A stretch of DNA of 63,648 bases, filler included, from Octopus bimaculoides (Eukaryota), in NCBI RefSeq assembly GCF_001194135.2. It is 7 parts of 7 records of this genome, joined end to end, with 100 filler letters (N's around TTAATTAATTAA, not from the genome) between each part and the next. Parts side by side here need not be neighbours in the genome. Positions count along the whole stretch, not along the records: positions 23,454 to 37,463 come from NC_068993.1; 6 more parts are not named here. The stretch is one strand, 5' to 3'. Each line of letters starts with the position of its first letter. The first letter of the stretch is position 1. Both the position numbers and the translations under genes were made by a program. Shown one piece after another: positions 1 to 63,648 of this stretch. Below the pieces are notes generated by a model. It was given only the letters and a program-made list of their open reading frames with translations. It was not told the origin of the DNA and did no database searches.

Positions 1-50
<50 letters not shown>

Positions 51-362
51 TTATTGTATATATATTGGATATGTGTGTTGTGTGCAGCCTTTTTCATTTC
101 AATACAAATTCATTAATCATCGTTCAAGGATAACACGGTACGCTCAATTGTGAACCATGTAACGCTTATCACGGATTGATCTGTGATACCACGAGTCAGC
201 AATAATCAAAGATTCTGCTTGTACTGCAAAAACATGCCCCTGTGGCTACCCACAATGCTCAGCTACCCAGAATTCACTGTTAATAGCTTGTCTTTACATG
301 ACCACGCTGCGAGGCTGCGTATTTTTTTAATACGGATTTATGTATCCATCAACACGGGACCA

Positions 363-562
363 ATGAATAGAAAAAGTACAAATGCGTCTGATCCTAACAA
401 ACGACGCAGACGAGTGTGTTCTCTACAGGAAAAGGTAGAGATGATCAAGAAAATAAACAATGGCGGAAGTTTCACTTCTGTTCGCCTCGAGTTCACTGTC
501 AATGATTCTACTATCACTGATTCATTTATCACTGTATACCTGGGATGAACGAGGGTAGACGT
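363..562 (+). mobile_element. Tigger/pogo-like DNA transposon remnant (CENP-B-type N-terminal HTH)
   Basis: MNRKSTNASDPNKRRRRVCSLQEKVEMIKKINNGGSFTSVRLEFTVNDSTITD fits the pogo/Tigger HTH_psq pattern. It truncates and is followed by a TIR-like GGATGAACGAGGGTAGACG-TA. Confidence 0.65.
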
Positions 563-747
563 ATAACGAAACTGCCAACCGTCTGGTGTTTGTGCGTATG
601 GAGTAGCTTTGTATATATATATCGCGATATCCTTTGTGTTCTGTTTTCAATCTNNNNNNNNNNNNNNNNNNNNNNNNNNNNNNNNNNNNNNNNNNNNNNN
701 NNNNNNNNNNNNNNNNNNNNNNNNNNNNNNNNNNNNNNNNNNNNNNN

Positions 748-781
<34 letters not shown>

Positions 782-1984
782 GTTTTTCCATTATTTTCGT
801 AGACCGTCAACCTGATGGTATTTCAGCTCTTACCTTTAGTTTGTCTCTCCTTTTTTTCTTTTTATTTGTTTCAGCCATTTGACCCGGCCATGCTCGGGCA
901 CTACCTTGAAGGGTTGAATCGAACATATTGACCCAAGTACTTATTTTTAAACCCGGTACGTATTTTATCGTTTTGTTTTACTGAACCACTAAGTTGCGGG
1001 GACATAAACACACAAATACCGGTTGTTAAGCGATGGTGGATACACACACACGATGGGCTTCCACACAATTTCCGTCAACCAAATTCACTCACAAGGCACT
1101 GGTCGGTCAGAAACTTGAGTAGAAGGCAATTGCCCAATGTATCGAGGGATCGAACCTGAAACTACATGGTTGAAAAGCGAGCTTCATTTCAGTTTCCGAT
1201 ACACGATATGCTCCATCGAGTTTCGCAAATAATAACATCCCCACTCCCTTCCCAGCATCTTTACAGCATATCATATTGTTCTTATCTCATATCGATAAAA
1301 CAAGCATTGTACTCCCCACACCTTTCAAACTGATCGATTGTCATCAGTTGTAATCGAAGATTAGACGGCGTTCTGAACATGCTTTGTTCCATTGGTTGAA
1401 TCTAACTATCTATAAAGTTTATTCAAGTTTAGCCAACCAAAACAAACAAGGTATTTGTCAACCCTAGGTGAAGTTTGTCTTCATAGGTCTGAGTCTGGCG
1501 TTCGCTTCCATTATATTCTATTGATCTTTTTTTTTTTATATAGTTATGTCGATATATTTTTTTAGTTATGTCGATATAGTTTTTATAGTTATGTTTTTCT
1601 ACAAACACTGGTCGCAATTCATCCATAACAGAAAGGACAACACTATATATTGCAATTAAGCAATATCTGTTCTATGCACAAGACAACACAAGCTAAAATA
1701 ACTGAAATAAATGTAAATTGTAGAATCCTCATTGTGGGTATAATAGTAATCGTTTCAAATTTTGACACAAGGCCAGTAATTGGGGATGTGGTTAGCCGAT
1801 TATATCAACTCTACTGCTCAACTGGTACTTATTTACTGACACCGAAAGAATAAAAGGCAAAGTCGAACTTGGCGGAATTCGAACTCAGAACATAAAGAGC
1901 CGGATGAAGTGTCCCTAAGAACACGCACGCACGGTACACAGCAACTTTTGTTCACCTTGAGATGCCATGTTTGGATCAGACACA

Positions 1985-2765
1985 AAACTTGAGAGCCTTA
2001 AAAGAATCAGTTAGTTTCTGAAGCCTTAAAGATATCTTATATTATCCAAGGAACAAGATCGGCTGAGTTTGTTGCCCAGGTAGACAAACTTGATGGTTTT
2101 ACATATGAGTTTCTTGATGCTGGCTGGAACATTACAGCAGCCATGTCGAGTCCAAATGCTTGGTAAGAGGCAGAAATATGATCCATGATAATTTGCAACT
2201 GTATGAGCGACTAAGTCGCAATCATCCACATAAAGAAGGTCACGAATAAGTGAGTGAAAAACTTTCGAATCGGCAGCAGATCGACACTAATTGAAGAGAC
2301 GACCAGAAGATCGGTCCTCACATATGTTCCAGAAGGGCAATCGATAGCAAAGGTATGAGTGAAAGTAACAGCAAAATACGAAGAAAAGAGAGTAGGGGCA
2401 ATGATGTCACCTTGCTTGATGCCATTCTCTACAGGAACGGATGATACAATGCAACCAACGACATTGACTTATACCTCCACCTCATCGCAAAATGACTTAA
2501 TTATCGATACAAAGTGACTTGGACAACTACATTTGCCGAGTATTTTCCACGGGGACGCCCTATTCTTAGTATAGAAGGGTTTGATTCAATCAACGAAAAG
2601 CTGGACAAAATCTACATTTTGCCCATAGCACTTCTACATATGTCTTTCTATGAAAATCATATCAGTTGTTCCTCTACCAGAACGAAAGCCACTTTGAGAT
2701 TCAGATAGGACGTCATTTATAAGGTATTTATTTAGGCGAGAAAGAAAGATACTTGCTAGAACCTA
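1985..2765 (-). mobile_element. RTE-clade LINE reverse transcriptase fragment (degraded)
   Basis: Minus-strand translation gives SESQSGFRSGRGTTDMIF, PVENGIKQGDIIAPTLFS, LIRDLLYVDDCDLVAH and KFVYLGNKLSRSCSLD, with stops and frameshifts. Confidence 0.85.
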
Positions 2766-3371
2766 CCCAGCAACTGACAGTAAAACAACACTTCTATAGT
2801 GGCCACACTTTATTCTGGTTCTCTTTCTTTTATAGAGAAGGACAACTGCATTCATATACGTACATATATATACACACTCACAGACACGTTATATATATAT
2901 ATATATATATATATATNNNNNNNNNNNNNNNNNNNNNNNNNNNNNNNNNNNNNNNNNNNNNNNNNNNNNNNNNNNNNNNNNNNNNNNNNNNNNNNNNNNN
3001 NNNNNNNNNNNNNNNNNNNNNNNNNNNNNNNNNNNNNNNNNNNNNNNNNNNNNNNNNNNNNNNNNNNNNNNNNNNNNNNNNNNNNNNNNNNNNNNNNNNN
3101 NNNNNNNNNNNNNNNNNNNNNNNNNNNNNNNNNNNNNNNNNNNNNNNNNNNNNNNNNNNNNNNNNNNNNNNNNNNNNNNNNNNNNNNNNNNNNNNNNNNN
3201 NNNNNNNNNNNNNNNNNNNNNNNNNNNNNNNNNNNNNNNNNNNNNNNNNNNNNNNNNNNNNNNNNNNNNNNNNNNNNNNNNNNNNNNNNNNNNNNNNNNN
3301 NNNNNNNNNNNNNNNNNNNNNNNNNNNNNNNNNNNNNNNNNNNNNNNNNNNNNNNNNNNNNNNNNNNNNNN

Positions 3372-3416
<45 letters not shown>

Positions 3417-3717
3417 TGTATAATATGCGAAAAGGCAACTGATGGTGTTATAGTAAAATGTTCTCAATAAAAGAGTAGAGAAATGAGTAAATAGTGCCAA
3501 CGCTCCATAAATCGTAATAATAATTCTATCAGTTAACCTGCTCTAATCCATTATTCTATAATAAAAATAAATAATTTTGAAAAAAATTCTGAAATAAAAC
3601 GATTACCTTAAGATCAACGATTATTTGAACATTAACCCGGTGAGAAAAATTAACAGAAACAATATTCGATTAAAATATACATCTGTGTATCATACTTAAT
3701 GCAAATATATCGTAAAT

Positions 3718-3958
3718 GGCAAATTAACTGCGGTATTCACCCGGAGATAATATCCTTTATGGAGGCACTGTGTTTAAAAGCTCAAATATATCAGCATCAG
3801 ACGAAAATCATCCAGTAGTTGCAGTGACAGCGCATTTCTGTCTCTTTGAGCTTTGTCAGTAGCCGATTTTCGTTTGTTACTGATATACTCTTGTGTTTTT
3901 AGACACTGTACGTCCCTAAGAGATTTTATCTCCGGACGAATACCGCAGTTAAGTTGCC
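3718..3958. mobile_element. MITE, 241 bp, with 37-bp terminal inverted repeats
   Basis: GGCAAATTAACTGCGGTATTCACCCGGAGATAATATC vs reverse complement of the right end GGCAACTTAACTGCGGTATTCGTCCGGAGATAAAATC (33/37). No clear TSD. Confidence 0.75.
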
Positions 3959-4671
3959 TTTTGCAATGTATCTGCTTTAAGTATAATACACATATGGATA
4001 TACTGAATAAATATTTAAAAAATCACAATTAATTATATAAATATTGACTCTATGAAGTGAGAAATTTAAGCAAATAATGGTTGTCTAATTTAGTCTCCAA
4101 CTGAATAGTTTTGAAGAGAGAGGGTTTGTCATTACTATTGAACCCCCAGTAATTGACCATTGCTTTATTTTATCGACTCCAAAAGGATGAAAGGCGAAGT
4201 TGGTCTCGGCAAGATTTAAAACCAGAAGGTAAAGAGTCGGAACACATACCGTAACATGTATGTCTATCAATCCCTGTAACGCAGTCGTTTTCTTTTGTCA
4301 TTGCAACAACGATTTGTTGGAATACATGATATAAAATAATATGGTATTTCTCTTAATCACAAGTTTAATGATTATGGGTTCTTGAGTTAATACACACGGT
4401 TTCCAAGTTCTGATTCCAACTGTAAACAAGCAGGAACACGTTCGGTGTGTTGTAGCTCTAATGCAGTTACATAATCGGAAGTTAATATTAGTCATACAAT
4501 TAACAAATGAAAACAAAATGTTTCTTCCTACATTTGAAGTTATTTTTTTGTTTTCACTATTGAAGTAGACACCAAAACTGTGTTGCTACGTACCAGTATA
4601 TGTAAATATTACTCTGTATTGTGTTTCATTTTCTGTGTAGTTGATTTTGACGTGTCGATATTATGTAAACC

Positions 4672-4841
4672 CACTAGCATAGCTAGAGGTGGCGGCGATA
4701 GAGGCGGTGCGCCGTGTACGGCACTTTTAAAGGGGCACCTCTTTTGGGTCTACTGGAGGCAATATGTGTCTTTTTTGTGGGGTCCGGGAGCGGCAAACAG
4801 AAGGGCTGCCCCAGGCGGCACACATTCTAGCTACGCTAGTG
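4672..4841. mobile_element. hAT-like MITE, 170 bp
   Basis: TIRs CACTAGCATAGCTAGA / TCTAGCTACGCTAGTG (15/16). Flanks TGTAAACC / TGTAAGTC resemble a decayed 8-bp TSD. Confidence 0.65.
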
Positions 4842-5440
4842 TGTAAGTCTATCTTTAACATTGAATTAAAGATTGAACCGCACCCTGTCAAAACGGGGGA
4901 AAAAATGTACACGTCATAAGAATTTTAAAACTTGTAGAGACGTGAATTCGTTTTTAACACTCGAACTTGAAGCAGATAAAGTTACAAGAAAAAAGTATAT
5001 AAATATTGAGTTACCAACCTCTTTTGATCGAAAAGTCAAAGCTGCCATGCTATCAAAAGGGATTTTTTTTGCATGCTATTATGTGTAGTCCCACAGTTAA
5101 AGACAAATTATCTCACGTCTGTCGAACTTTCTAAATTATGATGTCAACAACGTACAATTCTTGCTGGGAATAACAAATTTCTAAAATTGTCTGGTTAATT
5201 AGTGGGATTGTTTTGGTCTAACGGTAGAACTTTTGTCATGTTTACAAAAGATGTGGGTTCTGGTCCCACAGAAAGTCTTCGACTTCAGATTTTTCAATCA
5301 AATGTCTACATGCTAATATTTATAGATTTTATCTGCTTTGAGTTCCACAGTTAAAAATAGATTTTTCAGTAATTATTAACGAAAGTTTGGTCTCCCTTGT
5401 ACAGTAGTTTATAAATACTAGAGAAAACACCTTAACGAGC

Positions 5441-5560
5441 TGTAGTGACGTCATTTGGCGCCAAAATACAGTCGCCATTACTGCGTTTTCATCTACGCAT
5501 GCGCAGGGAATAGTTCCGGAAGGAACACAGGAAGAGTCCCATGCGCATGCGTGGAATTCA
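5441..5560. promoter_or_regulatory. Motif cluster: CRE, NRF-1-like x2, ETS/GABP-like (host promoter or LTR U3)
   Basis: TGACGTCA 5446-5453, CGCATGCGCA 5496-5505, TTCCGGAA 5514-5521, ATGCGCATGCG 5541-5551; CpG-enriched relative to flanks. Confidence 0.5.
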
Positions 5561-5975
5561 ACATCTAAACATTCCCGCTCTTTTCATTCTCTTTCTCGGC
5601 CGGCCGGCCATGAGCATGGTCATGTCAAGCTGTCTCTCCAGCATTCCAACTCTGGGGACAGCTCACATCAACATTCCAACGTCTCAGCAACCAAGATTAA
5701 GGCTGCCTATTTCCTCCATAAATAAATATTGTTGTGTTGATAGTTCAGAGTTCTGCGTTCCGTTATTATTTAGAATTTAATATAGGAAAGCGGGTGTACA
5801 CCTAATGGTGTATAACCACTTTCCTATAATTGGTGACCCCGAACAAAGAACAATCGCAGCCGAGGATTCTGATCTACCGACCAATAATGTTACAACTGGT
5901 GACCCGACTAAAGAACGACAGCAGCCGAAAATCTGAACTGCGACCAATAATACTACAATTGGTACCCCGAGCTAA
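5560..5975 (+). mobile_element. Gypsy-like LTR 3' part plus repeated tRNA-Trp PBS (5' boundary uncertain, possibly 5441)
   Basis: AATAAA at 5721, hairpin 5781-5828, then TGGTGACCCCGA at 5831. This matches the tRNA-Trp 3' end complement TGGTGACCCCGACGTGAT. No second LTR or pol recognised. Confidence 0.5.
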
Positions 5976-7040
5976 AAAGATCTTCGGACCTTATTTCAAC
6001 AGCCATTGAATTCGTATGTTTCGCGACGTTCAACATCAGGATTGCCTCTACATTCTCATCAAACACAAGTGAAAAGCTAAGAAAATTTTTTCTACGTTAA
6101 AGTTTCTCATTTTGTCAATGACTTCTAGAGCCTATAAACAAAAAACTTCTTTATTGCTAAGACCTTTGTGGTTTTTCATACAAAAAACTTCACGGTTATT
6201 TCATTCTAACAACTTTTTGAGCAATTTCCTACGTGTTTTCACGAGACGTCAATTCATTCGCTTACAGCGTCCTCTACTTGCTGAAAATAGCAGTAAAATG
6301 CACAGTTACATTTCAGTGAGTACATAACATTTATTGATGCTTACTTGCTCCCAGTTCAGCATATTTCACACCTCTCCGTTTCTCTCGGCCGGAGAATGGA
6401 AGAGTTACTGGCTTATATTCATTTGCATCGAGATCTTTTGTTCATTTTCGCTCGCAGCTCCGAATTCAACAGCATCTCCAGCTACAACTTCTTACATGAC
6501 ATGTGCCTCTCCCCGGCTCTGCTATGCGGCCTCAACTTCTTGTTACAGCACCTCAACCACTGTGCACCTTGAATACGAACTGGTATTTACCATCCTTGTG
6601 TCTGGACTTTCTTCTAACGCCTTATTATAGACTCTTTCTATGCTCTGAACTTATCGCACACGCATACATCCCTGTTTGTATACACATACACTTTGTATAC
6701 ATGACGGCCTGTCTATTATTATGTTTATATCTCGCACACACACAGACACACAAGTTGACATATCAATAAAATCTTCTCTTAAACCTTCTACCGGTTGTGT
6801 CTCTCTTTTCCTTCTGGCACTTATACTCGTTTATCCTCTTTTCATATTTTTATTTGTATCGACCGTGCGATGTACTAAAGGAGCCATTCCTCGTCACCTC
6901 TCCTGATCGCACGGTCCTTACAGATGCAAATCTAATTACTTGTCTCCTTCTAAAATCAGGCATAACTTGACGATCGGTCGACTTACAACACCGTTCTTCG
7001 TCTTATGTTTACTTGGTAGAGTTTGTTTGTTAACTTGACA

Positions 7041-7125
7041 AGGTCAAGGTGAGCTCTGATTGGCTGTATGCAAATGAGTTCATTGCTGGAGTCCGGAACT
7101 CTCGTGGGAAAAAACTTCGCGCCCT
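7041..7125. promoter_or_regulatory. Dense TF-site cluster (NF-Y, octamer, ETS, CSL/Su(H), E2F-like)
   Basis: CTGATTGGC 7056-7064, ATGCAAAT 7068-7075, CCGGAA 7093-7098, CGTGGGAA 7103-7110, TTCGCGCC 7116-7123, AGGTCA 7041-7046. Confidence 0.45.
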
Positions 7126-8170
7126 GGTCAGACCGCCTCCTCGACATCCCCACCCAGCTACACTACTACTAATAATCAACTTTAATATATTGATTTCAAA
7201 TTTTGGCACAAGGCCAGCAATTTCGGGGGGAGGATATACGTCGACTACTTCGAGCCCAGAGCTCAACTGGTACTTATTTTATCGACTACGAAAGGATGAA
7301 AGGCAAAGTGAACTCCGGTGACGGTTGAACTCAGAATTTAAAGTCGGAAGAAATGTTGCTAAGCATTTTTCTCGGCACGGTAACGATTCTGTTTGCTGGT
7401 CACCTTACTCCACTTTAATATATTGAAAACTGCTCCATCACTCCTGAATGATTCGATTATAAGTGCAGAAGAGAACGATATATTTTTATCTTTTAGTCAA
7501 GAGACAATGCAGTGCCCATGACCCTTTACTGGGCTTTCAAGACTGATGGGAAGGAAGGAGGGAAGGAAGGGAGGACGGAAGGAAGGACTGTAGGAAAAAA
7601 AACGAAACTACTAACTCATTGAGTACAGAACTTCGTCAAACACAAAAAACTTTTGCATGGTGATGACTTATGGCGATGGTGGTGGTAGTGAAACTGCTGG
7701 TTATGATGACGATATTGATGTTGACGACGGCCTATTCGTCGTGGTCGTGGTTGTCGACGTCTCCGTTATTGCTGTTTGGCCCCAGGCCAGCTTTGAAGGA
7801 GAAAATTTATAATCCAACGCGTTCCGATAACGTCCACCTCGTCTAGGACGTATTTCAAAAGTAATATGGTTGCTATTTCTTGCAGTTCAAGGTGGCAAAG
7901 TAAAGGTTCCCTACGCAGCCTTGAGAATATAGTTTTTAAATCTACAATGCGTATCTATATTTCCTCTCTGTCACCTTAAAAATAATTAGTTTTGCATTTA
8001 ATAAATAAATACATAAATAAATAAACAAATAAATAAATAGAGAAACAAATAAACAAATATATAAATAAATAGAAACAAATAAAAAAAACAAACAAATAAA
8101 TATATTTCCAAGAGGAGACAATCTGATAAATCCACAGTTATCTACCCTGACTTCCCTGTAGTATTTGCTG

Positions 8171-8226
8171 TATAAAAGTGAAAAACCATTTGTTTCCCTT
8201 CCTTTCGCATCAAGATGGCTTCTCAA
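8171..8226 (+). promoter_or_regulatory. SSR4: SSR4 core promoter: TATA box, TCT-like initiator, TISU-like start context
   Basis: TATAAAAG at 8171-8178; pyrimidine tract TCCTTTCG with C8202 31 nt downstream; CAAGATGGCTTC around ATG 8215 matches TISU SAASATGGCGGC at 10/12. Confidence 0.55.
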
Positions 8227-8290
8227 CTTCCCTCAATGATGATCGTCTCTATCTTTTCTTTGCTTCTGCTTCTACCTTTATTCGCTTCAG
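8215..8290 (+). CDS. SSR4: SSR4 (TRAP-delta) exon 1, signal peptide
   Basis: MASQLPSMMIVSIFSLLLLLPLFAS+G, donor AG|GTTTGT, phase 1, in frame with exon 2. Confidence 0.85.
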
Positions 8291-9220
8291 GTTTGTTAAA
8301 TTTATTAATTTACATATTAATATATATTTTTTTATTAAAAAAAAAAACAATGATGATTATTTCATTACAGATTATAACAGCATTTGTCTGAAAGTAAAAC
8401 TGCCTTAAACAGACGATAATTGTTGACGTGGCGTTTTCTAAACTCCCTGAAATATTGTTTTGTTGGCAGCTGTCTGCTAGTTTTAAACATCGCTTAGGAT
8501 GCGTGATTAATTGCTGTTTTAATATAACATAAATCTAATTTTAAGTGATCTTTGGCTGAAACATTTAGAATTTAATTTACCTTTCCGCCTACAAATCAAT
8601 GAAGATAACAAACTTAGAATAGCTTTTTAAATAATTGAATTTAAAACATGGGGATAGAATGGAATGAGATTAAACTTATTGATTAGTTTTAATCTAGGTT
8701 TTTGTATTGGAAATTCTAATTTTTATAACCTGACTGAAATGTTTGTTATATATTCTATTGATCCAGTTTATACTAAAGCATTTTATTTCTCTAATATCCT
8801 GTAAAGATATTCGTATTTTAATTGCATATCTATATACAGACCTCTGTGTGATTACTTAACCTACTATGAAGTATTTTACCATTTTGATTCTAATATTAAA
8901 AAAAAAAAAAATGTGTACTGATGATAAAAGGAAAAACGTATTGTTACAACATATATGTATATATTATATTGAATAAAAATTACACACATACATGCATACA
9001 TGAAAATGTATGTATTCACGCCTGTATGTATATCTAATTTTTATTCAATCTAACATTATAGTTCCTTTTCAGCCAATTTTGTGAAAAGGAACTATAAGCT
9101 CGTGTATGAAACCGATTGGTTATAATGAACACACCCACTGTTGACAAATATATGGGTACTTGTTTTTTCTGACTTATGGGTTCTTAGAGGACTATATATA
9201 TATATGTATATATATATATA

Positions 9221-9309
9221 GGCGGACCTGGCGCAAAAAGATAGGAATCCGGTGAAAAAAAAATCGGGAAGGTCAGTATGTGGGGGGAGGTGACTGCGTT
9301 AGGCCCGCC
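9221..9309. mobile_element. Small MITE in a TA tract
   Basis: TAGGCGGACCT / AGGCCCGCCTA inverted ends (10/11), TA flanks. Confidence 0.5.
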
Positions 9310-9319
9310 TATATATACA

Positions 9320-9446
9320 CAGCGTGTCCACAAAGTCTGGGTACATGGGGATTAATACATACTTTAAAAAATTATTATTTCTTATATTTAATTTATTATG
9401 TTATGATTTAATTTACTCCATGTACCCAGACCTTGTGGGCACCCTG
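9320..9446. mobile_element. Tc1/mariner-type MITE
   Basis: ~28-bp TIRs CAGCGTGTCCACAAAGTCTGGGTACATGG / CCATGTACCCAGACCTTGTGGGCACCCTG, followed by TA. Confidence 0.7.
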
Positions 9447-9448
9447 TA

Positions 9449-9686
9449 TATTACTGATGTAGGCCGGTTTATAGGCTTCCCCTGGGTTTCTCTCCATAGA
9501 GGATACCTTCATAGCGTATCTTCAGAACCTAAGACCTGTTGGCCTATGGCCTCTTTAAAACACAGAGGGAAAACGATTGATATAAACAATGGGAATTATC
9601 TCCCACGTTTCCCGATCCATATTTTAAAGAGGCCATAAGCCAACAGGTCTTAGGATCTACCTGTAAACCGGCCTTCACCAATAATA
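9449..9686. mobile_element. Foldback MITE with outer and inner inverted repeats
   Basis: Outer arms ...GTAGGCCGGTTTATAGG / CCTGTAAACCGGCCTTC...; inner 33-bp arms 9528-9560 and 9622-9654 with 1 mismatch. Confidence 0.7.
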
Positions 9687-10599
9687 TAGACTGGAGTGTG
9701 CTTCTTTGGATTTATGTTTTTCTAAAAACAAAAAACAAAAACGATATATACATACAAAATTTGCTTACCTTCATTATGAATAATCACATTTATACGAAAA
9801 TTATGAATAACGTGTATTTCAGTCCTTGAATTGTGATTTTAAAAACAGTTGAAAACGGATATTAAATAATGTATGGATATCTATAAAAGAAGTCTGGATG
9901 GTCATTGTTAATACTGATGAGTTGACTGAAAGGAATTGTGTTGTACAGGATATTTCTATTAATATGATGAATAATGAAAGTGCAATTAATTTTTTTGCAT
10001 CGTTGGGATTCAGTATTATGCTGCAATGAACCCAATATGTTTGCAGAATTGCCACATATTGCTCTGTGTAGTTTTGTATTGATGTGCAACAGTTAAATGC
10101 TTCAACAGTTTTACCATTAAAGATTTTAAAGTAAAATAAATCAAAAACATTTTATAAAATATCAGTTCCACAATTACCATTTTGTTACATTAGGTTTGTG
10201 CCACTTTCATTTCATTTCAAAGAACACTATTCTTTTATGTTAAGTTTTACTGCCAAGTGTTATGTGTATGTCTGTAATCTTGGTGGTTGGTTTTGCATAT
10301 TGTGTCAGGGCCTTTTGAGATTGCAACTAATAAGCTGTTTTAGAGCCAGTTTCACAGTTTCTGTAGCATATTCAGCGTGCAGTGAATATATTGTCGTCTA
10401 AATGATGCAAAAATAAAAATAACACTGACATCCCATTTTAACAGATGTATTTACCAAAATTACATTAAAATATCTTGAAATACTAAAGAGTAAATTTATT
10501 CAATAAAATCACTATTTGCTTCAACCATGGCCTCTGGACAACTTTGGAATCTCCTGCAACTTTTTCGGACAGTCTCTGTGTTTAAGTTGGTGAATGTTG

Positions 10600-12140
10600 C
10601 CATAATCCTTGCCATCTGTGAATGACTTTACCCCAATCATTTCAGTGACCTTTTCTGAATGGATTTAAATTGTGTGTACAGCAACAGCATTGTCCCAGAT
10701 GTGGGAACAATACTCTGTTGTAGGCAGCAACTGACCTATGTAGAGTATCAATAATTGCTGGGAGATGAAGTCTGAGGTGCATTCGTTAAAGATTTCCTCT
10801 GATCCATTTTCCAAAGACTGGGATAAATGAAACTTGGCATAATTATTAGGCCTTCTCTACATAGCTACCACCAATGGTGACACAATTCTCAAATTGCTTT
10901 ATGCAGCTGTGAAAACGTCGTCTATAGAAGTCGATAGGTTGTGTCTGGAGCCAAGACTTTACTATGGAAATAAGTTCATCATCATCCAAAAAGGGCTTCC
11001 CCTTTAAAAAAAAATTCACGGTTGGAAAGGGGTGGAAATCAGATGGTGCAAGGTCAGGAGAGTAAGCGGATGAGGAAGGATTTCATAGCCACTGGAGTGT
11101 GCTTTCATCTGGGCAGCATGCGCATTGTGAACTGGGGTATTGTCTTAGAGGAGGTGAACTCCTTTGGTCAGCATGCCATGGCTCTCTGCTTTGATTGGCA
11201 TCCTGCAATTTATGCAGCAGAGCAGCATAATATGCCCTATTAATTGTGGTACCCTTTGCCAGAAATTCCATCATCACTACTCCACACTGGTTCCAAAAGA
11301 CTGTGAGCATCATCTTGCCTGCTGTGGGTTGGACACGAGCCTTTTTTGGAGGTGGTGAGTTATCATGCTTCCATTGCTTCAACTGGACTTTAGTCTCAAA
11401 ATCATAGTGATGGACCCATTTTGCATCTTGTGTGATAAGTCTACCAATAAAGTCCTCCTCGTTTCCTTGGCACATTGCCAAAAGAGCCTGGGAGCAATTA
11501 ACTTGTTCCTGCTTCTGAAATGGTGTGAGCATCCGGGGAATCCATCGTGCAGACAATTTCCACCTGTGTCGTGGATGATTTTTTTTTCCACGGACCCTAC
11601 ACTTATCTTCACTTCTTGGGCTAGTTACCGAATAGTTATGTGGTGATCCTCCAACATGTCAGCTTCTTCTTTATGGATGAGCATCAGTGGTAGAATGTGG
11701 TCATCCAGGAATAAGAGTAGTTTTCATCGATGTCTGACCCCATTTGAACTGGTGATGCCAGTGCTTAACTACATCATTACAAACTTCTTTCATCTCATTG
11801 AAAGTCTCTTTTGGTATACAACCTTTTAAATATAAGAACCTGATCACTGATCTGAACTGCCTCCCTTATAACACCTTAGTCCACTTCAGAAGCTGTAAAA
11901 GACAATTGAATACTAGTGGAAAGCTGTAATTTACAATGTGACCTGTCGAGACGTATGGTTATACCTGTACAAGTTACGTTCCTGCAATAACTGGACATGG
12001 GTCAGGGGAAATCTTTACTGAACACCCCTTATATGTTCTGGCACTGAAGAGAAGGGCCACCCACCCATTGGAATATGGTTTTAGCTATATTAAGTATATG
12101 TTTTCACCAGAAGAGACCCTTGCTGTTAGTGAAGCCCAAT
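10600..12140 (-). mobile_element. CR1/L2-like LINE C-terminal fragment split by the mariner insertion
   Basis: Right flank reads LFW*KHILNIAKTIFQ...SLQCQN; left flank continues FISQQLLILYIGQLLPTTEYCSHIWDNA, a typical LINE post-RT region. Confidence 0.6.
10773..12030 (-). mobile_element. Full-length but decayed mariner transposon (~1.26 kb)
   Basis: Matching TIRs (GAGGTGCATTCGTTAAAGATTTCCTCTGATCC vs AGGGGTGTTCAGTAAAGATTTCCCCTGACCC). Transposase motifs RSVIRFLYLKG, SARWIPRMLT, LITQDAKWVHHYD, GKMMLTVFWN, ENCVTIGGSYVEK*; frameshifts and stops. Confidence 0.92.
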
Positions 12141-13291
12141 TTTTGGAGCAATTTTTGTAACTCTCCTCCTTTTCTCTTCCTCTTCTCATTCCTTTTATGT
12201 GCTACAAAACTTCATGCCTAATGTTCTATTCAGTCCCTACTCTGAGTTGCAATCCTCTAGAATTATCCCTGCACATTTTTTTAAGCATACTGTACATTAT
12301 CTACATTATGGACTTCATTATCCAATGTGTCTTCCCAATTTTTAAGATGGTAGTGTGATATGAGGGAGATTTGGCTGCTATTTCTCACAAGTTGAACAAT
12401 TATATAGAATAGTTCAGTTTAGCTTATATTTTCCCTACTGGAACCAACATGTTAAACATTGATTGCTTAAGGAAGTATAAGTTGTAAAAAGGGTCATTTA
12501 CCATCATTCTATGCATTTCATAAGTATGCTGTTGAGTCTCACTCTGAGCTCTAATTTTTTCACAGTGAACGTTCCGGCCACCTCAGACATTTAGTGAAGA
12601 ATGCTCTTAGAGAAACCATGCAGGCTGAAATGAATGGGAGGTGATGCGCTACTGCAATGCTGATGAAGCTTGAGAAATCTAGAGGCATTGTCCCTTCAAG
12701 GACTAAACAATTAATAAAAAGAGAAATTTCTCATTCATTAACAGTGTTAATCTTCCTCTGTTCTTTTGTCAATCCCCTATTAAAATATAAGCATCTTCAT
12801 GATCATCATTTTGTGTCTGTTTTTCATGGTGGTTTGGGCTGGATGATTCAACAGGATCCAATGAGTTGGAGGTCCACATCTTGCTCCAATATCTTAGTTT
12901 CATCATGGTTTCTGTGGCTGGATGCCCTTTGTAGCCACTTTACAGTGTATACTGGATGCATTTTTTGTGGCATCAACAGTACAGAGGTTGTCTTTCTGTC
13001 AGCAAGACCAAAGATTCCTCTCAAGCCCTGCATTATTGCTGTTCACTTCAATTTGCCCATCGCTTACAGAGTGTCCTGAGTACATTTTGTGACACCAATA
13101 TTTCTGGGGTCTCCTTGTAACTCGAAAGACAAAAGAGAGCTTCCATGGTGGATGAAATGAAAATTAGATTCTTTTCCGGATTACACAGTTGTGTTTAGCT
13201 TTATTTATCTATTGGTTACATAACCACCATTTTGTTCTTTATATTGGTTTTGTTTTTCTACAACTTTTATTATGTATTTTGTCTTTTGTAG

Positions 13292-13410
13292 GCGATACAT
13301 GTCTTGGACCAACAGTCACTCCTCAAGTGTACACAACTCCTGAGGCAACAACTTCCTCAGAAACCATTTTCATTGTACAGTTCTCACTGACTTGTAAAAA
13401 TGACTTGACA
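13292..13410 (+). CDS. SSR4: SSR4 exon 2
   Basis: TAG| (G)DTCLGPTVTPQVYTTPEATTSSETIFIVQFSLTCKNDLT |GTAAGT; aligns to human [35 protein letters not shown]. Confidence 0.95.
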
Positions 13411-14302
13411 GTAAGTTTTATTTGTATGCATCTACTAAAGTTATTGACTAAATATTATATGAATCTGTTATAGTTCTGTGACTTTGCTGCCCAGAGCTAT
13501 CAAAATCTATGCTTGTTAATACTGTTCCTTTGCTTTTATGTATAACAATATCAGCTTAAAGCAGTTGTATACTGTCAACCTAATGTGACAGTCCCAATAA
13601 GGGGATAATACTGCTGCTATTTAGCCCTAGGAAGCTGGACCGCTTCCTGTTGGCCTTGACACATTTCCTGTGTCCTTATATTTGCGAGGGGGAGACAAGC
13701 ACCACCACCCAGCCTAGTGTGCATTCAGGGACATGTTTCTAAGTCATTGCTCGTCATCAGCCTGAAGTAGCAACACCAGCTGGCTGAAGATGCATGTCAA
13801 ACCCTCGCAAATATATGTATTTTTAGTGAAAACATTCACTGATTACAAAAATTAGAAATGATCTAATTATAAATCTCACAGAGAGAATTAAGCAGCAGTG
13901 TTATGAGTTACGTATTGATATCAACCAGTCATCAATTATCCAAAACAGCTGTAAAGACAAGGCTTGATTCACCATCATACAGCATTTTATTAGAAGTGCC
14001 TCGGATGACATTATTTAATGTATCCTTTACCTTTTTTTTTTATTTTTAGGTAGTAAAGTGTAATTCAAAGTTTCAGTTGCTATTCCTAGTTTTTGAGCAA
14101 CCACATACAGACTTCTCCATTGTGCATTGGTTGCACATCCTCCTATTTCATAATACTTGATCTTTCCACAATTGGTATAACTATCCTCATACATTCGTTA
14201 TTTTGAATTGGCTGCAGGCTCTTGTTAAATTTTCAGATTAAGTTTGTATTACGACATGAAAGTGGAACTCATTGATCAGATATAAATATTATTTTATTGT
14301 AG

Positions 14303-14377
14303 AACATTAATCTGTATGCTGACATTAATGGTAAACCAGTTCCTGCTACGAAAACCACTATAGCTAACCAATATCAG
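14303..14377 (+). CDS. SSR4: SSR4 exon 3
   Basis: TAG| NINLYADINGKPVPATKTTIANQYQ |GTAATT; 75 nt, phase 0/0. Confidence 0.95.
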
Positions 14378-15048
14378 GTAATTTATCTATTTTTGTAAAT
14401 ATTAATGTCGAGCTCATCACATGTTTGATGCTTGACTTTTTTATTGAGTGATCAATTATTATGTTTAGGAAAGTAGAAATCAAAATATCATTGTTAGCTC
14501 TTAACTTTGTGCCATTATGTAAATGAGCTGTTTACATTTTGATAAGGAACCTTCTGCTATTATCTTCAACAGTTTTGGGATGAGGGTTGAGTGAATCCTG
14601 ATGAATTGTTAAACAACAAAACTAGCTAATTTTGATCCTCATCCCAAGCTACCAAAAAAAAGACCCTGTTGGGCCCAATTTCTGTGACACTAATATTATA
14701 TGAATGAAACTCTACAAATGTTTATTGATAACTAACACTATATTGCTACTCAAATAATATATGCTCTGTAGCATTTAGTTTCTTCCCTTTAGTTTCAAAC
14801 CTTATCAAGGTTCATTTTTTTCAGCTTGTTCCTCCTGGGAGCAGGTGAGAAAATAAATATCAATAATAATCTAGAGCAGATACAATCAATTATACATTAT
14901 CTTTTCGGTGATGTAAAGGTGGGTTTTTGTTTCATGGAGCAAGAGTTGAGCCTGTGTGTGTGTGTACGTGTACATTGCATGTGTGTTTTTGTTAGAAGAC
15001 AGAGAGTGAGAAAAAGAGAGAGAGACTAGGAAAAGTGCTGTGTTCTAA

Positions 15049-15266
15049 CTCTTTAGCATTTAAACTGGCCATATCCACCCCCAAAATTCCATACACTATG
15101 TCCAAACTGGCCAAATCATGTTTCTCACACCTAGCCTGTAATGTCATTCTAAAAATAAACAGTCACATCCTCGACATCTCAAAGCTACAAGGTAATACAT
15201 GATGAATTTTAGAAAATGTGAATAAATAAGCATTACATTTGACAAAGTAATCTGAATGCTAAAGGG
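15049..15266. mobile_element. piggyBac-derived MITE in SSR4 intron 3
   Basis: CTAA|CTCTTTAGCATT...AATGCTAAAGGG|TTAA: CCCT-type TIRs and a TTAA target. Confidence 0.75.
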
Positions 15267-15354
15267 TTAAGGAACAAAAAACCCAGATTGAGACAGTTTC
15301 AGATAACACAGGTTACAATTGGGTCTTTTTTACAACTGTTTTTCTTCTTCATAG

Positions 15355-15444
15355 GTAACATTTAGTGACAGTCATAGCCAGCTTCCAGCAGGTACATATG
15401 TGGCTAAATTCTATGATGAAGAAGGTTACTCTGCTCTAAGAAAG
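15355..15444 (+). CDS. SSR4: SSR4 exon 4
   Basis: TAG| VTFSDSHSQLPAGTYVAKFYDEEGYSALRK |GTAAAT; matches the SSR4 GTYEVRFFDEESYSLLRK motif. Confidence 0.95.
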
Positions 15445-15803
15445 GTAAATAAAATATTTTCATATTCAAAAGTTTAGTCTTTGTTGTTGTGTTTCTCGTT
15501 TTTCCTTCCTCTAAAATAATACTGAGGGTGTTTTGGCATCACTTACCAAGTCCTTTGTGAGCCACTTTCCAGCTATCTATCTAGCAATAAGTGAATTGGT
15601 GTAAATTCTGTATAAGCAAGTGAATGGTGTGGGGAGTTTTAGAACTTATTAAAAAACATATCTGAGAAAATGTTGTAAATTACCAGAAATTTATGAAAAT
15701 CATGGAAAATCTTTCGAAAAATGACAGAGTAAAAGGAAATATCTATTATTTGATATTTGAAAGTAAATCATGCCAGTGATTTCTTTTATTTGATATTATT
15801 CAG

Positions 15804-15869
15804 GCTCAGAGAAATAATGAGGACATTGAGAGTATTAAACCAATCTTCACCATTGATATTGACCATCGC
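15804..15869 (+). CDS. SSR4: SSR4 exon 5
   Basis: CAG| AQRNNEDIESIKPIFTIDIDHR |GTAAGT. Confidence 0.95.
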
Positions 15870-15884
15870 GTAAGTATAATTTAA

Positions 15885-16290
15885 TACTCTTTTACTCTTT
15901 TTACTCGTTTCAGCCATTTGACTGCGGCCATGCTGGAGCACCGCCTTTAGTTGAGCAAATCAAACCCGCGACTTATTCTTTGTAAGCCTAGTACTTATTC
16001 TATCGGTCTCTTTTGCCGAACTGCTAAATTACAGGGACATAAACACACCAGCATCGGTTGTCAAGCAGTGCTAGGGGGGGGGGAACAAACACAGACACAC
16101 AAACGCACATACACACACAGACATATATACACATATATATGACGGGATTCTTTCAGTTTCCGTCTACCAAATCCAATCACAAGGCTTTGGTCGGCCCGAG
16201 GCTATAATAGAAGACACTTGTCCAAAGTGCCACGCCGTGGGACTGAACCCGGAACCATGTGGTTGGTAAGCAAGCTACTTACCACAGCTT
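15885..16290 (-). mobile_element. tRNA-derived SINE family A (other copies ~870-1190 -, 19066-19432 +, 19863-20280 +, 33242-33627 -, 39085-39445 +, 46095-46246 -, 61190-61330 -)
   Basis: Recurrent head TAGGCGTAGGAGTGGCTGTGTGGTAAG...GGTTCAGTCCC, body CCTTGGGCAAGTGTCTTC...GGAAACTGAAAGAAGCCC, internal (TA/TG)n and (GTAAAAGA)n tail. Confidence 0.85.
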
Positions 16291-16989
16291 TATACGTGCC
16301 TCGTTGATGGAATATTGAAAAAATTTATTGAATAAGCTGTGGTCTGCAACCTGTTGAAGGGGACAGTAACTCTGAATAAGAACTAGCTCAGACTGTGATG
16401 ATCAGTGAAAACTAGGATTGAAAAGAGGACAAGAAGAAATGATGAGGTAAAGATAGGCCTTGAGAGATTGTAGAGGTACTGAGTATAAGAGGTAAGATGG
16501 AAGGGAGCCTCAGCCGGACTCTTCAGAAAGCAATGAATGCACAAATTCTTCCAGATGGTAGCAGTGGTGAAGTGAGTGGAGTACACTTTTTTTTTCTTTT
16601 TTTTTTTAAGAGAAAATTGGACAAAGTAATTGAGGTAGTGAAAGTATGTGATTAATTGTTGGCAAATGATGGACAACACAACAGCATCTTTTTACTGCTC
16701 TTACATTTTATGATGATCAGGACTGACAGGGAAACAAAAGGACCATGTGTATGTGTCCCTCTTGCAGACTACCTAGATTATGAATTATAGTGACCTTGTG
16801 ACCACTGCTGATGACTTTGATGGACATGTTGGGCAACACCATGATGGCTATTCCAGTGGATATTAAAAATTAGGCAGACACAAAAGCCAATTAGACTTCA
16901 TACTGCTTGGGAAAGAGAATATGCTATTAGTTGCGAATATTGGATATTTTCCTAATGAAGAACATATCATTCGACACAGACTGATGATC

Positions 16990-17365
16990 AATAAACTTAT
17001 TGGAGCAAGACCAACGTCGCCTTCCTGGCACTTGTGCCAGTGGCACGTGAAAAGACAGTCGAGCGAGATCGTTGCCAGTGCCGAGGGACTGGCTCCTGTG
17101 CAGGTGGCACATAAAATACACCATTTTGAGCGTGGCCGTTGGCAGTACTGCCTGACTGGCCTTCGTGCCGATGGCACGTAAAAGCACCCACTACACTCTC
17201 GGAGTGGTTGGCGTTAGGAAGGGCATCAAGCTGTAGAAACTCTGCCAGATCAGATTGGAGCCTGGTGTAGCCACCTGGTTCGCCAGTCCTCAGTCAAATA
17301 GTCCAACCCATGCTAGCATAGAAAGCGAACGTTAAACGACGACGACGATGATGATGATGATGAGT
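16990..17365 (-). mobile_element. Repeat family with (CAT)n end, probable RTE-type 3' end or associated SINE (also 18225-18430, 18543-18850, 41410-41610, 47365-47617)
   Basis: Recurrent CATCATCGTTTAACGTCCGCTTTCCATGCTAGCATGGGTTGGAC...CTGGATGCCCTTCCTAACGCCAACCACT block. Confidence 0.7.
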
Positions 17366-17399
17366 TTAGGGATGCAAAACAATCTGAATGAGGAAGGTA

Positions 17400-17830
17400 T
17401 GGAAGCTGAGATTCCCTTGATCAGATGTAGATACAAATAAGTGTATGAGGAAGAGAAAGAGTAAATAGAGAGTTACAACAGGATAACTAGGAGTGGACAA
17501 AAATGCAGGGGGCCTATTACTTCTCAGATAAGGAGATTCTCTCCAAGTGAAAGGCAGATTGTATCATTGTGTAAGATGTTTTGTGTTGTACAGTCGTAGG
17601 GAAACATAAACACTGAAGGTAGATGTGCGAAGGCTTGAAAATTATGAAGGAAACATGCTCTGCTGGCTGTGTGATGTTAGTCTAATGACAATGGTAGAAC
17701 ATAATTAAACAGAGTAAAATACAGTATAAGAGAAATCAAATGTAGTATTATATGAGGAAAGATTGAACTGTCCTGGACATGTGAATGTCTGGAGAATAGC
17801 ACGTGAGTAAAAAAGAGTCGAAGGATCTAA
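17400..17830 (+). mobile_element. Old RTE LINE C-terminal fragment
   Basis: Degenerate KGRLYHCVR...ET*TLKVDVRRLENYEGNMLCWLCDVS...RLNCPGHV resembles the RTE YGSETW...LRWYGHV region. Confidence 0.5.
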
Positions 17831-20029
17831 GTGGAAGGAACCTGCAGAATAGAAAGAGTGAGCAAAGTCGTGGGAAGAAGAGGTTAAGACTGATCCCAAG
17901 AAGGATCAGCTGACAAAAATGACATTGGGCCACATCTGCCAAAACCCATGTAAGCTTAGAAAAGTGGGTGTAAAATCATGAGGATGTCTCATGTATTGTT
18001 CAAGAGGAAATAAGATTCCGTGAAATGAAAGGAAATGTTTACTTAACATGTTTTGCTATTGCATAAGTAAAGTTTCACGAGTGTAAAAAATATGAATCCC
18101 TGTTGTTAACGTTCAGAAATTATGATCTTGCTTTGTAATCATAAAGGTTAAATAAGCCTCGAGTTATTTCCCTTGAATAGATGTGTGCGTTTATCAGTTA
18201 ATTTGGTCGCACAGAAATAAAACTTCATCATCATTTAACGTCCGTTTTCTAAGCTGGCATGGGTTGGAGTGCTTGACAGGAGCTGGCAAGGCCAGAAGCT
18301 GCTCTAGGTTCTATTGTCTGTTTTGGCTTGATTTCTACTGCTGGATGTCCTTAATGCCCACCACTTTACAGAGTGTACTGGTGCTTTTTACATGGTACCA
18401 TCATCTGTGCCTTTTACTTTTATAGGGGACCAGCAGCAGTGCTTTTTACAGTACTTATAAGCTTAGTATATAAAATGTATGTAAGAAATTTCTGTTGTGA
18501 AAATGACATTTTCTTCTTGATTTCTCTAGTTTATATTTCTCTCATCATCATCGTTTAACGTCTGCTTTCCATGCTAGTATGGGTTGGACGATTTGACTGA
18601 GGACTGGCGAACCAGATGGCTACACCAGGCTCCAATCTGATCTGGCAGAGTTTCTACAACTGGATGCCCTTCCTAACGCCAACCACTCCAAGAGTGTAGT
18701 GGGTGCTTTTACATGCCACCGGCATGAAGGCCAGTCTGGCAGTACTGGCAATGGCCACGCTCAAAATGGTGTATTTTACATGCCACCTGCACAGGAGCCA
18801 GTCCAGCGGTACTGGCAACGAACTCGCTCGAATGTCTTTTCACGTGCCAGGTAGCCTGATTTAATCTGCATTATTAGAAGCAGTAATAGGTGGATGGTAT
18901 GTTTCTTGTATACATGTTTGGTATTCTGACTCAACACACACACACACCGTGACACATAAATGGTTCCACTATGTTGAGAACCATTTAAAGATATTTATAG
19001 AAGTAGCGCTGTCTGCCAGATTGTGTGTGTATATATTTGTGGATATATGTGCTTTAATTGTACAAGGTAAGTAGCTTGCTTACCAACCACATGGTTCTGG
19101 GTTCAGTCCCACTGCGTGGCACCTTGGGCAAGTGTCTTCTACTATAGCCTTGGGCCGACCAAAGCCTTGTGAGTGGATTTGGTAGACGGAAACTGAAAGA
19201 AGCCCGTCGTATATATGTATATATATATATGTGTGTGTCTGTGTTTGTCCTCCCAACATCGCTTGACAACCGATGCTGGTGTGTTTATGTTCTCGTAACC
19301 TAGCGGTTCAGCAAAAGAGACCGATAGAATAAGTACTAGGCTTACAAAGAATAAGTCCTAGGTCAATTTGCTCGACTAAAGGTGGTGCTCCAGCATGGCC
19401 ACAGTCAAATGACTGAAACAAGTAAAAGAGTAAGGTATGGATATATATTTGCATCATTTAGCAGTTTGGTGTTTAGTGAACAAATTCCAAAGCAAGTAGC
19501 ATTTTCCACCTGGAATTACAATGCAAAAAGTAAAGGAGTCGTGGAATTGGCAGTGAAGTATATGTTGCTGTGGATGGATGTATTTATCGTTCTGATATTA
19601 CTGGGTGGATGTATTTGCATGTGTTACTATGTCCATGTAAGTGCCTCTGTGTGAGTGCATGCTTCTTGATGTGTGTGTGTGTGTATGAGTGGCTGTGTTG
19701 TAAGAAGTTTGCTTCACAGCCATACGGTTCCGAGTTCAGTCCCATTGTGTGGCATCTTAGGCAAATGTCTTTTACTATAGCCTTGGGCCAACCAAAGCTT
19801 GTGAGTGGATTTGGTTGATGTAAACTGAAAGAAGCTTGTTGTGTGTGTGTGTGTATATATTATAGGCGTAGGAGTGGCTATGTGGTAAGTAGCTTGCTTA
19901 CCAACTACATAGTTCCGCTTTCAGTCCCACTACGTGGCACCTTGAACAAGTGTCTTCTACTATAGCCTTGGGCTGACCAAAGCCTTGTGAGTGGATTTGG
20001 TAGATGGAAACTGAAAGAAGCCCAGTATA

Positions 20030-20089
<60 letters not shown>

Positions 20090-20570
20090 TCTGTGTTTGT
20101 TTCCCCACCATCGCTTGACAACTGATGCTGGTGTGTTTACGTCCCCACAACTTAGCAGTTCGGCAAAACTGACCGATAGAATGAGTACTAGGCTTACAAA
20201 GTCCTGGGGGGTCGATTTGCTCACCTAAAAGGTAGTGCTCCAGCATGGCTGCAATCAAATGACTGAAGCAAGTAAAAGAATATATATGTCTGTTATTTGT
20301 CTCTCTTACAACAATCTCTTTCTCATTCCTTGATTTTCCATGATTTAGAAAACCTTGCAATGTATTTGACCCTAGCTTGATTGATGAGACAATTACTGTA
20401 TACTTGCCAAGCATCTATTATTATTATCATGCTTATGTGATTGTATATTCCATTTGATTATTTGAGATGTGTAGTTAAATTAAGAAGGATGTCTGTCCCT
20501 ACCTGTTCCTACCTCTATCGTAAACATCCTTAATAAGCCATTATTTATATTTCTTTCATTATATTTCCAG

Positions 20571-20681
20571 GGTGTTTGGAAAGGTGCCTACATTCAAAGT
20601 GAATTTGTGGCTGCTGTGGTTGCCATTCTTGTGTGGTACTTTGCTTACAATGCCAAAAGTCAGCTCCATGTCCCTAATTAG
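20571..20681 (+). CDS. SSR4: SSR4 exon 6 (TM helix, stop)
   Basis: CAG| GVWKGAYIQSEFVAAVVAILVWYFAYNAKSQLHVPN*. Total CDS 537 nt = 178 aa. AATAAA at 20690-20695. Confidence 0.95.
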   Translation, partial: GVWKGAYIQSEFVAAVVAILVWYFAYNAKSQLHVPN

Positions 20682-21104
20682 CTTCAGAAAATAAAATTTT
20701 GTATGAAAAATTAAAATTTTTTTTTGCGTCTTTGTTTTGCAATTTGTTAAGTTTTTTTTTTTCACTTTTTCTGATATTAGAGATAATAAATTCTTGTTTG
20801 AACATGTAGCTTGCTTTGAGTTCACACCTCTGAAAAGACCCAAAAAGGCAAGAATGAATAGAGATGTTATCTCGGGGACAAATACTACAGTAATTGGCTT
20901 ATTGACCATGTATATACATTAAATATGATACATAAATGGCTATTATAATCAAATACTGCTTTAACTGCATGTACTCGATTTCAAAAGAATAATTAGGTAT
21001 CATGAATGCATTAAATTGCTTTTATTTAGTTTCTATTAAGACTGAAATTTTAGGAAATTCTGTTTTGTTTTAGTTCATATTTTATTGACTGCTTAAAGCA
21101 GCCA

Positions 21105-21310
21105 AGCTGACAGAAACGTTAGCACACCGGGCAAAGTGCTTAGTGGTATTTCGTCAGTCTTTACATTCTGAGTTCAAATTCCTCCGAGGTCGACTTTGCC
21201 TTTCACCCTTTCGGGGTTGATAAATTAAGTACCAGTTGCATACTGAAGTCGATCTAATCGACTGGCCACCTCCCCCAAAATTTCGAGCCTTGTGCCTAGA
21301 GTAAAAAGGA
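21105..21310 (+). mobile_element. SINE family B with Nin/Deu-like central domain (also ~1790-1920, 4150-4290, 7195-7400, 43320-43500, 45740-45910, 47010-47195)
   Basis: GGTTCAAATTCC...GAGGTCGACTTTGCCTTTCATCCTTTCGGGGTCGATAAATTAAGTACCAG recurs many times. Confidence 0.75.
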
Positions 21311-22139
21311 ATATTTTATTAACTGCATTTAATTGTTACTGGAGTTCAAATTTTTTTTTATTTTATTAACAAGTTGCAACAATTTGAGATATTTCTATTA
21401 TGTTTTGAGAGCTTTCTACTTCCAACAGGCTTCTAGTTTTATTCCTTGGTGTAAATCGATAGACACTGTTCATAGGCAAAGAGATAATCCTTGAAAGCCA
21501 GATAGAGGTATTTGAGTGTCCTAAGCTGCTCCTCAATCATCAGTGAGGCAGCACTATCTTACATGCTGTCTGTAAGGATCAACATGTCATTTGCTAACCT
21601 TTCCTACTGTAGATGAGATCTAACAGTCCATAGGTGCTCTAACCAATGGCAAGGATCTTGGACTTGATGTCATTCAACCTGAAATCTACAAGATTAACAA
21701 TCTTGTCTCTTTCTTTGAATGTAGTATCAGAAGAATATTCCACTGGTTTTCAAGATGAAACGAAACCCCTCTGGTTATATTTTTGTCCATCACTGGGAAG
21801 GTTCCAACTCATATAAATAATGTCGATTGTTCACTTTGAACAGGGCCCTTCTGCCTAAGTGACAATACAGTGTTAGAGAAGGCCATAGTACAGTTGGTTA
21901 ATCTAGAATCACAAAATTGCTACAAATAAACCGGAACTCAGAAATTAGCTAATGATAACAGAAAATGAATATCAATGCAAATCTTTGCAAACAGTCTTTC
22001 CAGAAATTGGCTGACGAGAAAGAAAAGAAACTTTTAAAGTGCATGATTTTATGATACATCAGTCATCATCATCATCATCGTTTAACGTCTGCTTTCCATG
22101 CTGGCATGGGTTAGACAGTTTGACTGAGGGCTGGACGCT

Positions 22140-22500
22140 TATATTATGTTCTGGTGTCGCTGGATGTTTTGGTTCTTGTCCAGTTGACCCCACAGAGGCC
22201 GATTAAGTCTGTATTCAAACGGGGTTCTGTTGATCCCATAGCCACCTCTTTTAAGCTTAGGTCATCTGGCTACATTTGTTGTTGCTTCCATGATCTTGTT
22301 ATTGACTTTTTGCTCACTCCCACAATGCCTAGGGATCCATAGGCCTTACTGAGAGAACAATTTGCAAACCTCTGATTGTCTACCTCCACTGGCATGTACC
22401 TGATCCTCTATCCAGTCTTGCAGCAGTTCTCCAACAACTCATGGTGCTTCGCTCACCTTTTTTGCCTCCTAGATCCTTTCTTTTAGGGTACATTTAACTC
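22140..22500 (-). mobile_element. HERO-like (REL-endonuclease) non-LTR C-terminal remnant
   Basis: ENCCKTG*RIRYMPVEVDNQRFANCSLSKAYGSLGIVG resembles the CRRKGW...PVEVGSRGF...LSKAYGTLGI tail of HERO elements. Confidence 0.5.
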
Positions 22501-23068
22501 CAGTAAAATGAGCAGCCTTGTGGTATCTAGTTTCAACAAACAGATGAATTGAATAAACCGGTTAAATCTCTCACATGATTTCATTTTATTTGTATCTGTG
22601 TAAAACATTAAGAAACTTAAAACTAGTTCTCCGAACTACAAAATTAAATGAACATGTTTTTCTGCTGTGACATAGCACAAGAAAAGAACCCCATATGTGG
22701 TTTTTTTCTTTTGTGTTTTTTCTTAGTTTTTTTTTCCCCTCTAAAATGAAAATACTGTAGCCATTTGTATACAATACACACTCATGTTTAATGTGCATCA
22801 CTAATTCTGGGCTGTGGAAATCCTGCAAAAAGGGTTGGCCAGTAAAATGCCACTTGAACATAGATCTAGACTCAATCAACCTCTGCAGGGTTGCCTGGAC
22901 AAGACCTTATGTTATTGCTCGATTTGCAGTCAAATCTTCTCCAAATTACATCCTACAGTTACATGGAATAAGAATAGCAGACAGAAAAATGTAGTCTTTC
23001 CTAGATAGCTCTAAAAGATGGGATAGTCATTGCTGGAATGTCTTAAATCATGGATTTACTCCATCAGA

Positions 23069-23353
23069 GTGGAGGCGCAATGGCCCAGTGGTTAGGGCAG
23101 CGGAGTCGCGGTCATAGGATCGCGGTTTCGATTCCCAGACCGGGCGTTGCGAGTGTTTATTGAGCGAAAACACCTAAAGCTCCACGAGGCTCCGGCAGGG
23201 AGTGGTGGCGAACCCTGCTGTACTCTTTCACCACAACTTTCTCTCACTCTTACTTCCTGTTTCTGTTGTGCCTGTAATTCAAAGGGTCAGCCTTGTCACA
23301 CTGTGTCACGCTGAATATCCCCCGAGAACTACGTTAAGGGTACACGTGTCTGT
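23069..23353 (+). mobile_element. Young tRNA-derived SINE family C (older copy ~54770-55085, minus strand)
   Basis: GTGGAGGCGCAATGGCCCAGTGGTTAGGGC (A box) and GGTTTCGATTCCC (B box); runs into the gap. Confidence 0.8.
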
Positions 23354-23452
23354 NNNNNNNNNNNNNNNNNNNNNNNNNNNNNNNNNNNNNNNNNNNNTTA
23401 ATTAATTAANNNNNNNNNNNNNNNNNNNNNNNNNNNNNNNNNNNNNNNNNNN
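23354..23452. other. Artificial join: N-run with TTAATTAATTAA spacer (also ~37508, 47662, 57508, 60424, 62427)
   Basis: Identical 12-mer (stops in all six frames) centred in ~100-N runs, six times. Confidence 0.85.
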
Positions 23453-23453
23453 N

Positions 23454-23511
<58 letters not shown>

Positions 23512-24251
23512 AATAGAAGAACACAAATAGGATTTAAAATCTACTACAACTGTTTCAGTAGTATTATAATGACGTATTCATAGATTACATCCTCAGGTGA
23601 AATTTGAAACATGTATAAACATGCAAGGTATAATCTAGATGACCTATTGAACAACAATAGGTCATCTAGGTTTGGCCTTTTTATACCTGTTTTAAATTTT
23701 ACCAGAGGATGGTGGATTTATCCCAAGATGTAGTGTATGAATGCGCCATTAAGAGGCCACTGATAGAGCTGTAGTAAACTTTAAACCCCATTTCTGTTCT
23801 TTTATATCAACGCCACGCTTGGAACCAACGATGGCTCGGATCTACGTTTTATATTGCATGTTGTACCTATATATAACCTATATAAAATATCCCTGCAGTA
23901 TACTACCTACTAATGATCCCTAATAATTTTTTTTGGCTAATGTTTTGATGCATGTACATTCTAATGTATTCCGTAATTAATCTATCTATCTACCTACCTG
24001 TTTGTATGTCTGTCTGTGTGTTTGTGTCTGTCTGTTTGTCTTACTGTCTATCTCCGTATCTCTGGATGTCTGTTTGCATATCTGTCGGTCTATGTATGTA
24101 TGTATGTATATATGTATGTATGTATGTAAGTATGTATGTATGTATGTATGTATGTATGTATGTATATATATATGTGTGTGTATGTATGTATGTTTGTGTG
24201 AATGTGATAGTGCGATATATAGTTATTGATGTGTGTTTTTCTGTTTCGCAG

Positions 24252-25069
24252 GAAAAGCAGACCCAAAATATACACTGGAAATTGATCTGCAGAAGTTAAT
24301 TGAGGATTTAGTTTGGAAAAAGTTTATGAAAAGTCTTCGTTTTTCGTTTCTTGGATGTTTCTATCGCCGAAATGACTATCATATCGAAATTAGGTGGAGT
24401 TACTTTAGCTTCAAGGATGTTTTTCAATTGGAAAAGGCCCCGCAAGAAGAGCCAATAGAATCCCAGACTCATTACTCAACCATATATACGTGCCAGAGAG
24501 CCGGACCGCAGAATCATACATTCAATGCACAGGGTTCGCAAACTGAGTCTCAGTTGATAAGTTTACAAAAGAATTACAGTATTGGAGGAAAAGTATCGTT
24601 AAATGTAGCAGGATTAGAATTCAATGTCGGCAGCGAACACCAAAGTGGCAGTGAAAGCCAGATAGAAACGACCACCTCATGGTCGGATAGCACCGAGTTT
24701 ACTTTGAATGCAAACGATTCCGCTAAAGTAGTTATTACAAATAGAAAGGAAAAATCAAACGAAAATTTTACAGTGAAAACTGTGTTACGATTGAGACCGA
24801 CACACCCTGGATGGGGAGCTCCTGTGATTGTTAGAAAGAAATCTAACCGTAAGAAAGTGTTCCAACATGAAATTATCTCATTCAAAGAGCTGTTTGAAGC
24901 GTACAGTGAATGTAAAGACTTGGTGGAGATTCGACCGCATGCTCACTTACAACAATTCGAAGGCGGCAAGAGTCAATATTATGATGAAGCTTATATATTT
25001 TCCAGAGGAATATTGACAAGTCAAGAGGAAAAACGGACTGTTGACGTAGCTTCCAGAGACAAAGAATAA
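24252..25069 (+). CDS. Aerolysin-like ETX/MTX2-family beta-pore-forming protein, paralog 1 (terminal exon; first exon not found)
   Basis: Open 272-codon exon after the acceptor TTTCGCAG| (phase 1). Pre-stem YSTIYTCQ..QNHTFNAQGSQTES, amphipathic hairpin NYSIGGKVSLNVAGLEFNVGSE, TTTSWSDSTEFTL..SAKVVI..NFTVKTVL and terminal FSRGIL, as in molluscan ETX/MTX2 proteins. Family call is by motif recognition, not search. Confidence 0.75.
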
Positions 25070-25648
25070 TTATAAAGTGATCATTATTTCACAATTGATT
25101 ATTTTATCCACTAACAACTCACGATTAATAATAAATTGGCATCGCATCCCTAACACCATCAAAAATCTACAGCGTTTCAACTCTACACTCGTGACCTCGG
25201 CCTACATCGATTCGTGTTTCAATGAANNNNNNNNNNNNNNNNNNNNNNNNNNNNNNNNNNNNNNNNNNNNNNNNNNNNNNNNNNNNNNNNNNNNNNNNNN
25301 NNNNNNNNNNNNNNNNNNNNNNNNNNNNNNNNNNNNNNNNNNNNNNNNNNNNNNNNNNNNNNNNNNNNNNNNNNNNNNNNNNNNNNNNNNNNNNNNNNNN
25401 NNNNNNNNNNNNNNNNNNNNNNNNNNNNNNNNNNNNNNNNNNNNNNNNNNNNNNNNNNNNNNNNNNNNNNNNNNNNNNNNNNNNNNNNNNNNNNNNNNNN
25501 NNNNNNNNNNNNNNNNNNNNNNNNNNNNNNNNNNNNNNNNNNNNNNNNNNNNNNNNNNNNNNNNNNNNNNNNNNNNNNNNNNNNNNNNNNNNNNNNNNNN
25601 NNNNNNNNNNNNNNNNNNNNNNNNNNNNNNNNNNNNNNNNNNNNNNNN

Positions 25649-25945
25649 TTCTTATTTCTGATATTAAATTTTTCTAATTTCTAACATTAAATTTGTCTTA
25701 TTTCTAACTTTAATTTTTCTTATTTCTAACATTAAATTTTTCTTATTTCTGATATTAAATTTTTCTAATTTCTAACATTAAATTTGTCTTATTTCTAACT
25801 TTAATTTTTCTTATTTCTAACATCAAATTTTTCTTATTTCTGATATTAAATTTTTCTAATTTCTAACATTAAATTTGTCTTATTTCTAACTTTAATTTTT
25901 CTTATTTCTAACATTAAATTTGTCTTATTTCTAACCTTAATTTTT
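25649..25945. repeat. Minisatellite, 91-bp higher-order unit of four ~22-bp subunits
   Basis: TCTTATTTCTGAT recurs at 25650, 25741 and 25832; subunit approximately TCTTATTTCTAACATTAAATTT. Confidence 0.85.
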
Positions 25946-27289
25946 TTTTTTTCTAACTTCAATTTTTTCCTATTCTAATTTTTTTAAATAATGCATGATG
26001 AATAAAACAAGGCAACTACTACTTTTCCTTTGTTTCCCTAAATTTTAAACCTTTTTTCACCATTTCTTGCGAAGACCAGCATTAGTTTTTGTTTTTGTTA
26101 TTTGATCTCCATTGTACTACAAAGTCAAAACGATTAAAGATCGTTGTTTTCTCACCCTCACTTTCATCTTCTCTCTTCTCTACACACGCAAGTATGCATA
26201 TATGCAGGGTAATTCAAATTGAATGGTGCAAAATTACACATAATTGATTGGGTTATGTGGCAAAAGCACGGGTGTAGCCGTCTGCCATGTGGCCGAGGGT
26301 CCCACTTTGATCAACTTTAACTTAATAAAACACGGAGAGCTAATATTTCATATTGCATCTTTATTTTTGCAATATACGAATATAGATTAAAACCATTGCC
26401 GTTATGTTTTCCTTTTGTACCATTCAGTTTCAGTTACCCCGTATATATATGTATGTATGTATATGTGTATGTATGTATGTATGTATTATGTATGTGTGTG
26501 TTTGTATATGTATACATATATATGTTTATGCATATATATGTATGTATGTATATATANNNNNNNNNNNNNNNNNNNNNNNNNNNNNNNNNNNNNNNNNNNN
26601 NNNNNNNNNNNNNNNNNNNNNNNNNNNNNNNNNNNNNNNNNNNNNNNNNNNNNNNNNNNNNNNNNNNNNNNNNNNNNNNNNNNNNNNNNNNNNNNNNNNN
26701 NNNNNNNNNNNNNNNNNNNNNNNNNNNNNNNNNNNNNNNNNNNNNNNNNNNNNNNNNNNNNNNNNNCATATATATATATGAAAACTCAAGATAGGAAAGT
26801 AATACTCCTATAGAAAGCCCTAGAGGAAAATTGTCTATTTCCATAGGAGTTCTATCAATATCCCAACTGTCATGAGGAACTTGGTCACAACCAACAGCAG
26901 CAGAATTTCTAATCTATTGGAGAACATAGAAAGCTTCATCTAGGATGCACTCCCATTGTAACGAAGCACTAACAAAAGGTTACTTTTTTGATAAGTTAAG
27001 AATATAAGATCTCCTACTCAAATCCAAATCCAAATCCAAAGACAAATAGAAAAGCAAGGCAATCTGGTATTCACTATTCAGTCTGAATATTTCCACTAGC
27101 ATAGCTAGGAGTTTCCTATCGCTAATCAGGTACTATTCTCCAAAAACCTACAAATATTGTGAACTCTTTAATTCTCATAATGTTAAATGTAGCTACTCAT
27201 GTTTTGATAAGAATTGCTTCCAATATTCCATGCCACAATGGAAGCAAAACGTGCACGTACACAGATTGTATCCCACTTCCCGGCATATA

Positions 27290-27480
27290 ACAGTCAAAAT
27301 CCTGCCAACACATCTCTAATAGGATTGTGTTTTTCAAAGATTGTTGTCTATAAAACCACCTTCACACTAACTGATAACATCTCGAGACACTATATAAACA
27401 TAACAGCCAATGATTTCAAGGGACGATTTATGCCACATATGCATTCTTTCAGATTTGGGGATATGAAAGAACCATCACTT
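27290..27480 (+). mobile_element. Penelope-like GIY-YIG endonuclease remnant
   Basis: CFSKIVVYKTTFT...RHYINITANDFKGRFMPHMHSFR resembles PLE VVYKATV...YIGLT..FKTRYNNHKSSF. Confidence 0.6.
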
Positions 27481-28789
27481 TCTTGCCCTGCTTCATCTGG
27501 AGACTCCAGGAAAAAGGAAACGACTATCCCAACAACACACGGAGTATTTTTTTGACAAGGCTTCCCCTTACTCGCCTACAATCTGTATTTGGTCGAGTCT
27601 GCTTTCGTAAGAAACTGCATATACTGTCAAAGAAAAAGAGCCGCCTGTCTCATTAATCTCACTAAAAATACACTCGTCAAGTCATTGGCCACTGAGAATC
27701 CAGAAATACCAATGTAACCCTAGCTAGCCCACGAACAAGTACATAGTGTATAATCTCCGTCTGCGCACATGGGATTATTACCTCTACAGTGTGCTAGCGT
27801 TCAGATTAATTTGTCAAATGTAATGTTTACCTGTTCACACCAATTTTGATTTATTCAGGTTCAAATGGGGTGTCAACAATATTTGCTTGTAACTTTGTTA
27901 ATTTTCTACATACAGAATTGAAATTTTGTAAATGGGTGCTTATATGCCNNNNNNNNNNNNNNNNNNNNNNNNNNNNNNNNNNNNNNNNNNNNNNNNNNNN
28001 NNNNNNNNNNNNNNNNNNNNNNNNNNNNNNNNNNNNNNNNNNNNNNNNNNNNNNNNNNNNNNNNNNNNNNNNNNNNNNNNNNNNNNNNNNNNNNNNNNNN
28101 NNNNNNNNNNNNNNNNNNNNNNNNNNNNNNNNNNNNNNNNNNNNNNNNNNNNNNNNNNNNNNNNNNNNNNNNNNNNNNNNNNNNNNNNNNNNNNNNNNNN
28201 NNNNNNNNNNNNNNNNNNNNNNNNNNNNNNNNNNNNNNNNNNNNNNNNNNNNNNNNNNNNNNNNNNNNNNNNNNNNNNNNNNNNNNNNNNNNNNNNNNNN
28301 NNNNNNNNNNNNNNNNNNNNNNNNNNNNNNNNNNNNNNNNNNNNNNNNNNNNNNNNNNNNNNNNNNNNNNNNNNNNNNNNNNNNNNNNNNNNNNNNNNNN
28401 NNNNNNNNNNNNNNNNNNNNNNNNNNNNNNNNNNNNNNNNNNNNNNNNNNNNNNNNNNNNNNNNNNNNNNNNNNNNNNNNNNNNNNNNNNNNNNNNNNNN
28501 NNNNNNNNNNNNNNNNNNNNNNNNNNNNNNNNNNNNNNNNNNNNNNNNNNNNNNNNNNNNNNNNNNNNNNNNNNNNNNNNNNNNNNNNNNNNNNNNNNNN
28601 NNNNNNNNNNNNNNNNNNNNNNNNNNNNNNNNNNNNNNNNNNNNNNNNNNNNNNNNNNNNNNNNNNNNNNNNNNNNNNNNNNNNNNNNNNNNNNNNNNNN
28701 NNNNNNNNNATTTTAAATGGTCATAGTCCTTTGGTGGTGGAGGTAGTCCTTTGTGGCTTTTTACATATACAATATATGAATTAACTATA

Positions 28790-30310
28790 ATTAAATTAAC
28801 TAAAAGCTACAAAATGTACCGCTATCATTTCTTCCCAGGTTGACCAACTGGGTAATATATACGATATTGGTCACATTTATCAACCCCATCCATATATTTG
28901 TTATAACAAATATTCACTAGGGGTTTCCCCTCAGCACCAGCATCAGGTTGTTCATTAGTAAACAGAAATAAAATCTGTCTTTTGTCTTTGAAAGCAGTAG
29001 CTAATAAATTTTCCTTTTGCATTTGTAAAATGTCCCCTTTTTTAAAAAAAATGTTTTTATTTCACGGGGTAAACCTTTACGGTTGCCCATAACAGTACTG
29101 TGTAAGTACTTACATGGGCAAGATTTTCTACCAAAGCCATTGAAGAAAAAAAAAAAGGTCAAAATAGAGGTGTTGGTGCTGGTGGTGAAATGATTCAGTA
29201 AGAGACCATATTACATCCTGTCCCAATCCATATGGTCTTTTTCGATTATATTTTTTTACCTATGTAAACATCGAAGTTTACACAATATCCAGTGTCTGAT
29301 TCACAAACTTCCCGTACCTTGATCCCCCATTTAGTGAGTTTGGCAGGCATGTACCGCCGAAAATGTACTCTGCCCTTATAGCATATCATGGCTTCATCTA
29401 CACTGAGATTTTTACCAGGTAGATACAAAGTTTTATAACTGTTAAGGAGTAAATCAATTACAGGACGTACTTTGTACAGGGGTTCGTAGTTTGGGTCGTT
29501 TTTGCTGGGGGCATTAACAGAATAAATTAAATGTAAATACTGAGATATGTTCGAATACCTCGTCTCTTCGACATTATACTTGAGATATACGGATCACCAT
29601 ACCTTATATCAAGACTCCAATAGTTCCACAGTCGAGAAAACTGTTTAACACCAAACATAATATTGATTGTGAAAACGTTCTCATTTCCGCAGTATAAGTT
29701 GGCTGCTATAGTGGATTGATTTTTCCGCGAATAGAAATTACACGTTGCGCATATTTGTTTCTTTCCTCCGTAACATTTTCAAAAAACTTTCCGGTAAAAA
29801 CAAAAATTGATAGTCCAATGGTTGAATATCAGGAGGTAAACTGTGCTGTGGACCAGTATTTTCTGAGAAATCAGAAATAGTGATTGGTATTGTAATCTTT
29901 GACCATGTTGCCATGTTTACGATATCATTTTCATCACTTTCATTTTTAGCACGTTCGTTCTCAAAATCTTCCTCGTCCGACGAATACTCACTAATATCGA
30001 TATCAGAGTCGTCGGCAGACAAAAAACTCTTGCTTTCATTTATATTTTCTATATCGTCAAGAGTAAAACTAAGGTACCTACTTCTCTTCAAACGTTGAAA
30101 CAACCACATGGTCTAAACAATTTCACAGTATTTATACTTGGATAAAGGCGGGAAAAGCTTCATTTCGCATTATCTCAAAGCTACGAGTATTCAATAACAT
30201 GATTTGTTTATTTTTTTAGCGATTTCGTAGAGCAGTCGGATACGGCCGGATTTGGCCGGTTTGAACAAATAAAGGGGGAAATAATTTTGGCCGGTTTGAA
30301 CACTAAAGGG
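28790..30310 (-). mobile_element. piggyBac (PGBD4-like) transposon, decayed and internally deleted
   Basis: NLSVDEAMICYKGRVHFRRYMPAKLTKWGIKV..CESDTGYC.NFDVYIG, YNKYMDGVDKCDQY and an acidic N-terminus; TIR CCCTTTAGTGTTCAAACCGGCC at 30310. The other end is probably in the gap. Confidence 0.9.
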
Positions 30311-30399
30311 TTATATTCACATCGCTGGCTATATTCGCATCACTCAGCCTTGCTTGGAATGCAATCTTATATGTAACTTGACCATCACAACCTGCCATT

Positions 30400-30700
30400 G
30401 ACATTGCCGAAAGATCAAATCTACAATGAGCTAATTACCTGACATCAACATCCTATCTTCTCTATAACGTGAATTCGACCATGAAAGAATCATTTTGTCA
30501 CCTGATTGCAATGTGCAATTTGGTCGTTTCCCTTTTATCCCAGTGTCTGAAGCTCAAGGTGTGATTATTGAACCTGGCCTTGAAATTCCCCTCTGTAAGG
30601 CCCACATATTTCTTTGTCGAAACTGTGCCCTTGGTCCCCACCTCCAAGATCACAGATAGAACTTGCTTTTTATATTGTGTCCATGTACAAGCTTTTTATC
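30400..30700 (-). mobile_element. Penelope-like GIY-YIG remnant
   Basis: KKYVGLTEG-FKARFNNHTLSFRH.DKRETTKLH on the minus strand. Confidence 0.6.
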
Positions 30701-32055
30701 TCTCTATACTTTTTATATATATTTCTTATATATTTTTTACAAATTTAAGAGAGAGATTTGACGCTAATATCCATTATTATTGTAATAATGGATATTAGCG
30801 TCAAGTCTCTCTCTTAAATTTAAATTTAAAAGTTTGGATATATAAACAAGGAGAATGATCCCTAAGGAGTCTNNNNNNNNNNNNNNNNNNNNNNNNNNNN
30901 NNNNNNNNNNNNNNNNNNNNNNNNNNNNNNNNNNNNNNNNNNNNNNNNNNNNNNNNNNNNNNNNNNNNNNNNNNNNNNNNNNNNNNNNNNNNNNNNNNNN
31001 NNNNNNNNNNNNNNNNNNNNNNNNNNNNNNNNNNNNNNNNNNNNNNNNNNNNNNNNNNNNNNNNNNNNNNNNNNNNNNNNNNNNNNNNNNNNNNNNNNNN
31101 GTGTGTGTGTGTGTGTGTGCATATATGGCTACAGGACATCACAAAACGTAAACAACATGAAATCCGAAATACAAAAAAACAACATGAAGACAAATGAGAT
31201 CCGAAAATCTCTCCCACTCTCAGGAGCAACATCTGGCGCCTTGCTTTACGCCATTGATTGAAGGCTTATCACCGCTACCTGCTGCTTTCCGTGTTGTAGG
31301 CGAAGCTGGATTGTCCTCTCCAGGTGGATGGTGCGGATGTGTTGATGAGTAATACGTAGTGGTGGTCGAATACCAGCCTAGGTGGTGTGTTGTAGGAGAC
31401 AGTATGATGCCTATGCAGTATGATGCCTCTCTTCACAACACTGCTGGGTTCAAAGGAACAGTAGGACTGTCACAGTTTGGCAGTAGCCATGTTACAGTGG
31501 CTGCCAGGACGAAGTTGTAATCAACGACGAACTGCCTTATGGGCTCTAACTCCGGATTTTCCATCGAGAGTTACGCTTGAAGCCTTCCCATGACTGGGTA
31601 TTACTGCAAGGCAGCAGAGATTTGGAGTCAGAGTTTTCCTTCTCTTAGATGGACTGGCTACCAAGGTCGACAACCTCTGTCTGTCCTTATGTAGCAGGTA
31701 GCATTGAGTTACTTGGTAGCCAGTAGCAGGAAAAAATCAGGGAAACCAGAAAAATCAGTCCTGACTGTAATATAGATATGTACATGCTATTGGATGGTCG
31801 TTGACTCACAACAGTTTCTCCCTTCATTGACAGGTTTTTTGCTTTTTACCCTGCAGGATGTCCAAGCAAGCTTGGTGAAGTTGCTGGTGTAGTCTCCGGC
31901 GACCCGAGCTTTAAGAGACTAAGAGGAGGTTGAAAAAGTAGTTGACCGGACAAAAAAAAAAGCGTATCGTTTAAGACAACTTCAAAACAAGGGACATGAC
32001 TTTGGTTTGTGCTTTCACATCGCTTGTGGATATTCTCTCACCTTTTTAGCCTTTT

Positions 32056-32098
32056 AGTCCTTTCTGTTGAAAGGCGTAGGCTCGAAACGTAAAAGACT
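32056..32098 (+). ncRNA. Degenerate minimal type-I hammerhead ribozyme motif
   Basis: AGTCCTTT-CTGTTGA-AAGGC GTAG GCTC-GAAA-CG-TA/AAAGACT. One core substitution (A6U) and an imperfect stem II. Confidence 0.5.
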
Positions 32099-32460
32099 TT
32101 TCCATTCTCCCCAAGTGTTAAACTAATACACCTGCTTGTTGCTCTTGCACCTGTCTTCATCTTTTGTTTTCTGTAAATTTGAACTATATATATATATATA
32201 AACTGTTATGTTATTTTATATTTAAAAACAAAATGATTCAAAAACCCGTTTACAAACTCTTTGCTATGAATGACCAATTTTAAATACTACTGGAACTTAC
32301 TCACAAGGTACAGGAATCTTACATGTATACCATTCTGCCTAAATAATGGATCTACAGATGCAATATCCCTACATAACTCACATCTATTTTCATTCCTCCA
32401 CTTCACTCTCTATTTCATATCTCATCTAGAATAACTATTGCTTAACCATTTTCTCACACC

Positions 32461-32508
32461 GTCTCCGATGAAGGGATATATAAAATATCTTGAAAACAGC
32501 TGTAAGAC
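32461..32508 (+). ncRNA. Minimal type-I hammerhead ribozyme motif in a Penelope-like pLTR remnant
   Basis: GTCT-CCGATGA-AGGGATA tataaaa TATCTT-GAAA(A)-CAGCTG-TA/AGAC, with palindromic stem III and a GUA triplet. Confidence 0.6.
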
Positions 32509-33427
32509 CTTCTATTTATAAATGTTCTGAAATCTTTCACAGCCTTGGATTTTTATCTCATTCTGTTAATTTATATATATATATATATATATATGGGGCG
32601 GGGTGAATAAGAAGAAAATTAAGCGAAAATGCACAGTGGAAATCAAAAAAAATAAACGCTTTTTATGAAAAGTAACGATAGATGTATACAATTAGATGAA
32701 CTGAGGTAGGAATAAAAATAATAAAAGTCATTATTGTGAATTGTTAAAGAGATTCAAAAGCATACCGGTTTCGTAAAGTTTTTAATCATTGCTTTGAATG
32801 CACACCAATTATTGAACGGTGTCAGGTCTACTAGTCCCCGAGTAAAAAGATTATGTGAAAGGGAGGTAAGTAGTTCTGGATTTGGTGCAATTAGGGTAGA
32901 TATAGATCTGTAATGTGAATGGTGTATGGGATGTATGGAGGTTAGTTGTATTAATTGAAAGGTTAGTAGTGTTCTGTATTGTGTTATGTGTTCATATTTA
33001 GTTGTGGAAGATATTTATTGATCAAAGTTGTCTCTTTATTCATTCTTTGTTGTGCTGAGGTGTTCTGTGAACATTGATAGAAGGGAAAATTAGGAAATTA
33101 GGATTAAGATTCCTAGCACACCTTTCTATGTGTCCACTGACCTATATCTGTCTGTATTGTGGGTGGTGGATTTGTGGGTGGTGGATTTGTGGGTGGCGGA
33201 TATGTTATATATATGTTTTTTTATCTGGGTGGGTATATATTCTTTTACTTGTTTCAGTCATTTGCCTACAGCCATACTAGAGCACCGCTTTTAGTCGGGC
33301 AAATCAACCCCAACCTTATTCTTTGTAAGCCTGGTACTTTTTCTATCGGTCTCTTTTGCTGAGCCGCTACGTTACAGGGACGTAAACACACCAGCATCGG
33401 TTGTCAAGCGATGTTGGGGTGGGGGGA

Positions 33428-33462
<35 letters not shown>

Positions 33463-33628
33463 CGATGGGCTTCTTTCAGTTTCCGTCTACCAAATCCAAT
33501 CACAAGGCTTTGGTCGGCCCGAGGATATAATAGATGACACTTGAACAAGTTGCCACGCAGTGGGATTGAACCCAGAACCACGTGGTTGGTAAATAAGCTA
33601 CTTACCACACAGCCACTTCTGCACCTAT

Positions 33629-33717
33629 AAAAAATATGGAAAGCTTCACGAATTTGCGAGTCATCCTTGCGCATGCGCCATGCTAATCTTCTCTGTATCA
33701 CTCCAATTTTAGAATAT
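33629..33717 (-). pseudogene. U6: U6 snRNA retropseudogene, lacking the 5' stem-loop
   Basis: Minus strand ATATTCTAAAATTGGAGTGATACAGAGAAGATTAGCATGGCGCATGCGCAAGGATGACTCGCAAATTCGTGAAGCTTTCCATATTTTT matches U6 nt ~21-107 with ~7 substitutions. Confidence 0.92.
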
Positions 33718-34605
33718 CTATCACTCCACCTGGTGTGTATATATTTTGGCTACTTTTTTTTATAATATTGTACATTTATGTAGGGGTTTGTATGTTTGTG
33801 TTTGTGTATATATGTGTGCGTGTTTGCATGCATGTATGAAAGCGCTTGTGTGTGTATCTTATATGTACATGTATTATACTTGTGAATGTGAGTTTGCATA
33901 TTTCAGGTGTGTCACATATGCTCATACATAAACACACACACAAACACACAAACACACACGCCACACGCACACACTCACACTTACACGCGCGCGCGCGCAT
34001 ATATATACATAAGCAATTCGGAAAGGGATAGAAAATCGATTGTCAGAATGAGCATGGAGGCTTGTCATAGGATTATTTAGAATTAGCGAAGTGCATGGAG
34101 GTCGAGTAGTATTTATGCTTACATGAATAAATAACGTCAAAGAATCTATTTAACAGCGAAGAGTTGTGGAGACGAAGAATAGTGACTCTTTTATACATAA
34201 TTCACATTTATCTATATTTATATTGTAGGGGGAGGGATCTTCAGCTGCTATAGACCATGACAGGGCGCATTGGGTATCTTATGATTTGTGGTTATGCATG
34301 TGTGTTGCTAAAGAGGTAAATAGTTTAGATTTTGGATTAGTGAAAGAATTCCTATGAGCACGATAACGGAGTTCAAAAAGCAGTGTCGCCGATATACACC
34401 CTGCAGCGGCCGTAGGGCTTATAAAACTCTACCTGTTTTATTTGTGATATCGTTTTTTACTGGGTGTCGAATTATGTATTCTTAATATCCACACACATTT
34501 ATAGTTTTCTTTTCGATTAAATGTATTTTTTATATGAAAATAGACGTATCTAGCTTGCTAGTCGTTGCTTTACCTATATATATATGTGTGTGTGTGTGTG
34601 TGTTG

Positions 34606-34695
<90 letters not shown>

Positions 34696-34731
34696 TATAG
34701 TTATTGATATTTGTTCTTCTCTGTTTTTCAG

Positions 34732-35549
34732 GTAAAGCAAACCCAAAATATGCAGTGGAAATCGATGTGCTGAAGTTAATTGAAGATTTCGTTTGGAAAA
34801 AGTTTCTGAAAAATCTTCGTTTTTCGTGTCTTAGAAGATGTTTCTATCGACGAAATGACTATCATATTGATATTCGGTGGAGTTACTTTAGTTTCGAGGA
34901 TTATCTTGAATCTGAAGTGCCCCTGCGAGTAGAGCCAACAAAATCCCAGATTCAATACTCAACCACATATACGTGCCAGATAACCGGACCGCAGAAACAT
35001 ATATTCAACGCACACGGTTCGCAAATGGAGTCTAAGTTGGTAAAATTACAAAAGAATTACAGTATTGGAGGAAAGGTATCGATAAAGACAGCAGGATTAG
35101 AGGTCAATGCGAAACGTGATAGTAGCCATGAAGAAAAGACAGATACGACCACCTCATGGTCGGATACCGCCGAGTTTTCTTTGAATACAAACAACTCGGC
35201 TAAAGTGGTTATTACACAACAAAAGGGAACATCAGAGAAGTACTTTGTAGTGAAAACTGTGTTACGATTGAGACCGACACGCCCTGGATGGGGAGCTCCT
35301 GTGATTGTTAGAAAGAAATCTAACCATCAGACAGTGTTTGAATATGAAATTGTTAGTTTCAGAGAGCTGTTTGAAGCGTATAGTGAATGTAAAGACTTGG
35401 TGGAGATTCGACCGCATGCTCACTTACAACAATTCGAAGGCGGCAAGAGTCAATATTATGATGAGGTCTATATATTTTCCAGAGGAATATTGACAAGTGA
35501 AGAGGAAAATCGGACTGTTAGCATAGCTCCCCCTGAGGGAGAGGAGTGA
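34732..35549 (+). CDS. Aerolysin-like ETX/MTX2-family protein, paralog 2 (terminal exon)
   Basis: Acceptor TTTTTCAG| phase 1 with the same upstream GATATAGTTATTGAT; 272 codons; ~191/274 identical positions to paralog 1 (hand count). Confidence 0.75.
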
Positions 35550-36899
35550 AGTTCATTGTTATATCCCCTAACTCTGTAACTCAATCCTCATTTCCTGCAC
35601 TTAATATACCTTATATACTGTATCCGATGCAATCTATCCATCCGTCTATATGTGGGTCAGACGGTCCGTCGGCTGGCCAACCGTTTCAGAGAACACCTAT
35701 GGATTGTCCGCCTGCGGAGAAATACTCNNNNNNNNNNNNNNNNNNNNNNNNNNNNNNNNNNNNNNNNNNNNNNNNNNNNNNNNNNNNNNNNNNNNNNNNN
35801 NNNNNNNNNNNNNNNNNNNNNNNNNNNNNNNNNNNNNNNNNNNNNNNNNNNNNNNNNNNNNNNNNNNNNNNNNNNNNNNNNNNNNNNNNNNNNNNNNNNN
35901 NNNNNNNNNNNNNNNNNNNNNNNNNNNNNNNNNNNNNNNNNNNNNNNNNNNNNNNNNNNNNNNNNNNNNNNNNNNNNNNNNNNNNNNNNNNNNNNNNNNN
36001 NNNNNNNNNNNNNNNNNNNNNNNNNNNNNNNNNNNNNNNNNNNNNNNNNNNNNNNNNNNNNNNNNNNNNNNNNNNNNNNNNNNNNNNNNNNNNNNNNNNN
36101 NNNNNNNNNNNNNNNNNNNNNNNNNNNNNNNNNNNNNNNNNNNNNNNNNNNNNNNNNNNNNNNNNNNNNNNNNNNNNNNNNNNNNNNNNNNNNNNNNNNN
36201 NNNNNNNNNNNNNNNNNNNNNNNNNNNNNNNNNNNNNNNNNNNNNNNNNNNNNNNNNNNNNNNNNNNNNNNNNNNNNNNNNNNNNNNNNNNNNNNNNNNN
36301 NNNNNNNNNNNNNNNNNNNNNNNNNNNNNNNNNNNNNNNNNNNNNNNNNNNNNNNNNNNNNNNNNNNNNNNNNNNNNNNNNNNNNNNNNNNNNNNNNNNN
36401 NNNNNNNNNNNNNNNNNNNNNNNNNNNNNNNNNNNNNNNNNNNNNNNNNNNNNNNNNNNNNNNNNNNNNNNNNNNNNNNNNNNNNNNNNNNNNNNNNNNN
36501 NNNNNNNNNNNNNNNNNNNNNNNNNNNNNNNNNNNTAAAAAATTGTAGTCTGTTCTCTTTGCCATTCTTGCTACAATAGCGACAACATGAATTTCTTCCA
36601 TCCTCTTGCTCTGTTAAAATATTTAAGAAAAATTATATTAACGTATCTTGTCTGTTCAAGTTTCATATGTGTACAGCTGAAGGTAGCGCAGTATCTAAAT
36701 TGATGTAATGATTGCATTTTTCAATTAAATGGAACCGCTTGAAACGGTCGTACTGTATTATTACTTGATATCCTATTGCTTATTTTGATTTTATTCACCT
36801 TACTTTTAGCTGTGCGGCTAATACCGAACTGACTTGGTGCTTCAACCTAAGTACCTAATTCAATTGAATCTTAATTGCTTCTTATATATATAGATATAT

Positions 36900-36963
<64 letters not shown>

Positions 36964-38119
36964 GTGTGTGTGTGTGCGTGACGTTCTCTCTCCCTCTTTC
37001 GTTTTCTCTCTCATCCTTTCTCTAATTCTTTTTTCTCCCCTTCACTGTTTTCTATCTGTCTTCCTTTCTCCTTTATTCTCTCTCGTTCCTCACACGTGAC
37101 CATCGTCCATCTTTCTTTTCTTCACATGATTATCTTTCTTTTCCTTCAGTGCTGTCGCACAGACTGCACATGTTCCTATCTGTTTCCTCTTCTATCTATT
37201 CTCTTGTTAAAGACAATATTTCTCCAGCGTTCGCTACTTTACCTCGTCTAGTCTAACGACACTCCATGTTTGTTTTCGTTCGGTTTCCTTGTATGTCTCC
37301 ACTGTCCTGTTTTTGTTACCAACTTTGACCCTCCGCAAAATCCTAAATTTATATTTGCTTTGTTTTTGTGGGGGCAACTACCTTCGAAGTCTCATACTGT
37401 CGTTCAATGCTCGAAATGAGGAGTAGATATATATGCATATATATTATTATATGTGTATATATANNNNNNNNNNNNNNNNNNNNNNNNNNNNNNNNNNNNN
37501 NNNNNNNTTAATTAATTAANNNNNNNNNNNNNNNNNNNNNNNNNNNNNNNNNNNNNNNNNNNNTATGAATGAAAAAATTAGGAAAGAAAAAATTATTAAG
37601 AATAAAAGGTTAAACTTTATATATATATACAAAGTTTTGATTTTAAAAAAACTTTAACGATATTATAAACTATAAAGATTAATAATTAATCAAATAATAT
37701 TAATCAAAAATAATCGAAAATATATCAACACTATTCCAATCGAAGTTCTAATATTATGTTGAAATGAAACTATAACTTCTAAATAATTTAGTGTTAAATA
37801 AGTTATCTATTAAAATAATCTATAAAGAACCAAATGAATAGTATAAAAACAAGAATACATATTATTTTCAAATAGTAGAAAATCTTTCGCAAAGTGAAAA
37901 CAGTACTTATCCAAATTTTTCCGTATTTTTCCTAGACTGTGAAGGAGGTACTTTTGCTAGATAAGTTCCTCACTGATAGAGTATTGCAGGGTACTGCTAT
38001 GGAGTGGTATGGTATGGTGTAGTGATAGTAGTGGTTCAGTACTTATTGTTAATTCTTTTATATGCTTCAGCCCAAAGGCTGTGGCCATGCTGGAACATTG
38101 CCAGTGTAATCACCTTTTC

Positions 38120-38400
38120 AGTGGCCATTCTTATGCAATTGGCATTTGCTGAAGAAGGACGTTCAACACTGCTGCCCTCTTTTGAGTTTTTTGCCATGAT
38201 ACAGGTTTATCTGAGACCTTGAACAGCAGGCAGTCAAGTTGTTTCTCGAAGACATCTACCCCTACTCCATGAAGATCCCTCAGATATTTTGGCAAGGCAT
38301 TAAATAGCTGTGTGCCCTTGAATCCTAAGCTATTACAGTACATGGTTCTCACCCTAGACAGGATAGCTGGGACCTTTGGAACAGTACATTAATGTCCAGT
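38120..38400 (-). mobile_element. CR1-like LINE 3' end
   Basis: CNSLGFKGTQLFNALPKYLRDLHGVGVDVFEKQLDCLL...DKP...RAA..N.LLQQM. Confidence 0.75.
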
Positions 38401-38695
38401 TTGGAGGCTGGTATAACTTCTAATAAATGTGAACAAAAATAAAAACTAATGATTTCACTGAAAGATCCCCATCAAGATTATTTAGCATTAGCATTCCCAC
38501 TTGTTTTTATGATGGTTCTCCAAAGCAAAACTATCTCTTTCATAGACTCTCTATAGTTAACAAACAACACATTGTGCTCATGGACTTGATATCTGTGGAG
38601 AAAATTGTAGTAGTGGTGGTGGTGGTAACAGTTGTGGTAGTAGCAGTAGTAGTAGTAATGATTGTGGTGGTAACAGTTAACTGGTAGCAGCAGCT

Positions 38696-38732
<37 letters not shown>

Positions 38733-41700
38733 CAGTAGTAGCAGCAGCAACAACAGCAGTAGTAGGAGAAATGAGAAATTGAGTAATGAGTGTAAACAAC
38801 TGTTAAAACATCTCTTTTCTGAGATGTTGTACAATCATGCACTGTAGAGTGGTTACCTATGATTGAGCTATAGTAGTGGTGGTGGTGATGATGGTGGTGG
38901 GGGGGGGTATTTATTGGTGGGTATTTGTGATGAATGGTGGTATATTTTATCATTCATGTGCAGTGCACTAGCATTATTCATTCATCAAAACATGTTAGCT
39001 TCGTATATTTCTAGCTTTTATTAGCTTTATGTTAGCTTTATATATTTCTAGCTTTTGCAAGTAGCCATGCATTCAAATCTTCATATAGGTGCAGGCATAG
39101 CTGTGTGGTAAGAAGCTTGCTTCCCAACCACATGGTTCCGGTTTCAGTCCCACTTGGGCAAGTGTCTTCTATTATAGCCTTAGGCCAACCAAAGCCTTTT
39201 CGAGCATATACATACACGATGAGCAGAAGCTCATCGTGTATGTATATGCTTATGTGTCTGTGTTTGTCCCCCCACCATCACTTGACAACCGATGTTGGTG
39301 TGTTTATATCCCTGTAACTTAGCAGTTCAGCCAAAGAGACCAATAGAATGAGTACTAGGCTTACAAAGAATAAGTCCTGGAGTTGATTTGTTTGAGTAAA
39401 GGCAGCACTCCAGCATGGCTGCAGTCAAATGGCTGAAACAAGTAAAAGAGTAAAAGAATAAAAAGAATCTCACTGCCATGCGGCAGCATCATGCTTCATA
39501 GACAGACAACATAGAGTCTCCTCTTTACTCTGATACTCTGAAAGATAAATTCTATGTTATAAGCAGTTTCTTCGAACCCATTATTATTCTGGTTTCTATG
39601 CTTCCAGAGTACCCACCCCTGCATTGTTACACACACACACACACACACACACATATGCACATATATATGATGGGCTGCTGAAAAGTTCCTGGCCTTAAGG
39701 GTATCCCAAAAGGGCTGGCTGGAGGCCCAACCTTCCAAGTTCTTTTTCATGGCTTAGGAAAACTGACCATTTGAGTCTTATAAGTTGCCTATACAGCTAA
39801 GTGCTTTATTGGTGTGAAACCAATGGTCACTCTCTGACCAAGTAGTATGTGTGTGTGTGTGTGTTTGATCAAGTTGAGGCTGTGGGTTGCCCAAAGTGTT
39901 ATACAGTAAAATTGAAGCATCTCTTAGTGAAGTGAATTTCTTGACCATACATCCATCCACACCTCTGTGCATTTCCCCTTTGTTTTTATTTTAGGTTTCT
40001 TTGTGATTGCATCTGGGACTACATAATCCAATGTGTCCTTTGTTTATAAGGAGGAATATGTTAAATAAGGAAGGTTTTGCGGCTGTTCCTTACATGTTGT
40101 ATGACCACTTAGTGATGCCCTTGTTGGGCAATTATTGCCTTTCATCGTTAGTGACTCCAAAAGAATGGAAAACAAAGTTGATCCTAGCAGAATTCAAGGT
40201 TAATCCCAAGGCTAATTTCATTTTCTATTTTTTGGTGTCAATAAAGTACTAGTCAAGCAGTCGAGTACTAAAGTCAGTATAATCAACCGGGCCTTGTGAA
40301 ACAATTATTATATCTGCAGTAAGGGTGGCCTTGTATTTAAATCACTAGCCTTCTACCCAAATTAGGCATTATTACTGTAGTTACAATAAAGTTAATGGAT
40401 TTGCCAAGATTTGTTATCCTTGTCCCAACTCTTTACATTCTGATTTCAAATACTTCCAAAGTGTTCCTTGCTTTTCATTTTTCTACATCAACAAACTAAA
40501 ATACCAGTATAAGTGCTGAGGCTTTTGTTTTGATTTTTAACTTTTTACTTACATAATATGGTCTCTACGTTTGAGACCTGTATGTAAGAAATCATTATTG
40601 CAGATGCAGTAGTTGTGGCATTTTGCCAAAGATAGAATTTTAAAATTTGCTTCAAAGAGATTCTTGTCAATAACATTTGGTAAGATTTTCCACCACTTCC
40701 ATTAAATACTATCTCCCAGGATAAACAACAGCTTCATTTGTTTCTTATATTCTCCTATCAGAATATAAAGTAAACATTACCTATGAGAATTGCCACTATC
40801 TCAACAAATGCAAACATGGTTATGTAGTCAATAAGTTTGCTTTTTGCAATTTCATGGTTTTAGATTCAAACTTATTGTGTAGCATCTTGAGTAGGTGCTT
40901 TCTACTGTAGCCTTGAGCCAACCAAAATATTGTGGTTGAAATTTAGTTGATGGGACATTGTTTACAATCCTACTGAAATGATTGTTTCTGTTTTTGGTGA
41001 TTAGTCTTAATTCATCATCAATCCACACCTCTGCTCTTGTTTATTACTCATTAATTTCACCACTGCTTTCATCTTTAACTATCTAATACCTTCCCTTCAT
41101 GCTCTTAAAAGTACCCTTCAGCCCTGATCTACTGCTTGTATCATCTTTTGTTTCTTCAGAGATTTGGTGTTACACCCCATCATTACTATCTTACCTTTTA
41201 CCAGATATTCCTGCCTACCATTATATAAATGCAAGGTAGTTGCGTATCTTCTCTATACCTAGCCACCTCTGCTTGGCCATGGCATAAAATCACCTCGTCA
41301 CCTTCTCAAATACCCCACCACCACCGCACTTAATCAAGAGGGCTTTCCTTTTCTCTCTCTTTTTTTTTTTTTCTTGCTCTATTCTTTCTTGCAAGTAACT
41401 TGGAAACCTCACTAGTGCTGGTAGCATGAAAAAAGCACCCAGTACACACTATAAAGTGGCTGGATGGCAATAAGAAGGGTATACAGCCATTAAAACCATG
41501 CCATGGAGCATGATGCAGCCTTGTGACTCATTGGATCTTGTCATACCATACAACCTCCAACCCTTGCCAGCATGGATAAGAGACGTTAAATGATGGTGGT
41601 GGTAAGGGTGATGATGATTAAGGCCACTACTTGGTCCTTGAATAATTTTAGTGGAATCCACTCTGTTGTAGGCATTCAGGCCAAGTTTCTTATCTAAGGA

Positions 41701-41830
41701 TAACTTCCTTTCTCTGGCCAGTATTAGATGACTCAAAAACAAAAAAATCATGGGCACAGATTTTCTTTCAATCAACCTTTAAATTTCCAATGTAATATCT
41801 TATTTATGTATTCAGTTTTTATCATATATA

Positions 41831-43285
41831 CTAGCAGTATAACCCAACGTTGTCCGGGTGTGACTTATTACGCCACCTACGATAAGTCTTGCTAGGTGAA
41901 AATCAACTAAAAAAGAAAGCCTTACAATGAAAAAACCCTTATGATGTAAATATGTTCATAATTCAAAAGACGAAATTAATAGGGGAAGTCTGAAGGCTGT
42001 TTTGCGTAAAATTATTAAGCATACGCTAATTTCATCCGTCTAATTGGCTATACAAATGCTTGTGCAAAACAACTTTTTGCGCTGCCTTGATTACACATAG
42101 CAGGGTAATTCCTTTTCGCAGGAGGTAGGACGGCAATTTCTGATGAAGCAATTGCTGGCGATCTGTTGCTACACAGTTCTGCCAGAATTCTATCAGATTG
42201 GGCAGTAGATAATGATGCACCGTTTTGCATTATGTTCAAAGTAACTTCTGGAATGTGGTGAATTGCTGCAGTCTGTTGCTGTCTTTTTTAACGGAGGCAT
42301 AATCTATGTACATATTAAACAGAACAACAAAAGTTATANNNNNNNNNNNNNNNNNNNNNNNNNNNNNNNNNNNNNNNNNNNNNNNNNNNNNNNNNNNNNN
42401 NNNNNNNNNNNNNNNNNNNNNNNNNNNNNNNNNNNNNNNNNNNNNNNNNNNNNNNNNNNNNNNNNNNNNNNNNNNNNNNNNNNNNNNNNNNNNNNNNNNN
42501 NNNNNNNNNNNNNNNNNNNNNNNNNNNNNNNNNNNNNNNNNNNNNNNNNNNNNNNNNNNNNNNNNNNNNNNNNNNNNNNNNNNNNNNNNNNNNNNNNNNN
42601 NNNNNNNNNNNNNNNNNNNNNNNNNNNNNNNNNNNNNNNNNNNNNNNNNNNNNNNNNNNNNNNNNNNNNNNNNNNNNNNNNNNNNNNNNNNNNNNNNNNN
42701 NNNNNNNNNNNNNNNNNNNNNNNNNNNNNNNNNNNNNNNNNNNNNNNNNNNNNNNNNNNNNNNNNNNNNNNNNNNNNNNNNNNNNNNNNNNNNNNNNNNN
42801 NNNNNNNNNNNNNNNNNNNNNNNNNNNNNNNNNNNNNNNNNNNNNNNNNNNNNNNNNNNNNNNNNNNNNNNNNNNNNNNNNNNNNNNNNNNNNNNNNNNN
42901 NNNNNNNNNNNNNNNNNNNNNNNNNNNNNNNNNNNNNNNNNNNNNNNNNNNNNNNNNNNNNNNNNNNNNNNNNNNNNNNNNNNNNNNNNNNNNNTTTGTT
43001 GTTGGATTTTTCGTAAAGGCTCATTAATAGAAAGTAGGAGTTGAAAGGATTTGTATTAGAAAGAGGAAATTAGATTCTATTAGGGAGAAAATGTTTACTC
43101 GTGTAGTTTTATGGATTATATTCGTTATTAGGAAATTTTTGGAGTGAAAAAATGACGCAGTGACCTAACTTATTGTATTTAGAATATTAATTGCGATTGT
43201 TTAATCGAAGAAATTTTGAATTGTGTAAATGTATGAATTTTAAACATACACACACACAGAGAAAATCTGCCTTTTATAGTATAGA
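41831..43285 (-). mobile_element. Helitron (non-autonomous; central part in gap)
   Basis: Minus strand A|TCTATACTATAAAA 5' end; 3' hairpin ACCCGGACAACGTTGGGT then CTAG|T; PIF1-like remnant ILAELCSNRSPAIASSEIAVL. Confidence 0.8.
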
Positions 43286-44063
43286 TACAAACCTTGTGAA
43301 TAGATTTGGTCAAAGAAGAAGGGTGAAATACCACTAAGCATTTCGTCCAGCACAGTAACGATTCTTATTTCATTATTACCCAGAAGGGGCTAAACACAGA
43401 GGGGACAAACAAAGACAGACAAACAGATTAAGTCGATTACATCAACCCCAGTGTGTAACTGGTACTTAACTTATCGACCCCGAAAGGCATGTTAACGTTT
43501 CTGCCAGTTCGCTACCAAATTCTGCCAATAGTGTTCAAGTGCTTGCTCTTTGTTGTTGTTCAAGCATTTCAAGCAAGGCATCCTCATCCACAAGAGAAGC
43601 TTTCTTTGACCTTGATTTGTCTTCAAGTTTGGTGTCACTTTCTTTGAAATATCTGAACCAGTTTCATACCACACATTCATGGACCGTTTCTCAGTCTTCT
43701 CCATCATTAATTTCTTTTATCGTTCCTCTTGCACTCATTATCTTAGTAATGAACAGGCTCAAATTCACAGGAACATATGCAAACAACTGCTGGCAAATCC
43801 TCAATTTGTTTGGTTTTGAATTGTAACTAGGGATGAAAAATGGTAACTTGATATGGCACTAACTGCAATTTTTTCACCACATGTTACCAAAGCTGTAAAA
43901 TAAAGAATAAACAATTAATGTTTATATGTTATATACGAAAATACAGAATAAATAATTCAGTAACGATTGGACAACAAGTTGTATCAAATTAATGATATAA
44001 CATGGGGAGACAAGTTGCCAAAAGTCATTAGTGAAAATCTGAAAGAGCTTTTGATTCAACCTG

Positions 44064-44113
<50 letters not shown>

Positions 44114-44263
44114 TGTTTTCACACCTGTTATTATAAGACAGAATTTTCTCCGTGGTAACTGCAGTGAATTTGCCTTTAGGAGTTGAAATATGTCACAAGC
44201 ATATTTTAACTAACCTAAAATATATTTTCTAATCACTGCTTGGCACTGATGCTGATGTGTGTG

Positions 44264-44322
<59 letters not shown>

Positions 44323-45198
44323 ATATGTTTATATACACACAACTCCACTACCTTCAATGCTATCGTTAGCAATCATCTTTATTAACATTATCACCTTCCA
44401 CTCTCTTCTCAATCAACACCACTGCCACCACCACAATCTCCATCATAAGTATCATTACCATAACCATCACTATCTTCCTCACCACATTGCACCATCTTCT
44501 TCCACTCCCTTCTACTCATCTACTACCACCTCCACCACTTTGATACTATCAACATCAATATCATCATCATCATCATCATCCTCATTATCATTGAAATCAT
44601 TAACACCATCATCACTATCGAAATCATTTATATATAATCATCGTTGTCATCATCATCATCAACACCATTATCAATAAAATCTTCTGAGTTTTAATTAAAC
44701 ATCTAAATGTCTGAGATTAGTTATTGCTAATAACATTATAATTCCCCAGACTATTAACCTCAGCTATAAAGATGAAATATATTTAAATATTTATATTCAG
44801 ATTATGTTTTGCTTGCTCTGACCTACGTTAGTCATCAAGTTGTCCTGGGTGAAGCATTAAACTACATCTAGTGATAAGGTTCCAACTCAGGGGCTTTGAA
44901 TTACCCCTTAGTTATCACAACTATCAGGTTCACTCAGGCTTTAGGACCAGTACTTTTCAAGGAACCCTGCTATGGGTCAGATTCTTGATAGTCTTGTGGC
45001 TAAGACATACGGGACTCAGAGGAGAACTGGCCCTATACATGTCATACAGATGCACTCGCGTGTGGCCATGCCCTAATGTCATGTGAACCAAGATTCAAAG
45101 AGCAGAAGTCTACAAGTGTATACTAAGAATAAACAAGCAGAAAGCAATGGGAAAACCACTGCTATATCTATCTATCTATCTGTCTATCTGTCTATCTG

Positions 45199-45240
<42 letters not shown>

Positions 45241-45507
45241 AGAGAGAGAGCACCTTGCTCTCATGTGTCTATTCCCTGCTGAGGTTGCCGTGCTCTTTTC
45301 TGTAGGCTTTTCTCTCCATAGATAAACCTAATGTTACCCCATTTTACACTATTGACATTTTCTGTGATATACAATAACTTTCTTTTTTTCCCCCTACCGA
45401 TCCCTTTTGATCGGATTAAAAAATTTTTTTTTTTTTTTTTAAAGAAAAGCTCTACAGTTGTATTTGTCCCCTCTGTGTGCAACCCTGTGTGGCTAATAAA
45501 AGAAAGT

Positions 45508-45538
<31 letters not shown>

Positions 45539-45919
45539 CCCAAGAAAATATCATATATCTTCAAACTTTGGCATGAAGTTTCCATGAAGTCTGTTGTTAG
45601 GTTCATGAAGTCTGACACTTGTAGGCATGGAACTTGGAGAAAGAAAGACAGATAGTGAGAAGTCTTCGGGTATCTTATTTATGAATATGTGAGTGCCTGG
45701 AAAAGCAGTGAGCTGGTAGAATTATTAGCTTGCTAAGTGAAATGTTTAACAGCATTTCATCTGTCTTTACATCCTGAATTCAAATTCTGCTAAGGTCAGC
45801 TTTGCCTTTCATCCTTTTGAGGGTTCAATAAAATAAGTACCAGTTGAACATTAAGTTTGATTTAATCAACTTACTCTTCCCCCAAATCTGTTGGCCTTGT
45901 GCCATAATTTGAAACCAAT

Positions 45920-46660
45920 ATGTGTGTGCCTGGAGAGCACTGTACAATCTAACAAAGGTATGGAGAAGCAGAGGTATAGGCTGCAAAACAAAGCTGAAGT
46001 TTTTCAAGACATTGGCCCAACCAATATTATTCTATCCCTCTCTCAATCTCTGGGAGAGAGGCACAAGCACATACACAGACATATACACACATGGCAGTAA
46101 CTTCCGCCTACCAGATTCAATCACAAGGCTTCGGTCAGCCCGGGGCTATAGCAGAAGACACTTGCCCAAGGTGCCACGCAGTGGGACTGAACCCGAAACC
46201 ATGTAGCTGGGAAGCAAGCTTCCTAACCACACAGCCATGCCCGCGCCTGGATGTGAAAATTGGAAAGTGACAAAAATAGAAGAAAAAATGATGGACAGCT
46301 TCCAATTCATATGTTTAAGGAGAATACTTGACAGCAAGTGGTTGCAAAAAGTCCAAAAGGACACGGTTGAGATAACGGTAGGCATCAACAGGATCAGTGA
46401 CAAAATAAGGCGCAGATGCTGTAACTGAATCAGACACATCCTCAGACAAAATCGAGAAAGCAATTGTATGGCAGCACTAAAGTGACAGCCTGAAAGGGAA
46501 AGAGTAGCAGGATACCATAAAACCACACGGCAAAGAACCATTGACAAGGATAGTGGTCAAGAAGGGTGGAGAAGATGGAATAAAACCAAAACAACAGCAG
46601 AAAACTGAGTTGGTTGGGGTGATCGTGTTGCGGCCTTATGGGCCTCATGGCACAGAAAGA
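45920..46660 (+). mobile_element. RTE LINE 3' fragment interrupted by a SINE
   Basis: LTKVWRSRGIGCKTKLKFFKTLAQPILFY | SINE | GCENWKVTK..DSFQFICLRRIL...ISDKIRRR..N*IRHILR. Confidence 0.85.
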
Positions 46661-47313
46661 ACTAACTACCTGAATTGGGTTTGGACTTAGAAACTCATGT
46701 CAGTCTTAGACATACCAAAATAGAGTTTCAGCAAGTTCTGAATGTACTATTTCTATGATGCATCTAAGGACTGAAACAAGTAACTGATACAAGCAGTGCC
46801 CCAGCATGACCACAGCCCAGTGAATGACTGTATTAAAAGAATATTTCTGATATTTGTGTGGGGTAGGGGATGTTCTTTTACACGTTTCAGTCATTTGACT
46901 GTAGCCATGTTGGAGCACTGCCTTAAAGGGGTCTTTTTAGTCGAAGAAATCGACCCAGGACTTATTCTTTGTAAGCCTAGTACTTATTCTTATTTTTTAA
47001 CATAGGGGGGACAAACAAGGACAGACAAATGGGTTAAGTCGATTAGATCAACCGCAGTGCATAACTGGTACTTATTTTATCGACCCCGAAAGGATGAAAG
47101 GCAAAGTCGACCTCAGCGGAATTTGAACTCAGAACGTAATGGCAGACAAAATACCACTAAGCATTTCGCCCAGCGTGCTAACGTTTCTGCCAGCTCGACT
47201 AGTACTTATTCTATCAGTCTATTTTGATGAACCACTTAGTTATGGGGACATAAACACACCCACATCAGTTGTCAAGCGATGGTGGAAGGACAAACACAGA
47301 CACAAAAACACAC

Positions 47314-47352
<39 letters not shown>

Positions 47353-48140
47353 CATATATTATCATCATCATCATCATCATCATCGTTTAACGTCCGCTTT
47401 CCATGCTAGCATGGGTTGGACGATTTGACTGAGGACTGGTGAAACCGGATGGCAACACCAGGCTCCAATCTAATTTGGCAGAGTTTCTACAGCTGGATGC
47501 CCTTCCTAACGCCAACCACTCAGAGAGTGTAGTGGGTGCTTTTACGTGTCACCCGCACGAAAACGGCCACGCTCGAAATGGTGTCTTTTATGTGCCACCC
47601 GCACAAGAGCCAGTCCANNNNNNNNNNNNNNNNNNNNNNNNNNNNNNNNNNNNNNNNNNNNTTAATTAATTAANNNNNNNNNNNNNNNNNNNNNNNNNNN
47701 NNNNNNNNNNNNNNNNNGGTGGGCGTAGGGGTGGAGAGACAGGACAGTGCGTTGTCATGGCAACCGGCATATAGTAATTGTGTGTATAATACGATTGTGT
47801 TTGTGTGTATTATTGGGTGTGTGCATGTATCAATGTGTATGCATGTATGTGTATTTATGTGTATGTATGTATGTATGTATGTATGTGTGCGTGTATGTAA
47901 TATATGTACCTATGTCTATAAATGTATGTAGATGTGTTTGTCNNNNNNNNNNATATATGTACCTATGTCTATAAATGTATGTAGATGTGTTTGTCTATCT
48001 CTCTATGTATGTATGTATGTACGTATGTATGTATGTATGTATGTATGTATCTATCAGTCTGTCTGTCTATCTATCTATCTCTACATTCGTATTAATATGT
48101 GTGTGTATGTGTGTGTGTATATGCACACACATAAATGTGA

Positions 48141-48184
<44 letters not shown>

Positions 48185-48381
48185 GCATACACACACACAC
48201 ATACACACACACACACACACAGACATATAAGATAGATAGATATATGAAAAGCGGAAGGGAGAATATACATGCATGCACACATCGTGCACACATATGTGAT
48301 TGCTGTGTGCACCCTTGCGCGCGCCTGCGCATGCTTGTGCACAAGTACAAATGTACCTATCTTAGTATGCATATTAAAATG

Positions 48382-48443
<62 letters not shown>

Positions 48444-48513
48444 NNNNNNNNNNNNNNNNNNNNNNNNNNAGAACATGATATATGTCACACACACATATAT
48501 GTATATGTATGTA

Positions 48514-48548
<35 letters not shown>

Positions 48549-48569
48549 CATATAGTATGTGTACTTTAA

Positions 48570-48604
<35 letters not shown>

Positions 48605-48616
48605 GTATATACCTAT

Positions 48617-48654
<38 letters not shown>

Positions 48655-48701
48655 GTATATACCTATATACATACATACATACATATTACACATGCTATAT
48701 G

Positions 48702-48751
<50 letters not shown>

Positions 48752-49007
48752 TAAAAATGTGTAATATGCATGTATGTATGTATGTATGTATGTATTAAAG
48801 AAACATGATGACCGAACATGTGACCAAACATGGCTTAATGGTTTCTGTGGCTGATGTTGTGGGCAATCCTGATTCAGCGATTATGGCCTTGTCTGTGTGC
48901 ATGTGCGCATGTGCGAATGCGTGAGTGTTTGCGTCTGTGTTTGTGTTTGTGTGTGCAGCTGTTATCGATAACAACGACCAAATGACTCTCTCAGCCCTCT
49001 CTCTCTT

Positions 49008-49076
<69 letters not shown>

Positions 49077-49193
49077 TGCCTTGCCAGTTCTTCCCACACG
49101 TTGCTCTCCTGCTCTTCATTCTCTCCTCGAAATGGACCTTCCTCTCTTTCCCATGACTATTACTCACTTTGTAAGTAAACATATACGTGAAGT

Positions 49194-49228
<35 letters not shown>

Positions 49229-49342
49229 CCATCGCACATTTTGCCAATTCTACATCCTTGCCTGTATTTCTAAGTATACAATACGAAGGCATATAGATAT
49301 ACATACATATTTATGCTTATATGCGTTTGTACATAATATATA

Positions 49343-49378
<36 letters not shown>

Positions 49379-49402
49379 ATATATATATTTATATATATAA
49401 TA

Positions 49403-49518
<116 letters not shown>

Positions 49519-49623
49519 ATATATATGTATATATATGTATATATATTTATATATTTTTTATTCTATATATAAATATATATATGCTTGCGTGTGTGTATAT
49601 ATATATATATGTATATGTATGTA

Positions 49624-49655
<32 letters not shown>

Positions 49656-49785
49656 CGTATATACACCCCCTCTCTCTCTCTCTATATATATATATACATA
49701 CATACACATACTATATAGTAGATGGGGAATAGTACCAGAGACAGGCACCATGTGATGCCTGTCTACAGGGATGACGTCACCAATG

Positions 49786-49851
<66 letters not shown>

Positions 49852-63506: not shown

Positions 63507-63648
63507 ATACATACACAAACACAAAAATGTGTATATGTTCATAAACACAGATATAGGTACACATGTAAATATGTACATACACATATATACACACACTAAT
63601 ATATAAAATTTATTAATGAGGGTAGAAATTGATATTAATCATTTAAAA

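Follow-up and report, generated by a model that had tools for sequence, protein, structure and literature searches.

Two candidate alternative terminal exons of one octopod gene probably encode leaderless, divergent proteins of the aerolysin fold

Altogether, our results favour a model, to which we assign a probability of about 0.6, whereby two similar exons of Octopus bimaculoides, A and B, serve a single octopod gene as alternative 3'-terminal coding exons, encoding leaderless and diversifying pore-former candidates with a divergent aerolysin fold. Both exons lie on the NC_068993.1 piece of the window, that is, of the whole 63,648-nt stretch of DNA that was analysed, and the gene to which they belong is the orthologue of Octopus sinensis LOC115218515. 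The features discussed below are, in window coordinates:

24224..24251, + strand: 3' splice region of exon A as read from the sequence, with branch-point-like TATTGAT (24224-24230), polypyrimidine tract and acceptor AG (24250-24251)
24252..25069, + strand: terminal coding exon A, phase 1, split Gly codon, 271 codons and TAA
24275..24412, + strand: N-terminal head segment of exon A, predicted helices and IRWSYFSF strand, carrying the family-conserved motif
24584..24667, + strand: putative short amphipathic insertion hairpin of exon A (GGKVSLNVAGLEFNV) and polar return segment
24890..24988, + strand: putative gene-conversion tract of exon A, 99 nt, 2 differences from copy B
25130..25135, + strand: AATAAA, candidate poly(A) signal 61 nt past the exon A stop, a sequence motif only
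34702..34731, + strand: 3' splice region of exon B, with TATTGAT (34702-34708), polypyrimidine tract and acceptor AG (34730-34731)
34732..35549, + strand: terminal coding exon B, phase 1, 271 codons and TGA
34755..34895, + strand: N-terminal head segment of exon B
35067..35144, + strand: putative short insertion hairpin of exon B (GGKVSIKTAGLEVNA), followed by the charged stretch KRDSSHEEKTD
35367..35465, + strand: putative gene-conversion tract of exon B, partner of 24890-24988

Exon anatomy, gene structure and sequence change

The original prediction of two intact exons in the same strand and phase about 10.5 kb apart was borne out. Each exon is 818 nt long and gap-free and comprises two bases completing a split Gly codon, 271 codons and a stop; the starts are 10,480 nt apart. 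The assembly gaps of the piece (25227-25648, 26557-26766, 27949-28709, 30873-31100 and 35728-36535) all lie outside the exons, and the two frames are therefore independent of any gap, while the 10.5-kb spacing and the intervening content are estimates only, with 1.6 kb between the exons unread. By tblastn, A and B are the only copies in the piece, and they share 69% identity at the protein level (E 4e-140). A polypyrimidine tract and AG precede both exons, and the TATTGAT motif, of the YNYURAY type, lies 22-24 nt upstream of the AG and is conserved between the copies; for exon A, motif and tract are conserved in O. vulgaris as well. Because intact orthologous exons are present in O. sinensis (isoform X4 for A and X1 for B), O. 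vulgaris (an A-like exon, and the annotated protein CAI9732175.1 for B) and Argonauta hians, chance open frames are excluded.

The start of the gene is best seen in O. vulgaris, in which a single mini-exon (L001 32327-32372, donor G|GTATGT) contributes ten coding nucleotides, ATG AAG AGT G, giving Met-Lys-Ser (MKS) and the first base of a Gly codon. Two intact exons lie downstream of it, the A-like one at a distance of 6.8 kb and the B-like one at 17.7 kb. From this spacing, the corresponding mini-exon of O. bimaculoides would lie outside the piece, about 6.8 kb upstream of exon A, and splicing it to A or to B would yield a leaderless product of about 275 residues in either case. Alternative splicing of A and B in O. 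bimaculoides is thus inferred. Because almost the whole protein is held in one exon that is duplicated inside the gene, the choice of splice site rather than of promoter would determine which variant is made.

The two exons change at about the neutral rate while their frames stay open. Between orthologues, dN/dS amounts to 0.90 (A) and 0.95 (B), the orthologues together with the window's own paralogue pair span 0.90-0.96, and the O. vulgaris pair gives 1.13; coding p-distances are 0.116 (A) and 0.074 (B) versus 0.082 for the aligned non-coding DNA (6.1 kb), and differences are spread evenly over codon positions. At the indel rate of that non-coding DNA (57 indels or 9.4 per kb, 47 of the 57, 82%, not multiples of three), about six frameshifts would be expected per exon; none is observed, all gap lengths in the coding alignments being multiples of three. 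Were substitutions in the observed number placed at random, the chance of escaping a stop codon would be 0.010 for A and 0.038 for B, and blocks of the type PGWG.PVIVR.KSN are invariant out to the full-length Argonauta hians orthologue, at 46% overall identity. Near-neutral dN/dS in frames free of stops and frameshifts suggests diversifying selection, as would be expected of a diversifying effector of defence or attack, although dN/dS near 1 and the even spread over codon positions, taken alone, would also fit relaxed constraint. The A/B differences fall mostly in the head, linker and hairpin. Orthology of A with X4 and of B with X1 is backed by 28 sites, while at four sites within residues 221-239 the grouping follows species, and the 99-nt tract differs between A and B at only two positions, so that, judged by these patterns, the C-terminal third appears to be kept alike by gene conversion.

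The original prediction had described a tandem pair of genes, and two separate genes, each with its own promoter and first exon, would make the single-gene models of O. sinensis annotation merges. Automated annotation can indeed merge tandem paralogues, the O. sinensis isoforms X2 and X3 combine A and B in chimeras that could be mapping artefacts between paralogous exons, and the unread sequence between the window exons, together with a start exon outside the piece, would leave room for a private start exon of B. We nevertheless consider two genes unlikely, since no second MKS exon lies in the gap-free stretch that separates the A-like from the B-like exon in O. vulgaris, none was found in the readable part of the O. 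bimaculoides window, and X1 and X4 share the MKS-G start; moreover, A/B homology reaches back no further than about 30 nt before the acceptor, and the duplication therefore carried no visible first exon. The O. vulgaris annotation, which takes the B-like exon only and leaves the A-like exon unannotated, suits two genes as well as a locus in decay, with exons that evolve neutrally and are open by luck or recent origin. The dN/dS values, the even codon-position spread and an exon divergence no lower than that of the intron would all agree with decay. That a decaying locus should keep both exons intact in three Octopus species and full length in the single Argonauta homologue recovered, with no stops or frameshifts, a conserved acceptor, polypyrimidine tract and branch motif, and invariant protein blocks, is very improbable, and we retain the model of one gene with alternative terminal exons.

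Family membership and predicted fold

Searched on their own, the octopod proteins have no sequence match in Pfam or the PDB. The original prediction had proposed PF03318 as the check on its aerolysin-like assignment, and a Pfam search of exons A and B returned no family at E<=10, PF03318 (gathering score 22 bits) included; the Argonauta orthologue has no Pfam match either, and a sequence search of the PDB with an octopod-only profile gave no matches. The assignment stands instead by way of intermediates and predicted fold. A phmmer search with exon B against 1.8 billion representatives recovered molluscan proteins (P0004 to P0008) at E 7e-13 to 3e-10, and 17 of the 31 members of the resulting family match PF03318, with P0005, P0007, P0010 and P0011 at 25-32 bits (cut-off 22); PF01117 is matched by one of the 31 (E 0.0028). 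Aligned by hhalign, the octopod and non-octopod family profiles match over 237 columns (probability 99.9%, E 1e-32), and the non-octopod profile in turn matches Cry51Aa1, its best sequence-profile match (9.8e-9), Dln1 (1.3e-6), Sarol-1 and LSL. Superfamily homology of the octopod proteins is thus supported by transitive and structural evidence. Two peculiarities noted in the original prediction dissolve in this family: the unusual N-terminal segment is its conserved head motif, W..F...R.F.RR....D..W.YF.F, and the "long C-terminal insertion" is a beta-hairpin found across the molluscan proteins and only about 4-5 residues longer in the octopods. The wider molluscan family also shows N-terminal MGCC or MxCxC motifs and C-terminal T-x-V ends.

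An AlphaFold2 model built on the 31-sequence alignment reached a pLDDT of 87.1 and a pTM of 0.75; it depends on that family alignment, as four octopus sequences alone gave a pLDDT of 30. The model is an elongated beta-sheet with a head domain, with predicted strands at residues 88-112, 134-151, 156-180 and 240-266. In agreement with the original prediction, Foldseek matched it to Cry23Aa1 (2.4e-12), Cry51 (TM 0.50-0.55), parasporin-2, epsilon toxin and aerolysin, and all 39 PDB matches at E<=1e-3 are aerolysin-family proteins (best TM-score 0.55). Sequence profiles and model together indicate that the octopod protein is a very divergent single-lobe beta-pore-forming fold of the aerolysin / ETX-MTX2 type, with Cry23Aa1, Cry51Aa1, parasporin-2 and epsilon toxin as its closest predicted structural relatives. 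In the architecture that we propose, an N-terminal helical head would be followed by beta-strands that are long and twisted, and by a hairpin, short and amphipathic, at about residues 113-131. A protein of about 275 residues with only about 60 before the core has no added N-terminal small lobe of the two-lobed aerolysin/biomphalysin type, and matches to aerolysin cover its large lobe only (TM normalised to target 0.15-0.22). Likewise, the Pfam search of exons A and B found no lectin domain of the Natterin/Dln1 type (jacalin-like or DM9), and the Dln1 match is confined to the C-terminal pore module, residues 189-288.

Hairpin, secretion and possible roles

The amphipathic hairpin named in the original prediction exists, its arms alternating apolar and polar residues in A (V-S-L-N-V / L-E-F-N-V), in B (V-S-I-K-T / L-E-V-N-A) and in Argonauta (V-K-L-Q-C / L-N-L-K-L), and it aligns with the Cry51 hairpin region; it is also short, with a return arm that passes into charged sequence. 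The region from Tyr110 to Trp143 spans 34-36 residues versus 38-49 in relatives and, by hand count on the alignment, about 52 in Cry51; compared with most relatives, the hairpin is shorter by 7-13 residues. The proteins have a Ser/Thr tract, TTTSWSD. Given the short hairpin and the KRDSSHEEKTD that follows it in copy B, the capacity for membrane insertion may be reduced or lost. A signal peptide is absent from every orthologue, the proteins starting MKSGK... in O. sinensis and MTRWCFLRKHTSLDSMKSGK... in O. vulgaris with no hydrophobic core, and a leader is absent from all 26 non-octopod relatives. This argues against classical secretion, and a role as a secreted toxin would therefore need non-classical release. 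If pores are formed, the monomer would bind its target membrane via the head, oligomerise and build a beta-barrel by refolding the hairpin together with the strands on either side of it.

It is possible, if doubtful, that the aerolysin fold has been kept while pore formation has been lost, leaving soluble cytosolic binding or scaffolding proteins whose shortened hairpin no longer inserts. Hairpin length and charge and the missing signal peptides are all compatible with this; many relatives have Cys clusters at the N-terminus (MGCC, MLCGC) and T-x-V at the C-terminal end, which suggests the cytosolic face of a membrane, and 2d42, titled a non-toxic crystal protein in the PDB, is among the best structural matches. 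Against it, the alternating pattern persists on both arms as far as Argonauta, near-neutral amino-acid turnover is more readily expected of an arms-race effector than of a housekeeping scaffold, and the barrel could be extended by the flanking long strands, as happens in the aerolysin and lysenin pores. A further variant keeps one gene with mutually exclusive 3' exons, each encoding a full aerolysin-fold protein, and has its two leaderless, fast-diversifying products act inside the cell, for instance as executioners of cell death or membrane remodelling with a logic comparable to that of gasdermins, instead of being secreted as toxins; we think this quite unlikely, and, if true, the molluscan family would be an unrecognised cytosolic, lipid-anchored aerolysin-like class.

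Aerolysin-type pore formers are already known in molluscs, biomphalysin and the glabralysins among them. The octopod branch has been missed by domain databases because it is so divergent, and is annotated only as "uncharacterized"; it is set apart by that divergence, the lack of a secretion signal, a pared-down hairpin and a near-complete protein in one exon duplicated within the gene. Protected frames, amino-acid change no slower than neutral and a homogenised C-terminal third are typical of molecules in host-pathogen or predator-prey arms races, making the proteins candidates reasonable to consider in cephalopod immune or toxin biology. They also offer a natural test of the minimum hairpin length with which an aerolysin-family protein still forms a pore.

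Comparison with known systems

The best Foldseek matches are the ETX/MTX2-type crystal proteins of Bacillus thuringiensis (Cry23Aa1 4rhz, Cry51Aa1 4pkm/5hd2, 2d42, parasporin-2 2ztb) and the epsilon toxin of Clostridium perfringens (1uyj, 3zjx), at E 2.4e-12 to 2.8e-7 and TM 0.35-0.55. They share with the octopod model a single-lobe elongated beta-sheet of about 250-300 residues, an N-terminal head and a hairpin between two long strands. Identity to the octopod proteins is only 9-13%, PF03318 is not reached, and the octopod hairpin region is about 20 residues shorter than that of Cry51 by hand count on the alignment; unlike the bacterial toxins, the octopod gene is an animal gene with introns, and its product lacks a secretion signal or crystal packaging. 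An aerolysin-type pore module that matches the octopus model or the family profile is also found in zebrafish Dln1/natterin-like (4zno), lamprey immune protein (5zu4), Bombina BmALP1 (6lh8) and Laetiporus LSL (1w3a), several of which likewise lack a classical signal peptide. In these proteins the module is joined to a separate lectin or beta-gamma-crystallin domain, whereas the octopus protein has an ETX-type head only.

Among molluscs, the glabralysins of Biomphalaria glabrata are single-lobe ETX/MTX2-type proteins modelled on Cry23 and Cry45 and also related to Cry51, with three domains and a variable head, and have been proposed as immune effectors; a Cephalopoda cluster of ETX/MTX2 proteins already appears in the tree of that study (Lassalle et al. 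2020, PMC7016736). Their ETX/MTX2 domain is recognisable and their coding sequences extend over 4-5 exons on separate scaffolds (PMC7016736), whereas, set against this description, the octopod domain is undetectable in Pfam and the coding sequence consists of a 10-nt mini-exon and an 818-nt exon, two such exons probably alternating in one gene. The direct homologues are an uncharacterised molluscan family (Dreissena LOC127858638, Haliotis LOC124270036, Babylonia LOC143275587, Batillaria, Liolophura, Sepia pharaonis CAE1314076.1; phmmer E 1e-13 to 1e-4) that resembles the octopod proteins in head motif, core and lack of a leader. These relatives have hairpins of 38-49 residues, and in many of them Cys clusters mark the N-terminus and a long tail, in some cases closing with T-x-V, extends the C-terminus; all three features have been lost in the octopod clade.

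Two copies of one coding exon

The piece at 23454-37463 (NC_068993.1) carries two long open frames on the plus strand, exons A and B, which bear out the original prediction of two intact exons of the same strand and phase about 10.5 kb apart. Features of the piece, in window positions:

24091-24205: microsatellite (TATG)n
24252-25069, plus strand: exon A, 818 nt, stop TAA
25649-25978: AT-rich minisatellite, 23-nt unit, ~14.6 copies
28825-30109, minus strand: decayed piggyBac-type transposase
30498-30653, minus strand: short ORF
33200-33629: repeated tRNA-like SINE
33630-33736, minus strand: U6 spliceosomal RNA match, full length
34585-34694: microsatellite (TG)55
34732-35549, plus strand: exon B, 818 nt, stop TGA

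The distance from exon A to exon B is 10,480 nt. As read from their flanks, both exons begin directly after a polypyrimidine tract and AG (...tgtttttctgtttcgcAG/GA AAA GCA for exon A and ...ttcttctctgtttttcAG/GT AAA GCA for exon B, the slash marking the junction), and both are in phase 1, with their first two bases completing a Gly codon. TATTGAT, a perfect match to the branch-point motif YNYURAY, lies 22-24 nt upstream of the AG in each case, inside a 14-nt block that is identical in the two copies. Microsatellites excepted, A/B homology runs from ~30 nt upstream of the acceptor to the stop codon, and the encoded proteins are 69% identical. No third copy was found by tblastn in the piece, nor any in the O. 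vulgaris locus. All five assembly gaps in the piece lie outside the exons, so the exon frames are safe; because there are gaps between the exons, the A-B spacing and the intervening content are incomplete. An AATAAA lies 61 nt past exon A, and the DNA downstream of exon B enters an assembly gap.

The two microsatellites end within ~40-50 nt of the respective acceptors, a layout also present at both exons in O. vulgaris. The minisatellite, which has higher-order periods of 45, 68 and 91 nt, lies downstream of exon A, its start adjoining the end of the first assembly gap. The piggyBac relic consists of three ORF pieces (29738-30109, 29246-29428 and 28825-29022), the middle of which matches DDE_Tnp_1_7 (E 8e-12), and extends into the gap at 27949-28709; being common to O. 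vulgaris at ~88% identity, the insertion is old. The short ORF, possibly left over from a Penelope-like element, resembles a GIY-YIG nuclease only weakly (E 0.0067, under the Pfam cut-off). The U6 copy (83.5 bits, E 2e-20) has a diverged 5' stem-loop, an intact ACAGAGA box, a T run at its end and an A/T-rich TATA-like stretch ~25-35 nt upstream. It directly adjoins the SINE, of which the O. vulgaris locus holds many copies, and the whole ~1 kb block is seemingly missing at the orthologous O. vulgaris position; instead of a functional U6 gene, this copy could be a chimeric U6-SINE retrocopy.

One start exon and two probable alternative ends

Exons A and B had been described as a tandem pair of genes. 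Their best reading, from gene structure across species, is instead a single transcription unit that ends in either of two last exons, both coding for nearly all of the protein. Isoforms X1 (B-like) and X4 (A-like) of LOC115218515, the orthologous gene in O. sinensis, have the common start MKS-G, and on the O. vulgaris locus OX597826.1 (L001; 61 kb, the relevant 30 kb of it without a gap) our comparison identified one exon encoding this start:

L001 32327-32372: single MKS exon, ending ...ATG AAG AGT G/GTATGT
L001 ~39163-39977: A-like exon, intact, in no called gene product
L001 50120-50938: B-like exon, annotated

There is no second MKS exon in the 61 kb, and the O. vulgaris annotation joins the upstream exons to the B-like exon only. 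In the window, an MKS-type start exon was sought with a DNA pattern, with the O. vulgaris peptide in tblastn and by listing ATG...G/GT candidates, and no credible match turned up either within 0.8 kb upstream of A or in the readable A-B DNA; synteny with O. vulgaris would place it outside the piece, ~6.8 kb ahead of A. No signal peptide occurs among the N-termini examined, in orthologues and relatives.

Two further predicted O. sinensis isoforms, X2 (P0037) and X3 (P0035), have an A-like start and a B-like continuation at the homologous position. These chimeras could stem from genuine read-through splicing or be artefacts of the paralogy between the exons. Fitted by eye to O. vulgaris DNA, the junction of X2 joins ...CCCA/GC... 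to ...ATAG/CT..., needing a GC or GT donor, and offers just a hint that transcripts might run from A to B; its donor is absent from exon A of the window.

Remote homology, predicted fold and the hairpin

Direct searches with the octopod proteins gave little. A Pfam scan of exons A and B matched no family at E<=10, a profile of six octopod sequences had no match in the PDB, and phmmer of exon B against the PDB returned weak Saf pilus matches alone (E 0.007 or worse), a likeness that we judged to be compositional beta-strand matching. A word-indexed search retrieved X1 and X4 as sole matches, and repeating it with a 31-sequence alignment returned 3 proteins only and added nothing. An exhaustive phmmer scan found 29 proteins, including an Argonauta hians orthologue (46% identity) and, at E 7e-13 to 1e-3, matches in Dreissena, Haliotis, Batillaria, Babylonia, the chiton Liolophura and the cuttlefish Sepia pharaonis among others; every non-Argonauta match is named "uncharacterized". 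Among the 31 aligned sequences, 17 match ETX_MTX2 (best E 5.9e-11), and its gathering score is passed by 4 of 10 individually scanned family members. Octopod and non-octopod profiles align by hhalign with a probability of 99.9% (E 1e-32, 237 columns), and the non-octopod profile matches Cry51Aa1 (9.8e-9), Dln1 (1.3e-6), Sarol-1 and LSL in the PDB.

AlphaFold2 with four octopus sequences alone was unusable (pLDDT 30); with the 31-sequence alignment it gave a model (pLDDT 87.1, pTM 0.75) containing four strands 18-27 residues long. Foldseek of this model against the PDB retrieved Cry23Aa1 (2.4e-12), Cry51Aa1/2 (TM 0.50-0.55), 2d42, parasporin-2, epsilon toxin, aerolysin, Mpp75Aa1, LSL, lamprey immune protein and Dln1, and every one of the 39 matches at E<=1e-3 is a member of the aerolysin family. 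The proposed aerolysin-like (ETX/MTX2) fold thus lacks a direct profile match but holds through intermediate homologues and the AlphaFold2/Foldseek result; as the homology chain and the predicted structure agree, we take the assignment to be right. Their predicted fold places the octopod proteins within the aerolysin superfamily, as single-lobe members of the ETX/MTX2 type.

Three regions had been singled out in the original prediction. The N-terminal RFSxLxxCFYRRNDY segment, thought atypical, is the octopod version of a family-wide molluscan motif, W..F...R.F.RR....D..W.YF.F, and forms a helical head in the model. What appeared to be a long insertion near the C-terminus corresponds to a beta-hairpin, modelled with confidence (strands 224-234 and 240-266), that the relatives share and that is just 4-5 residues longer in octopods. 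The amphipathic hairpin is present at the Cry51 hairpin position but is short, the Tyr110-Trp143 region having 34-36 residues in octopods versus 38-49 in other molluscs and ~52 (hand count on the alignment) in its Cry51 counterpart. Its arms alternate (V-S-L-N-V / L-E-F-N-V in A, V-S-I-K-T / L-E-V-N-A in B), and in exon B the charged run KRDSSHEEKTD follows. Given the short hairpin, the alternating arms and this charged run, pore competence of the A and B proteins is plausible but not assured.

About half of the non-octopod members (P0008-P0029) have N-terminal Cys clusters (MGCC, MLCGC, MACCL, MFGCCL, MSCFGC) that resemble acylation sites, and none of these relatives has a signal peptide. Six long relatives, one close to a Sepia pharaonis protein, have PDZ-binding-like ends (T-S-V, T-T-V or T-K-L). 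A lipid-anchored cytosolic aerolysin-like family, if true, would be unusual.

Turnover of the two copies and comparison with known systems

The A/B duplication is older than the split from O. sinensis: 28 sites pair A with X4 and B with X1. Four sites at residues 221-239 group by species instead, and over the corresponding 99 nt A and B differ at 2 positions only, a combination that marks a gene-conversion tract in the C-terminal third.

In comparison with O. vulgaris, exon A has a dN/dS of 0.90 and exon B one of 0.95, differences are spread evenly over codon positions (33/28/33 in A, 16/24/20 in B), and the non-coding p-distance of 0.082 (6,096 aligned sites, same locus) falls between the coding values of the two exons (A 0.116, B 0.074). 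On their own, the dN/dS and p-distance figures look neutral. A pseudogene reading is nevertheless rejected on ORF retention and indel statistics: had the observed number of substitutions fallen at random, exon A would have stayed free of stop codons with a probability of 0.010 and exon B with one of 0.038, and indels occur in non-coding DNA at 9.4 per kb, with lengths not divisible by 3 in 82% of cases, whereas all aligned coding gaps are multiples of 3. Neither frame is interrupted in any of three Octopus species, the single Argonauta homologue recovered is full length, and blocks of the PGWG.PVIVR.KSN type are invariant despite 46% overall identity. Between the A and B paralogues, dN peaks at 0.33 in codons 121-150 (hairpin and return segment). 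Open frames, multiple-of-3 gaps and invariant blocks together argue that selection preserves the protein even as its sequence changes, a pattern that can be read as diversifying selection.

Literature searches on LOC115218515 and on ETX/MTX2 in cephalopods found no papers, and a broader search unrelated ones only. Cephalopod ETX/MTX2 proteins are already in the tree of the glabralysin paper (PMC7016736), so the kind is known. The octopod proteins differ from the snail glabralysins of that paper in domain detectability and gene structure, do not reach the Pfam ETX_MTX2 (PF03318) family threshold, and have none of the lectin lobes seen in aerolysin, biomphalysin and natterin-like proteins. New are the degree of divergence, the leaderless, short-hairpin form, the putative alternative-terminal-exon layout with gene conversion, and a near-neutral rate with protected frames.
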